Below are positions 1-64,000 of a stretch of DNA of 64,000 nt, in pieces. How positions within the stretch are numbered: the stretch's first letter is position 1; each line of letters begins with the position of its first letter. The translations under genes and the position numbers were made by a program. The DNA comes from Paraphysomonas bandaiensis (Eukaryota; Protista; Chrysophyceae). Below the pieces are notes generated by a model, which did no database searches, was not told where the DNA came from, and saw nothing but the letters and a program-made list of their open reading frames with translations. The stretch covers positions 130,328 to 194,327 of the forward strand of contig CBFFRP010000210.1 in NCBI GenBank assembly GCA_965644295.1, in the 5' to 3' direction.

Positions 1-613
1 TGTATATGTTCTTATTATATATATATATTAATGCTTAAGGCTGGAGAAGTTTACTGGAGAATTCCGGGTTTGATATCCACGCTGATAGACGTGTATTGCC
101 AGATTATCCAGTAATACAGTTGTACTTATGTATTTCATTAGGTACTTATTGTTTATTGAACTGTACTTGGAAGTACGTATACAAGGCTTCAACTACAATG
201 AGAATACTGAATGTATCTTCCCTTATGCATTGATGATGAATCAGTTGTGATCAGGCTGAGCTATTAGTAATGTATATGGATGAAGGTCATTCCTGGAGGC
301 CTTCCTCTGGCCTGGGAATCATATGTATATATTGATTGTTGATAATAAGATGCAATTTCTGTACTCTGGAAGTTGCTTGTAGATAGTATTGTAGTTGTAG
401 TCATATTCATTGTTAGTTATCTATTAGTACCATGGAGGGAGAACCTAAAATGGAGGTTCATGACTCTAGTCTGTCTCATTTAGCTCTGAGAAGGATCAGA
501 GCAATGATTATTGAAGAACAACAGTCGATATCGAGTGCTGATCAGCAGCGCGTCAGAGATATTGGACTCGTTATTGGTTTAGTTGAGCCAGGGTCAGAGA
601 CGCTGGTATCACA
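1..613 (+). mobile_element. Distal part of an LTR (solo or 3' LTR, cut by the window edge) from a sister family of the SET-bearing gypsy element
   Basis: About 36-120 is near-identical to about 53352-53435 (aaggctggagaagtttactggagaattccggg...). ORF 432.. encodes a homologue of the gag N-terminus (RDIGLVIGLVEPGSETLVSQ vs RDIGLAFGLSEIESETLVSQ). Similarity ends at CA 612-613, the equivalent of the LTR end. Confidence 0.8.
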
Positions 614-1801
614 GTGTATAGTCAATGTAGTGTGTGCATAAGACTTTCTTCCATTGATGAAGGAGTAGAGGTCACAGATTTCAGCACTGTAATAACTTCG
701 GGGTTCGTGTTCAGGGTGTAGGGTGACAGAGTACTCGGCTATTCTGAAGTTGTTTGCTGTCGTTGCAAGGAGTTCGTAGTTCACCTGGGACTATGGACTA
801 TATTTAGCATTCTAGTATTTGCTTTATTAAATAGCAATTCTTGAGACTGTACTGGATCATGCCACTTCTCTATGGCACTGCTTTACCTTGATGCTTCTCA
901 CTGTGTTTGGTGACATATCCTTTGTGCTCCTCGCTCTTGATGGTGTTATGTTACACCAAAACTTCAGATAGGAACTAAACACTATAAACCAGAACTCTTT
1001 TTTTTCATGGCTTTGTTATCCGTGTATTATAGAAATTTGGTAGCTTTTCTATTTCTGGTTTCTGGGCAACAGCGATTGTCCAGCAAGAATATGTTCGCGT
1101 TTGTGCTCTAGCTTGACTACATACACATGCATGCGTTTGCTGCAAATTAACGACAAATCTTGATATATGCTAAATTTCACCTAATCTTATAGTTCATTAC
1201 AGTACACCATCTAGTTCTCATTATTGCTTGCGCATGTAACAGAAAAGCAATAACTGTACCCCAATGAATGAACTGATTATTACTCAACAGCCCAATAGTA
1301 CTCCAGCTACACACTCTACTACTCTAGTCTCTAGTACCACTACTTATTACCTGACACTAGCCCGGAGTCTCTGGAGCTTAAAGCCATTTCTGATACATTA
1401 TTTCTCTTTTTACCACGACTGAGAGCATTGCTCAGTAAGTCGAGCATATCCACTACCTCACCTGCATGGTCTTCTTTTTCCATTTCAAACACGGTTTCAT
1501 GCTGTAAATCAGCACATGAATCAACGACCTACTCGGACTGAACTTTCACTGCGCATTTCAAATGCTTTTCTCCCCTCCAATCTAATAGGCATTCTGCTTG
1601 CTTGCGTCATCTTCAATAACCTCGAGACATACACTCTCCGCTTTTCTACAGGTCACGGGAACCCACTTGTCACGCTCATTTTGTCGATAATGAGGCATAA
1701 ACCTTCACAATAGCTCTCCCGCATAGTAATGAAGCTTGCTATACGAACTCACAGTTAATAATGGCACGTTTCACTGTGTATTCGCTCTCTCAAATTCCTT
1801 C

Positions 1802-1962
1802 TGTGGGAATAAGTCGATCCAGCGGAATATGTCGATCCAGCAAAAAAATCGACCTTTTTTCGTTATTTCTCTGAAATATATTCGTCAAAAAACAACATGC
1901 ATAAAAAAAGCCTGGATTTTTTTGCTGGATCGACATATTCTGCTGGATCTTATATTCCCACA
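1802..1962. mobile_element. MITE-like element with terminal inverted repeats
   Basis: tgtgggaata...tattcccaca ends and internal inverted gtcgatccagc/gctggatcgac motifs. A truncated second copy lies at about 45284-45391. Confidence 0.6.
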
Positions 1963-2877
1963 CACAGAATTGTTGCCTTATTGGAATTCCAAGACATCAC
2001 TATCTGAGTGCGTGGCATTCGCTACTTCAAAATTGAAGTTGCGGTTTCTGCAGCACAACATCAAGATTTCAGCTGGATGATGGTATCTTGTTCCCTCAAA
2101 CCATCCCTATCTGCTCCTTGGAGTTCCAAAACGCTGTTCATATACCAGTGCCTGCCCATACTTCAATGTTCTGTTCGACGTCACACTTTAGTCAGCCGCA
2201 TTTGCGATTACTATACAATCACAACTTCACTGCAATCAAGTCAGAGTTATCATCACGACTAAGATTCGTGTCCTCACAGTGAGTGTTGCCTGGAGTGATA
2301 CTTCTTTATTGGCATGCTCCATTTCTGATTGGCTTCTGCGGTATGTTTTTTTGGACAAGACGATGAAAAACGACGCTTTTGTTCTCGTTAGCGCGAAGGG
2401 CATCCCAGTAGAGCTCATAGAACTCCCATACATACACTCGTATCCAGAATATACTCCAGAGCGCAAGTAAAACTCCCTTGCCTGACAATCCTGGAGTTTT
2501 ACTTGCGCTCTGGAGCTTGAGGAAGATTTTACTCCCTTGCCTGACGATCCTGCAGAGTGTTCGATCATGGAAGACCGCAGTCCTGATCCCTTCTATCAGA
2601 CATTGCATGCTCTTACTTGTCCAGATACACTGGATGAAATGATTCGTTACTAATATTCGCCGCAAGGGAATGGATACTTTAAACGAGCAGCAGCATGTGG
2701 CAGCTCGAACAGCCGAACTGGAGACATCACGGTATCATGACCAGCTCACTGAAACCAATTCATTTCCGTCGGCTGACTTAACACTGCTTCCTGCATCGTT
2801 TGTTTCTACTTATTTAGTAATATTTTTTGCTATCTGTTCCTTAGTCTTAGTTTGTTTCATTTTTACCATTAACTAAC

Positions 2878-3155
2878 ATTCGATACAACGTAACTTTTAC
2901 TTACATAACCTTTCGACACTTAGTAACACTTACTTCTATTCACACTTAGTAACAACTTAGTAACACTATATTCGATACAACGTAACTTTTACTTACATAA
3001 CCTTTCGACACTTAGTAACACTTACTTCTATTCACACTTAGTAACAACTTAGTAACACTATATTCGATACAACGTAACTTTTACTTACATAACCTTTCGA
3101 CACTTAGTAACACTTACTTCTATTCACACTTAGTAACAACTTAGTAACACTATAT
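2878..3155. repeat. 92-bp tandem repeat (3 units)
   Basis: cgatacaacgtaac recurs at 2881, 2973 and 3065. Confidence 0.9.
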
Positions 3156-3594
3156 TAGTTGTCTAGCTACTAACAGGTGGCTATTGCTACTAATAAGGCT
3201 TTAAAATGTATTAATATAGTTACGATGTGCTGTTGTCATTTATATTTATTTCAGTCTATTTCTAAGTATTTCAATTTTCCGAGTGTTTTGTTTTTAAGTA
3301 TTTCGTGCAGGGATATAGGGAAAAATATATTGCAATACTATTGTTAGATTGCGTTCCATCAATAGTACTGATGGAGTTTTTAAAGCGGCCTTACAATACT
3401 ATTGCAATAAATTAGTATGACTAATCAGTAAGTAAACACATCCGTAGTTTCCATTTTTAGTACTTCTCATTATAAGTTCTAAGAAGGTCACTTGATAATT
3501 GATAATCAACCCACTATATTCTTAACTAATTAAAAGTTTCCTCATACTCATCCTCTGAACTCTAAGCCATCATCAGTGATATCATCGCCATATT

Positions 3595-3816
3595 CATACA
3601 TACATACATACATACATACATACATACATACATACATACATACATACATACATACATACATACATACATACATACATACATACATACATACATACATACA
3701 TACATACATACATACATACATACATACATACATACATACATACATACATACATACATACATACATACATACATACATACATACATACATACATACATACA
3801 TACATACATACATACA

Positions 3817-3846
<30 letters not shown>
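3595..3846. repeat. (ACAT)n microsatellite
   Basis: About 250 bp of perfect tetranucleotide repeat. Confidence 0.98.
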
Positions 3847-3847
<1 letters not shown>

Positions 3848-3980
3848 GGATATACCGCAAAGTACATGGTTATACACACAAAATCTCCACTCTCTGTTCG
3901 CATACATACACATACGTATCAAGCATCAGTGGTATCCGAGTCACTAATTCTCCATAAAAAAGTGATATCAACCCTTAAAC

Positions 3981-4220
3981 ATGGCATCGTTCGGTAAAGG
4001 TGATGTAGTTATTATTGGGGCTGGTTTGGTGGGGTCGCTATTAGCATATTTACTCCAGAAGAAGGGCTTCAGAGTGTCTGTGTTTGAGAGGTATCAGGAT
4101 ATCAGACAGATCCCCAGTCTCGGCAGGTCCATTAATTTAGTTATTACTAAACGTGGTCTGAGGGCTGTGGATTGTTTTGGTGAGGAAGGATTACGTGATG
4201 AAATACTCGCCTTAGCTGGC
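3981..4220 (+). pseudogene. 5' fragment of a kynurenine 3-monooxygenase-like FAD monooxygenase, truncated by the 92-bp repeat
   Basis: Rossmann motif IIGAGLVG and KMO-type GRSINL motif. The sequence switches to the 92-bp repeat at about 4221. Confidence 0.75.
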
Positions 4221-4893
4221 GACACTTACTTCTATTCACACTTAGTAACAACATAGTAACACTATATTCGATACAACGTAACTTTTACTTACATAACCTT
4301 TCGACACTTAGTAACACTTACTTCTATTCACACTTAGTAACAACTTAGTAACACTATATTCGATACAACGTAACTTTTACTTACATAACCTTTCGACACT
4401 TAGTAACACTTACTTCTATTCACACTTAGTAACAACTTAGTAACACTATATTAGTTGTCTAGCTACTAACAGGTGGCTATTGCTACTAATAAGGCTTTAA
4501 AATGTATTAATATAGTTACGATGTGCTGTTGTCATTTATATTTATTTCAGTCTATTTCTAAGTATTTCAATTTTCCGAGTGTTTTGTTTTTAAGTATTTC
4601 GTGCAGGGATATAGGGAAAAATATATTGCAATACTATTGTTAGATTGCGTTCCATCAATAGTACTGATGGAGTTTTTAAAGCGGCCTTACAATACTATTG
4701 CAATAAATTAGTATGACTAATCAGTAAGTAAACACATCCGTAGTTTCCATTTTTAGTACTTCTCATTATAAGTTCTAAGAAGGTCACTTGATAATTGATA
4801 ATCAACCCACTATATTCTTAACTAATTAAAAGTTTCCTCATACTCATCCTCTGAACTCTAAGCCATCATCAGTGATATCATCGCCATATTCAT
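4221..4893. repeat. Direct duplicate of about 2925-3597 (92-bp array plus left end of the hAT element)
   Basis: Near-identical by eye through ...atcatcgccatattcat. Repeat units start at 4269 and 4361. Confidence 0.9.
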
Positions 4894-6481
4894 CCAATAT
4901 TAATTGTATATGCTTACATTCGGCCACAACTGTTTGTTAGCTTTCAGAAACAACAGCATATTAAGTGTAGTAGGATGCATACGCTAACAGCACCTTTCTC
5001 AGATCTTGTCAATTCAAATTCTTCGCCTGCCAAATTCCATTCTCAAAATTCGGATCATTAACAATGAAACTGTTTTTCTTTAAAGCAGATAGTAGATACT
5101 TTGCCCCGAAGTCCCTCAATAAGACACCAAAAATGTCCGGGCATTTATAAAGATTCACTTGACTCGATCCTCCTGTTTGTCAACCAAACTCCAAAAACAG
5201 CGGTAAATGTCCCTACTTTTGTATGAATTCATGGTTCAGAGTTCAGATGTCTCTTCTTTTCACTAAATATGACAGGGCTGCGTAACAATTAATTGCATAT
5301 ACATTGTATATGTTATTTTGCAATTAAATTGCAATTATTAGCTATATATCTCGCGCAATTATAATAGCAATTTAATTGTGCCAATTATTGTCTAATTAAT
5401 TGCGATTTTTGACATTTTCTCTGCATTCCCTTTTCTGACGGCCATCATCAAAGTCCTCAAGTTGAGTAAAGAACACCCTTGAAATGGATTCTGGTGTTAA
5501 GTTGTCAGACATTTCTAGTTAATGATACACACATATTGTAAATTATGATTATATAATCGAGTATAATATACTGCATATATTACATGACCAAAAACTTTAA
5601 ACATCAAGTATTTCAACTGCATAAAACAGAAAAATTCCTGATAATCCATGTCCATACATCTGCACATCAGTTAGCAGTGCACTTTAATCCTGCAGTGTCT
5701 TGTAAGGCAGGCCAGGATCGGAAGTACATGATTGCCAAATTACTTATAGATAGATATCTTCAACAAGAACGGTAATACGCTATGGATCGAGCTGAACTTA
5801 GTCTTGTTGCTCAAGGTCAAGAGGAAAGACACATAATCGACCGTACAAAGAACACAGTACTTCTCTTAATGTAAAGATGTTTATAATGAGAGGGCAACCT
5901 CTTCCCACCATTTGAATAGCTGTTATAATAGCCATTAAGGGTGATGGCCATTACAAGGGCAATAAATGGCTATTGACCTTATTGATTTCCAAGTTATCAT
6001 TCTAATATTATGTCCTAGTACATATAGCAAATAATTGCCAATTAATTGCAACATTCCAGCAAGCAATTATAATTGCAGTTATTATGTATGTTCCATGCAA
6101 TGGAATTGCAATTAATTGTAATTGCAATTCAATTGGTGATTGTTACGCAGCCCTGCTATATGATATATATATCATATTAAGAGAATTACTGTACATGTGT
6201 AGAGGTGTCTAATATATTGTTTGAGCTAGCGATCATAATAGAAAATAACATCAAAAAAAGGCTTTTTTCTTATTTTCCGGATATTTAAGCACATAGGCGT
6301 ATATTTTGCACCCAACAGTTGAGAATCTTTCTGTATATGACTGTCATAATATTGATTGCAATATACTGCAATATATTGTGAGCCACTTCAACAGAAACAA
6401 CATTGACGGAATATTTGACCAGTCCACCTATCAATATATTGTACAATGTATTGCAATACAATATATTGTTCCCTATCCTTG
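4604..6481. mobile_element. Non-autonomous hAT-like DNA transposon
   Basis: Imperfect TIR (cagggatatagggaaaaatatattg / caatatattgttccctatccttg) and a perfect 8-bp TSD ATTTCGTG at 4596-4603 and 6482-6489. Confidence 0.8.
5273..6155. mobile_element. hAT-like MITE nested in the previous element
   Basis: 17-bp TIR cagggctgcgtaacaat / attgttacgcagccctg, subterminal caattaattgc-type repeats, and a degenerate 8-bp TSD (aaatatga / ctatatga). Confidence 0.8.
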
Positions 6482-7092
6482 ATTTCGTGAAATATTTTTC
6501 ATTAAATTGATTAAATACTAGCAAGTTATATGTTTATAGGTGTCACACATTGGTTAATTAATTGTCTTCTTCCCAATCAAAATCTTCCATCTCGTCGTGA
6601 CACTAATTATCATCACCTTTCCACTCCTCAAAGGCATCCGGAGGAATCAGTTGAGCAAGTACACGCTTGGTGTCTGTTTCAATTCCATTCCATGTGATAG
6701 AAGTGTACAACTCAGAACGAACATAGAACTCAACAGTCGAAGACTTGATGCAGGATAGTTCCTTCAGAACAGATTGTCCAAGTAAGGCATGTGATCTTCA
6801 TGCAATAGTGTGATTCAGAGATGATTCAAGTTTAACAATTTCAGCGGACCCGAAACGGTTCCGGAGATCCGGAGATTCTACGATGCATTGTGTATCGTAC
6901 GAACATATGGAGAATCTCAAACTTTTAATCAGAAGTGATTCGGTATGTCCAACAATATCTTGACAAAGTTGAACTTATATGAGAATAAAAGTACAACGGA
7001 TCCATTGCTTCCGCCAATGCTAGCTATACACTGAATCAGAAGGATATTGCTGGAATAATGAATGCAGTCTCATAGGCAACAAATCCTGAGCT

Positions 7093-7236
7093 AGTCAACC
7101 AGAACTTATTTTTCGGGAATATATTGAAGCAAATATCATCTATATTACCTACATAAAACTACAGCTGGAATACAGATAATTATTGTCTCAATATTAGAGG
7201 CATCTTTGAACAAAAATATACAATGGATGCCGATAT
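7093..7236 (+). repeat. Dispersed ~140-bp repeat (copy 1)
   Basis: Core ctggaatacagataattattgtctcaatattagaggcatc. Inverted copies lie at about 10675-10795, 36808-36945 and 37064-37205. Confidence 0.75.
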
Positions 7237-7663
7237 CTGTGTCGGTAGGCTGTGTCCACAGCAGCAAAAATTCCTACAAGTAGAAGTGGGAATTAGTTGT
7301 AAAAATCATGAAAAAAATTGTGAAAAAGTGTCTTTTATGTTTAATTCCATAACTTTTTGATTTTAGCAATCGAAATACTGCGGTTTTAACACAAAAAGGC
7401 TGAACATTTTGAATGTGTCTGTTAAAGATACTTCTCAGTTGTCAACACATCACTTCAGTGATGATCAGCTCATGTATGTATGTGTGTGTATGTATGTATG
7501 TATGTATGTATGTATGTATGTACCCAGACACACACACACTCTCTCTCTATGTATGTATGTATGTATGTATGGAGTGCACAGGACTGCACTGGCTATCAGC
7601 ATTATCCATATATATAACTTGCATTCCTAACAACTACAAACTTACATTCTATACAATTTACAA

Positions 7664-7966
7664 ATGGCTCAATCATTAAAGTCTGATTTGGATAAATTAG
7701 TAGACCACTCGTCTACACACAGCTATCAACAGAGCACGCAGGTGTTGGTGCAGGAGTATCAAGTTGCTGTGGAATCAAAAAAACTTCTACGTGAAGAACT
7801 CAGAGAATGTATCTTAAGAAATCATGAAAATGCGAATGAAAATTGTTATGATTTACGCGTTAAATACGTGGAATTATTGAAGGATCGCTTTGGAGGTATG
7901 GTCTTTCCACCTGGATTGGAACCGAAGAACAAGCTCCGTCCTCGTGTGAGAGCCCCTGATGAATAA
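7664..7966 (+). CDS. NDUFB10: Probable mitochondrial complex I subunit NDUFB10 (PDSW)-like protein
   Basis: 100 aa. The pattern E..V.VE..KLLREELRECI...ENANENC..L...Y.ELL matches the plant/fungal NDUFB10 two-Cys helix motif as I recall it. Confidence 0.65.
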   Translation: MAQSLKSDLDKLVDHSSTHSYQQSTQVLVQEYQVAVESKKLLREELRECILRNHENANENCYDLRVKYVELLKDRFGGMVFPPGLEPKNKLRPRVRAPDE

Positions 7967-8725
7967 TGATTTCAAGAATTTTCCTTGTAGGTGTAATTTA
8001 GTTCACTGTAGCTGCGTAAATACTGTAGCAGTTGCTCTTTGTAATAAAATGGTTTTCGATCAATATGTGGTTAGTGGTGAGTAAGCTGCTGGTCACGAGT
8101 GAAGCATATATAGCACTGTCCTCTTCCTGCAGAGTGAATTGACGGTTTGATAGAGATATGGACACAAATTTCACCGCTAGCAATAAATATCCTACCAAAA
8201 AGTTAGATTTGCCTGAACATGATAGTCTGAATAAACCACAGGCAGTTATACGAGCGATAAAGTTATCAGTATCGTACTCCTGGATAAGAAAGGAATATCA
8301 CTGCGATGAATAAGTTAAGTCTTTCTTGGGACACAACTACAAAATGCACCATTCGATTTAATAGCAGGTATCATACTATGATAGATAATGGCATAGTACT
8401 TTGTGTTGTAATAAATGCGGCTAGTATTTCACGTTGACACACTCTCTACTCTCTATCCATAGCTTTGAATTATTTCATAAAATATATATTAGGTATTAGT
8501 ATACCCACCTTTTAAGCTGCTAATTCTGTATTGCTTCTAATATAACAAGTTGTGATGTGATTTCCCTCGTACAAAACTAGAAAATTCAAAGAATACGTAA
8601 TAACATTGAAAGCAACTAAGTTATTTAATACCACAAAACGCTATAATATTAATCGCATCCAATGACGTTACCTGTAAAGCTCAGCATAACGGAATAACAT
8701 GCCACTATAGCAACATCAACGCAAT

Positions 8726-10120
8726 TTACACATGTGAAACTACTTCGTCCGATTGGCAGGTATCATGTAATCGTTTCTCACCCAGCTCTACCTGGACATC
8801 GCTCAAAACCACTCCATTGGCATCATTATTGTGTTCTGCTCGAATACTCTCTAGGTATGCCTCGATTCCCTCAAGGGAGCTTCGCTTACCAGCAGTGCTT
8901 CTACGCCTCTGACGAGCATGCTGGATAACAGACTCCATCGCCGCAGAGGCTTGATTTTGGCGCTTGCAAATTTCTTCCATTGTTAAAGTACCATCATTAT
9001 CAAGATCTAACTCGGAAAAGTACTCAGTAACAAGTTTGATTAAATCAGGCGTGGCCGCGCCAATTCGAACCATACACAAAATGATGAATTCAGCTTTGTC
9101 GATAACACCATCATCATTTGCAATATCTGTATATATCAGTTAGTTATTCCCCGACTGATAGATAATATTATCATGTGCCATCACAAAAGTGTTACACATT
9201 TAATGAAATTGTTAATCAATGAAACAACATGAATGCAAGGTCAGCTCACCGAAGTCTGTTAGCATCAGCACTTCTTTTTCCGTGACAGGTTGCTTAATCT
9301 TACGCACGGCATCATCCAGATCCCCACCATCAATAAAGAATGATGCTAATGTAGCCATTGCAATACCCATGATTGGGACACCGATGGCAGTATACAGTCC
9401 TGTCAGGCCGAAATGCCAACTGAAGATTACACTAATTTAAAAAAGTGAGTTGTACAAACCATGTCACGCACCTGTCTGCATCCGCCGGTAGCCCATAGAG
9501 TCCTCCGGTGCTAAGAGAAGATATACAGAAGTACAGGGCATTTATAAAATTAAAATCTTCATGCATGTTCCACGCGCAGGCCGTTCCCACGATTATAAAT
9601 AAGCACCAAATAATAATAGCTCTCAGTTTATGCAGATTGTATAAGCACCATATCTTGCCTCGTGCAAAATAATTTCCGCGAGAATTCTCCAGACATTGTT
9701 GATAGTCTCGTTTCATCAGTTCATTTTCGTACCAGTGAGCACGATCTTCTACAATTTTTTGCGCAAAGAAGCCGAGGGCAGCAGCAATAAAAGACGCTCC
9801 ACATAACACGTAAAATACGGAAAACCATTGGGATTTGAAATTTCCCTCTTCAGATGTAGAAGGATCTCCCCAACCTACAATACATATACATTACAATACA
9901 TAGACATATACATATGATGAATGAGTATTAGACAGCAGTTCAACTTACCAACACTATATCCCACATCAACTGCTTTATGAAATCCTTTTGCCCATCCAAC
10001 ATCAAGGGTATAGTTATAAAATGTCATCCCTGTAAATAACCACACAATCCATAACACAGCAAACAGTTTGGGCCATCCAAGTGACTTGAAATACCTTTCA
10101 GCCAATACATAAGCAATCAT
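8726..10120 (-). CDS. Two-pore-domain (TPK/KCO-like) potassium channel with C-terminal EF hands, 4 exons
   Basis: Exons at about 10120-9949, 9874-9472, 9419-9250 and 9126-8726 are joined by GT-AG introns into one frame. Pore segments are GYSVGWGD and NALYFCISSLSTGGLYG. EF-hand loops are DIANDDGVIDKAE and DLDNDGTLTMEE. The 5' end is uncertain. Confidence 0.8.
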
Positions 10121-13100
10121 ATTGTAATACAGTTACTGAATGAACTTCACAATGATAGAATTATTATCTCTAACAGTGTTATGTATTAGAATAATGAATT
10201 AGATGTGTATTATGATCTATGGATATTCAAATGGTGCAACATATGAGGGAGGGGAGACAACTGGCCTCACAGTGCTGGTGATCCCCTCGCCAGGATAGCT
10301 GCATAATCTGACCAATCATATTGTCTCAAGGAAAATTCTGCCCGCTACTGATATAAAAACTCGGGAAAATAGTATCTAGATTTAGGAATATTTGGGTTTT
10401 TAGCATGTTATTTATGGGAATATGCACGATTGTCGACAACGTGGAGCCCCTCCTTCACATCATGGGAGTCTGCCACAGATTATAAAAAGAGGGGTATTTT
10501 GCAACCTAAATTGCAAAAATGGTATAAAAATGTAATTTCAAACTATCAAAATCCCAGGTATTTCGTAATTTTACCACATCATAAATTTGATTCTATGCCA
10601 TTCTAATAGGAAAACAAAAGACAAAACCCGGGATTTCCATGTCATCAGTCGAAAAGTCCATGTCGGCATCCTGTGTATATTTTTGTTCACATATGCCTCT
10701 AATATTGAGACAACAATTGTGTGTCATACAGCCGTAGTTGTATGTAAGTAATATAGGGTAAATTTACTTCAATATATTTCCGAAATATATGATGCGGTCA
10801 TACATACACACTGCACTCTCATATAGCAGTGTAAGTGTGTGAGCAAGTGACAACACTCACCTTCACAATCTTCAGCCCCAGCCTGGTCGTCAATAAACAT
10901 ACACTTTCATCTCTTTAATTTTGCCATCATGTTCATACAATCCATGAGTTGAAATGACTTGTGATCTATGTTGTCATATCAAGCTTAGACCTGACCTACA
11001 CTCCGTGTCGAGCAATGCCCCAGTGTTGGAGATAGCGGATGAGGTAATTATGAAAACAAGACAATAGCGTGTGTTACCTTGTAAGTGTATGCCAGTAAAC
11101 ACTTACAACACTGGCTTTATAACACTGGAATTTAAGCAGTTCAGTATTGATTCGGATTGTCTTGTAAAGGAGGAGTGCATGCGGGATGACAGATGTCGTA
11201 GATAGGACGTACGTTTATGTTCCAGCAACAGAGAAGAGTGCAAGTGGGTAGTCCACTTGACCGAATACCAGTTTGTTACTGTGCCTGCCATAGAAAGATT
11301 CAAGAGGGCCATCTAATAACAATACATTTCAAGAGCAAGAAGATGCACCTCTGCTGTCACAAGAATTACTTACCCGAGCCTTCAAACCTCGTGGTACGAC
11401 CAGGTCATGGGTTCAGAGAAGCAGAAGGTGAAATACTGGAAGAACATGGACATTGGATTCCGGTATGTGAAATGCCCTGCTGCCGATGAGTACGGTTCCC
11501 TCCTGTCCCCTTTACTGCCTTTGCTGCATCTACGGTGGAACCTCTGAGTCTTCAGAGAACACAGAATACGAGCGCAGAGGCAAGTCTAAATAGGAAGGTA
11601 TCCATCACCTACTGTCGCTGCCTATGCTGTAGCTAGTTTGCTTGTAGTGATATCGATCAAACGCGCAACTTGATAAATCTGATTCTAATGTCATAGCAAA
11701 GTAACAATAATAAAGCCTACATTACCACTAAACTCAGCTCAATAATTAGCTGCATATTATGAGAGCCGCTGAGTCAATGAAGTCACCCTCAGGAGGACTT
11801 TCCTCTCCTTGGGTCACATGATAGTATAGAGCAGTGTACATACCATGTAGTTAGGAATACAGTGTGTAGGGGAAATGTGATCAGCCCCCCCAAAACGTAC
11901 ACGAAAAAGTATCGCAAAATATACAGTTGGCGCAGAAACGCTAAACCGAATTACAAATTATTTAAATATTTATTATCTAATCAACTAGTGATAAATATTA
12001 TCAGTATTATTAACTGTGAATTGTTTATTATTGCTTATTGCCCCATTCCGGGGGGTGGCCATAGTGTAGGCTGGCTGGTGCACCACCTAAAACACCGAGA
12101 TATAGCACTGATTCTACTACCCACCCACCCGTGTACCAACTTAGCTGACCACATAGATCACGCGCAGATTCTGTTGCTCCCCCCACGTGTGTTAACCTTT
12201 GCTGAGATTACGCGGGATTTCTCATAACTATGCATGACTTTTATATATGTAATTCGCGCAGATTCTAGTAGGACCTTCCCATTATTATCTAACAAAGAAT
12301 ACGCGGGACTTCTCGTGACCATGCATGACTTCACTAGGATACGCTCTCAGAATGGGGTAATACATACAAACATTATAAGAATGTCTGATTATTACATGAG
12401 AGCGGTCGTGTACAGAAACTAGTTTTACATCTATAGACTAACTAATAACTGGACTTGCTATATACTACTAGTGGCGGGCAACCGTCTCGGTAATGCTTGT
12501 GCATCGCTGCGAGCACCATGGTGCAACCGTCCCTTGTAGTGAAGTTAGTCGGGGGGTCTACCTTTCGGCAATGTGTCTGGCGGGCCTGTGCCATGGGCGA
12601 GATGTAGATGAAAGTGTAAGTCGGTGATGGAGATGGTGCTGGTTGTCGAGGTGGGGTTTCGGCCACAAGTAAGGATGCGTTGGTTCCGGAATGGTTGCGC
12701 TTGCCTCTGTCGGGTTCGGACTCTTGTAGAGGATAGAATTTTAGGGGTGGATGTCGCCTGGAGTAGCTGGAGTATTTTTGGTGTCGGGTGAGTATCCTGG
12801 GACTGGCGTTGCTGTGAGTGTGTCGGTGTCGTGACCGGAGTTACTGGTGTTGTGGTGTCTGAGTCCCCTATTTCGAAGCATGCGGAGCCCGCAATACATA
12901 CATACTCACAACAACGGAAGTGGTTGCTTGCGGCGACGCATGAGCAACTTTCGTAGCGTTATAATATATAATAGTAAGATGAATCCTAATAAGCCCTAAA
13001 AGCCGTATATAATGGACTATTGCTTCTCTGTTTGGTTAACATCCCAATGGTCAACTTCAGGAGTTATGACACAATTGGATGATTTACTAAGTTAACTGGA

Positions 13101-13649
13101 CGTTTATTTACTCATTAATAATGTTAAGATTATAGAAAAATGTAATAAACAAAATAAACAATAAACAATATAATATCGTGTTATCTCTACTACGCACCCT
13201 CATTCTTACATTATAGTCACTATCTTCTTGTATGGTCAATATATACTCCGTTCTCATTACTTCTCATAATACAGTTAACCACTACAGTATTTTTGAGTAA
13301 CCGTCATAAGTCCAATATCTTAGAATTACAGCTTTTAATTGCTTCAACAGCTTCAACTCGCTACAAGTACGTACGTAGGAGTTGGTTGTAGCTTAATATA
13401 AATTAGAAAATTAGCATAGCATTCATCAGACAGTTGTTTATTCTGTATCTCCCTGTATGTAATACACTGGATTTGGATTTAAAAAATGCTCTCTTTATCC
13501 ATATATACAAAATAGCCATGAGATTGTTATTACTTCCTGTCTGATTTAGAATAATAGACACCTCCTAAAAAATAGGCCATAATGCATAAGATGAATAAAT
13601 ACATTCAAAACATCCAAGCATCAGAGTGGCATATCCTTCAAAAACGTGG

Positions 13650-15207
13650 TCATGGAGGATTCTGTGAACGAAACCACTGCAGAACATTCACATGTTTATA
13701 ATATGCAGCAGCAGATTCGCAAGAACCTTTCTTCCATGGACATGGGGGGTTCTGTGAACGAAGCCACTGTAGAGTATTCAATTGTCCAGACTCTGCAGCT
13801 GCCCTGCAAGTCCACTCATTCCAGGGACATGGAGGGTTCTGTGAACGAAGCCACTGTAGAGCATCCAATTGTCCAGACTCTGCAGCTGCACTGCAAGACT
13901 TTTCATCCCATGGGCATGGAGGGTCCTGTGAACGAAGCCACTGCAGAACATTCAAGTGCCCCTTCCTAGCAGCAGCTGCGCAAGTATATTCATTCCAGGA
14001 ATCTGGAGGGTTCTGTGAACGAAGCCACTGCAGAATATTCAAGTGCCCTCCATCTGCAGCAGCAGTACAAGTGCTTCCAAACATTGAATCTGGAGCGTTC
14101 TGTGAACGAAGCCACTGTAGAACATTCAAGTGCCCACCACTAGCAGCAGCATCACAAGTAAACGCATTCCAGGGGCATGGAGGGTCCTGTGAACGAAGCC
14201 ACTGCAGTACATCCAAGTGTCCTCCCTCTGCAGCTACATAGCAAGTCCACGTATCCCAGGGACATGGAGGGTGCTGTGAACGAAGCCACTGCAATACATT
14301 CAAGTGTCCACCTCTAGCAGCAGCTTCACAAGTTGCTTTATCCCAGGGACATGGAGGGACCTGTGAACGAAGCCACTGCAATACATTCAAGTGTCCACCT
14401 CTAGCAGCAGCTTCACAAGTTGCTTTATCCCAGACATGGAGGGACCTGTGAACGAAGCCACTGCAATACATTCAAGTGTCCACCTCTAGCAGCAGCTTCA
14501 CAAGTTGCTTTATTCCAGGGACATGGAGGGTGCTGTGAACGAAGCCACTGCAATACATTCAAGTGTCCACCTCTAGCAGCAGCTTCACAAGTTGCTTTAT
14601 CCCAGGGACATGGAGGGTGCTGTGAACGAAGCCACTGCAGCACATCCAAGTGTCCACCTCTAGCAGCAGCTTCACAAGTTGCTTTATCCCAGGGACATGG
14701 AGGGTGCTGTGAACGAAGCCACTGCAACACATCCAAGTGTCCACCTCTAGCAGCAGCTTCACAAGTTGCTTTATCCCAGGGACATGGAGGGTGCTGTGAA
14801 CGAAGCCACTGCAATACATCCAAGTGTCCACCTCTAGCAGCAGCTTCACAAGTTGCTTTATCCCATAAGTATGTGGGGTCGTGTGTGTGTATATGTGTAT
14901 GTATATGTCTCATGAGGTGCATCATCTGCTGTAGTCTGCCGTATAGTGCACATGTATTCATTAGTTGGGTGTGTGGGCAGCCCACAGACAGAGCCCATGA
15001 GACCATTGAGTTGGTCATACAGTAGTGAGATGCATGTGACTCAAGTCTCTCTCTGCTCTTATCTCTCGTGTTGTCTCTCGTGTTATCAGCCATATCGTGA
15101 AGTCCCTTACAAGTCATGACCACAGGAAGGAGAGCTGAGTGTGGGATCATAGAGATGATGAGACGAATCACATCATCATTGAGAACAGATAGAGTGATTT
15201 CATTCAT
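13650..15207 (-). pseudogene. F-box-like plus ankyrin-repeat protein (WDxxTCxxAAxGGHLxVLQWLR type), frameshifted
   Basis: About 14 tandem 87-bp/29-aa repeats follow an F-box-like N-terminus (LSVLNDDVIRLIISMI). A 2-bp deletion at about 14433 (cccaga vs cccaggga) splits it into ORFs 14425..15207 and 13650..14471. Confidence 0.8.
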
Positions 15208-15410
15208 AGTTTACATGAGGCTAGTAGAGTGTATCTATACACTACAACATAATGAGATAGTTCATATACTGTATATACATACACACAACACAGCAGTACT
15301 ACGTAGCTATCTACATACACATATATGGGACAACGAGCGAAACAAAAGAAATTTCCTCATCACAGACTCATAAACATACACCGTTACGTACGTACAGGAG
15401 TATACATGTA

Positions 15411-15520
15411 CGTATGTATGTAGGTAGGTAGGTATGTAGGTATGTATGTATGTATGTATGTATGTATGTATGTATGTAGGTAGGTAGGTAGGTAGGTAGG
15501 TAGGTAGGTAGGTAGGTATG
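15411..15520. repeat. (TATG)n/(TAGG)n compound microsatellite
   Basis: Seen directly, between two divergently oriented genes. Confidence 0.9.
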
Positions 15521-15568
15521 TTGTCATATATGTATGTGTATATCACTCTATTAGCATCGCATCCCCTC

Positions 15569-16453
15569 ATGTCCAAATCCAACTACACCCTCTACCTCAT
15601 CCCCTCTATCCTAACACTCTACATCTCTCTCATCCTTCTCATCATATTCATCCACAAAAACCATTCAACTGACTCATATTTTGCCTATAAAAACATACAT
15701 ACATCATCCACTCCATCCTCCTCCTGCATACACTCCACTCTACTAACTATCATACGTATTGTATCATCTATATATTTTCTTATAATAACTAGCTATCATT
15801 TTATTTTATATCCTCGATCAGGGATATATTTTACTAATTGGGGTGCTGTAGTATTAACTGCATACTTTATGCTAGCTAGTATACTCTCTATAGTTTGTAA
15901 ACAACCTAATTACAAATTATTTAAATATTTTTTATCTAATCATTTAGTGATAAATGTTATTAGTATTATTAACTGTGAATTGTTTATTATTGCATGTGTT
16001 AATGCATTCTTTACAACAGCAGTTAACTTCTTATTTATTAACGATAATCTTGATTTTTGGAATATAGTTATGCATTTATCAAATTCACTCTTAATTATGG
16101 TCGAATTGTGTATTAATACCATTCCTGTTATGTGGAGAGACTGTGCGATATCGATATCTTGGCCGATGCTCTATCTATGTGTTCTTTGGCCCCTTGTCAG
16201 ATATGAAAATGTCGAGTGGCCGTATGAATTCTTACGTACAGACACTTTACTGTGTTTTGTATGGTATCCTGGTTTGCTTGTTTCTAATTTGGGAATCTTC
16301 TTCTTTGTGTGGGGAATAGCAGCACTTAGAGATTGGGGGGTCGATTATAGTGCAGGCGGTACTGCACGATCGCGGTACAGAGATGCTAGTCTGTCAGACG
16401 AGCATGAGTGTGAATTGCAGAACTTGAACTCTGATCCAAATTCAGCTGTGTAA
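15569..16453 (+). CDS. FAR-17a/AIG1-like (rolling stone-like) multi-pass membrane protein
   Basis: About 6-7 hydrophobic segments with IYFTNWG, MHLSNSL and WPYEFL motifs. The second Met (15569) is preferred because the first overlaps the microsatellite. Confidence 0.7.
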   Translation: MSKSNYTLYLIPSILTLYISLILLIIFIHKNHSTDSYFAYKNIHTSSTPSSSCIHSTLLTIIRIVSSIYFLIITSYHFILYPRSGIYFTNWGAVVLTAYFMLASILSIVCKQPNYKLFKYFLSNHLVINVISIINCELFIIACVNAFFTTAVNFLFINDNLDFWNIVMHLSNSLLIMVELCINTIPVMWRDCAISISWPMLYLCVLWPLVRYENVEWPYEFLRTDTLLCFVWYPGLLVSNLGIFFFVWGIAALRDWGVDYSAGGTARSRYRDASLSDEHECELQNLNSDPNSAV

Positions 16454-16808
16454 TCACTATCTGTAATTCTATGTGGCATTACCGCTTATTGGTGAAGCTT
16501 TTAACCTGCAGATATTTTTTCATTTTTCTAGACACGTTCATCCTTCGAATATACTGGGCCGTTTGAATATTAATGTACTAATGAATTGTTCGTTTAGAAT
16601 ACTTTTTTATCACACGGATGATAAATTGATACTTCTACGTTTATATAGGAGTTTGGAGGTCACATCTAGATAATAGCAGCATATATTTCCCCGGAGCCGT
16701 GCTCATATCCTATATATAGAATGTCCGACTGTTAGCAATGGCGGGTAAACGGTAAACTAGTTGATACTAAATTTAGAAATCTAATATTGAAACTAGTATC
16801 CTTCTATA

Positions 16809-16886
16809 CAGGGCTTGGTAACCATTAATGGTAGTCCAGTTCCCGGCAATTATAATGGCTTTACCATTAACGGTTACCAGGCCCTG
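16809..16886. mobile_element. 78-bp hAT-like micro-MITE
   Basis: TIR cagggcttggtaaccattaatggta / taccattaacggttaccaggccctg and a perfect 8-bp TSD CTTCTATA at 16801-16808 and 16887-16894. Confidence 0.85.
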
Positions 16887-16923
16887 CTTCTATAAAATGC
16901 TACGAGACTACGAGAACAGTTTG

Positions 16924-17271
16924 TGTTAGAATTGGACTTTTCACTGAAGTTAACTTTGCTCTACACGTAAACCTTAACCTTGCTATGTTGAACACAATGC
17001 ACTTTCAAGTAAGAAATTATAATTATTATTCTGAACACTTCACTACATATTCGTGTAACATATGTTGAAACATCTGTTCTTATAGCAACATCTGTTTATC
17101 ATATGTTCATCAGTCAGTTCTATATCTTGTATAGTCACACATCAGTAACTGAATTTAATTCCTTTGTAACTATAATCACCCGTTATACCTATGAGTTGAC
17201 TTTACCTATTGCACACTGTTAACTCACTTCAATTGGACAATATATATCACATCATATTGCAGAACTCAACA
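16924..17271 (-). mobile_element. 3' LTR (348 bp, TG...CA) of Copia element A
   Basis: Preceded on the minus strand by PPT gagtgggag. Homologous to the inverted LTR at 46809-47156. Confidence 0.85.
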
Positions 17272-17415
17272 CTCCCACTCAATTGGATGTAGTTAACCAT
17301 TCTAAAATTTGTGAAGAACATTGCTATCGGATACGCAACCACCGAACCTCATAGGACACTGGTGGACGTATGACTCCGCTAGTATAGCTAGCTCCCACCA
17401 TTCATTCACCTCTAT

Positions 17416-19044
17416 CTAGTTACGACGAACTCTCTTTACCTTGGGTACCTCTGCGATATTTTGTGCAGTAGTCTTAAATTTTTCCCCAAGATTTCGCTCC
17501 CTCTGTTCAATGAATATTGGATCACTCAAAGCCTTGGTATATATATCAGCCATCTGTTGTCGACTGCTCACATGAATTAATTTCGCTGTATTAAACTGTT
17601 CGGGATCCACATGCTCTCTAATCATATGATACTTAATCTCAATATGTTTCGATCGTTGATGTTGCACTGGATTTTCCGATATATCCTGAGCACTTTGACT
17701 ATCCAGGAATAATGGTGTGGGCTCGTCAATTTTCAATCCTACTTCACCAGTCACCCCCCGAGACCATATCATTTCCTGTAATCCATTATATAAGCATTGA
17801 TACTCTGCTTGCATAGTCGATGTAGCTACAGTAGACTGAAGTTTGGAACCCCACGATAGTGGTCCACCAGCTCCAAACATAACATAACCTGAAGTTGATC
17901 TCCTCGTCAACGGGTCACCCGCCCAGTCAGCATCCGTGAACATATGAAGATCAAAATCTTTCCCTCTATATTGAATGCCTTTTTCCGTAGTACCTCGTAC
18001 ATACTGCATTAAATGTATCATTAGTTTACATACAGTGATATTCACTTTCGTTGAGAATCGTGACAATACTCCCACTGCATATGATATATCCGGCCTTGTA
18101 TTCATAGATAAATAGAGTAACGCTCCTATTAGTGGACGATAGGGAAAATAGTCAACTAATTCCTGCTCTTCAGTCGAATGCACATGTTCCACTCCCACTT
18201 TGATCCTATCCATGACATCACTAGGTAGTGGGTATCGCCGAGTCTTGTCCCTTGGACCCAGAAAATCCACATACTTCGCCAATATCTTTTTGATGTACAC
18301 TGTCTGGTCAAGTTTGAGACAATTCTGAGTTCTCGTCACTCTCACGTTCAAAAACTGGCCAATCTCATTCATATCTGTAATATCGAACCTTTCACATACT
18401 CGTCGCATAATTTCCAAAATAATACTCGTATCTCGACATGCTATCAGCATATCATCTACATATATTACTAACAGAACTAATTCACCCCTGATCCGTGTAA
18501 AATATAAACATGGGTCAAGTATACATGATATAAAATGCAAGGACTTAATAAACTTGTTAAGACATTTATACCATGACCGTGGTGAGCTTCGAAGACCATA
18601 TAAACTTTTCTTCAGTTTAAAGCAGTGTCCTGGTGGCAATTTAAAATCTGGTGTAGCATACATATACACATCTCCTTGTATATCTGCATACAAAAATGCA
18701 TTAGATACGTCGAGTTGATGCACCACCATATTCATAACAAAAGCGATTGCTAAAAGCAATCTCACTGTTACCGCTTTTACCACTGGAGCATAATTGTTGG
18801 CTCTGCCACCTTCATGGTCTCCGCATCCAAGTACCACAAGTCTTGCCTTATATCGTTGAATCGCACCCTCTTTGTTGCGTTTCAAGGCGAAAACATACTT
18901 AGATTTCAATGGAGTGACACCGGTAGGGATGGGCTTAACTTCCATGACTCCCCTACGTTCTAAACCGTCACGTTCAGCTTGTCTTGCTGAACTCCATTGC
19001 TTCCGTTCCGGCAACTCCAAGGATTCGGAATATGTCTGAGGCAC
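17416..19044 (-). CDS. Ty1/copia reverse transcriptase + RNase H (integrase and protease absent)
   Basis: Motifs RYKARLV, QLDVSNAFL, KSLYGL, YVDD, DADWAG, RSKHIEIKYH and ADIYTK. The frame is open upstream to about 19320. Confidence 0.92.
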   Translation of the reverse strand: MPQTYSESLELPERKQWSSARQAERDGLERRGVMEVKPIPTGVTPLKSKYVFALKRNKEGAIQRYKARLVVLGCGDHEGGRANNYAPVVKAVTVRLLLAIAFVMNMVVHQLDVSNAFLYADIQGDVYMYATPDFKLPPGHCFKLKKSLYGLRSSPRSWYKCLNKFIKSLHFISCILDPCLYFTRIRGELVLLVIYVDDMLIACRDTSIILEIMRRVCERFDITDMNEIGQFLNVRVTRTQNCLKLDQTVYIKKILAKYVDFLGPRDKTRRYPLPSDVMDRIKVGVEHVHSTEEQELVDYFPYRPLIGALLYLSMNTRPDISYAVGVLSRFSTKVNITVCKLMIHLMQYVRGTTEKGIQYRGKDFDLHMFTDADWAGDPLTRRSTSGYVMFGAGGPLSWGSKLQSTVATSTMQAEYQCLYNGLQEMIWSRGVTGEVGLKIDEPTPLFLDSQSAQDISENPVQHQRSKHIEIKYHMIREHVDPEQFNTAKLIHVSSRQQMADIYTKALSDPIFIEQRERNLGEKFKTTAQNIAEVPKVKRVRRN

Positions 19045-19574
19045 CTTAAAAGAAACCTCTTGCTCATTAACAACTGCTGTAGGATCAGGTTCCAGATCCT
19101 GCGATGATGTAACGTCCTTGGCTGTGCCACGACGTAAATCAATGTTACCCTCTTCATCATCTGAAGAACTAGGGTATTCGAGATTTATCTGCTCCGGACC
19201 TCGATCAAAATCCGAGTCATCAGAACCGTATCCATCAATGTGAGTGAGAGCATGTGAATCTCTCCTATTCCGATGATCATAGTCCTGTAAGAAGTAGACC
19301 GCATCGGAGACGCATGTTTCTCATCATTCTTGGAAAACAAAGCCCTTTTTCTTTTGTTGTACTCATCAAGTTTGTTTTTAGCTTCAATGTTGGCCTCAAA
19401 CGGTAACTGACGAGCTGCTAAGCAAATCTGATAGTGATCTACTAAAATGGCCGTAAATTCATCGAAAAACTCGTTCATCGTGTCAAACTGTAGTTTGTTC
19501 ATGCACCCAAAGACATAACGAACATAATCCCTATCGTTCAAGTTTTTGAATAACCTAATCAACCCATATTCTTT

Positions 19575-20414
19575 TGTAACGCCGAGGCGTCAAACTAATC
19601 ACATAACACAAAAGACCAGTGAGGTTAATATGCTACAAGGGGGGCTCTAGAGGACTGTGTGTGTATGTACAGCCTGCATCTTATCTTCGGATGAAGACAT
19701 ACTTCACTCTCGGATTACAAGTGCCGCTGTTTTTGCTGTATGGGCAATGGAGAGATCTGATTGGTGTACTCGAGTTATACTGTTTTGTATACTGTATGGA
19801 ATACAGGCTGTATTGTCTATATGTATATGCTGTATAACGGTGCTGGAATACGGACTGTACTTGGTGGTGATGTGTTTGCAGAGTGTGTAGTGTGACACGA
19901 GGTACATAAGTACGCAATGATGCAGTTATAGGTACATGTAGGGAATATCATTATACAGATTATACAGCTGCTGTATTATGTATTACTGCTGAACGCTGAT
20001 TGGCTAGTCACTGCATTTTTGGTCTGTGGCTGTTGAGTTGGTTTAAGGCTCTTCCTATAGGCCTCTACGTGAATCTTCCAGAAGGTGAATATCTACACAA
20101 AATTGGCGAAATGTTGCTGAATTTTCTGCAGAATATTGTTCTATGTTCTCTGCTGTGTTTCTAGATAGTTCATAGAATGTAAATGGTTCTGTATGAGTTG
20201 TTTGTGTTCTATGTGCTGTCATTATTATGTTACTAGCCTTGCCTATTAACACGTTTGAGGAGGTGTCTTCAGATAAGTGCTTGAGGGTGCTCAGGCAGTT
20301 GCAGGGCATAGTAATAAGCATATTTATCTCTACATTAGCTATTTTCTTGTTACATTCGCACATTCATTTCATATACATAGCTGCACCCGGTGTGATACCC
20401 CGGGTTTGGTTAAA
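19575..20414. mobile_element. Solo LTR, 840 bp
   Basis: TGTAAC...GTTAAA ends (the latter probably a decayed GTTACA) with a 4-bp TSD CTTT at 19571-19574 and 20415-20418. It interrupts the gag frame precisely. Confidence 0.75.
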
Positions 20415-21304
20415 CTTTGTCATCTACTCTGGGACACCAATCCTTATTAAACTCCAGCATTATGGATAACATGGTTCGAAACAAATCAATAAGTTTCAAC
20501 TGTTGGAAGTAAAACTGTTCGAACGTGACAGTTGTCACTTTCCTCCACTCCATAATCTTTATGTGTCTAAGAGAATCTCGTAGCTCCTCATAGAATCCCA
20601 CACAATTAAAAACCCGAGTTTCCTTGGCTATTACACGTAGTAAGTCGGACAAATCCATCTCTGAAATCTCCGCATGACCGAGATGATACACTTCTCTTAG
20701 ATGATCTCTTAATTCTCCAGAGACAACCTTTTGTAGACGCACAGTGGTCTGTTCCTCTTCTTGAAAATCCAAGATTTGTTTGACAGCTCTAGCCACTTTA
20801 GAAAGCTTTAGTTCATTGATACGAACTTTGCAAGTTCTTTCCTCACGCATTACAACAGTCTGTTGCACATTTGGAAGGTTAGCATTCTTTTTCAATTCCC
20901 TGAACAGCTTCCCAGGTTTCTTGCCTCCTAACAAAGCTTGAGTTCTAGTAGGGAATTCAGAAGCCACCTGCTGATGTGGGCTTGCATACATATGTGTATG
21001 TGTGCAAAGCAATACCCAAGTACAGAAGTACAAAATAATGATTATTATCGTATAATGAATCATGAATAATACTGTCTACAATATCAACGGCTATTGCTAA
21101 ATCCCAACAACAATCACCTTCCCTACAGTTTGTATTCCTAACTACATGGTACACGTATACAATACAGTACTGTACTACTATTCATATAATACAGGACAAG
21201 TACACGTATATATTCTATATGTAAGTGGATGGTCCTACACTACCTCCCCTTATAATTGATGTGTTAATGTGTTATATTGACACTCAATTCTGTAACCTTT
21301 GTTA

Positions 21305-24300
21305 TTAATCTTCTTCATCAGAAGAATAAACCACATTTCGAGGTAGTAAATTTCTTACATTTTCATCAGGATGTTGAGTTAGAAAATTTTGTAGAGCATA
21401 CGTTTTTCTAACGTTAGCCCATGGTTCCCATGTAGGTTTTTCATACCCTATCCAATGTACTAGAAATTTTATTTGACTTTTCGGACCTTTAGCTCGACCT
21501 TTTATTTTTGAAATATGGTCAATAGCATAAAAGTTTCCACCATCTTTACATGCCACTTGTAAGGGGTCAATAGTAGAGGGATCGTAATTAAATTCCCTTA
21601 ATTTCTTTATATGATAGTCTTTATTACGTTTAGTAACAATATCTTGAAGAGTATATTTATCTCCAATAACATTGACTACTCGCATTGGACCTTTAAGATA
21701 TGGTAATAACTTACTTGCCGGTCCAGGACGTAAAGCATTTTGTCTATGCTCAACTAACACATAAGAATTTATTGGAAATTCTTTTGTTTGTATATTTGGT
21801 GCAGTTGCCATGTGGATTTCATCATGTTTGCGAAGATTTCGTCTTGCAATATCCATAATAGTGGACTGAACCTTTTGTATTCTATCTATCCAATGTGATA
21901 GCTTTTGTTCGTTTTCGTCCAAGTTCTCATTGTGTTCAATGAATAAACTTTTATCTAAATCTACTGCATTCCCAAATAGAATACTAGCGGGAGTAACGCC
22001 GGTGCTTCTATGTTTAGAAGAATTCATAATTCTTTGTACTAAAGGTAGATACATTGACCAATTATTTAGTACATTCTTATCAAATATAATATTCCTTAAG
22101 TGCCTTAAAATTTCTTTATTAGCACGTTCAACTATAGCATTTTCTTCTTTAGAATACGCCATCGAAAATGATTGATTACTTCCAACCATTTCTATCAATG
22201 ATTTTGTTAAATCATCCACAAATGCTGGTCCAAGATCCGAATGAATCTCAATAGGTGCTCCATATCTACCCAGGTGTTGAAGCAATCCCTTTGCCGCCGC
22301 CATGGCAGTGAGATTCTTAGTAGGGATTAATTCTACCCACCTAGAAAAAGAATCGATAATCACTAATATATTAGTGTATCCATCCTCATCTGGATGCAGA
22401 CTCTGAATAAAATCCACTGCTATCCGTTGCATCGGGCCATATGTTGAGACAGTAAAGGGATGAGCATTAATTATAGGTTTAATTCTACTCATCTTTTGAC
22501 AACAAGGACAAGTTTTAATAAATTTTGTCACATGTGCCCCTTGCTTTGACCATTTATGACCATTGTCTTGTAATTTTTGTATTGTACGATCAATACCATG
22601 ATGACCTGTAACGTTGTTATGAAATCTTTTAATAATTTCCCATTCCTTGTTTGGAACTTTAATATCGGGAATTAGGGAAGCACATTTTGTTTGCATTTTA
22701 GATTCTAATGCACATAGTCTACTAAATGCATCAGCAACAACATTATCAGATCCTTTGATATCACATAGATCATAATCATATGCTTGGAAACATTTCAACC
22801 ATCGCTGAACTTTCTTATCCTTAGCGTAATCAGTTCTCAACTGAGTAATATTTTTATGATCTGTTTTGATCGTAAAGTATCTATACCTTAATATAGCGTA
22901 ATCAGTTCTCAACTGAGTAATATTTTTATGATCTGTTTTGATCGTAAAGTATCTATACCTTAATAGGTAGTCCCATTTATCTAAGGCATAGTATATAGCA
23001 TATCCTTCTTTCTGAGGTGTATCCCAATTCATCATTCTTTCATCGAATGTTTTACTGAGAAATCCTATTGGACGTTCTACACCATCTACTACTTGGTAGA
23101 GGTATGCTCCTATTCCATAATCAGATGCATCGGTCAATAAATATATTGGTGACTCGTCATCAATGAAAAATAATGTTGGACATTCATGGATCATCAATTT
23201 GATCTTTTCAAATGCTTCATTGGCATCCTCTGTCCATTGTAGACGTTTACGTCTATGATAGTTGAGAAGCATTTTATTTAACGGTCTCACCACTAAGGAG
23301 TGGTTGTGCACGTGATCCCGAAAATAATTTGCCAATCCAAGGAAAGATTTTAGACCCTTCATAGTTTCAGGCTTTGGGAAATTTAATACACTATCCAGAC
23401 GTTCTCTAGTAAAGTGTAACCCTTCCTCATTTAGAGTATGTCCTACATATTGTACTTCGGACTCTCCTATTTTCACTTTCTCAGGATTAATGTAAACATT
23501 GTATTTCCTGAAGCGTTCTAGAACTTTAACGTAATTTTCAATTAGTTCATCTTCTGTAGAAGCATATATAATCAGGTCATCTAGATATAATTCACATATG
23601 AACATAATCAACCCGGCAAGCACAATTGTTGTTAATACTCGTTGAAAGTATGATGGAGCACCACTCAAACCCATGGGTAGTCGGAGCCATTCGAATACTC
23701 CCCAGAAGGTTATAAATGCCGTCCACTTTCTCGAGTACTCTGAAATTTTAGCCTGGTAATAACCAGATACTAAATCCAGAATTATGAAGTATTTGGGTTT
23801 CTTAGACCCAATACGTTCTAACATTTCTTTGATGTTAGGTATCGGCCAACGTTCCCTCTGTGTGTGCTTGTTTAGACCTTTATAGTCTACACAGAATCGC
23901 CATTTATCATTTGGTTTGGGAACTAATAATACCTGGCTATAATAAGGAGCCGTACTTGGTTGTATTATTCCATGCTCCACAAATGTATCGATTTGCTTTT
24001 TACAAGCATACTGTCGTACTCGATCCATCTTTCGTGGCGGACCACAATGTTTTGGTTGTTCCCAGGCATCCCTATCTACCTCTAATTCAAAAGGTGGAAC
24101 ATCCATTGGCATATCCGACACTGTGGTTTTAAATCTATCCTTATAGATTTCATGGATTTCTCTCACCCTCCTTTGTAAAGATTCGGGACCAGAGATTTTA
24201 GTTGGTAACGTAGCACCTTCTACTTTTTCCTGAGTATTTGTAACTATTTCTTCTGGAATTGACTCCAGATAGTTATCTCTAATCTCGCCTATATCTTCCT

Positions 24301-24778
24301 TTTCATATGCACTTATACGCATGGATGATATTGGGGGTGAATACATAGTACTAACCAAACTATTACTTGTAAGTAAATTATTATTATAACTAAGGTGTTC
24401 CTTAGCTTGGCGCCTTAATGTTTCCATGTTGTTATAACATGTGGCTCTCTCACTAATATGTTCCGAGAGAAGCTGAGTCTTCTCAGCATGGCCCGCGGCC
24501 GTAGCTAGCATTTTCCCTGCTAACTCTCTTTCCATAAAGTGAGATGGAAAATGATCAACTAATCTATATTTCTTGATAGTTTCTCTACCAATTATGATAT
24601 CAAAGGTGCTATCTATTATCAAACATTGCAACTCAATATCAAGAGTATTGTTATACTCATCAGTTAATCTTATAGTTATTATCATATATTGCTTGCTACT
24701 ACAACAAGCATTATCAAGCGCACTACAAATTTTAATGTTACACTCGTGCAATGAAATATTATACCTAGCAACTAACAT
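21305..24778 (-). CDS. Gypsy Pol: protease C-half, RT, RNase H, integrase, chromodomain
   Basis: Motifs WRFCVDY, YLDD, TDAS, HHCC (HNNVTGH..CPCC), GPM and a C-terminal chromodomain (FLVHWIGYEKPTWEP). Confidence 0.93.
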   Translation of the reverse strand: MLVARYNISLHECNIKICSALDNACCSSKQYMIITIRLTDEYNNTLDIELQCLIIDSTFDIIIGRETIKKYRLVDHFPSHFMERELAGKMLATAAGHAEKTQLLSEHISERATCYNNMETLRRQAKEHLSYNNNLLTSNSLVSTMYSPPISSMRISAYEKEDIGEIRDNYLESIPEEIVTNTQEKVEGATLPTKISGPESLQRRVREIHEIYKDRFKTTVSDMPMDVPPFELEVDRDAWEQPKHCGPPRKMDRVRQYACKKQIDTFVEHGIIQPSTAPYYSQVLLVPKPNDKWRFCVDYKGLNKHTQRERWPIPNIKEMLERIGSKKPKYFIILDLVSGYYQAKISEYSRKWTAFITFWGVFEWLRLPMGLSGAPSYFQRVLTTIVLAGLIMFICELYLDDLIIYASTEDELIENYVKVLERFRKYNVYINPEKVKIGESEVQYVGHTLNEEGLHFTRERLDSVLNFPKPETMKGLKSFLGLANYFRDHVHNHSLVVRPLNKMLLNYHRRKRLQWTEDANEAFEKIKLMIHECPTLFFIDDESPIYLLTDASDYGIGAYLYQVVDGVERPIGFLSKTFDERMMNWDTPQKEGYAIYYALDKWDYLLRYRYFTIKTDHKNITQLRTDYAILRYRYFTIKTDHKNITQLRTDYAKDKKVQRWLKCFQAYDYDLCDIKGSDNVVADAFSRLCALESKMQTKCASLIPDIKVPNKEWEIIKRFHNNVTGHHGIDRTIQKLQDNGHKWSKQGAHVTKFIKTCPCCQKMSRIKPIINAHPFTVSTYGPMQRIAVDFIQSLHPDEDGYTNILVIIDSFSRWVELIPTKNLTAMAAAKGLLQHLGRYGAPIEIHSDLGPAFVDDLTKSLIEMVGSNQSFSMAYSKEENAIVERANKEILRHLRNIIFDKNVLNNWSMYLPLVQRIMNSSKHRSTGVTPASILFGNAVDLDKSLFIEHNENLDENEQKLSHWIDRIQKVQSTIMDIARRNLRKHDEIHMATAPNIQTKEFPINSYVLVEHRQNALRPGPASKLLPYLKGPMRVVNVIGDKYTLQDIVTKRNKDYHIKKLREFNYDPSTIDPLQVACKDGGNFYAIDHISKIKGRAKGPKSQIKFLVHWIGYEKPTWEPWANVRKTYALQNFLTQHPDENVRNLLPRNVVYSSDEED

Positions 24779-37205: not shown

Positions 37206-38189
37206 GATATGAGGATTTTCGGGAGTTGTGTAAAATAATTTACTCGAGAAAATTTTTTTCTCTATTGTAGGAAAAACTATGTAAAATGAACCTAAACTAA
37301 AAAATTCCTAGGTTTTTTCACTCAAATATGTCACAAAACTACACATTTTCAAGATAATAATCGGCATATTGTCCACACAATCCAGAGACACATGTCTGTT
37401 AGCTTCACATACAGGATACGATGCGATACTTTTATAGTTATAAGAGGAACGCAGGCTGATATGATCATAACCTCACTGAGAATACATGAGCTCATAGTTC
37501 TTTCATGCCACATGCTGCTGGTTGTTGATTTAGCTGGTGAAAGGTATGGTTAAGTGGCAATCATACAGGAGAGTTGGTCTATTTCAAAGACAGAGATAGC
37601 AGAGTTGATTCCATGACCATAACACCAGAGGGCTCTCAGGTAATACGATCGGATGATATTGTAATATATTCAATTTAGTGGTTCGAAGCAGAGCATATGA
37701 ATATACGCATACTGCAGAGCTGATCATCAGAGAGACTCACATAAGAATAACTCCACTTGAGTGTCATTCTCCTCTCTGATTTGAAGGTATATACTAATAT
37801 GATTGTATCATTTATAGATACTTTCTCATAGTGTCCTGTGCGTATTGATGTATATGAAGATACTGTGTTGGAGCATGTCAATCATTGTTGACGTACAGCA
37901 TACTCTGCGGAGGAGCCGTATGAACTCGATAATAGAGTTCGGTAATAGAGAGACCCACCCAAGAACTGATATGTATATACTGATATGAATGTAAGATATA
38001 CTTTCTCACTGTGTCCTATACGTATTGATGTAAATAAGGACGGTGTATGAAACATGTCAATCATTATCACCTAGATATAGGGTGCTTTGTATCTTGATAT
38101 CTACCATCTATCATAAATAGAATATTAGTGCTACCTGTAACACTCTGCAGAGGATGAATACGCCAGCCTATTAGTAGAATAGTATGTTG

Positions 38190-38516
38190 ACATTACCATG
38201 ATACCTGGTAATCGTAGGTAGTATATATTGATTATTCATAATAAGATGCAAATTCTTCACTCTGGAAGTTGCTTGTAAATAGTATTGTAATTGTAGACTT
38301 ATCCATAGTTGTTGATTTATTGCTATTATGGAAGAAGCGCCATTAAAAGAGGTTCTAAGTTAAGTGCAGCTATTGCAGTACTAAGAATGTTGTTGAAAGA
38401 AAATGATTCACTAATGGCTGGTTACCCCAATGAAGAATGAGGAGAATGTCAGGAGCGTTGGACTTATGGTTGGATTAAATGATGCCAATATCGACATATG
38501 ATATTGCACTAATACA
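38190..38516 (+). mobile_element. Decayed LTR remnant related to the SET-gypsy LTR
   Basis: aatcgtaggtag...aataagatgcaaattc..ctctggaagttgcttgta...atggaagaag is collinear with 53630-53770. Boundaries are approximate. Confidence 0.65.
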
Positions 38517-39884
38517 CGTGCCTAATCGTCTCCCTATAGGTGGTATATATAACCTCTACATTTCCTACTGATAAGTATCCCTATTTATATTAAAATGTAC
38601 CTATAGGCACTGCCTACATGTATCAATACTACCTACAGGTACTACCTAAAATATAATACCAATACGACCTAGAGGTACTATAATTAACAACAATAAACAC
38701 AATATAATATATATATTGCAAAATAGGAAATAATATAAAAACCAGCAATATAGCAGATCTGTATCAATTATGAAAAGACAAAGCATGTATTCAATTAAAA
38801 TAAGACGGTATTCGCATTAACATATTACGAAGTAAAAATTAACGGCAATTACTACTTAGAACCTACTAATATACATACCACGACAAATCTTAACCAAAGC
38901 GTAAACTAGCTCCCAATCACCTGCTAAGAAGCAGAAGCATTGTGCATTTCAGATGTCTTCACCGCCAATCTGAGTTCAGTTAGCTTCCAAGGTAATGACA
39001 ACATTTGTTCGTCCAAGCCATCTTACACCGATCTTACACCGAGATAACTTCTGGGGTACGATACTGATACAGAGGTGTATAGATAGGAAATAATTTATCC
39101 AAAATATTATTTCTATTAATTGCATGCATTAATAATACTAATATGAACGCTGCCATTGATGGATATTGAAGATGCTAACGGTCACATTACTTGAATCCTT
39201 GAATTATCGGGAGAACTTCACAGGATGCACACTGAGCATGCATTCTGCAAAATAACGACTCAAGCAGTATTTTATCCTCTTGTAAGGGCCCTCTTCCACT
39301 TCACTGTCTCTTCTGAGGGTAATAACCACACACATGACTCAGTTGTCTCAAGCGGTTAAAAGTCATCGTACTGGTCTTGCACAGCATGAAGCTTGCGGTA
39401 CAGTGAAGTCATGTCAGTCCATTAACGACTCCATCAATCGTCCTTTGTTTTAATCTGCACGTTGGGTCATAATTTCACCCCACAATCGACTGTCTGCGTG
39501 TCTATATATGGTCACATGACCCTCATATACACACACTCCTGCCAGTATATACAAAATACATATACCAATAATACGTAATTTACACAATTCACTTTTGCGA
39601 AATGTTTATAAAAATATAGCTTTTTTTCATAAAAGCCTGATATTTATTATATATATAAAAATCACCCTTTAGATAATTGTACCAGCTGCACTGCGATACC
39701 ACACTGAAACCCCCTCAAGATATAAAGTAGCAAGATCTTTTGGATATTTTAGATATGATCTTGCGCCAAGCGCCAACACAAGCAAGTCACAAGTCTCTAA
39801 TTCTTTCACGTTTCTGGGAAATAAGCACAGAGTACAACAGAGACGAACTTAAGGTGAACCTTAGCCTCAACCTTCTACACATTG

Positions 39885-40808
39885 ATGGACAACAGTATTG
39901 CAAACTCCTTTTGGTTATGGTGTATTTGGACAATTTCATTGGAGGCGCTATCCGTCGCACTTATTGCATTAGCTTATACCTACCTGGACGACTCCTTCGA
40001 TGATGATGACTGTTACGAAAGAGCCACAGCGATGAATAAGTTCAGTTTCGTATTGAGCAATTCTGCCTTTGTTGGATTAATTAAAATGCAACATTCTTAT
40101 TACTATCATACGCCCGACGTGGATAAGCCGAAGAAATGGCTTTGGATTGCAAATGGTTTATTCCTTGTCTTTAATGTGACTTACATTGCAGTGAAAACCT
40201 TGGAGTTTAGGGAGGTATGTTGCCAAAAAATTAGGTGCTATAATCTAAATAATCCATTCTGACTGTAGTGTGGTGATCACGGTGTGTACCGGAGAGAGGC
40301 CCCGACTACCTTTTGCACGTACATTCTTAATTACGTGGTTATCATATCTGCAACTTATACCATGGCCCGCGTTGGCATCCTCACGTACTTGACGTCGATG
40401 ATTCAACTAGCCTTAGGGTTTGTGATTAAATCTCTTTACTTTAATTTGGACAGCGCTGGGAATCTAATATTCAGTGTCTTTAATATTTTAGTCGCCAACA
40501 TACTTTTCACTGTCGTAGCGGATAAAACTGCGCAGACGTGTATTGACGACGAAGGGTTGTGGGGATTGGTTGTGTATGCAGTGTTTATGCTTCCGAAGTA
40601 TCTGAAGTCAATTTACTACAGCGTGCCATCTGAACAGCGCTATGGAGGGACGAACACTGCTCGTGCGTGGAACGCTTTATTCTGGATTGCTTTTGCTTTC
40701 GAAATTGTAGTCGGATTGATATCATTGTGCGTGGTGTGTACCCGAAAAGCGGCTTCGGCGAAGGACAATGAGAAGTCTGATACTCGGTTGCAGAATGACC
40801 ATTATTAG
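39885..40808 (+). CDS. Multi-pass membrane protein of unknown function, 2 exons
   Basis: Intron 40215-40268 (GTATGT...TGTAG) joins two hydrophobic ORFs in frame, giving about 7-8 TM segments. Confidence 0.65.
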
Positions 40809-41174
40809 TAACCCTGTGTGATGGCTTAATGTAAGCATGTCTTACCGAGCGTTAAATCTATCTACCATTACCAACTACGGAGTAAGGGTAGTCAGGGGCT
40901 ATACGCTATAAACCGGTATACCCTTAAGGGTTTTGCCAACTGATTTACCCAAAACTGTAAGCTCTTTAATTATAATTAATATCTTGCTCGGAATGTGCCT
41001 TCAGCGTCTAGTTTGCCCAGTAGTATCGACAACTCTACCATCACTACTACTGTCCACAGCGACCACAAATTAGTGCGCATTCGCATGCATAATACTTCTG
41101 TGTTGATTAATTTTTACTTACTTAAGGGGGAACGCATACGTGTAATAAGCTAGTTGGGCTTCATGTCTCACAGT

Positions 41175-43895
41175 GGCCCCTAAGGCGACTAAGCCGTTTA
41201 TTAGACTATATGTGATGACTATCGAATCATCAATAAATATATGGAGATCCCACATTACTATATTCCAAATGTGCACCATCAGCTGGATCGTATTATTGAG
41301 TATGAAATCTTTCTAGACATTGATTTAACCAACGCATTCCACCAGATACCCGTGGTTGAGCAAACCTCGGCCAAACTATCGATTCAGACCCCATGGGGTC
41401 AATTCCAGCCATTATATGTTCCTGAGGGTATAGAACCGGGGAGTGGAAAGCTTCAACAAACCATTATGGAATTATTTGGTGACATTGACTGGGCTATATG
41501 TCTGTTCGACAACGTTATAATATAGGCAAAGGATTATGATGATGCGTATAGGAAGCTCGACTTGTTCCTTGATCGTTGCATTGAACACAGCGTTGTATTG
41601 AAATTTGCTATGACATGGTAAGGGAAAGAGAAGTTCATTTTTTTGGTTATAATTGCAGACATCATTCTTATGAGTCGGCCAGTGATAGGAAGGAAGCTAT
41701 TTTGAAAATTCCTTTTCCAGAGAGTGGGAATCGCCAGAAAAAGGTGAGGTCAATGCTGGGTATGGGTGTGTTCTTTGCGCCGTTTGTTGAGAACTACAAG
41801 GACAAGGTAATGTATTTTACGGACCTTACAAAGCAAGATTTTAATTGGGACGAAACCATGTGGAAAATAGACTATAGGCAGGAATGGGAAGACTCTATAA
41901 AACTGGACTTCAGGAGGCTTGTTCAGTCTTTTACCCAGACTACGAATTGGAGTGGTTCTTGCGTACGGATGCTAGTGAGTTCGGTATTGGAGCAGTCCTA
42001 TTCCAAGTAAAACGCCTCGAAAATGGTGAAGTTGTATACCAAGTTGTAGCCATGTGTTCAAAGAAATTTTCACCTGAAGCTATGAGATGGTCAACAATTG
42101 AGCGAGAAGGGTATGTCATCTTTTATGCGGTGAGACATTTTGTGTATTATCTGATTGGAAAACACTTTATCGTCCAGACAGACCACAACAATCTAAGATG
42201 GATGGAGGCGTCAGAAGTTCCAAAGATAGTCAGATGGAGAGTTTACCTGCAATCGTTTGATTTTGTTGTACAACATATCAGTGGTAGAGAAAATACTGTG
42301 GCCGACGCCCTATCGCGTTTGTTAATGATCTCCATGGATGATTCGGATCATGATAGAACAATGGATGAAGAGGTGAAGATGATTGAACATTCCACGCCCT
42401 CATGAACGTATTCGACCTAAGCGTAAGAACCGTTTAATTAAGATCCCTAGAACTCTGAAATCCCCACATACATGCGAGAAGTGTCATTGGTATAGATGCT
42501 GTGAAGATAACACCAGCAGGGAAGAACGGTGAATCACATATCCTGGTCATTGTTAATTTGTTTAGTAAACATGCATTTCTCAGAGCGATAATAGGCGTCA
42601 CAGCGAAAAATTTAGCTGCCTCTGTGTGGATAAATTGGAGCAATTTTGGACATACTGACATGATTATCTCAGATTTGGGTACCGACCTTACCTCGAAGTT
42701 ATTCGCAGAGTTAGTTCAGTTAATGGGAATGCACCATGTATTTAGTATTGCAGATAAACATGCTATCGGTACAGAAAGGCCAATAAAGGAAGTGGTGCGA
42801 CATTTGCAAGCACTAGTATTTGACACAAGGATCCAAGATATTTTCGATGATGTTACAAAGATTCTTTACGTACAATACATTCTCAATGATAATGTGTCCT
42901 CTGTGACTGGATTTACGTCGTTTGAGCTTGTCTTTGGATCCGTGGACGCAGTATATAAGGACCTTTTGAATGATTGTGAGGGGGAACCGTCCCACATGCT
43001 GCTAAAACAGCTTAATGAGAATCTAGCAGTGCTCCGAGAGGCTTCGAAGAAATTTCAAGATCAGTTGGTTGAAGAAAGAGCGAGTCAAGCGAGACTTATG
43101 CCTCAAAATATGTATGCGCCAGGAGATTTTGTCTTGTTTGATGTTGGTCCGAAACCACATCCTAAACTGGCGTGCCGTCATAAAGGTCCAATGCAAGTTG
43201 TCCATCAATACAAAAACGATGTGGATAGTAAGAATTTGATTAGTGGAGCAATAAAGAAGTTTTTGGTTGAGGATCTTGAGCTATTCTATGGTTCGGCAGA
43301 GGAGGCTTTCAATGCTGCAATGCGAGATCAGGAACAGTTCATGGTCGATAAGACTCTTGGCTACAAGGGAGATTGCAGAAAGAGGGCTTCGATGACTTTC
43401 AAGGTTAAGTATACTGATGGAGAATTTCTTGATATTCCGTACACCCCTGACATTCTATGCGAGGCGTACTATGACTTCTGCCAGAGTAAGCCTTTCCTTT
43501 TCCATCTATCCTTGGACACGGATATGGCCACGAGATTCATACGCGACAAGCGCAAGGAAAACATTACCTCAGTATCACCGGGAGATACAGTATATTATGT
43601 GGATTTGAGATTCTTTGGGGACCTCTTTTATGAATCCCTACAGCTTCCAGACTGGGAAACCTCTAGCTATGTTGTTCCCTTTACCTACCTCCGTTGGTAT
43701 CACAAGGGCGGGAGTCGCAAGAAAATTACCGTTAGATTTGACCTCAACAAGCAATTATATGGCTTTGATAATTATATGGTTTATGCGTGGGGTCGTCAAT
43801 GGGAGTTCGATGGATCGAGCATGATTCTCGTAGATGATACGATCACCAAGCACCACCCCGAAATCCTCGCTGTGGATGGCCCAACCCAGGAATAG
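41175..43895 (+). pseudogene. Degraded 5'-truncated Ty3/gypsy pol (RT, RNase H, integrase, chromodomain-like)
   Basis: Motifs DLTNAFHQ, LFDN, TDAS, TDHNNL, ADALSR and GPM, with stops and frameshifts. A long PPT at 43898-43927 is followed by TGTAAAC (3' LTR start at 43928). Confidence 0.85.
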
Positions 43896-45857
43896 ACGGG
43901 AAAGTAGGAGAAGGAGAGAGAGGGTAGTGTAAACCTGTGCAGGTTTAAAGCAGGCTTATAATCATTAGCACTATAAGCAACCTTAAGACAAACGTAGGAA
44001 AAAAAATTCCCACGTTTTGTGCCCAATCCTATACTTATCGTTTTCATTAATCCAGTGTTATTAAAACTGCGTAATAATATTATAGTAGCTATACAATACT
44101 ATTCTTATTGTTATTTTTTTTAAATAACAATATTGCAAGAATGATTTCAGGACAGTGTTCAGTACAACAAAATTGTTATTACTGCGTCTGCACGAATCGA
44201 AATAGCCTCATCAATATAAAACATGTACAATATTAGCTAAGTAATATAGCGACAATAAAAAACATTTAAAAACTTACACCAAGCACAACAACTACACTGA
44301 ACGGTATTAATACTACCAGCATGGTACATAAGTGAAAGAGGGGTATACATGTCATAACTTACTCCTCAAAGAACCATTAACCGGGGAGAAACTGTCCGAA
44401 AATAGTAAGATGAAGTAAATTGAATCACTAATATATATTACGGGAACTCACCTCCTCATATGCAACGGGCTGAGAGGAGTAAGAGGGTCGTCACCTTTGG
44501 TAGAAGTATGACCAGGTTCATCATCATCAACACAGTAATCTTCTACGTAGTAATACGCCACGGGACTAGAGGGAAGATGTGAAAGAGGGGTGCCATCACC
44601 AGTAGTGTGGTCAGACTGAAGAGCATCTCCAAGATTAGAACCTTTGATGAATACTACGAACGTGACAACATGTACACTCTCTGTATATATGTGTGATGTG
44701 GGGTACATATGATTACATCCCATTACATGCGGCACATAGCACACCATGATGAAAATCGGAGCCCTTCTCATCAATCGGGAACTCCTTGCCACAACCACCT
44801 CAACCCGCACATGTGGCAGATGGAGATGGGGTGCATACATCTGTACAGGGTGCAGTGATGGCGACGTCACCCGTATCGCTCTCACTCAGGCCCGCTGTTG
44901 TATCCTGAACCATACCTTGCAATGCATCTAAATCAGTCATGATATTACTATATCATACTCTGGCACAGTGTCTTAATGCGCATCATTATGTCTATATGTC
45001 TATATATATATGTATGTATGATATGTATATGTATACAGGGCGGATTCGAAATAAACGACAAAAATATCTTCAGCCGGGTGCTTGACTTCAGTCAGCAGCC
45101 CAGATGCTTTTGAGGTGGGCTCATTCCCGGATGCCTTTTTATTCGTCAAGTCTACACGATAGATACCACATATATATATGTATATATACGGCTCGCGTTC
45201 TTAATTTCCCGAAATATTTCAGTTTTTTTTTCAAAAATACTTTTTTTTGACTTTTTTTCATCATGGTTTTATGACAGTCCGTCTGTGGGAATAAGTCGAT
45301 CCAGCATAGAAATCGACCTTTTTTCGTTATTTCTCTGAAATATATTCGTCAAAAAACAACATGCATCAAAAAAGCCTGGATTTTTTTGCTGATATGTGAG
45401 GTCTAGTCTGTGATACTAGTCATTATTATTACAGATAAACCTTATATACAAGCAACATGTTAATAACACTATCGTTTACTATCAACTCGTGCCTTGTTAT
45501 TGCCTTACAACACATATAATGTCAAACTTTGATAGCGGAATGTTAGATAAAAAGAATGGAAATCGTTGTGTGTGTGTGTTTTGATGACAGTGATGTGACT
45601 TACCTGCCCTTATACTACCACTGTCAATCCATTGATCATCATGAGCAACATAACTGTAGCTGGCAGTCGTCATTATCCTATTCAAACCTATTTGTTTCTA
45701 GCTACTTGTGGTCTGAAATACAATGACTTAAGTCTATCAGTACGACCATCATTATAGGTAACAAGAAGTGAATCAGAGAGTGATCCATCACCGGTTCCAA
45801 GAAGTAGTAGCAGGAGTAAGGAATCCACCAGCAGTAAGCTGTCTATTTCGACTGATA

Positions 45858-47156
45858 CCTAGTGATGTCATAGATAGGATCAAAGTTGGAGTGGAACATG
45901 TGCATTCGACTGAAGAGCAGGAGTTTGTTGACAATTTTCCCTATCGTCCACTAATAGGAGCGTTACTATACTTATCTATGAATACAAGGCCGGATATATC
46001 ATATGCAGTGGGAGTATTGTCACGATTCTCAACGAAAGTGAATATCACTGTATGTAAACTCATGATACATTTAATGCAGTATGTACGAGGTACTACGGAA
46101 AAAGGCATTCAATATAGAGGGAAAGGTTTTGATCTTCAGATGTTCACGGATGCTGACTGGGCGGGTGACCCGTTGACGAGGAGATCAACTTCAGGTTATG
46201 TTATGCTTGGAGCTGGTGGGCCACTATCGTGGGGTTCCAAACTTCAGTCTACTGTAGCTACATCGACTATGCAAGCAGAGTATCAATGCTTATATAACGG
46301 ATTACAGGAAATGATATGGTCTCGGGGGGTGACTGGAGACGTAGGGTTGAAAATTGACGAGCCCACACCATTATTCCTGGATAGTCAAAGTGCTTAGGGT
46401 ATATCGGAAAATCCAGTGCAACATCAACGATCGAAACATATTGAGATTAAGTATCATATGATTAGAGAGCATGTGGATCCCGAACAGTTTAATACAGCGA
46501 AATTAATTCATGTGAGTTGTCGACAACAGATGGCTGATATATATACCAAGGCTTTGTGTGGTCCAATATTCATTGAACAGAGGGAGCGAAATCTTGGGAA
46601 AATTAAGACTACTGAACAAATTATCGCAGAGGTACCCAAGGTAAAGAGAGCTCGTCGTAACTAGTTAGGTGTGAATGAATGGTGGGAGCTAGCTATACCA
46701 GCGGAGTCATACGTCCACCAGTGTCCTATGAGGTTCGGTGGTTGCGTATCCGATAGCAATGTTCTTCAAAAATTTTAGAATGGTTAACTACATCCAATTG
46801 AGTGGGAGTGTTGAGTGCAATATGATGTGATATATATTGTGCAATTGAAGTGAGTTAATAGTGTGCAATAGGTGAAGTCAACTCATAGGTGAAACGGGTG
46901 ATTATAGTTACAAAGGAATTAAATTCAGTTACTGATGTATGACTATATTATACAAGATATAGAACTGACTGATGTACATATGATAAACAGGCGTTGCTGA
47001 GGACAGATGTTTCACCAGAAGTTACACGAATATGTAGTGAAGTGTTCAGAATAATAATTATAATCACTTACTTGAAAGTGCATTGTGTTCAACATAGCAA
47101 GATTAAGGTTTACTTGTAGAGCAAAGTTAACTTCAGTGAAATGTCCAATTCTAACA
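45858..47156 (+). mobile_element. 5'-truncated copy of Copia A (RT end, RNase H with stop, PPT, LTR 46809-47156)
   Basis: Near-identical inverted copy of 16924-18225. Confidence 0.92.
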
Positions 47157-47727
47157 TACGTCATATGATTATTTCATTGAGGTGGAGAATTAAGAGTCAT
47201 TGATTCACGTATATCCCTTAACGCGTGAATACAACACATACATGTATATAATGAATAATGAAATACCAAATAGACTGAATAAGTACCAAACTATATATGA
47301 TACGCGTCTGTACAAGATACGCACATGTGTGTGGTGCTAACGCTCTGCTCAAACGTATCTTGCTATTATACTACTAGGCCTTATCATTCAATCTTTATCT
47401 CTAATAATAACAAGTGCATCTTTACTGAATACCAAGACTAGTTTTAAATCTTATTTACTCTAGTATAAAACGTGGAGAAAAAATCCCACGTTTCCATAAT
47501 GTTTACTTACTACAACTACAGTACTCGTTTATAAATAATGATGATATGATTTATGATTAGTCTCTTGAGACCTACTTGTAATTAAGCCAAAGAGAGAAAA
47601 GTAACTGACTTAAGATCAACACCTACTGCGAGATGAATGCAGAGGAGTAACAGCTCCCAAGTGACAACATGCAACTCTTATTCCAGGATCTAGATCTACC
47701 ATCGACTGTCACTTCTCATTCTTCTCA

Positions 47728-48897
47728 TCACGCCACAACACGGACAAATATCTTCCTCGAATTTTCCACAATCATATTACCCTCATCTGGTATGATCTCT
47801 TGTACCACGGTGCAAGGTGTCCACACGGTGATCTTGACCTCCACCGGGGCCAACGCTTCCTCATGGTCCTGCATGGAAAAATCCACAAAATGCCGACGGT
47901 CGTCAGTGTCGGTTGACAGAGTCATGGTTATGGACTCCAAGTTCACCGGCCCGCGGAAAATAAAGACGCGATATTTACTTCGGTCCTCATTCGCTGGTAT
48001 TACACCACGCATTTCGAAATCCAACACAAACCGAAACCTGACGTACACTTGGCCAATATTGGTCTTGAAGCAAAAACTGTATATACCTTGTGACATACAA
48101 CGATTAAGCTGTTCTGCCTGTGCGATGGCATTTTCCACGATGATGGGGCGAGCAGAGTGTCGCATGTAGTTGACAATTGTTTTTTCAACTAATTCGTTGT
48201 GAGCAATAGCTTTGGTTCCGGAGTAATTGAACAGCAAAAAATGATCGATCACAAGATTATTTACAAAACTAACCAATGAGTTATCGGCATTACGAAAAAT
48301 CCGCAAGTTGGCATAAGCCAACAACCGAGCCTCAACGTCAGCTTTCTCTTCGAATCCGACACGCTCATTGTGAATGACCACAATTCGATGTTGTTCACCC
48401 ACCATGGAAGTGATGACCTTCAACATCCGTTGGTCAAAGACAGATAACCCTTTGACCATAAATATCAAGACACCCGGTGTCGCTGTGACGACTGATAAAA
48501 CAGCAGGCTTCATATCAGCAGTGGGCGTGTGTCCCTCAAGAAGTGGCCTGTAGAGACCTTCCGTGTCAAAAAATGAAAAGCTTAGTTGGCTTCCATCATC
48601 AAATTTGACCGGCTCTGGGCTGGAATAATGGTGTATCCCCAAAGTGATTCCACCTTCACCCACCCCGGTACGGATGCTAGAAGAATCTATATGGAGTCTT
48701 GTCAAAATCTTTTTAAGAAAAAAAGATTTCCCGACAGTATTATTTCCGAAGACCACTAGAGCTCTAGATAGTCTATCAATTTGTTCGGGTTCAACAGGAT
48801 GTGCATTTGGTAGTTCCGCATTGTCAGCAACATCTTCGCAAATGATGTCCTCTTGTAACGGCTGTTGAGCTCTTGGCCAGTCAAATATAGATGGCAT
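47728..48897 (-). CDS. P-loop GTPase (GBP/RHD3- or AIG1-like)
   Basis: G1 GNNTVGKS, G2 T, G3 DTEG and G4-like VIHN. Intronless, 389 aa. Confidence 0.75.
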   Translation of the reverse strand: MPSIFDWPRAQQPLQEDIICEDVADNAELPNAHPVEPEQIDRLSRALVVFGNNTVGKSFFLKKILTRLHIDSSSIRTGVGEGGITLGIHHYSSPEPVKFDDGSQLSFSFFDTEGLYRPLLEGHTPTADMKPAVLSVVTATPGVLIFMVKGLSVFDQRMLKVITSMVGEQHRIVVIHNERVGFEEKADVEARLLAYANLRIFRNADNSLVSFVNNLVIDHFLLFNYSGTKAIAHNELVEKTIVNYMRHSARPIIVENAIAQAEQLNRCMSQGIYSFCFKTNIGQVYVRFRFVLDFEMRGVIPANEDRSKYRVFIFRGPVNLESITMTLSTDTDDRRHFVDFSMQDHEEALAPVEVKITVWTPCTVVQEIIPDEGNMIVENSRKIFVRVVA

Positions 48898-49405
48898 TTT
48901 ATTAAGGAGTTTTTAACAACTGATTAAAGTATAGATGATGAGAGTTTTGTTGATGACAATGTATGGATAAGTGCATTCATTAGTTCGCCAGAGGAGAGAA
49001 AAAGATACTCCTGCATGGATGTTTCTATGCAAAATCTTTTAGGCCGAGGGGTAAAAAGGGGGTATATTTTTATAGATTTTACCCAATTTTCCCTTTCACA
49101 AAAAAAAATTTGGCTCATGATTATGAAAAAAAGTCATATTTTTCATGCCAACCAAAGAATTTAATATCAAAAAATCGTGTAAATAAAATTTTTTACATTG
49201 CAAGATCAAAGATTTTTATTTATTTTTAGCGACAAAATTTTTTTTGCACAATGCAGTATCTTTCCAAGAACCTGCTGCCCTCTTTTAGCTTCGTCGTACA
49301 CACACACTCTCTCTCTATATATATATACACTCTCCAGACATAACACACCATCAAATACACGAGATCAATCATAACACAAGATCAAAAGAGATAAATACAA
49401 TAAAA

Positions 49406-50017
49406 ATGAGTTTAACAACTTTACTATTTCAAACTAATCAGGATGTTAAAGCTGATAGGGTGTCGAAACTTGCGGCTTCTTGTTTCTACGTCACCGAGCT
49501 CGTCACCATGAATCTCCGTTGTGCTTTCTCTCCTTGCTATGGAACACGCTATGAAATGGCATGGATGATACTGGGTGCAATACAACTATTAATTAATGTG
49601 ATTTGTATTTATTTCATTGTAAGGGAAATTAAAGTCAGAATACCATATTCAACATTTGCTGTGTATTTGGGAATATTGATTGTGGATATTTTATTAAGTG
49701 CTAAAACTACCTCAGCCATTACCGTCATGCAAATATTTTTGGACTTAGCCGGATACTTTGTTCTTCTTCGTTTCTGGCACAATGTGAGGGCCTATTCTGC
49801 AGCAAACTCTGTGCTGGAATCTTCCGAGATTCCGGTGTTCTTGGTACTCCATATTCTTTTCACGTTTTCGATTCTAGGGTGCGCGATTGCTCGTGCCAGA
49901 ACGTGCGACTCATTTTCAGCTCTGGATAGTATTGGTGCTCAACTGGAAGTGTTGCTGCTGGGGTATTTGGCGGCGATCGTAGATGCTTCGTACACACAAG
50001 CCAGCTTGGATGCATGA
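49406..50017 (+). CDS. Small multi-pass membrane protein of unknown function
   Basis: 203-aa ORF with about 6 hydrophobic segments and an A-rich context before the ATG. Confidence 0.6.
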   Translation: MSLTTLLFQTNQDVKADRVSKLAASCFYVTELVTMNLRCAFSPCYGTRYEMAWMILGAIQLLINVICIYFIVREIKVRIPYSTFAVYLGILIVDILLSAKTTSAITVMQIFLDLAGYFVLLRFWHNVRAYSAANSVLESSEIPVFLVLHILFTFSILGCAIARARTCDSFSALDSIGAQLEVLLLGYLAAIVDASYTQASLDA

Positions 50018-50840
50018 GGTTATTACTTCTGGGGAAGAATATCAGGCGCAATCATGTTCTGGTTATGACTGTGATGTGGCTATTATGTCTTATCATTTCC
50101 GTGTGTTCGAGGACGAACGATTCCCAAAACTGTGTATTGATTGGCCGAGAAGAATTGTGGTAAAAAATACTAAAGAGTTATAGTAATAAGAAGTCGGAAC
50201 AGCCACAATACGCCCAAAATGCACCGAAAAATCACATTATTTTTTCCAATCAAATACTGACTGAAATGCTATGCCAGTATACCATCTAAGCTGTGATTTA
50301 TGCAAATTGTAACAATGGGAGTCTCAATAGACATCTGCAAACCGGTATATCCCCTAGCAAGCAGTGTATGTAACAACTAATTGGCATGTTTAGTTTATCT
50401 GAAATGGACATATTTAAACGATAGAGACTTCATTAACTAATAAAATGTAATTTTAAATAATACGGAGGATAGCAGCTCAATAGCGACCAATATAAATATC
50501 TTACATCGGCTTCCTCAACTGCTTCAATGAAGATAATTAGGGGAAGGAGGAGCCCCTCTTTACCCCCCAAACCCCAAAGGTGCTCTTTCCATGATAATTG
50601 AGATATAGTTGAATTGGAATAATATGGCTCAATCACAGCGTTGAGATCAAGAAATAAAATGACTACTCACTAACTTATCAACACTATATTATTATACTAT
50701 ACTACGACACACATCTTATTACACTTATCTGAATCTCTCGGGCCGGCACGAGCAGAGTTCGTGTACTTGTAGACATGGTTGAAGGAACAACTAATCATAT
50801 AGTAGTAGTCATGGTAGAAGGACTAACTGAAAGGCATATT

Positions 50841-51520
50841 CTAAACAAATGAGGGACGACTTGTGGTGCAATAGTCTCCTGCCCTGCATGCATCACATCT
50901 CGAAGCATCATGTGGTTTCTGTATCTCAGATTTTTCAGATTCAGATTCTTCAGATTCAGGATATACATCAAATACCCACATAATGTATGGGGCTACATAT
51001 CTTTCGCATTTTTGGCATTCCTGATAATACTTTTTCGCAAAGGCATGGGCAGATATCCATATGCGTGAACAAGATGAGCATCTGAACACTCCAAACCCTT
51101 TCTTTCCTTTGAATTCATGACGATACACCTAGTATCCAATCGCACCTTTGAAGGGTTTCACAGCACATACATCTGGCTCCAGTGGATGTTTACTTGCAGA
51201 ATGCTGCTCTAATGCATGTTCAGATTGGAATATTACATCACAGTAATCACATTCAAAGTCATTGCAGCTGTATGCTGCTCCAATGCATGCTGAGATCGGA
51301 ATGTTTTGCAGAAGTAATCACATTCATTCATTAGCATGAACAGCATTCGTATGCTGCTCTAGTGCACGCTCGGATCGGAATATTAGGTTACAGTAATCAC
51401 ATTCTGTGCTGCTTTAGTGCATGCTCGGATCGGAATAATATATCACAGTAATCACATTCAAAGATATAGACATGCACTTCATTTGTGTGTTGCTCTAATG
51501 CATGTTCAGATATGTTGGTC
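50841..51520 (-). pseudogene. C2H2 zinc-finger repeats plus 3CxxC (Zar1/RTP-type) zinc-binding domain, disrupted
   Basis: GFGVFRCSSCSRIWISAHA..QECQKC..KPHDASRCDAC. Upstream CDYC..FRSEHAL..H repeats (cagtaatcacattc, 4 copies) carry frameshifts. Confidence 0.7.
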
Positions 51521-52162
51521 ACACGGATCGCATATGTAGGCATGCTTTGCAGCTGTATGCTGTTCCAATGCATTGCGTGATAGTGTTTCCATGTGATTGT
51601 AAGGGATATTCAGAGAATAATCTCAAGAATCCATATATGGATATGTGTTATATATATGTATGTCTCTTGCTCCCCGTGCATTTAGAGGATACCCACCCAC
51701 ACAACGATAGCGAAATATACGCATATGCTGGAAAACCCAGAGATTTTAGACACATGTTTGGACTAAAAATAACATTTTTCTCGATTTTTTTCAGCAGTTT
51801 GGACAATCGTGAGGAGCGAAGTCCAGACACCTCAACAATGTTGGAGTGTCAATCTCATGATCAGATTCCTCATATACAAGTTGAATTACCTCAATCACAT
51901 CACGCTTATACAGTATGCCTACAGTAGATCTCTACGCTTATACAGTATGTGTACAGTATATTAATAGGGACTCTATATGCCACCCACAACACAGTCATTC
52001 ACTGTACATAGCATCAGATAAATTTCAATTCTTAGATCTTCATATAGATACAGTCTTTAGTCTGATAGTCTGAGAATCACATACAGATAAGTTAACACTG
52101 TTATCATCTCTGTTTCTATCATCTCTCTCTATTCCCTCTTGTGATCTTGTCCCCTATGTCCT

Positions 52163-52420
52163 CTACTGCTTGATTGATAGACTGTGTGCACTTGTATATG
52201 TCACATTAGTTGCTGTATACAGGCTGTGTGCTACCTGAGAGTATCTTTTCTCTCTGAGACCTTCCTTTAGTCGAGTGAGCTTGTCACCTTCCGTGAAATC
52301 ACAACCTAGATTCTCTAAAACCGTGGTCTGGGTTTCAACGCTGTCGACGAACTCTGCTCCTGACTGACTTGAGGTAATCTTCATTAAATTGAACTTTGTG
52401 ACCTCTACCTGTACTGTATA
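52163..52420 (-). pseudogene. Copia-type gag fragment
   Basis: KFNLMKITSSQSGAEFVD...DKLTRLKEGL resembles the fragment at 32668-33099. Confidence 0.55.
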
Positions 52421-53759
52421 CTTTTCAATATAAGAAATCCCTCTTCCAGAGAGCTGTTGTGTGCCTGCTTTTGGATGAGCATTGCACACTTCAATGATGA
52501 AGGAGTACGCGATCCGTTCCGGGTGTGCCAGAGTTTCTTCGCTTTGCGTAATCGTCTCTCCTGTGCATCAATCATTTGGGCTCCCGCTGGAACTAAATTA
52601 AGAAATCTAATATTGAAACTAGTATCATACTATATAACGCTACGAGTACTGTTTGTGCGTCGCCACATACACCAAGGTGCAATCATATAGTCGATGTGAC
52701 CGCTAAACCTGATGACATTTTGATAAAGTTGCTTAAATTGAGTTTATGATGCGTTTTACAATAATTAATGTGGTAGATGTGAAGAGAATACATGTTTTAA
52801 AGGCATATTATTTCTAAATCAAATGTAAAATGGAACGGTTACGATATATACATAATATATGTATACTATTGTACTATGTAATTGAAGTAAAGTTCTATCG
52901 GTAAATTAAAAATACTTGCAATCGATAATCAAGTGAGTTTCTGGCACGCTTACCTGCAATAATAGATGCAGAATCAATTGCACTAGTGTCTATCCACTCC
53001 TGATAGTATAGAAATATATGACGAATAATAATACAAAAACACCACACAACATACCAGATTGAATATGTAATAACCAGCTATCAGGTTATTCTATTCTACA
53101 AGCTCTCTATTGTATATGCTTAAGTTTGTACATACTATCTGTGCAAACATAGATTGAATATTATTATTATTACCATAACTCACACTGAGATATATGATGT
53201 ATTATGACTATGACAATTCATGCTTATTATTGATATTTACATAATCATTCAAAAGACAAAGAGAGACATGATTATCAATAATGAGACATAATGATGATAC
53301 TGATGATGGATGATATATATATATGTTCTTATTATATATATATATTGACTTTAAGGCTGGAGAAGTTTACTGGAGAATTCCGGGTTTGATATCCACGCTG
53401 ATAGATGTGTATTGCCAGATTATCCAGTAATACAGTTATACATTACGTATTTCCTTCAGTGCTTATTGGGGATTGATTGTACTAAGGAGTACGAATACCA
53501 GGCTTCAACTACAAAGAGAATACTGAATGTATCTTCCCTTATACAGTTGTGATGAGTTATTATGATCAACTGTGTTAGACTGATGTGTTTGGTATTGAAT
53601 ATGAATGATGTTCATTCCATTGATCACGGAATCGTAGGTAGACATATTTATATTATTGATAATAAGATGCAATTTCCTTACTCTTGAAATTGCTGGTAGA
53701 TAGCATTGTAGTTGTAGACATATATTTGTTCATTGTGATTTGATTATATTGTTATTATT

Positions 53760-56700
53760 ATGGAGGAGGAGACTCTTGATAGCGCACAAGAGTCTACTAA
53801 ATTCGAGTCAGTGAGAAGGACCCTCAGGCTTATGCTTGGAGGGTTAGACCCTTCCATTGCCAATGCCAGTGAGGATCAAATCCGGGATATAGGCTTGGCA
53901 TTTGGGTTGTCTGAGATCGAATCAGAGACGTTGGTGTCTCAATTTTTTAAGGAAATTTCATCTCTCAATAAACAAAGTGACGACTTTAGAGAGACAGAAA
54001 CTCATGAAGCAGACAGTCAAGCAACGACTGTTCCAGAACTGGTGGATCGTCTTAGTAGTCCGGAGGAGGTACCCTTGTCAGCCCGAAAACCTCTCGCATT
54101 CGGTAAGGACGCTATTCAACCATTGAGGGCTCAGGATGATTTTTGTTCGTTTGATGCAGATGCGACAGGAGATAGTCCATTGCATATGGACCCCTTGCCA
54201 TTCAAGGAACAAAGTAACAAGGAGGCTGAGGCAAAGGAGTGTCATTATACACCCTTACCTCACGCAGGGGATGAGGCACACAATGTGCTACATTCCACCT
54301 CTGGATTGCAAGGTGTATATAACACCAGCAGACCAGACCAACTAGGTAGAGATGCGGATAGGTGTCAAATCTGTCAGCGACTCACAGATCCCAAGCGTCT
54401 CACCGCAGGAGGAATATGTTATTATTGCTCGGAAAATCAATGTATCGATTGTAAGGACCAGGTAAATTCAATGGAAATTCAGGGTGGTCTATGTTATCGA
54501 TGCCGAGTAAGAAGGGGGATACTCAGATCAAAGAGACCCACCACAGACACATTAGAGAAGTGCATAATATTGGGCCATAGAAGATTGCGTCCTCGGCCAG
54601 ACCTAAACGAGGACACATATATGGAGCATTTGTACCTGGATCGTGGGGCTAGAGACCCTATGGACCTAAAGATTTCTCTTAACATCCTGCAACAGTACGC
54701 AGATCGACGGAGGGTACATACCACCAGATGGTCAAGACAGCGATACACCGCTCATATAGCAGAGCCACTGCAGCATTGGGAGCAGCAGATTTACATGGCT
54801 TGTACAGCTACTGAGGTCACTGATCGTTTACAGGACCACTTTTTTGAGCAAATGAAAATAGCAAGAGAGAGTTCTGCGGAAGATATTTCTCAGCTTGCCC
54901 AACTAGTCTTAAATCGAGGAAACGGCTTGCAATTACCATCAAATGTTCGCGAGTGGTTAAGTAGGCTGACAGTTCTTGACAATGTACATGAGTTAGTGGC
55001 TGAAGAGCACATTTACGAAACAGCGGAATTGTGTATGGTGCTGAACCAATACCTTGATATAAGAGACATGGCTGAAACTATGTGGGAGGAGGCCGATAGC
55101 CAACTAATGATGCGCTGCAACCTCCTCAGCAAACAACTCAGTCAGCAAAATAAAAAATTTGGATCTTGGGAAGAGAGGACCGTTGACTCTGACGATGAGT
55201 CATACCACTCCTTCGTCAGCAATGGTAGTCGGGGTTCCTTTGTCAGCAGAGGAAGTCGGTCAGCGGATACCAGATCAAGTACATCCCGAGTGTTGAGTTC
55301 TAGGGGTTCAAGATCGAATTCCCGTATTTATCCAACTGAAGATGGCAGACTGCTAGACGCACAAGCATTCGGGTGTCACCTTCAACAAATTGGAGAGCAA
55401 CACTGGTCACTGCTCTGTAACCAAATGCGATCGTCTAGAGCCATGCGGTTAATGTCTAAAGCATTGCCCAAAGCTACTCCATGGAGAAGAGAAGTCAAGG
55501 AGCCTACTCTCTACATGAAGACTGATGACAAGATGCGTCTAGAGAAAGATCATTCTAATCGATACCCCATTGAAAGAGGACTCCGTTTTGCTGTCCAGAA
55601 GGCACGTCAGGCCAAGATGGGGCTGAAAGATTTGGTCATACAGACAAAGAATGGTTGGTGTTTTAAGGGCGGCTTTAAAGAGGAACTGCAACGGTTGTCT
55701 TTGAATCGTGTGCCAGAGATATGGGATGACCAGGAGGATAGCCAATTAGCCACTGAATATGAATTTTGGATGCGTCGTTGGGTGCATTTCTGCCATTGGG
55801 CTATCCGTAATTATTGTCCCGTACAGACCAATGAACAGCGTGCCAAACAGATTGAGGACTGGGCTGCTCCTGATCTCGCTACGCCTACAGCAGTTATGCA
55901 ACTATATTATGAACTAAAAGAGGTAGTTGAACATAATACGCCGGATCGCCAGACGGCACAGGTGATGGAAGAATCTATGCGCCGAGTGGTAGGAAAAGAG
56001 CCTGTTTGGGGTAAATCGTTGGTTGCAGCGTACGACAATAAGATCACAAAAATTGAAAGGGCGAAGTCGACTGAAAATTGGAGTCTATCATGGGAGGAGG
56101 TAGAATCAATCTGGCGAGAGATTCAGGAAGAATTCCAGCAGGGAACGCTGCTATACATTATACGTCCTGATGTCCAATCTAGTAAACAACCAGACACAAC
56201 TAAGGGTGAGGGAGGCTTACGACGACATCACAAAGTTCATGCCGGCATACGCGAGGAACCCAAACCATCTCTCACACCGATTGAGATTGCGAAGCTTACA
56301 TGTTCACGATGTGGCCTTCGACATAGTATTAACAACGCTCAATGCCGACGCATCACGAATGGGAAATTTGACCCACTTGGATTTGTGTCTGAGACACCAC
56401 GTAACATTGAAAGGAATCGAATATACAATTTTTGGTTGTCCAGATTGAATAAGTATAGCCAACCTTGGTCTCAGTTGCCTACGGCTCAGAAGGAGGAATT
56501 TCAGGCAGCATTTCGGGATTTGACTAGCCGGTGGGATGGAGGGAGTGCTTTGCATACGACATTCATTGGTGGCGAACGGAAGAAATCCAATTCCATAGCA
56601 TCAAGTGTTTCTAGTACACCACAAGTACATTGGGCGGATAGTGATGATGACTCTTCTTTCTCTACACTGGATGACTCTATACCTGCTCACAGTACAGACT

Positions 56701-57830
56701 CACTTTCCGGTTCACGATCTACTAAGTCAAAATCAAAACCCAAACGAAAGGTTCATGCTGCACAAAAAGTTCGATACTTAGTGCACACTGTGACACCTAG
56801 GGATGAATCTCAAGATACATTATCCATGTTTCGTGTTCTATATGATACAGTTGATGAAACTGGTAAACCAGTACAGAGAGTCGGTTGGCACCAGGTGGAT
56901 CATGGCCCTATGGAGTCCTTGATCGACGAAGAGTGTGCAGCCCTCTTGAATCTTAAGCGAGTACGAATCCCAAAGAGAGACCGGTACATTATTCGGGGAA
57001 TAGGTTCACAGGATATCGCTGTGAGTTGGAGAGCTTGTCTTACCTACACTGTTACTGCACAACGGGTCTTACCTGTGGCAGTGTTGCCGGGAGAGGCACC
57101 ACTTTTGAACAATGCAAAAGAACAAGTTCAGTTGAAAGCATGGATACCAATTATCCCGAATTGTTCCATGAATGTAATCTTTGGAGGGCATGCATTACGA
57201 CGTATCAAAATGATTGACTTGTTTGATCATAAACTGCTGTTGTTCCAAACTAATGGTATTCAGTATGCAATGCCTCAATTCAACTGGAATGAGACTGTTA
57301 CGCAAATGGCATCAGCTCAGGACCCTGTGGTACAGAAATGTGTTGCACGCCATCTCCGTGAAAACAAACCTCAACCTCACAAGGCTGCAGTCTGCATATC
57401 GAAACATATCCCACCGCATTCTAAGATGCGGATTCCTGTTCAAGTGGGCAAGGGTGCTCCGTTAGGTGGATGGATACAGACTCAGCCAGAGGTTGCAAGG
57501 ATTAATTCAGGTGATGATGCTAATGAGCCCGTCTTACAATTTGAAGATGCTATTTGTACGGCGAACAGACCTTATATATGGGCTTCTAATCATACCGATG
57601 ATTGGATCCATCTACCGGGTAGACCGCGTTTAGTTGTACGACTTCAACCCATATTATTGGGGATGCAGGTTCATAATCAGGAGACGGTGGAATCTGCTAT
57701 GAAAGGCAGTGTCGAGACGGAGGATACCACTATCATGCCTACTGATGACAAATTCCAGCATTCAGATATTTCTATGTTATCTGAAGAGAATCACGAAAAT
57801 GTCACTAGGCTGGTGTCCTCATCGAAATGA
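53760..57830 (+). CDS. Gag-protease polyprotein (1356 aa)
   Basis: Starts inside the 5' LTR. It has a four-CxxC cluster, a knuckle-like CSRCGLRH..C and a retropepsin-like region (QVDHGPMESLID...IRGIG...VIFGGHAL). Confidence 0.8.
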   Translation: MEEETLDSAQESTKFESVRRTLRLMLGGLDPSIANASEDQIRDIGLAFGLSEIESETLVSQFFKEISSLNKQSDDFRETETHEADSQATTVPELVDRLSSPEEVPLSARKPLAFGKDAIQPLRAQDDFCSFDADATGDSPLHMDPLPFKEQSNKEAEAKECHYTPLPHAGDEAHNVLHSTSGLQGVYNTSRPDQLGRDADRCQICQRLTDPKRLTAGGICYYCSENQCIDCKDQVNSMEIQGGLCYRCRVRRGILRSKRPTTDTLEKCIILGHRRLRPRPDLNEDTYMEHLYLDRGARDPMDLKISLNILQQYADRRRVHTTRWSRQRYTAHIAEPLQHWEQQIYMACTATEVTDRLQDHFFEQMKIARESSAEDISQLAQLVLNRGNGLQLPSNVREWLSRLTVLDNVHELVAEEHIYETAELCMVLNQYLDIRDMAETMWEEADSQLMMRCNLLSKQLSQQNKKFGSWEERTVDSDDESYHSFVSNGSRGSFVSRGSRSADTRSSTSRVLSSRGSRSNSRIYPTEDGRLLDAQAFGCHLQQIGEQHWSLLCNQMRSSRAMRLMSKALPKATPWRREVKEPTLYMKTDDKMRLEKDHSNRYPIERGLRFAVQKARQAKMGLKDLVIQTKNGWCFKGGFKEELQRLSLNRVPEIWDDQEDSQLATEYEFWMRRWVHFCHWAIRNYCPVQTNEQRAKQIEDWAAPDLATPTAVMQLYYELKEVVEHNTPDRQTAQVMEESMRRVVGKEPVWGKSLVAAYDNKITKIERAKSTENWSLSWEEVESIWREIQEEFQQGTLLYIIRPDVQSSKQPDTTKGEGGLRRHHKVHAGIREEPKPSLTPIEIAKLTCSRCGLRHSINNAQCRRITNGKFDPLGFVSETPRNIERNRIYNFWLSRLNKYSQPWSQLPTAQKEEFQAAFRDLTSRWDGGSALHTTFIGGERKKSNSIASSVSSTPQVHWADSDDDSSFSTLDDSIPAHSTDSLSGSRSTKSKSKPKRKVHAAQKVRYLVHTVTPRDESQDTLSMFRVLYDTVDETGKPVQRVGWHQVDHGPMESLIDEECAALLNLKRVRIPKRDRYIIRGIGSQDIAVSWRACLTYTVTAQRVLPVAVLPGEAPLLNNAKEQVQLKAWIPIIPNCSMNVIFGGHALRRIKMIDLFDHKLLLFQTNGIQYAMPQFNWNETVTQMASAQDPVVQKCVARHLRENKPQPHKAAVCISKHIPPHSKMRIPVQVGKGAPLGGWIQTQPEVARINSGDDANEPVLQFEDAICTANRPYIWASNHTDDWIHLPGRPRLVVRLQPILLGMQVHNQETVESAMKGSVETEDTTIMPTDDKFQHSDISMLSEENHENVTRLVSSSK

Positions 57831-60800
57831 GTTGACGGCAAAGAGGTGAATCGGCCACCTCCGGAGCCACCGCCTGTTAACATAGCCGATACGACTTCGG
57901 ATTGTCCACGACCGGAGTCATTCCCTGTGGAATTATGGAATTTAGTGGATTTGTGTCAGCGAAATTCAGTTCAACCACGATTTGACAAGTACACTCCTGA
58001 CCGTCTTCAAGAGTGTATTGAACTGATTTTAACTAAGCTGGATATATATAAGGATGATGAAGCAGTCTCGTTGCAAGGGGAGATTTCTATCGACGCGGAT
58101 ACTATAGCTTCACATCATAATGAACGTGATTATTTTTTGGCTCAAGCTTTGGCCAATATTGATGTTTTCTGTTTTCCTGATCCCGATAACCCTCCACGGA
58201 TTAAGGATTATAAAGTGAGTATTGAAACTACTGATGAAGTTCCGGTTCGGGCGCGACCTCGGAAATATTCTTTATTGCAACAAGCATTTTTAGAGGCTAA
58301 AACTGGTATGATGCTTCGTCAGAAAAAGCTTCAACCCTCAAACAGTGATTGGAGCCATGGTTTAGTTCTGGTTCCTTATCATGACCGTATTCAGAAATTT
58401 TTAGATAAATGGGGAGACACGGCACATTTAGAAATCTTCAAAAAGGTTAACTGGCCTGAAGTGGCCACATTTTTTCGGATGTGTTCAGATGTCCGATCGC
58501 TCAATCAGAAAACTAAGGTAGATATTTTTCCACTTCCCAGGATTGATGACTTGCTAGATAGCATTCCTGTGGGAACTGACCGGTTTTCAGCGGGCGATAT
58601 TGCTGATGCATTTTTCTGTGTGGAGCTTGACGCTGATAGTCGATTTAAAACGGCATTCCGCACTCATAACGCTCATTTACAGTATACGGTGATGTTACAA
58701 GGCTGGGTCAATGCACCTTCACACTTTAGTAGAGTCATTGCCCAGACTTTTGAAGACATGGATCGGTTTCAAGTCTCTGCATACCTGGACGATGTGCTTA
58801 ACCATACTGGGGGTTTTCGTGCACATTTCCTGACACAGCAGTCCATATACGATAGACTTCGAAATCGTCATCTTACATTTAAAATTGAAAAGACTCATAT
58901 TAATTATCGGGAGCTGCGGTTCCTTGGACATATTCTGTCCAGAAACGGCCGATGCCCTGATCCGAAGAAGGTTGAGGCGATTACAAATCTTGCAGACCCA
59001 GAGGACGTTACGGCTGTTCGATGTTTTTTAGGAAGTACTTCATTCTATCGTCAGTATATTCCTCAATACGCAGACGTTGCGTTGCCTCTGTATGACTTGA
59101 CGAAGAAAAATGTCAACGTGAAGAAACTCTGGCGCCCAGAGATACACGGCCATGCCATGGAGAGGCTTAAAGAGGCGCTGCGGAAGGCTCCTGTGCTTCG
59201 TTACATTGATAATTCTAAACCGTTTGTCATTCACCTGGATGCTTCCAAGACAAAGCGTGGTATCGGTGGGGTTCTCATGCAGCATGATGACGCAGGGCAG
59301 CTCCATCCGGTGGAATATTTCAGTCGTAAGTTAACTCCTGCTGAACGAAATTACTCGGCCACGGATTTGGAATGTAAGGCCCTCAGGGATGTTATTCTCC
59401 ATTGGCATATTTATCTGAGTAGTGGTCGTAAATTTGAAGTCCACTCTGACCACAATTGCCTGAAATATATGGTCCATTCAGTGACTGCAACACTTAATCC
59501 ACGATTGCTGGGATACCTCATGGATCTTCAATCATATCGTTTTGCTTTACATTACAAAAAAGGGGTGGAAAATGTAGTTGCTGATATGTTAAGTCGCCTT
59601 TGGCAAATAGGGGATGTACCGCCAGCTACTAGGGAGGAGCTCTCCGATCATCTCGGGCCGGTGGTTGATAATGAGGATCCAGACCTCATCCGATCATGGG
59701 GGGCTGCAAAACGACAGTTGAGTAAATTGAAACGCCAAGCGGTTGTGGAGGCGCAAACTATTAAGAAAACTCATACTTGCTCTAGCAAATTTGAGGTTCA
59801 AATCTGTAATTGTGATGCGCTGGATTTGGATTTGTTGTCTTCTTTGCCTGATGTCAAGGAAGGGGGAGTATTAGGGGAAAGTTCAGAATTAGAAAATTCT
59901 GCAGTTAGATTTAAAGTTGCTGGCTCTACATTAAAAAGAAGGAAGCAGCTTTGTATCGATGTAGAACAATATAGTTGCCAAGTCGAGAATCTACTTAAAG
60001 AATTGAATATCACGGAAGTTCAGGAAACTGGTGAGTCAAGGATGAAATTCAGCAATTCGGGACAGAATATACAACATGCAACTGCACACACGAACCGAAC
60101 TAGCTTTCATCCATCTCGAACAAACTATATGGATAATCCAGATGAGTCAGAAGATATGAAGTTAATTCGAGAACGACGAATTTCTGGTTACAATCAATGT
60201 ACTATTCTTCCATCGACAAAGCTAAGAGCAGGATGGGGACTTTTTGCCACCAAACAGATCTGTCCAAATGTTGAGATTTGTGATTATGTGGGTCCGGTTG
60301 TATCTGAAGGAGTGGATCAATTAAGCTCCAATTATGGGATGCAGATGATTGCTGGAGCACATCGTAAGATTGTTATTGATGGATGGGAACCTGGTTCAAG
60401 CTTAGGTCGATATGCGAATGATGGGATATCCAAACAATTGATTAATGCGAAATTGATATGGAAAAAATCTAAAGGAGTTTTGATGGCTCTTAGAGAGATC
60501 TTGCCTGGGGATGAAATATTTTTTGACTATGGTAAAGAATTTTGGAGTACTAGAAGTGATCAACTTAGTCCAGAAGATAATCAAATTCTGAATTTAGATG
60601 GATCTCGACGGAAGACTACCGTGTCTTTTAAAGATGAATTTGAGTTAATTGTGTACGATCAAAAACGGAAAGTTCAGGAGAAACTATATTCCAAAATCTT
60701 TAAGTACAGCGATGAAGAAAATTCCAGAATACAGGAACTTGTTGAGATGGAGGAACGAAATACTAGGAATTTCGAGAGAACTCTCCGATATCTAGAAACC

Positions 60801-62411
60801 GACGCTTTGGAGAAGTACTCTTATGAGAACCTAGTACAATGCCAATCACTTGCTGACGAATTGCAATATCTGGTAGGCAGAAAGTATATTGATGACGATA
60901 ATTTCCAAAAATATGAGATTGCTTCAATACATTATGATGAAATGCATAAGTTAGTGGTTGGTCATAGGAGGCCTTTGTCAGGGAAATTGGATAGATATGA
61001 TACTCACCCATTCGCCGTATGTGGAAAATCTGGATTATGGGAGTTATCAGATCAATATTTATTAGATCATCCGGAAGAAGATCCGGAGATTAAGTGGCCT
61101 TCGAGTAGAGAGAGTATGTTTCAGATCCAAGAAAATGATACTCAACTTGGATTGATTATATCACAGTTATCAAATTTTGAAACTGGCCATGAGTTAGAAG
61201 TGGATGGTCATGTTTACAAGTTACATGAGAATGCAGATGAACCATCGCACAAGACACTATTGAGAAAACATGTTCAGAAAAACAAGGGATCAATAGATTG
61301 GCAAATTATGGTCCCTCAGGTGTTACGTTTTCAACTAATGAAGTATTTCCATGAAGGATATACGCATCCAGGAACACAACGAATGCTTGAAACTTTGAAA
61401 TTGAGATATTTTTGGCCGTCAATACGCAAGGATGTACAGAAACATGTGGAGGAATGTATACCTTGTAAATTACGTAAGACCTATCAAACGCGACCAAAGA
61501 TTCCAATAATGAAATACCCTGATGCAAAATTTCCTTTGTCACGAATACATATTGATTTAACAGGAAGATTGGTGAAAACCAAAAGTGGTTTCAGTTATAT
61601 TCTAGTGGTAAAGGATTTCCTTACTAAATTTGTTTGGCTTATGCCTCTTAAGAACAAGACGCCTTTGGAAGTGGCTAATGCTTTGATTACTCATGTGTTT
61701 TGTCCATTTGGGTTACCAGAATTACTGGTGAGTGATAAAGGCACAGAGTTTGTCAATAAACTGACCAAAGCAATATCCAAGTTATTCAAGTATAGAAGGA
61801 TTAACACTACTCCTTATACTCCAAGGAGCCAGGGTTTAGTTGAGAATCACAACAAGACGTTGAAGGATCAGTTGTACCATTTTGTAGGTGTATTACAGGA
61901 TGACTGGGATACATTTTTGCCTACAGTACAATTGATGTATAATACTACAGTGTCCTCGAGCACAAGTTTTACTCCATATTATATGATGTTCGGTAGAGAA
62001 TGCCGTTTACCATCTATAGAGTTTACATTGTCCTCGAAACTTTCCGAGCTTCGATTACAACCTGGAACTATTGAAGCTGAATGGATAGATAAATTGTTGA
62101 TTTCTTTGGAACAAGCTTGGAATTATGCAACGAAGAAGGCTCAAAAGAATCATCTTCGACATAATATAGTATCTAGGCGACCTCGAGAGTTCAAAGAATA
62201 TAATGCTGGTGACTTATTCTTCAGAATTCGACGTCCAATTAATGTGTTTAAATCGGCTGATGATGAGGAATTGTATAAAATCAATGCCAAATTACAAGCT
62301 AGATTTGAAGGACCTTATAAAGTTATTCGGCGACTAAGTCCAATACTTTATGATGCTGAAATTGAAGGAAAAGAGGTTCGAATAAATGCTACTAATATGA
62401 AGCCATTTTAG
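57831..62411 (+). CDS. Pol: RT, RNase H, SET domain, integrase (same frame as gag, after one UGA)
   Basis: Motifs FPLPRIDD, YLDD, LDAS, SDH, ADMLSR, SET motifs, H-x4-H..CIPC, integrase D,D,E (IHID/SDKG/VE) and GPY. Confidence 0.93.
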   Translation, partial: VDGKEVNRPPPEPPPVNIADTTSDCPRPESFPVELWNLVDLCQRNSVQPRFDKYTPDRLQECIELILTKLDIYKDDEAVSLQGEISIDADTIASHHNERDYFLAQALANIDVFCFPDPDNPPRIKDYKVSIETTDEVPVRARPRKYSLLQQAFLEAKTGMMLRQKKLQPSNSDWSHGLVLVPYHDRIQKFLDKWGDTAHLEIFKKVNWPEVATFFRMCSDVRSLNQKTKVDIFPLPRIDDLLDSIPVGTDRFSAGDIADAFFCVELDADSRFKTAFRTHNAHLQYTVMLQGWVNAPSHFSRVIAQTFEDMDRFQVSAYLDDVLNHTGGFRAHFLTQQSIYDRLRNRHLTFKIEKTHINYRELRFLGHILSRNGRCPDPKKVEAITNLADPEDVTAVRCFLGSTSFYRQYIPQYADVALPLYDLTKKNVNVKKLWRPEIHGHAMERLKEALRKAPVLRYIDNSKPFVIHLDASKTKRGIGGVLMQHDDAGQLHPVEYFSRKLTPAERNYSATDLECKALRDVILHWHIYLSSGRKFEVHSDHNCLKYMVHSVTATLNPRLLGYLMDLQSYRFALHYKKGVENVVADMLSRLWQIGDVPPATREELSDHLGPVVDNEDPDLIRSWGAAKRQLSKLKRQAVVEAQTIKKTHTCSSKFEVQICNCDALDLDLLSSLPDVKEGGVLGESSELENSAVRFKVAGSTLKRRKQLCIDVEQYSCQVENLLKELNITEVQETGESRMKFSNSGQNIQHATAHTNRTSFHPSRTNYMDNPDESEDMKLIRERRISGYNQCTILPSTKLRAGWGLFATKQICPNVEICDYVGPVVSEGVDQLSSNYGMQMIAGAHRKIVIDGWEPGSSLGRYANDGISKQLINAKLIWKKSKGVLMALREILPGDEIFFDYGKEFWSTRSDQLSPEDNQILNLDGSRRKTTVSFKDEFELIVYDQKRKVQEKLYSKIFKYSDEENSRIQELVEMEERNTRNFERTLRYLETDALEKYSYENLVQCQSLADELQYLVGRKYIDDDNFQKYEIASIHYDEMHKLVVGHRRPLSGKLDRYDTHPFAVCGKSGLWELSDQYLLDHPEEDPEIKWPSSRESMFQIQENDTQLGLIISQLSNFETGHELEVDGHVYKLHENADEPSHKTLLRKHVQKNKGSIDWQIMVPQVLRFQLMKYFHEGYTHPGTQRMLETLKLRYFWPSIRKDVQKHVEECIPCKLRKTYQTRPKIPIMKYPDAKFPLSRIHIDLTGRLVKTKSGFSYILVVKDFLTKFVWLMPLKNKTPLEVANALITHVFCPFGLPELLVSDKGTEFVNKLTKAISKLFKYRRINTTPYTPRSQGLVENHNKTLKDQLYHFVGVLQDDWDTFLPTVQLMYNTTVSSSTSFTPYYMMFGRECRLPSIEFTLSSKLSELRLQPGTIEAEWIDKLLISLEQAWNYATKKAQKNHLRHNIVSRRPREFKEYNAGDLFFRIRRPINVFKSADDEELYKINAKLQARFEGPYKVIRRLSPILYDAEIEGKEVRINATNMKPF
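60198..60545 (+). other. SET lysine-methyltransferase domain within Pol
   Basis: AGWGLFATKQI, ICDYVG, IDG, LGRYAND, NAK and ALREILPGDEIFFDYG occur in canonical order and spacing. Confidence 0.88.
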
Positions 62412-63686
62412 GTTCGCAGTGAACTTCGTTCCGCATACTGGCGTATGCGACTGCTGGAGGGGGTAGTGTAATAACCAGCTATCAGGTTATTCTATTCTAC
62501 AAGCTCTCTATTGTATATGCTTAAGTTTGTACATACTATCTGTGCAAACATAGATTGAATATTATTATTATTACCATAACTCACACTGAGATATATGATG
62601 TATTATGACTATGACAATTCATGCTTATTATTGATATTTACATAATCATTCAAAAGACAAAGAGAGACATGATTATCAATAATGAGACATAATGATGATA
62701 CTGATGATGGATGATATATATATATGTTCTTATTATATATATATATTGACTTTAAGGCTGGAGAAGTTTACTGGAGAATTCCGGGTTTGATATCCACGCT
62801 GATAGATGTGTATTGCCAGATTATCCAGTAATACAGTTATACATTACGTATTTCCTTCAGTGCTTATTGGGGATTGATTGTACTAAGGAGTACGAATACC
62901 AGGCTTCAACTACAAAGAGAATACTGAATGTATCTTCCCTTATACAGTTGTGATGAGTTATTATGATCAACTGTGTTAGACTGATGTGTTTGGTATTGAA
63001 TATGAATGATGTTCATTCCATTGATCACGGAATCGTAGGTAGACATATTTATATTATTGATAATAAGATGCAATTTCCTTACTCTTGAAATTGCTGGTAG
63101 ATAGCATTGTAGTTGTAGACATATATTTGTTCATTGTGATTTGATTATATTGTTATTATTATGGAGGAGGAGACTCTTGATAGCGCACAAGAGTCTACTA
63201 AATTCGAGTCAGTGAGAAGGACCCTCAGGCTTATGCTTGGAGGGTTAGACCCTTCCATTGCCAATGCCAGTGAGGATCAAATCCGGGATATAGGCTTGGC
63301 ATTTGGGTTGTCTGAGATCGAATCAGAGACGTTGGTGTCTCAAATACTATCGTCTGAGTCTATATCAACACAATAAGATAGTATTTCCGCAAAAACATGC
63401 GGAGACATTTGTTATTGGTTATATATACGTACGCTTTCCACAAAGAATCTCTCACATCTAAGTATGAGGTTAATATAACTGCACAAATGAAAAAAATACG
63501 GAAGGGGGGGGGTCGATTCTTACACCCCAAAACCCAAAGGGACTCTTTCCTTAATTATCTAGTTATAGTTGAATTGGAATAATTTGGGTATTATCTGCCA
63601 GAGAGCTATATGGCTCAATCACAGCGTTGAGGTCAAGAGGCAAAATGACGAGTCACTAGCAAATCAATTCTTTATTATTATATATA

Positions 63687-64000
63687 TTATCCTATGATAC
63701 ATGTTGTACACATATCTGAAGGCCCGGCAACACGAGCAGGGGTTCGTGTATTCGTAGCTATGGTGGAAGGAGCAGCTGGTCGTGTATTCGTAGCTATGGT
63801 GGAAGGAGCAGCTGGTCGTGTATTCGTAGCTATGGTGGAAGGGACAGCTGGTTGTGTATTCGTAGTTATGGGGGAAGGCATACTATCAACATATGAGGCG
63901 TCGGTGCAGTAGTGTCCTGCCCTGGATGCATCACATCTCGAAGCATCATGTGGTTTCTTCAACTCAGATTCTTCAGAGTCAGATCCTTCAGATTCAGGTT
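63687..64000 (-). CDS. 3' end of a paralogous 3CxxC zinc-finger gene with a 33-bp tandem-repeat tail
   Basis: KPHDASRCDA shared with 50841..51128. PAAPSTIATNT repeats at about 63735-63870. The flank 63515-63650 resembles 50550-50665. Confidence 0.65.
   Translation of the reverse strand, partial: PESEGSDSEESELKKPHDASRCDASRAGHYCTDASYVDSMPSPITTNTQPAVPSTIATNTRPAAPSTIATNTRPAAPSTIATNTRTPARVAGPSDMCTTCIIG

Follow-up and report, generated by a model that had tools for sequence, protein, structure and literature searches.

The window, a stretch of 64,000 nucleotides from Paraphysomonas bandaiensis (contig CBFFRP010000210.1, positions 130,328 to 194,327), contains an intact Ty3/Gypsy-type LTR retrotransposon with recent activity, and all its features lie on the forward strand. 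The 5' LTR (53066-53941) and the 3' LTR (62467-63342) start with TG and end with CA, and the pair is 100% identical over 876-877 nt. Directly outside them are the two AATA copies of a target site duplication (53062-53065 and 63343-63346). Identical LTRs with a duplication were part of the original prediction; at 876 nt the LTRs are not short. A purine-rich tract, GGAGGGGGTAG (62456-62466), abuts the 3' LTR and, judging from its letters, may serve as a polypurine tract.

The element has two open reading frames sharing one frame and separated by a single TGA. ORF1 (53760-57830, 1356 amino acids) has its ATG within the 5' LTR, ends at the in-frame TGA and presumably encodes Gag and a protease-like region. 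No Pfam family was found above cut-off in ORF1, with no match to Gag or a zinc knuckle, and the only trace of a protease is a weak Asp_protease match at about amino acids 1045-1087 (E 0.035) that reads LIDEEC, not D(S/T)G. The Pol frame (57846-62411, 1521 amino acids) is open from 57831, giving an open frame of 1526 amino acids. Its reverse transcriptase and RNase H (58473-59537, amino acids 210-564) match RVT_1 at amino acids 210-364 (1.4e-18) and RT_RNaseH at 434-564 (1e-27), and the integrase zinc finger and catalytic core (61311-61823) match Integrase_H2C2 at 1156-1212 (8.5e-17) and rve at 1230-1326 (8.4e-9). The Pfam order of reverse transcriptase, RNase H and integrase with H2C2 finger and DDE core is that of Ty3/Gypsy elements, as are the TG..CA LTRs with short duplications, which are of 4 bp at six insertions. 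Pfam finds no chromodomain in Pol, so the element is not classed as a chromovirus, and the integrase C-terminus has only weak matches to SH3_Tf2-1 and Integrase_p58_C.

Between the RNase H and the zinc finger lies an insert of about 590 amino acids (about 570 in the original prediction) that is, as predicted, free of stops and frameshifts. It consists of a poorly conserved linker 1 without Pfam family (59538-60158), a SET-fold domain (60159-60602, Pol amino acids 772-919), a disordered linker 2 (60606-60707, amino acids 921-954; pLDDT below 50 at model residues 152-185) and a post-SET module (60711-61310) that runs into the integrase. Of this insert the original prediction recognised the SET domain correctly, and missed both the post-SET module and a change from Asn-His to Asn-Asp in the SET motif described below.

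The SET domain is real and retains its cofactor and lysine-channel residues. It had been placed at 60198-60545 (Pol amino acids 785-900), which is correct: Pfam SET (PF00856) matches amino acids 796-896 (envelope 60231-60533) with E 3.5e-7 and 31.0 bits (gathering cut-off 22.4), covering the model completely (positions 1-105 of 105). The three motifs quoted in the original prediction are present, with AGWG at amino acids 795-798, RYAND at 855-859 and EIFFDYG at 890-896. The domain has the SET fold. Its cofactor motif is of the GxG type, and in its ELxF/YDY motif EIFFDYG aligns with ELFFDY of EZH2 and contains the predicted catalytic Tyr895 (60528-60530). No cysteine cluster is found on either side of the domain, also as predicted. 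Among the relatives described below (44-49 sequences depending on position), the catalytic signature is conserved at G798 (43/44), Y814 (43/45), N858 (39/48), E890 (48/49), Y895 (48/48), G896 (46/48) and W900 (45/48). The canonical Asn-His of the RFxNH(S/C) motif is Asn-Asp here (Asp859) and likewise in 47 of the 49 relatives; judged from the alignment, this replacement marks the whole clade.

All PDB sequence matches of the domain are histone methyltransferases. The best structural match of the model is SET7/9, in entries with TAF10, ER and DNMT1 peptides, and the nearest structures methylate H3K4, H4K20, H3K9 and non-histone proteins alike. The model also resembles the SET domains of Medusavirus, Tetraselmis virus, Bodo saltans virus and phaeovirus (E 6e-8 to 1e-6). 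Compared with SET7/9, SET8 (KMT5A), PRDM9 and the MLL family, the identity is low and Asn-His is replaced; because the domain fits no single SET subfamily, no substrate can be inferred for it.

A feature newly noticed here is the consistent pairing of the SET with a second conserved and confidently folded module adjoining the integrase zinc finger. This post-SET module combines a long helix with an SH3-like beta-barrel (about 60843-61085) and also has two helices and a small sheet. Foldseek comparison of its model with PDB gave nothing at E<=0.001. In the VIA wide search the barrel is most similar to CAP-Gly (Z 6.0), followed by Tudor (4.8) and the MRG15 chromo barrel (4.5), scores that small barrels can reach by chance. 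The domain is therefore left unnamed, having only generic small-barrel matches. The orientation of the SET relative to the post-SET module in the model is unreliable (pTM 0.45). No full-length post-SET module without SET was found in this genome, and the contig of P0035, a candidate SET-less relative that keeps the module, begins 80 nt before the gene.

Rather than a solitary insertion, the element is one of a young family. Protein searches found at least nine near-identical SET-bearing copies in the genome, with the Pol frame uninterrupted in at least eight; a DNA search of the same genome, which skips very common words, gave mostly LTR pieces and partial copies. Six full-length copies, including that of the window, each sit between flanks of their own with a perfect 4-bp duplication, which indicates that the element has moved recently, and three further copies match at 100% identity across 3.5 kb. 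The family is present in cultures and in ocean samples. Contigs from polyA metatranscriptomes, 99-100% identical to the window with 0-3 differences each, cover parts of 60962-62346, that is, part of the post-SET module and integrase and none of the SET codons; being assembled contigs, they cannot prove transcription. Run X13, of uncertain type, spans the whole of Pol without any joint.

The arrangement of reverse transcriptase, RNase H, SET and integrase is also found in a second family of the same genome and in metagenome relatives from several sources. With the SET region as query, a word-indexed homology search gave a single cluster, a near-identical Pol fragment, and an ESM Atlas feature search reached a score of 0.79, below the useful level; the further SET relatives were reached by exhaustive HMMER search. 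The SET of the second family scores 44-51 bits against PF00856, and the SETs of the relatives also match the PRDM2_PR model. Amino acid identity between the two families is 37% for the SET and 37% for the post-SET module, 46-48% for reverse transcriptase-RNase H and integrase, 23% for linker 1 and 30% for linker 2, a pattern that reveals selection. For the SET, dN/dS is 0.27 when compared with L009 and close to 0.2 in deeper comparisons; that of linker 1 within the family is 0.40. Across deeply diverged element lineages the SET shows roughly the same degree of conservation as the core enzymes. Trees of SET, post-SET module and integrase agree at all supported splits, and the known LTR-borne SETs, 13 of 13, form one clade (support 90/97). 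A single old capture maintained by selection fits these congruent trees, and vertical inheritance of SET, linker and post-SET module as one cassette is the best explanation. The original prediction had pointed to further elements, dN/dS and trees as its tests, and would have failed had the SET been confined to this copy or evolving neutrally. Neither is the case, and the catalytic signature is conserved and not drifting.

The original prediction knew of no characterised SET in a gypsy Pol, and a literature search likewise found no description of the layout. Grau-Bove et al. (10.1101/2021.11.30.470311) tally SET-transposon fusions in general; in part of their table no SET row reads RT-RNase H-SET-integrase, and the SET rows in that part belong to models of LINE, Copia or DNA-transposon type, many of which look chimeric. 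Such models, like SETMAR, combine a SET and a transposon-derived domain in one protein, although SETMAR is a domesticated host gene and not a mobile element. Chromoviruses such as MAGGY and Tf1 are also Gypsy-type and carry a chromatin-related module fused to the integrase and inherited vertically within the clade. However, theirs is a reader chromodomain at the integrase C-terminus, whereas the element in the window has a writer-type enzyme fold and a barrel on the N-terminal side. Cytosine DNA methyltransferases are carried by retrotransposons of dinoflagellates and charophytes (de Mendoza et al. 2018, PMC5890265) and a methyl-CpG binding domain by arthropod Copia elements (PMC6673714). These too have captured a host epigenetic component that is retained under selection, but they write or read DNA methylation, while the present domain has a protein-lysine methyltransferase fold, another host lineage and another position in Pol. 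The SETs of giant viruses and the vSET of Paramecium bursaria chlorella virus 1 are likewise minimal cores borne by genetic parasites, and they too lack pre- and post-SET zinc clusters; these are free-standing proteins, in contrast to the internal polyprotein domain with its own companion module and Asn-Asp signature seen here.

The best explanation, to which we give about an even chance, is that the Pol-borne SET is an active methyltransferase that is coupled to the integrase and writes or recognises a chromatin mark at integration. The cassette comprises a minimal domain of the SET lysine methyltransferase fold, then a disordered linker, and lastly a helix and SH3-like barrel joined to the zinc finger. 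Made as part of Pol, the SET would be active and SAM-dependent, and would travel into the nucleus with the integrase, probably as its N-terminal extension; our guess is that this physical link persists after polyprotein processing. There its targets could be the histone tails of nucleosomes, or other proteins of the chromatin, at the integration site or close to it, and integration would be coupled to writing or recognising a mark. The cassette might then be seen as the writer counterpart of the chromovirus chromodomain.

The same position directly N-terminal to the integrase would suit a non-catalytic chromatin tether, in which SET and barrel bind a histone tail as pseudo-substrate and, with no methyl transfer, steer the integrase towards one chromatin state in the manner of the chromovirus chromodomain. 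PRDM proteins include catalytically inactive SET/PR domains, and the match of the relatives to the PRDM2_PR model, the clade-wide Asn-Asp and a barrel of the fold class common to Tudor, chromo-barrel and CAP-Gly binding modules are in line with such a tether, which we nevertheless regard as rather improbable. An equally doubtful alternative is that the SET is active on a substrate outside chromatin, such as the element's own Gag, reverse transcriptase or integrase, or a host silencing or restriction factor, with methylation inside the particle or in the cytoplasm. The original prediction had proposed both kinds of target, chromatin at new insertions and proteins of the element itself. The domain is produced within a polyprotein that assembles with Gag, and SET7/9, its best structural match, methylates many non-histone proteins. 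A LINE in the same genome has the same Asn-Asp SET subtype ahead of its endonuclease and has no integrase, so a role tied to the integrase leaves this case unexplained. On the other hand, the PDB sequence matches are all histone methyltransferases, and a SET that always sits beside the integrase, accompanied by its own neighbouring module, points to a role in the nucleus tied to integration.

Many published models with a SET plus a transposon domain look chimeric (part of the data of Grau-Bove et al., 10.1101/2021.11.30.470311), and the SET might accordingly be a decaying passenger without a role, from recent capture of a host exon or from a chimeric assembly or gene model. This is very unlikely given the continuous frame in at least eight copies, six independent insertions, the same layout in metagenome contigs of several origins and in a second family sharing only 37% identity, congruent domain trees and conserved catalytic residues. 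A gene-model chimera or single-copy accident is rejected for the same reasons. The preferred reading of an active, integrase-coupled SET can be taken further, more tentatively, to a clade of marine-protist LTR elements that encodes its own histone-lysine methyltransferase, coupled to the integrase by a dedicated adaptor domain, and marks each of its own insertions as it integrates, with LINEs in parallel. If true, this would be the first histone-mark writer encoded by a retroelement, the same SET subtype would have been gained in parallel by LINEs of this genome, and self-marking could allow escape from host silencing, or choice and memory of a chromatin niche.

Transposons are usually viewed as targets of host chromatin silencing, and a few are known with readers (chromodomain, MBD) or DNA methyltransferases. 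The SET represents a new class of accessory domain for transposon annotation in protist genomes. Because the family is young, intact, multi-copy and found in both cultures and ocean samples, the question is open to experiment. This lineage of elements seems to come equipped with a candidate enzyme for marking chromatin. Should the SET prove active, writers of protein-lysine marks, probably on histones, would join the modules that retrotransposons can carry, and the element rather than the host would set part of the local chromatin at young insertions.

The Gypsy-type element contains ORF1 (53760-57830, + strand, 1356 aa) and Pol (57846-62411, + strand, 1521 aa) between a 5' LTR (53066-53941) and a 3' LTR (62467-63342) of 876 nt each. 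The LTRs, already noted as identical and bordered by a target site duplication, agree at every base, start with TG, end with CA and have AATA outside each; a purine-rich tract directly precedes the 3' LTR. Pfam places RVT_1 at Pol aa 210-364, RNase H at 434-564, SET at 796-896, Integrase_H2C2 at 1156-1212 and the rve core at 1230-1326. The insert described between RNase H and integrase is in frame, about 590 aa long and without stops, and its SET domain at 60198-60545 (Pol aa 785-900) holds all the motifs quoted in the original prediction.

Both checks proposed for the identity of this domain support it. The Pfam SET model matches over its full length (positions 1-105 of 105; 31.0 bits, E 3.5e-7; curated cut-off 22.4 bits), and AlphaFold, run on Pol aa 770-1160 with a 52-row alignment (mean pLDDT 85.9), gives a confident SET fold, mostly at 83-97 with one ten-residue block at 70. 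Foldseek relates the SET model to 361 PDB chains at E<=0.001, with MLL4, SET8, G9a, MLL1 and PRDM9 as best matches (E about 2e-7, probability 1.0). By sequence alone, EZH2 (1.6e-5) and EHMT2 are matched, EIFFDYG aligning with ELFFDY of EZH2 and RYAND with RFANH. Giant-virus and cellular SET proteins are about equally similar to the domain. Because no SET subfamily is prominent among the matches, the substrate cannot be read from them.

In an alignment of 44-49 relatives, the catalytic Tyr, Y895, is conserved in 48 of 48, E890 in 48/49, G798 in 43/44, G896 in 46/48, Y814 in 43/45, W900 in 45/48, G796 in 37/44 and N858 in 39/48. The lysine-channel and cofactor signature is complete apart from a single deviation, Asn-Asp where Asn-His is expected. 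Since this Asp is retained in 47 of 49 relatives, Asn-Asp is, as judged from the alignment, a marker of the clade and not a lesion of the window's copy. Work on DIM-5, G9a and SET8 has established that the residue two positions before the catalytic Tyr sets the number of methyl groups added. It is Phe in the window's SET and aliphatic in most relatives, and a residue other than Tyr would be compatible with multiple methylation.

The host genome (62.6 Mb, 669 contigs) has SET regions 95-100% identical to the window's in nine places, eight of them within a fully open Pol frame. Six full-length copies lie at distinct sites with distinct flanks, each with a perfect 4-bp duplication (AATA, CAAA, AGTC, CTAG, TTTT, ATAT), and three further copies match 3.5 kb of the window without difference. 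These separate insertions and identical copies mean that the element, SET cassette included, has transposed very recently through the integrase reaction. A second family in the same genome keeps the order RT-RNase H-SET-integrase with a SET 36-37% identical to the window's, which scores higher (44-51 bits) and also matches the PRDM2 PR model. Confinement of SET to one copy, named beforehand as a refuting outcome, is contradicted by these copies, the second family and the metagenome relatives.

Neutral drift of SET, the other such outcome, does not agree with the dN/dS values: against L009, a relative within the family, SET is at 0.27, between RT-RNase H (0.06) and the linker that joins RNase H to SET (0.40), from few substitutions, and in deep comparisons SET is still at about 0.2 with dS saturated. 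When the window's family is compared with the second one, amino acid identity is 46% in RT-RNase H, 48% in integrase, 37% in both SET and the post-SET region, 23% in the linker before SET and 30% in the one after it. Maximum-likelihood trees calculated individually for SET, the post-SET region and integrase coincide in all their well-supported splits (L022 with L024, P0007 with P0009, and two major groups apart), which is the congruence that had been looked for. In a 45-row SET tree, all 13 known LTR-borne SETs fall in a single clade (support 90/97), which also holds 12 rows that are short fragments of unknown context. Congruent trees and a single clade fit one capture followed by vertical descent within the element.

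After SET, aa 921-954 are disordered (pLDDT below 50) and are followed by about 200 well-conserved residues, over which 20 cluster representatives align with invariant Gly, Asp, Gly, Gly, Trp and Pro positions. Modelled alone (pLDDT 90), this module is predicted to form a long helix, a five-strand barrel, two helices and a small sheet continuing into the integrase zinc finger; Foldseek gave no significant match to it. Every full-length match to the module in the host genome lies within a SET-bearing element; SET and module behave as one cassette, joined to the integrase on its N-terminal side.

With a profile of SET and the region after it, HMMER was run exhaustively against 1.84 billion cluster representatives and found 33 proteins at E<=1e-30, the long ones reading RT-RNase H-SET-integrase and those from shorter contigs SET-integrase. 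Ten clusters that were looked up derive from JGI/IMG, ENA and Logan assemblies; they have no NCBI or UniRef record, and the sole names are 'hypothetical protein' and 'exonuclease III'. Three metagenome relatives (P0010 at L028:4613-12262, P0007 and P0021) carry the same SET-integrase cassette with an Exo_endo_phos (APE-type) domain upstream of RT, so that one Pol of 2500 aa unites a DDE integrase with an endonuclease of the LINE type, on contigs ending before any 3' LTR. P0040 and P0049, large cellular-looking metagenome proteins, combine this SET subtype with a PRMT5 arginine methyltransferase, to which P0040 adds a DOT1 domain, giving two or three methyltransferase families per chain. The host genome also has a LINE whose single open frame encodes SET, Exo_endo_phos endonuclease and RT in that order (L040:2808-8357 with the frame immediately before it, C146:362000-371999; also on contigs C143 and C477). 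Its SET shares Asn-Asp-Pro and YGxEYW with the Gypsy-borne SET and branches outside the LTR clade.

Other features of the element deserve mention. A single TGA (57828-57830) parts ORF1 from Pol in the same frame, and the first listed Pol start follows after just five sense codons, an arrangement that suggests stop-codon read-through as the route to Pol. ORF1 has its ATG within the 5' LTR, so that its first 61 codons (53760-53941) recur in the 3' LTR (63161-63342), and the expected primer-binding site position directly after the 5' LTR is coding. Neither Gag nor a zinc knuckle can be recognised in ORF1; the sole protease-like signal in the element is a sub-cut-off Asp_protease match (E 0.035, about 56892-57020, ORF1 aa about 1045-1087) with LIDEEC where D(S/T)G is expected. 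The flanks 50517-50960 and 63477-63998, separated by about 13 kb, show 74-91% similarity and include a 36-nt tandem repeat (array at 63744-63878 on the right), and the element seems to lie within a repeated region of the host or of a repeat family. Sequences resembling its LTR (75-87% identity), in tandem-like order at window positions 1-406 and closely before the window on host contig C210:126331-130733, indicate older related elements near the left edge.

In all, 15 public runs from numerous studies contain near-identical Pol genes (83-94% of sampled words); among them are metagenomes of marine, seawater and hydrocarbon-enrichment origin, and several are labelled as single organisms. PolyA metatranscriptome contigs with 0-3 differences cover 60962-61472, 61638-61954 and 62099-62346, none of them reaching the SET codons, and are suggestive of Pol expression. 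One run of uncertain type spans the whole of Pol without a joint and hence gives no indication of splicing that removes the cassette. Many light-harvesting chlorophyll-binding and PsbO matches would be expected in an ordinary photosynthetic diatom. Neither family is matched in the host genome and silicon transporters are found at at least seven loci, so the host looks like a silicifying, non-photosynthetic marine protist.

An intact SET-fold domain under selection thus adjoins the integrase of an active element. The reading preferred here, with about even confidence, is that SET would be an active lysine methyltransferase, would enter the nucleus together with the integrase and would act on chromatin at the target site or close to it. 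A non-catalytic tether, for which the Asn-Asp change and the neighbouring barrel speak, is considered rather improbable. It is similarly doubtful that the enzyme has a substrate other than chromatin, although SET7/9 as best structural match and the same Asn-Asp subtype ahead of the endonuclease in the host LINE, where there is no integrase, point that way. That SET is a passenger or chimera is very improbable, as its copies, its conservation and the trees all contradict this.

The original prediction knew of no characterised SET in a gypsy Pol, and a full-text literature search likewise found no paper describing SET in an LTR retrotransposon's Pol. What comes closest in print is the survey by Grau-Bove et al. 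(10.1101/2021.11.30.470311), where SET methyltransferases are counted among 823 chromatin plus transposon gene models; the SET rows seen in its table comprise SETMAR together with models for LINEs, Copia elements or DNA transposons, and the RT-RNase H-SET-integrase layout is in none of these rows. Functional precedents are chromoviruses with their chromodomain, retrotransposons of dinoflagellates and charophytes that have captured DNA methyltransferases (PMC5890265), and arthropod Copia elements that carry an MBD (PMC6673714). The element is accordingly rated as a known type carrying a new class of accessory enzyme.
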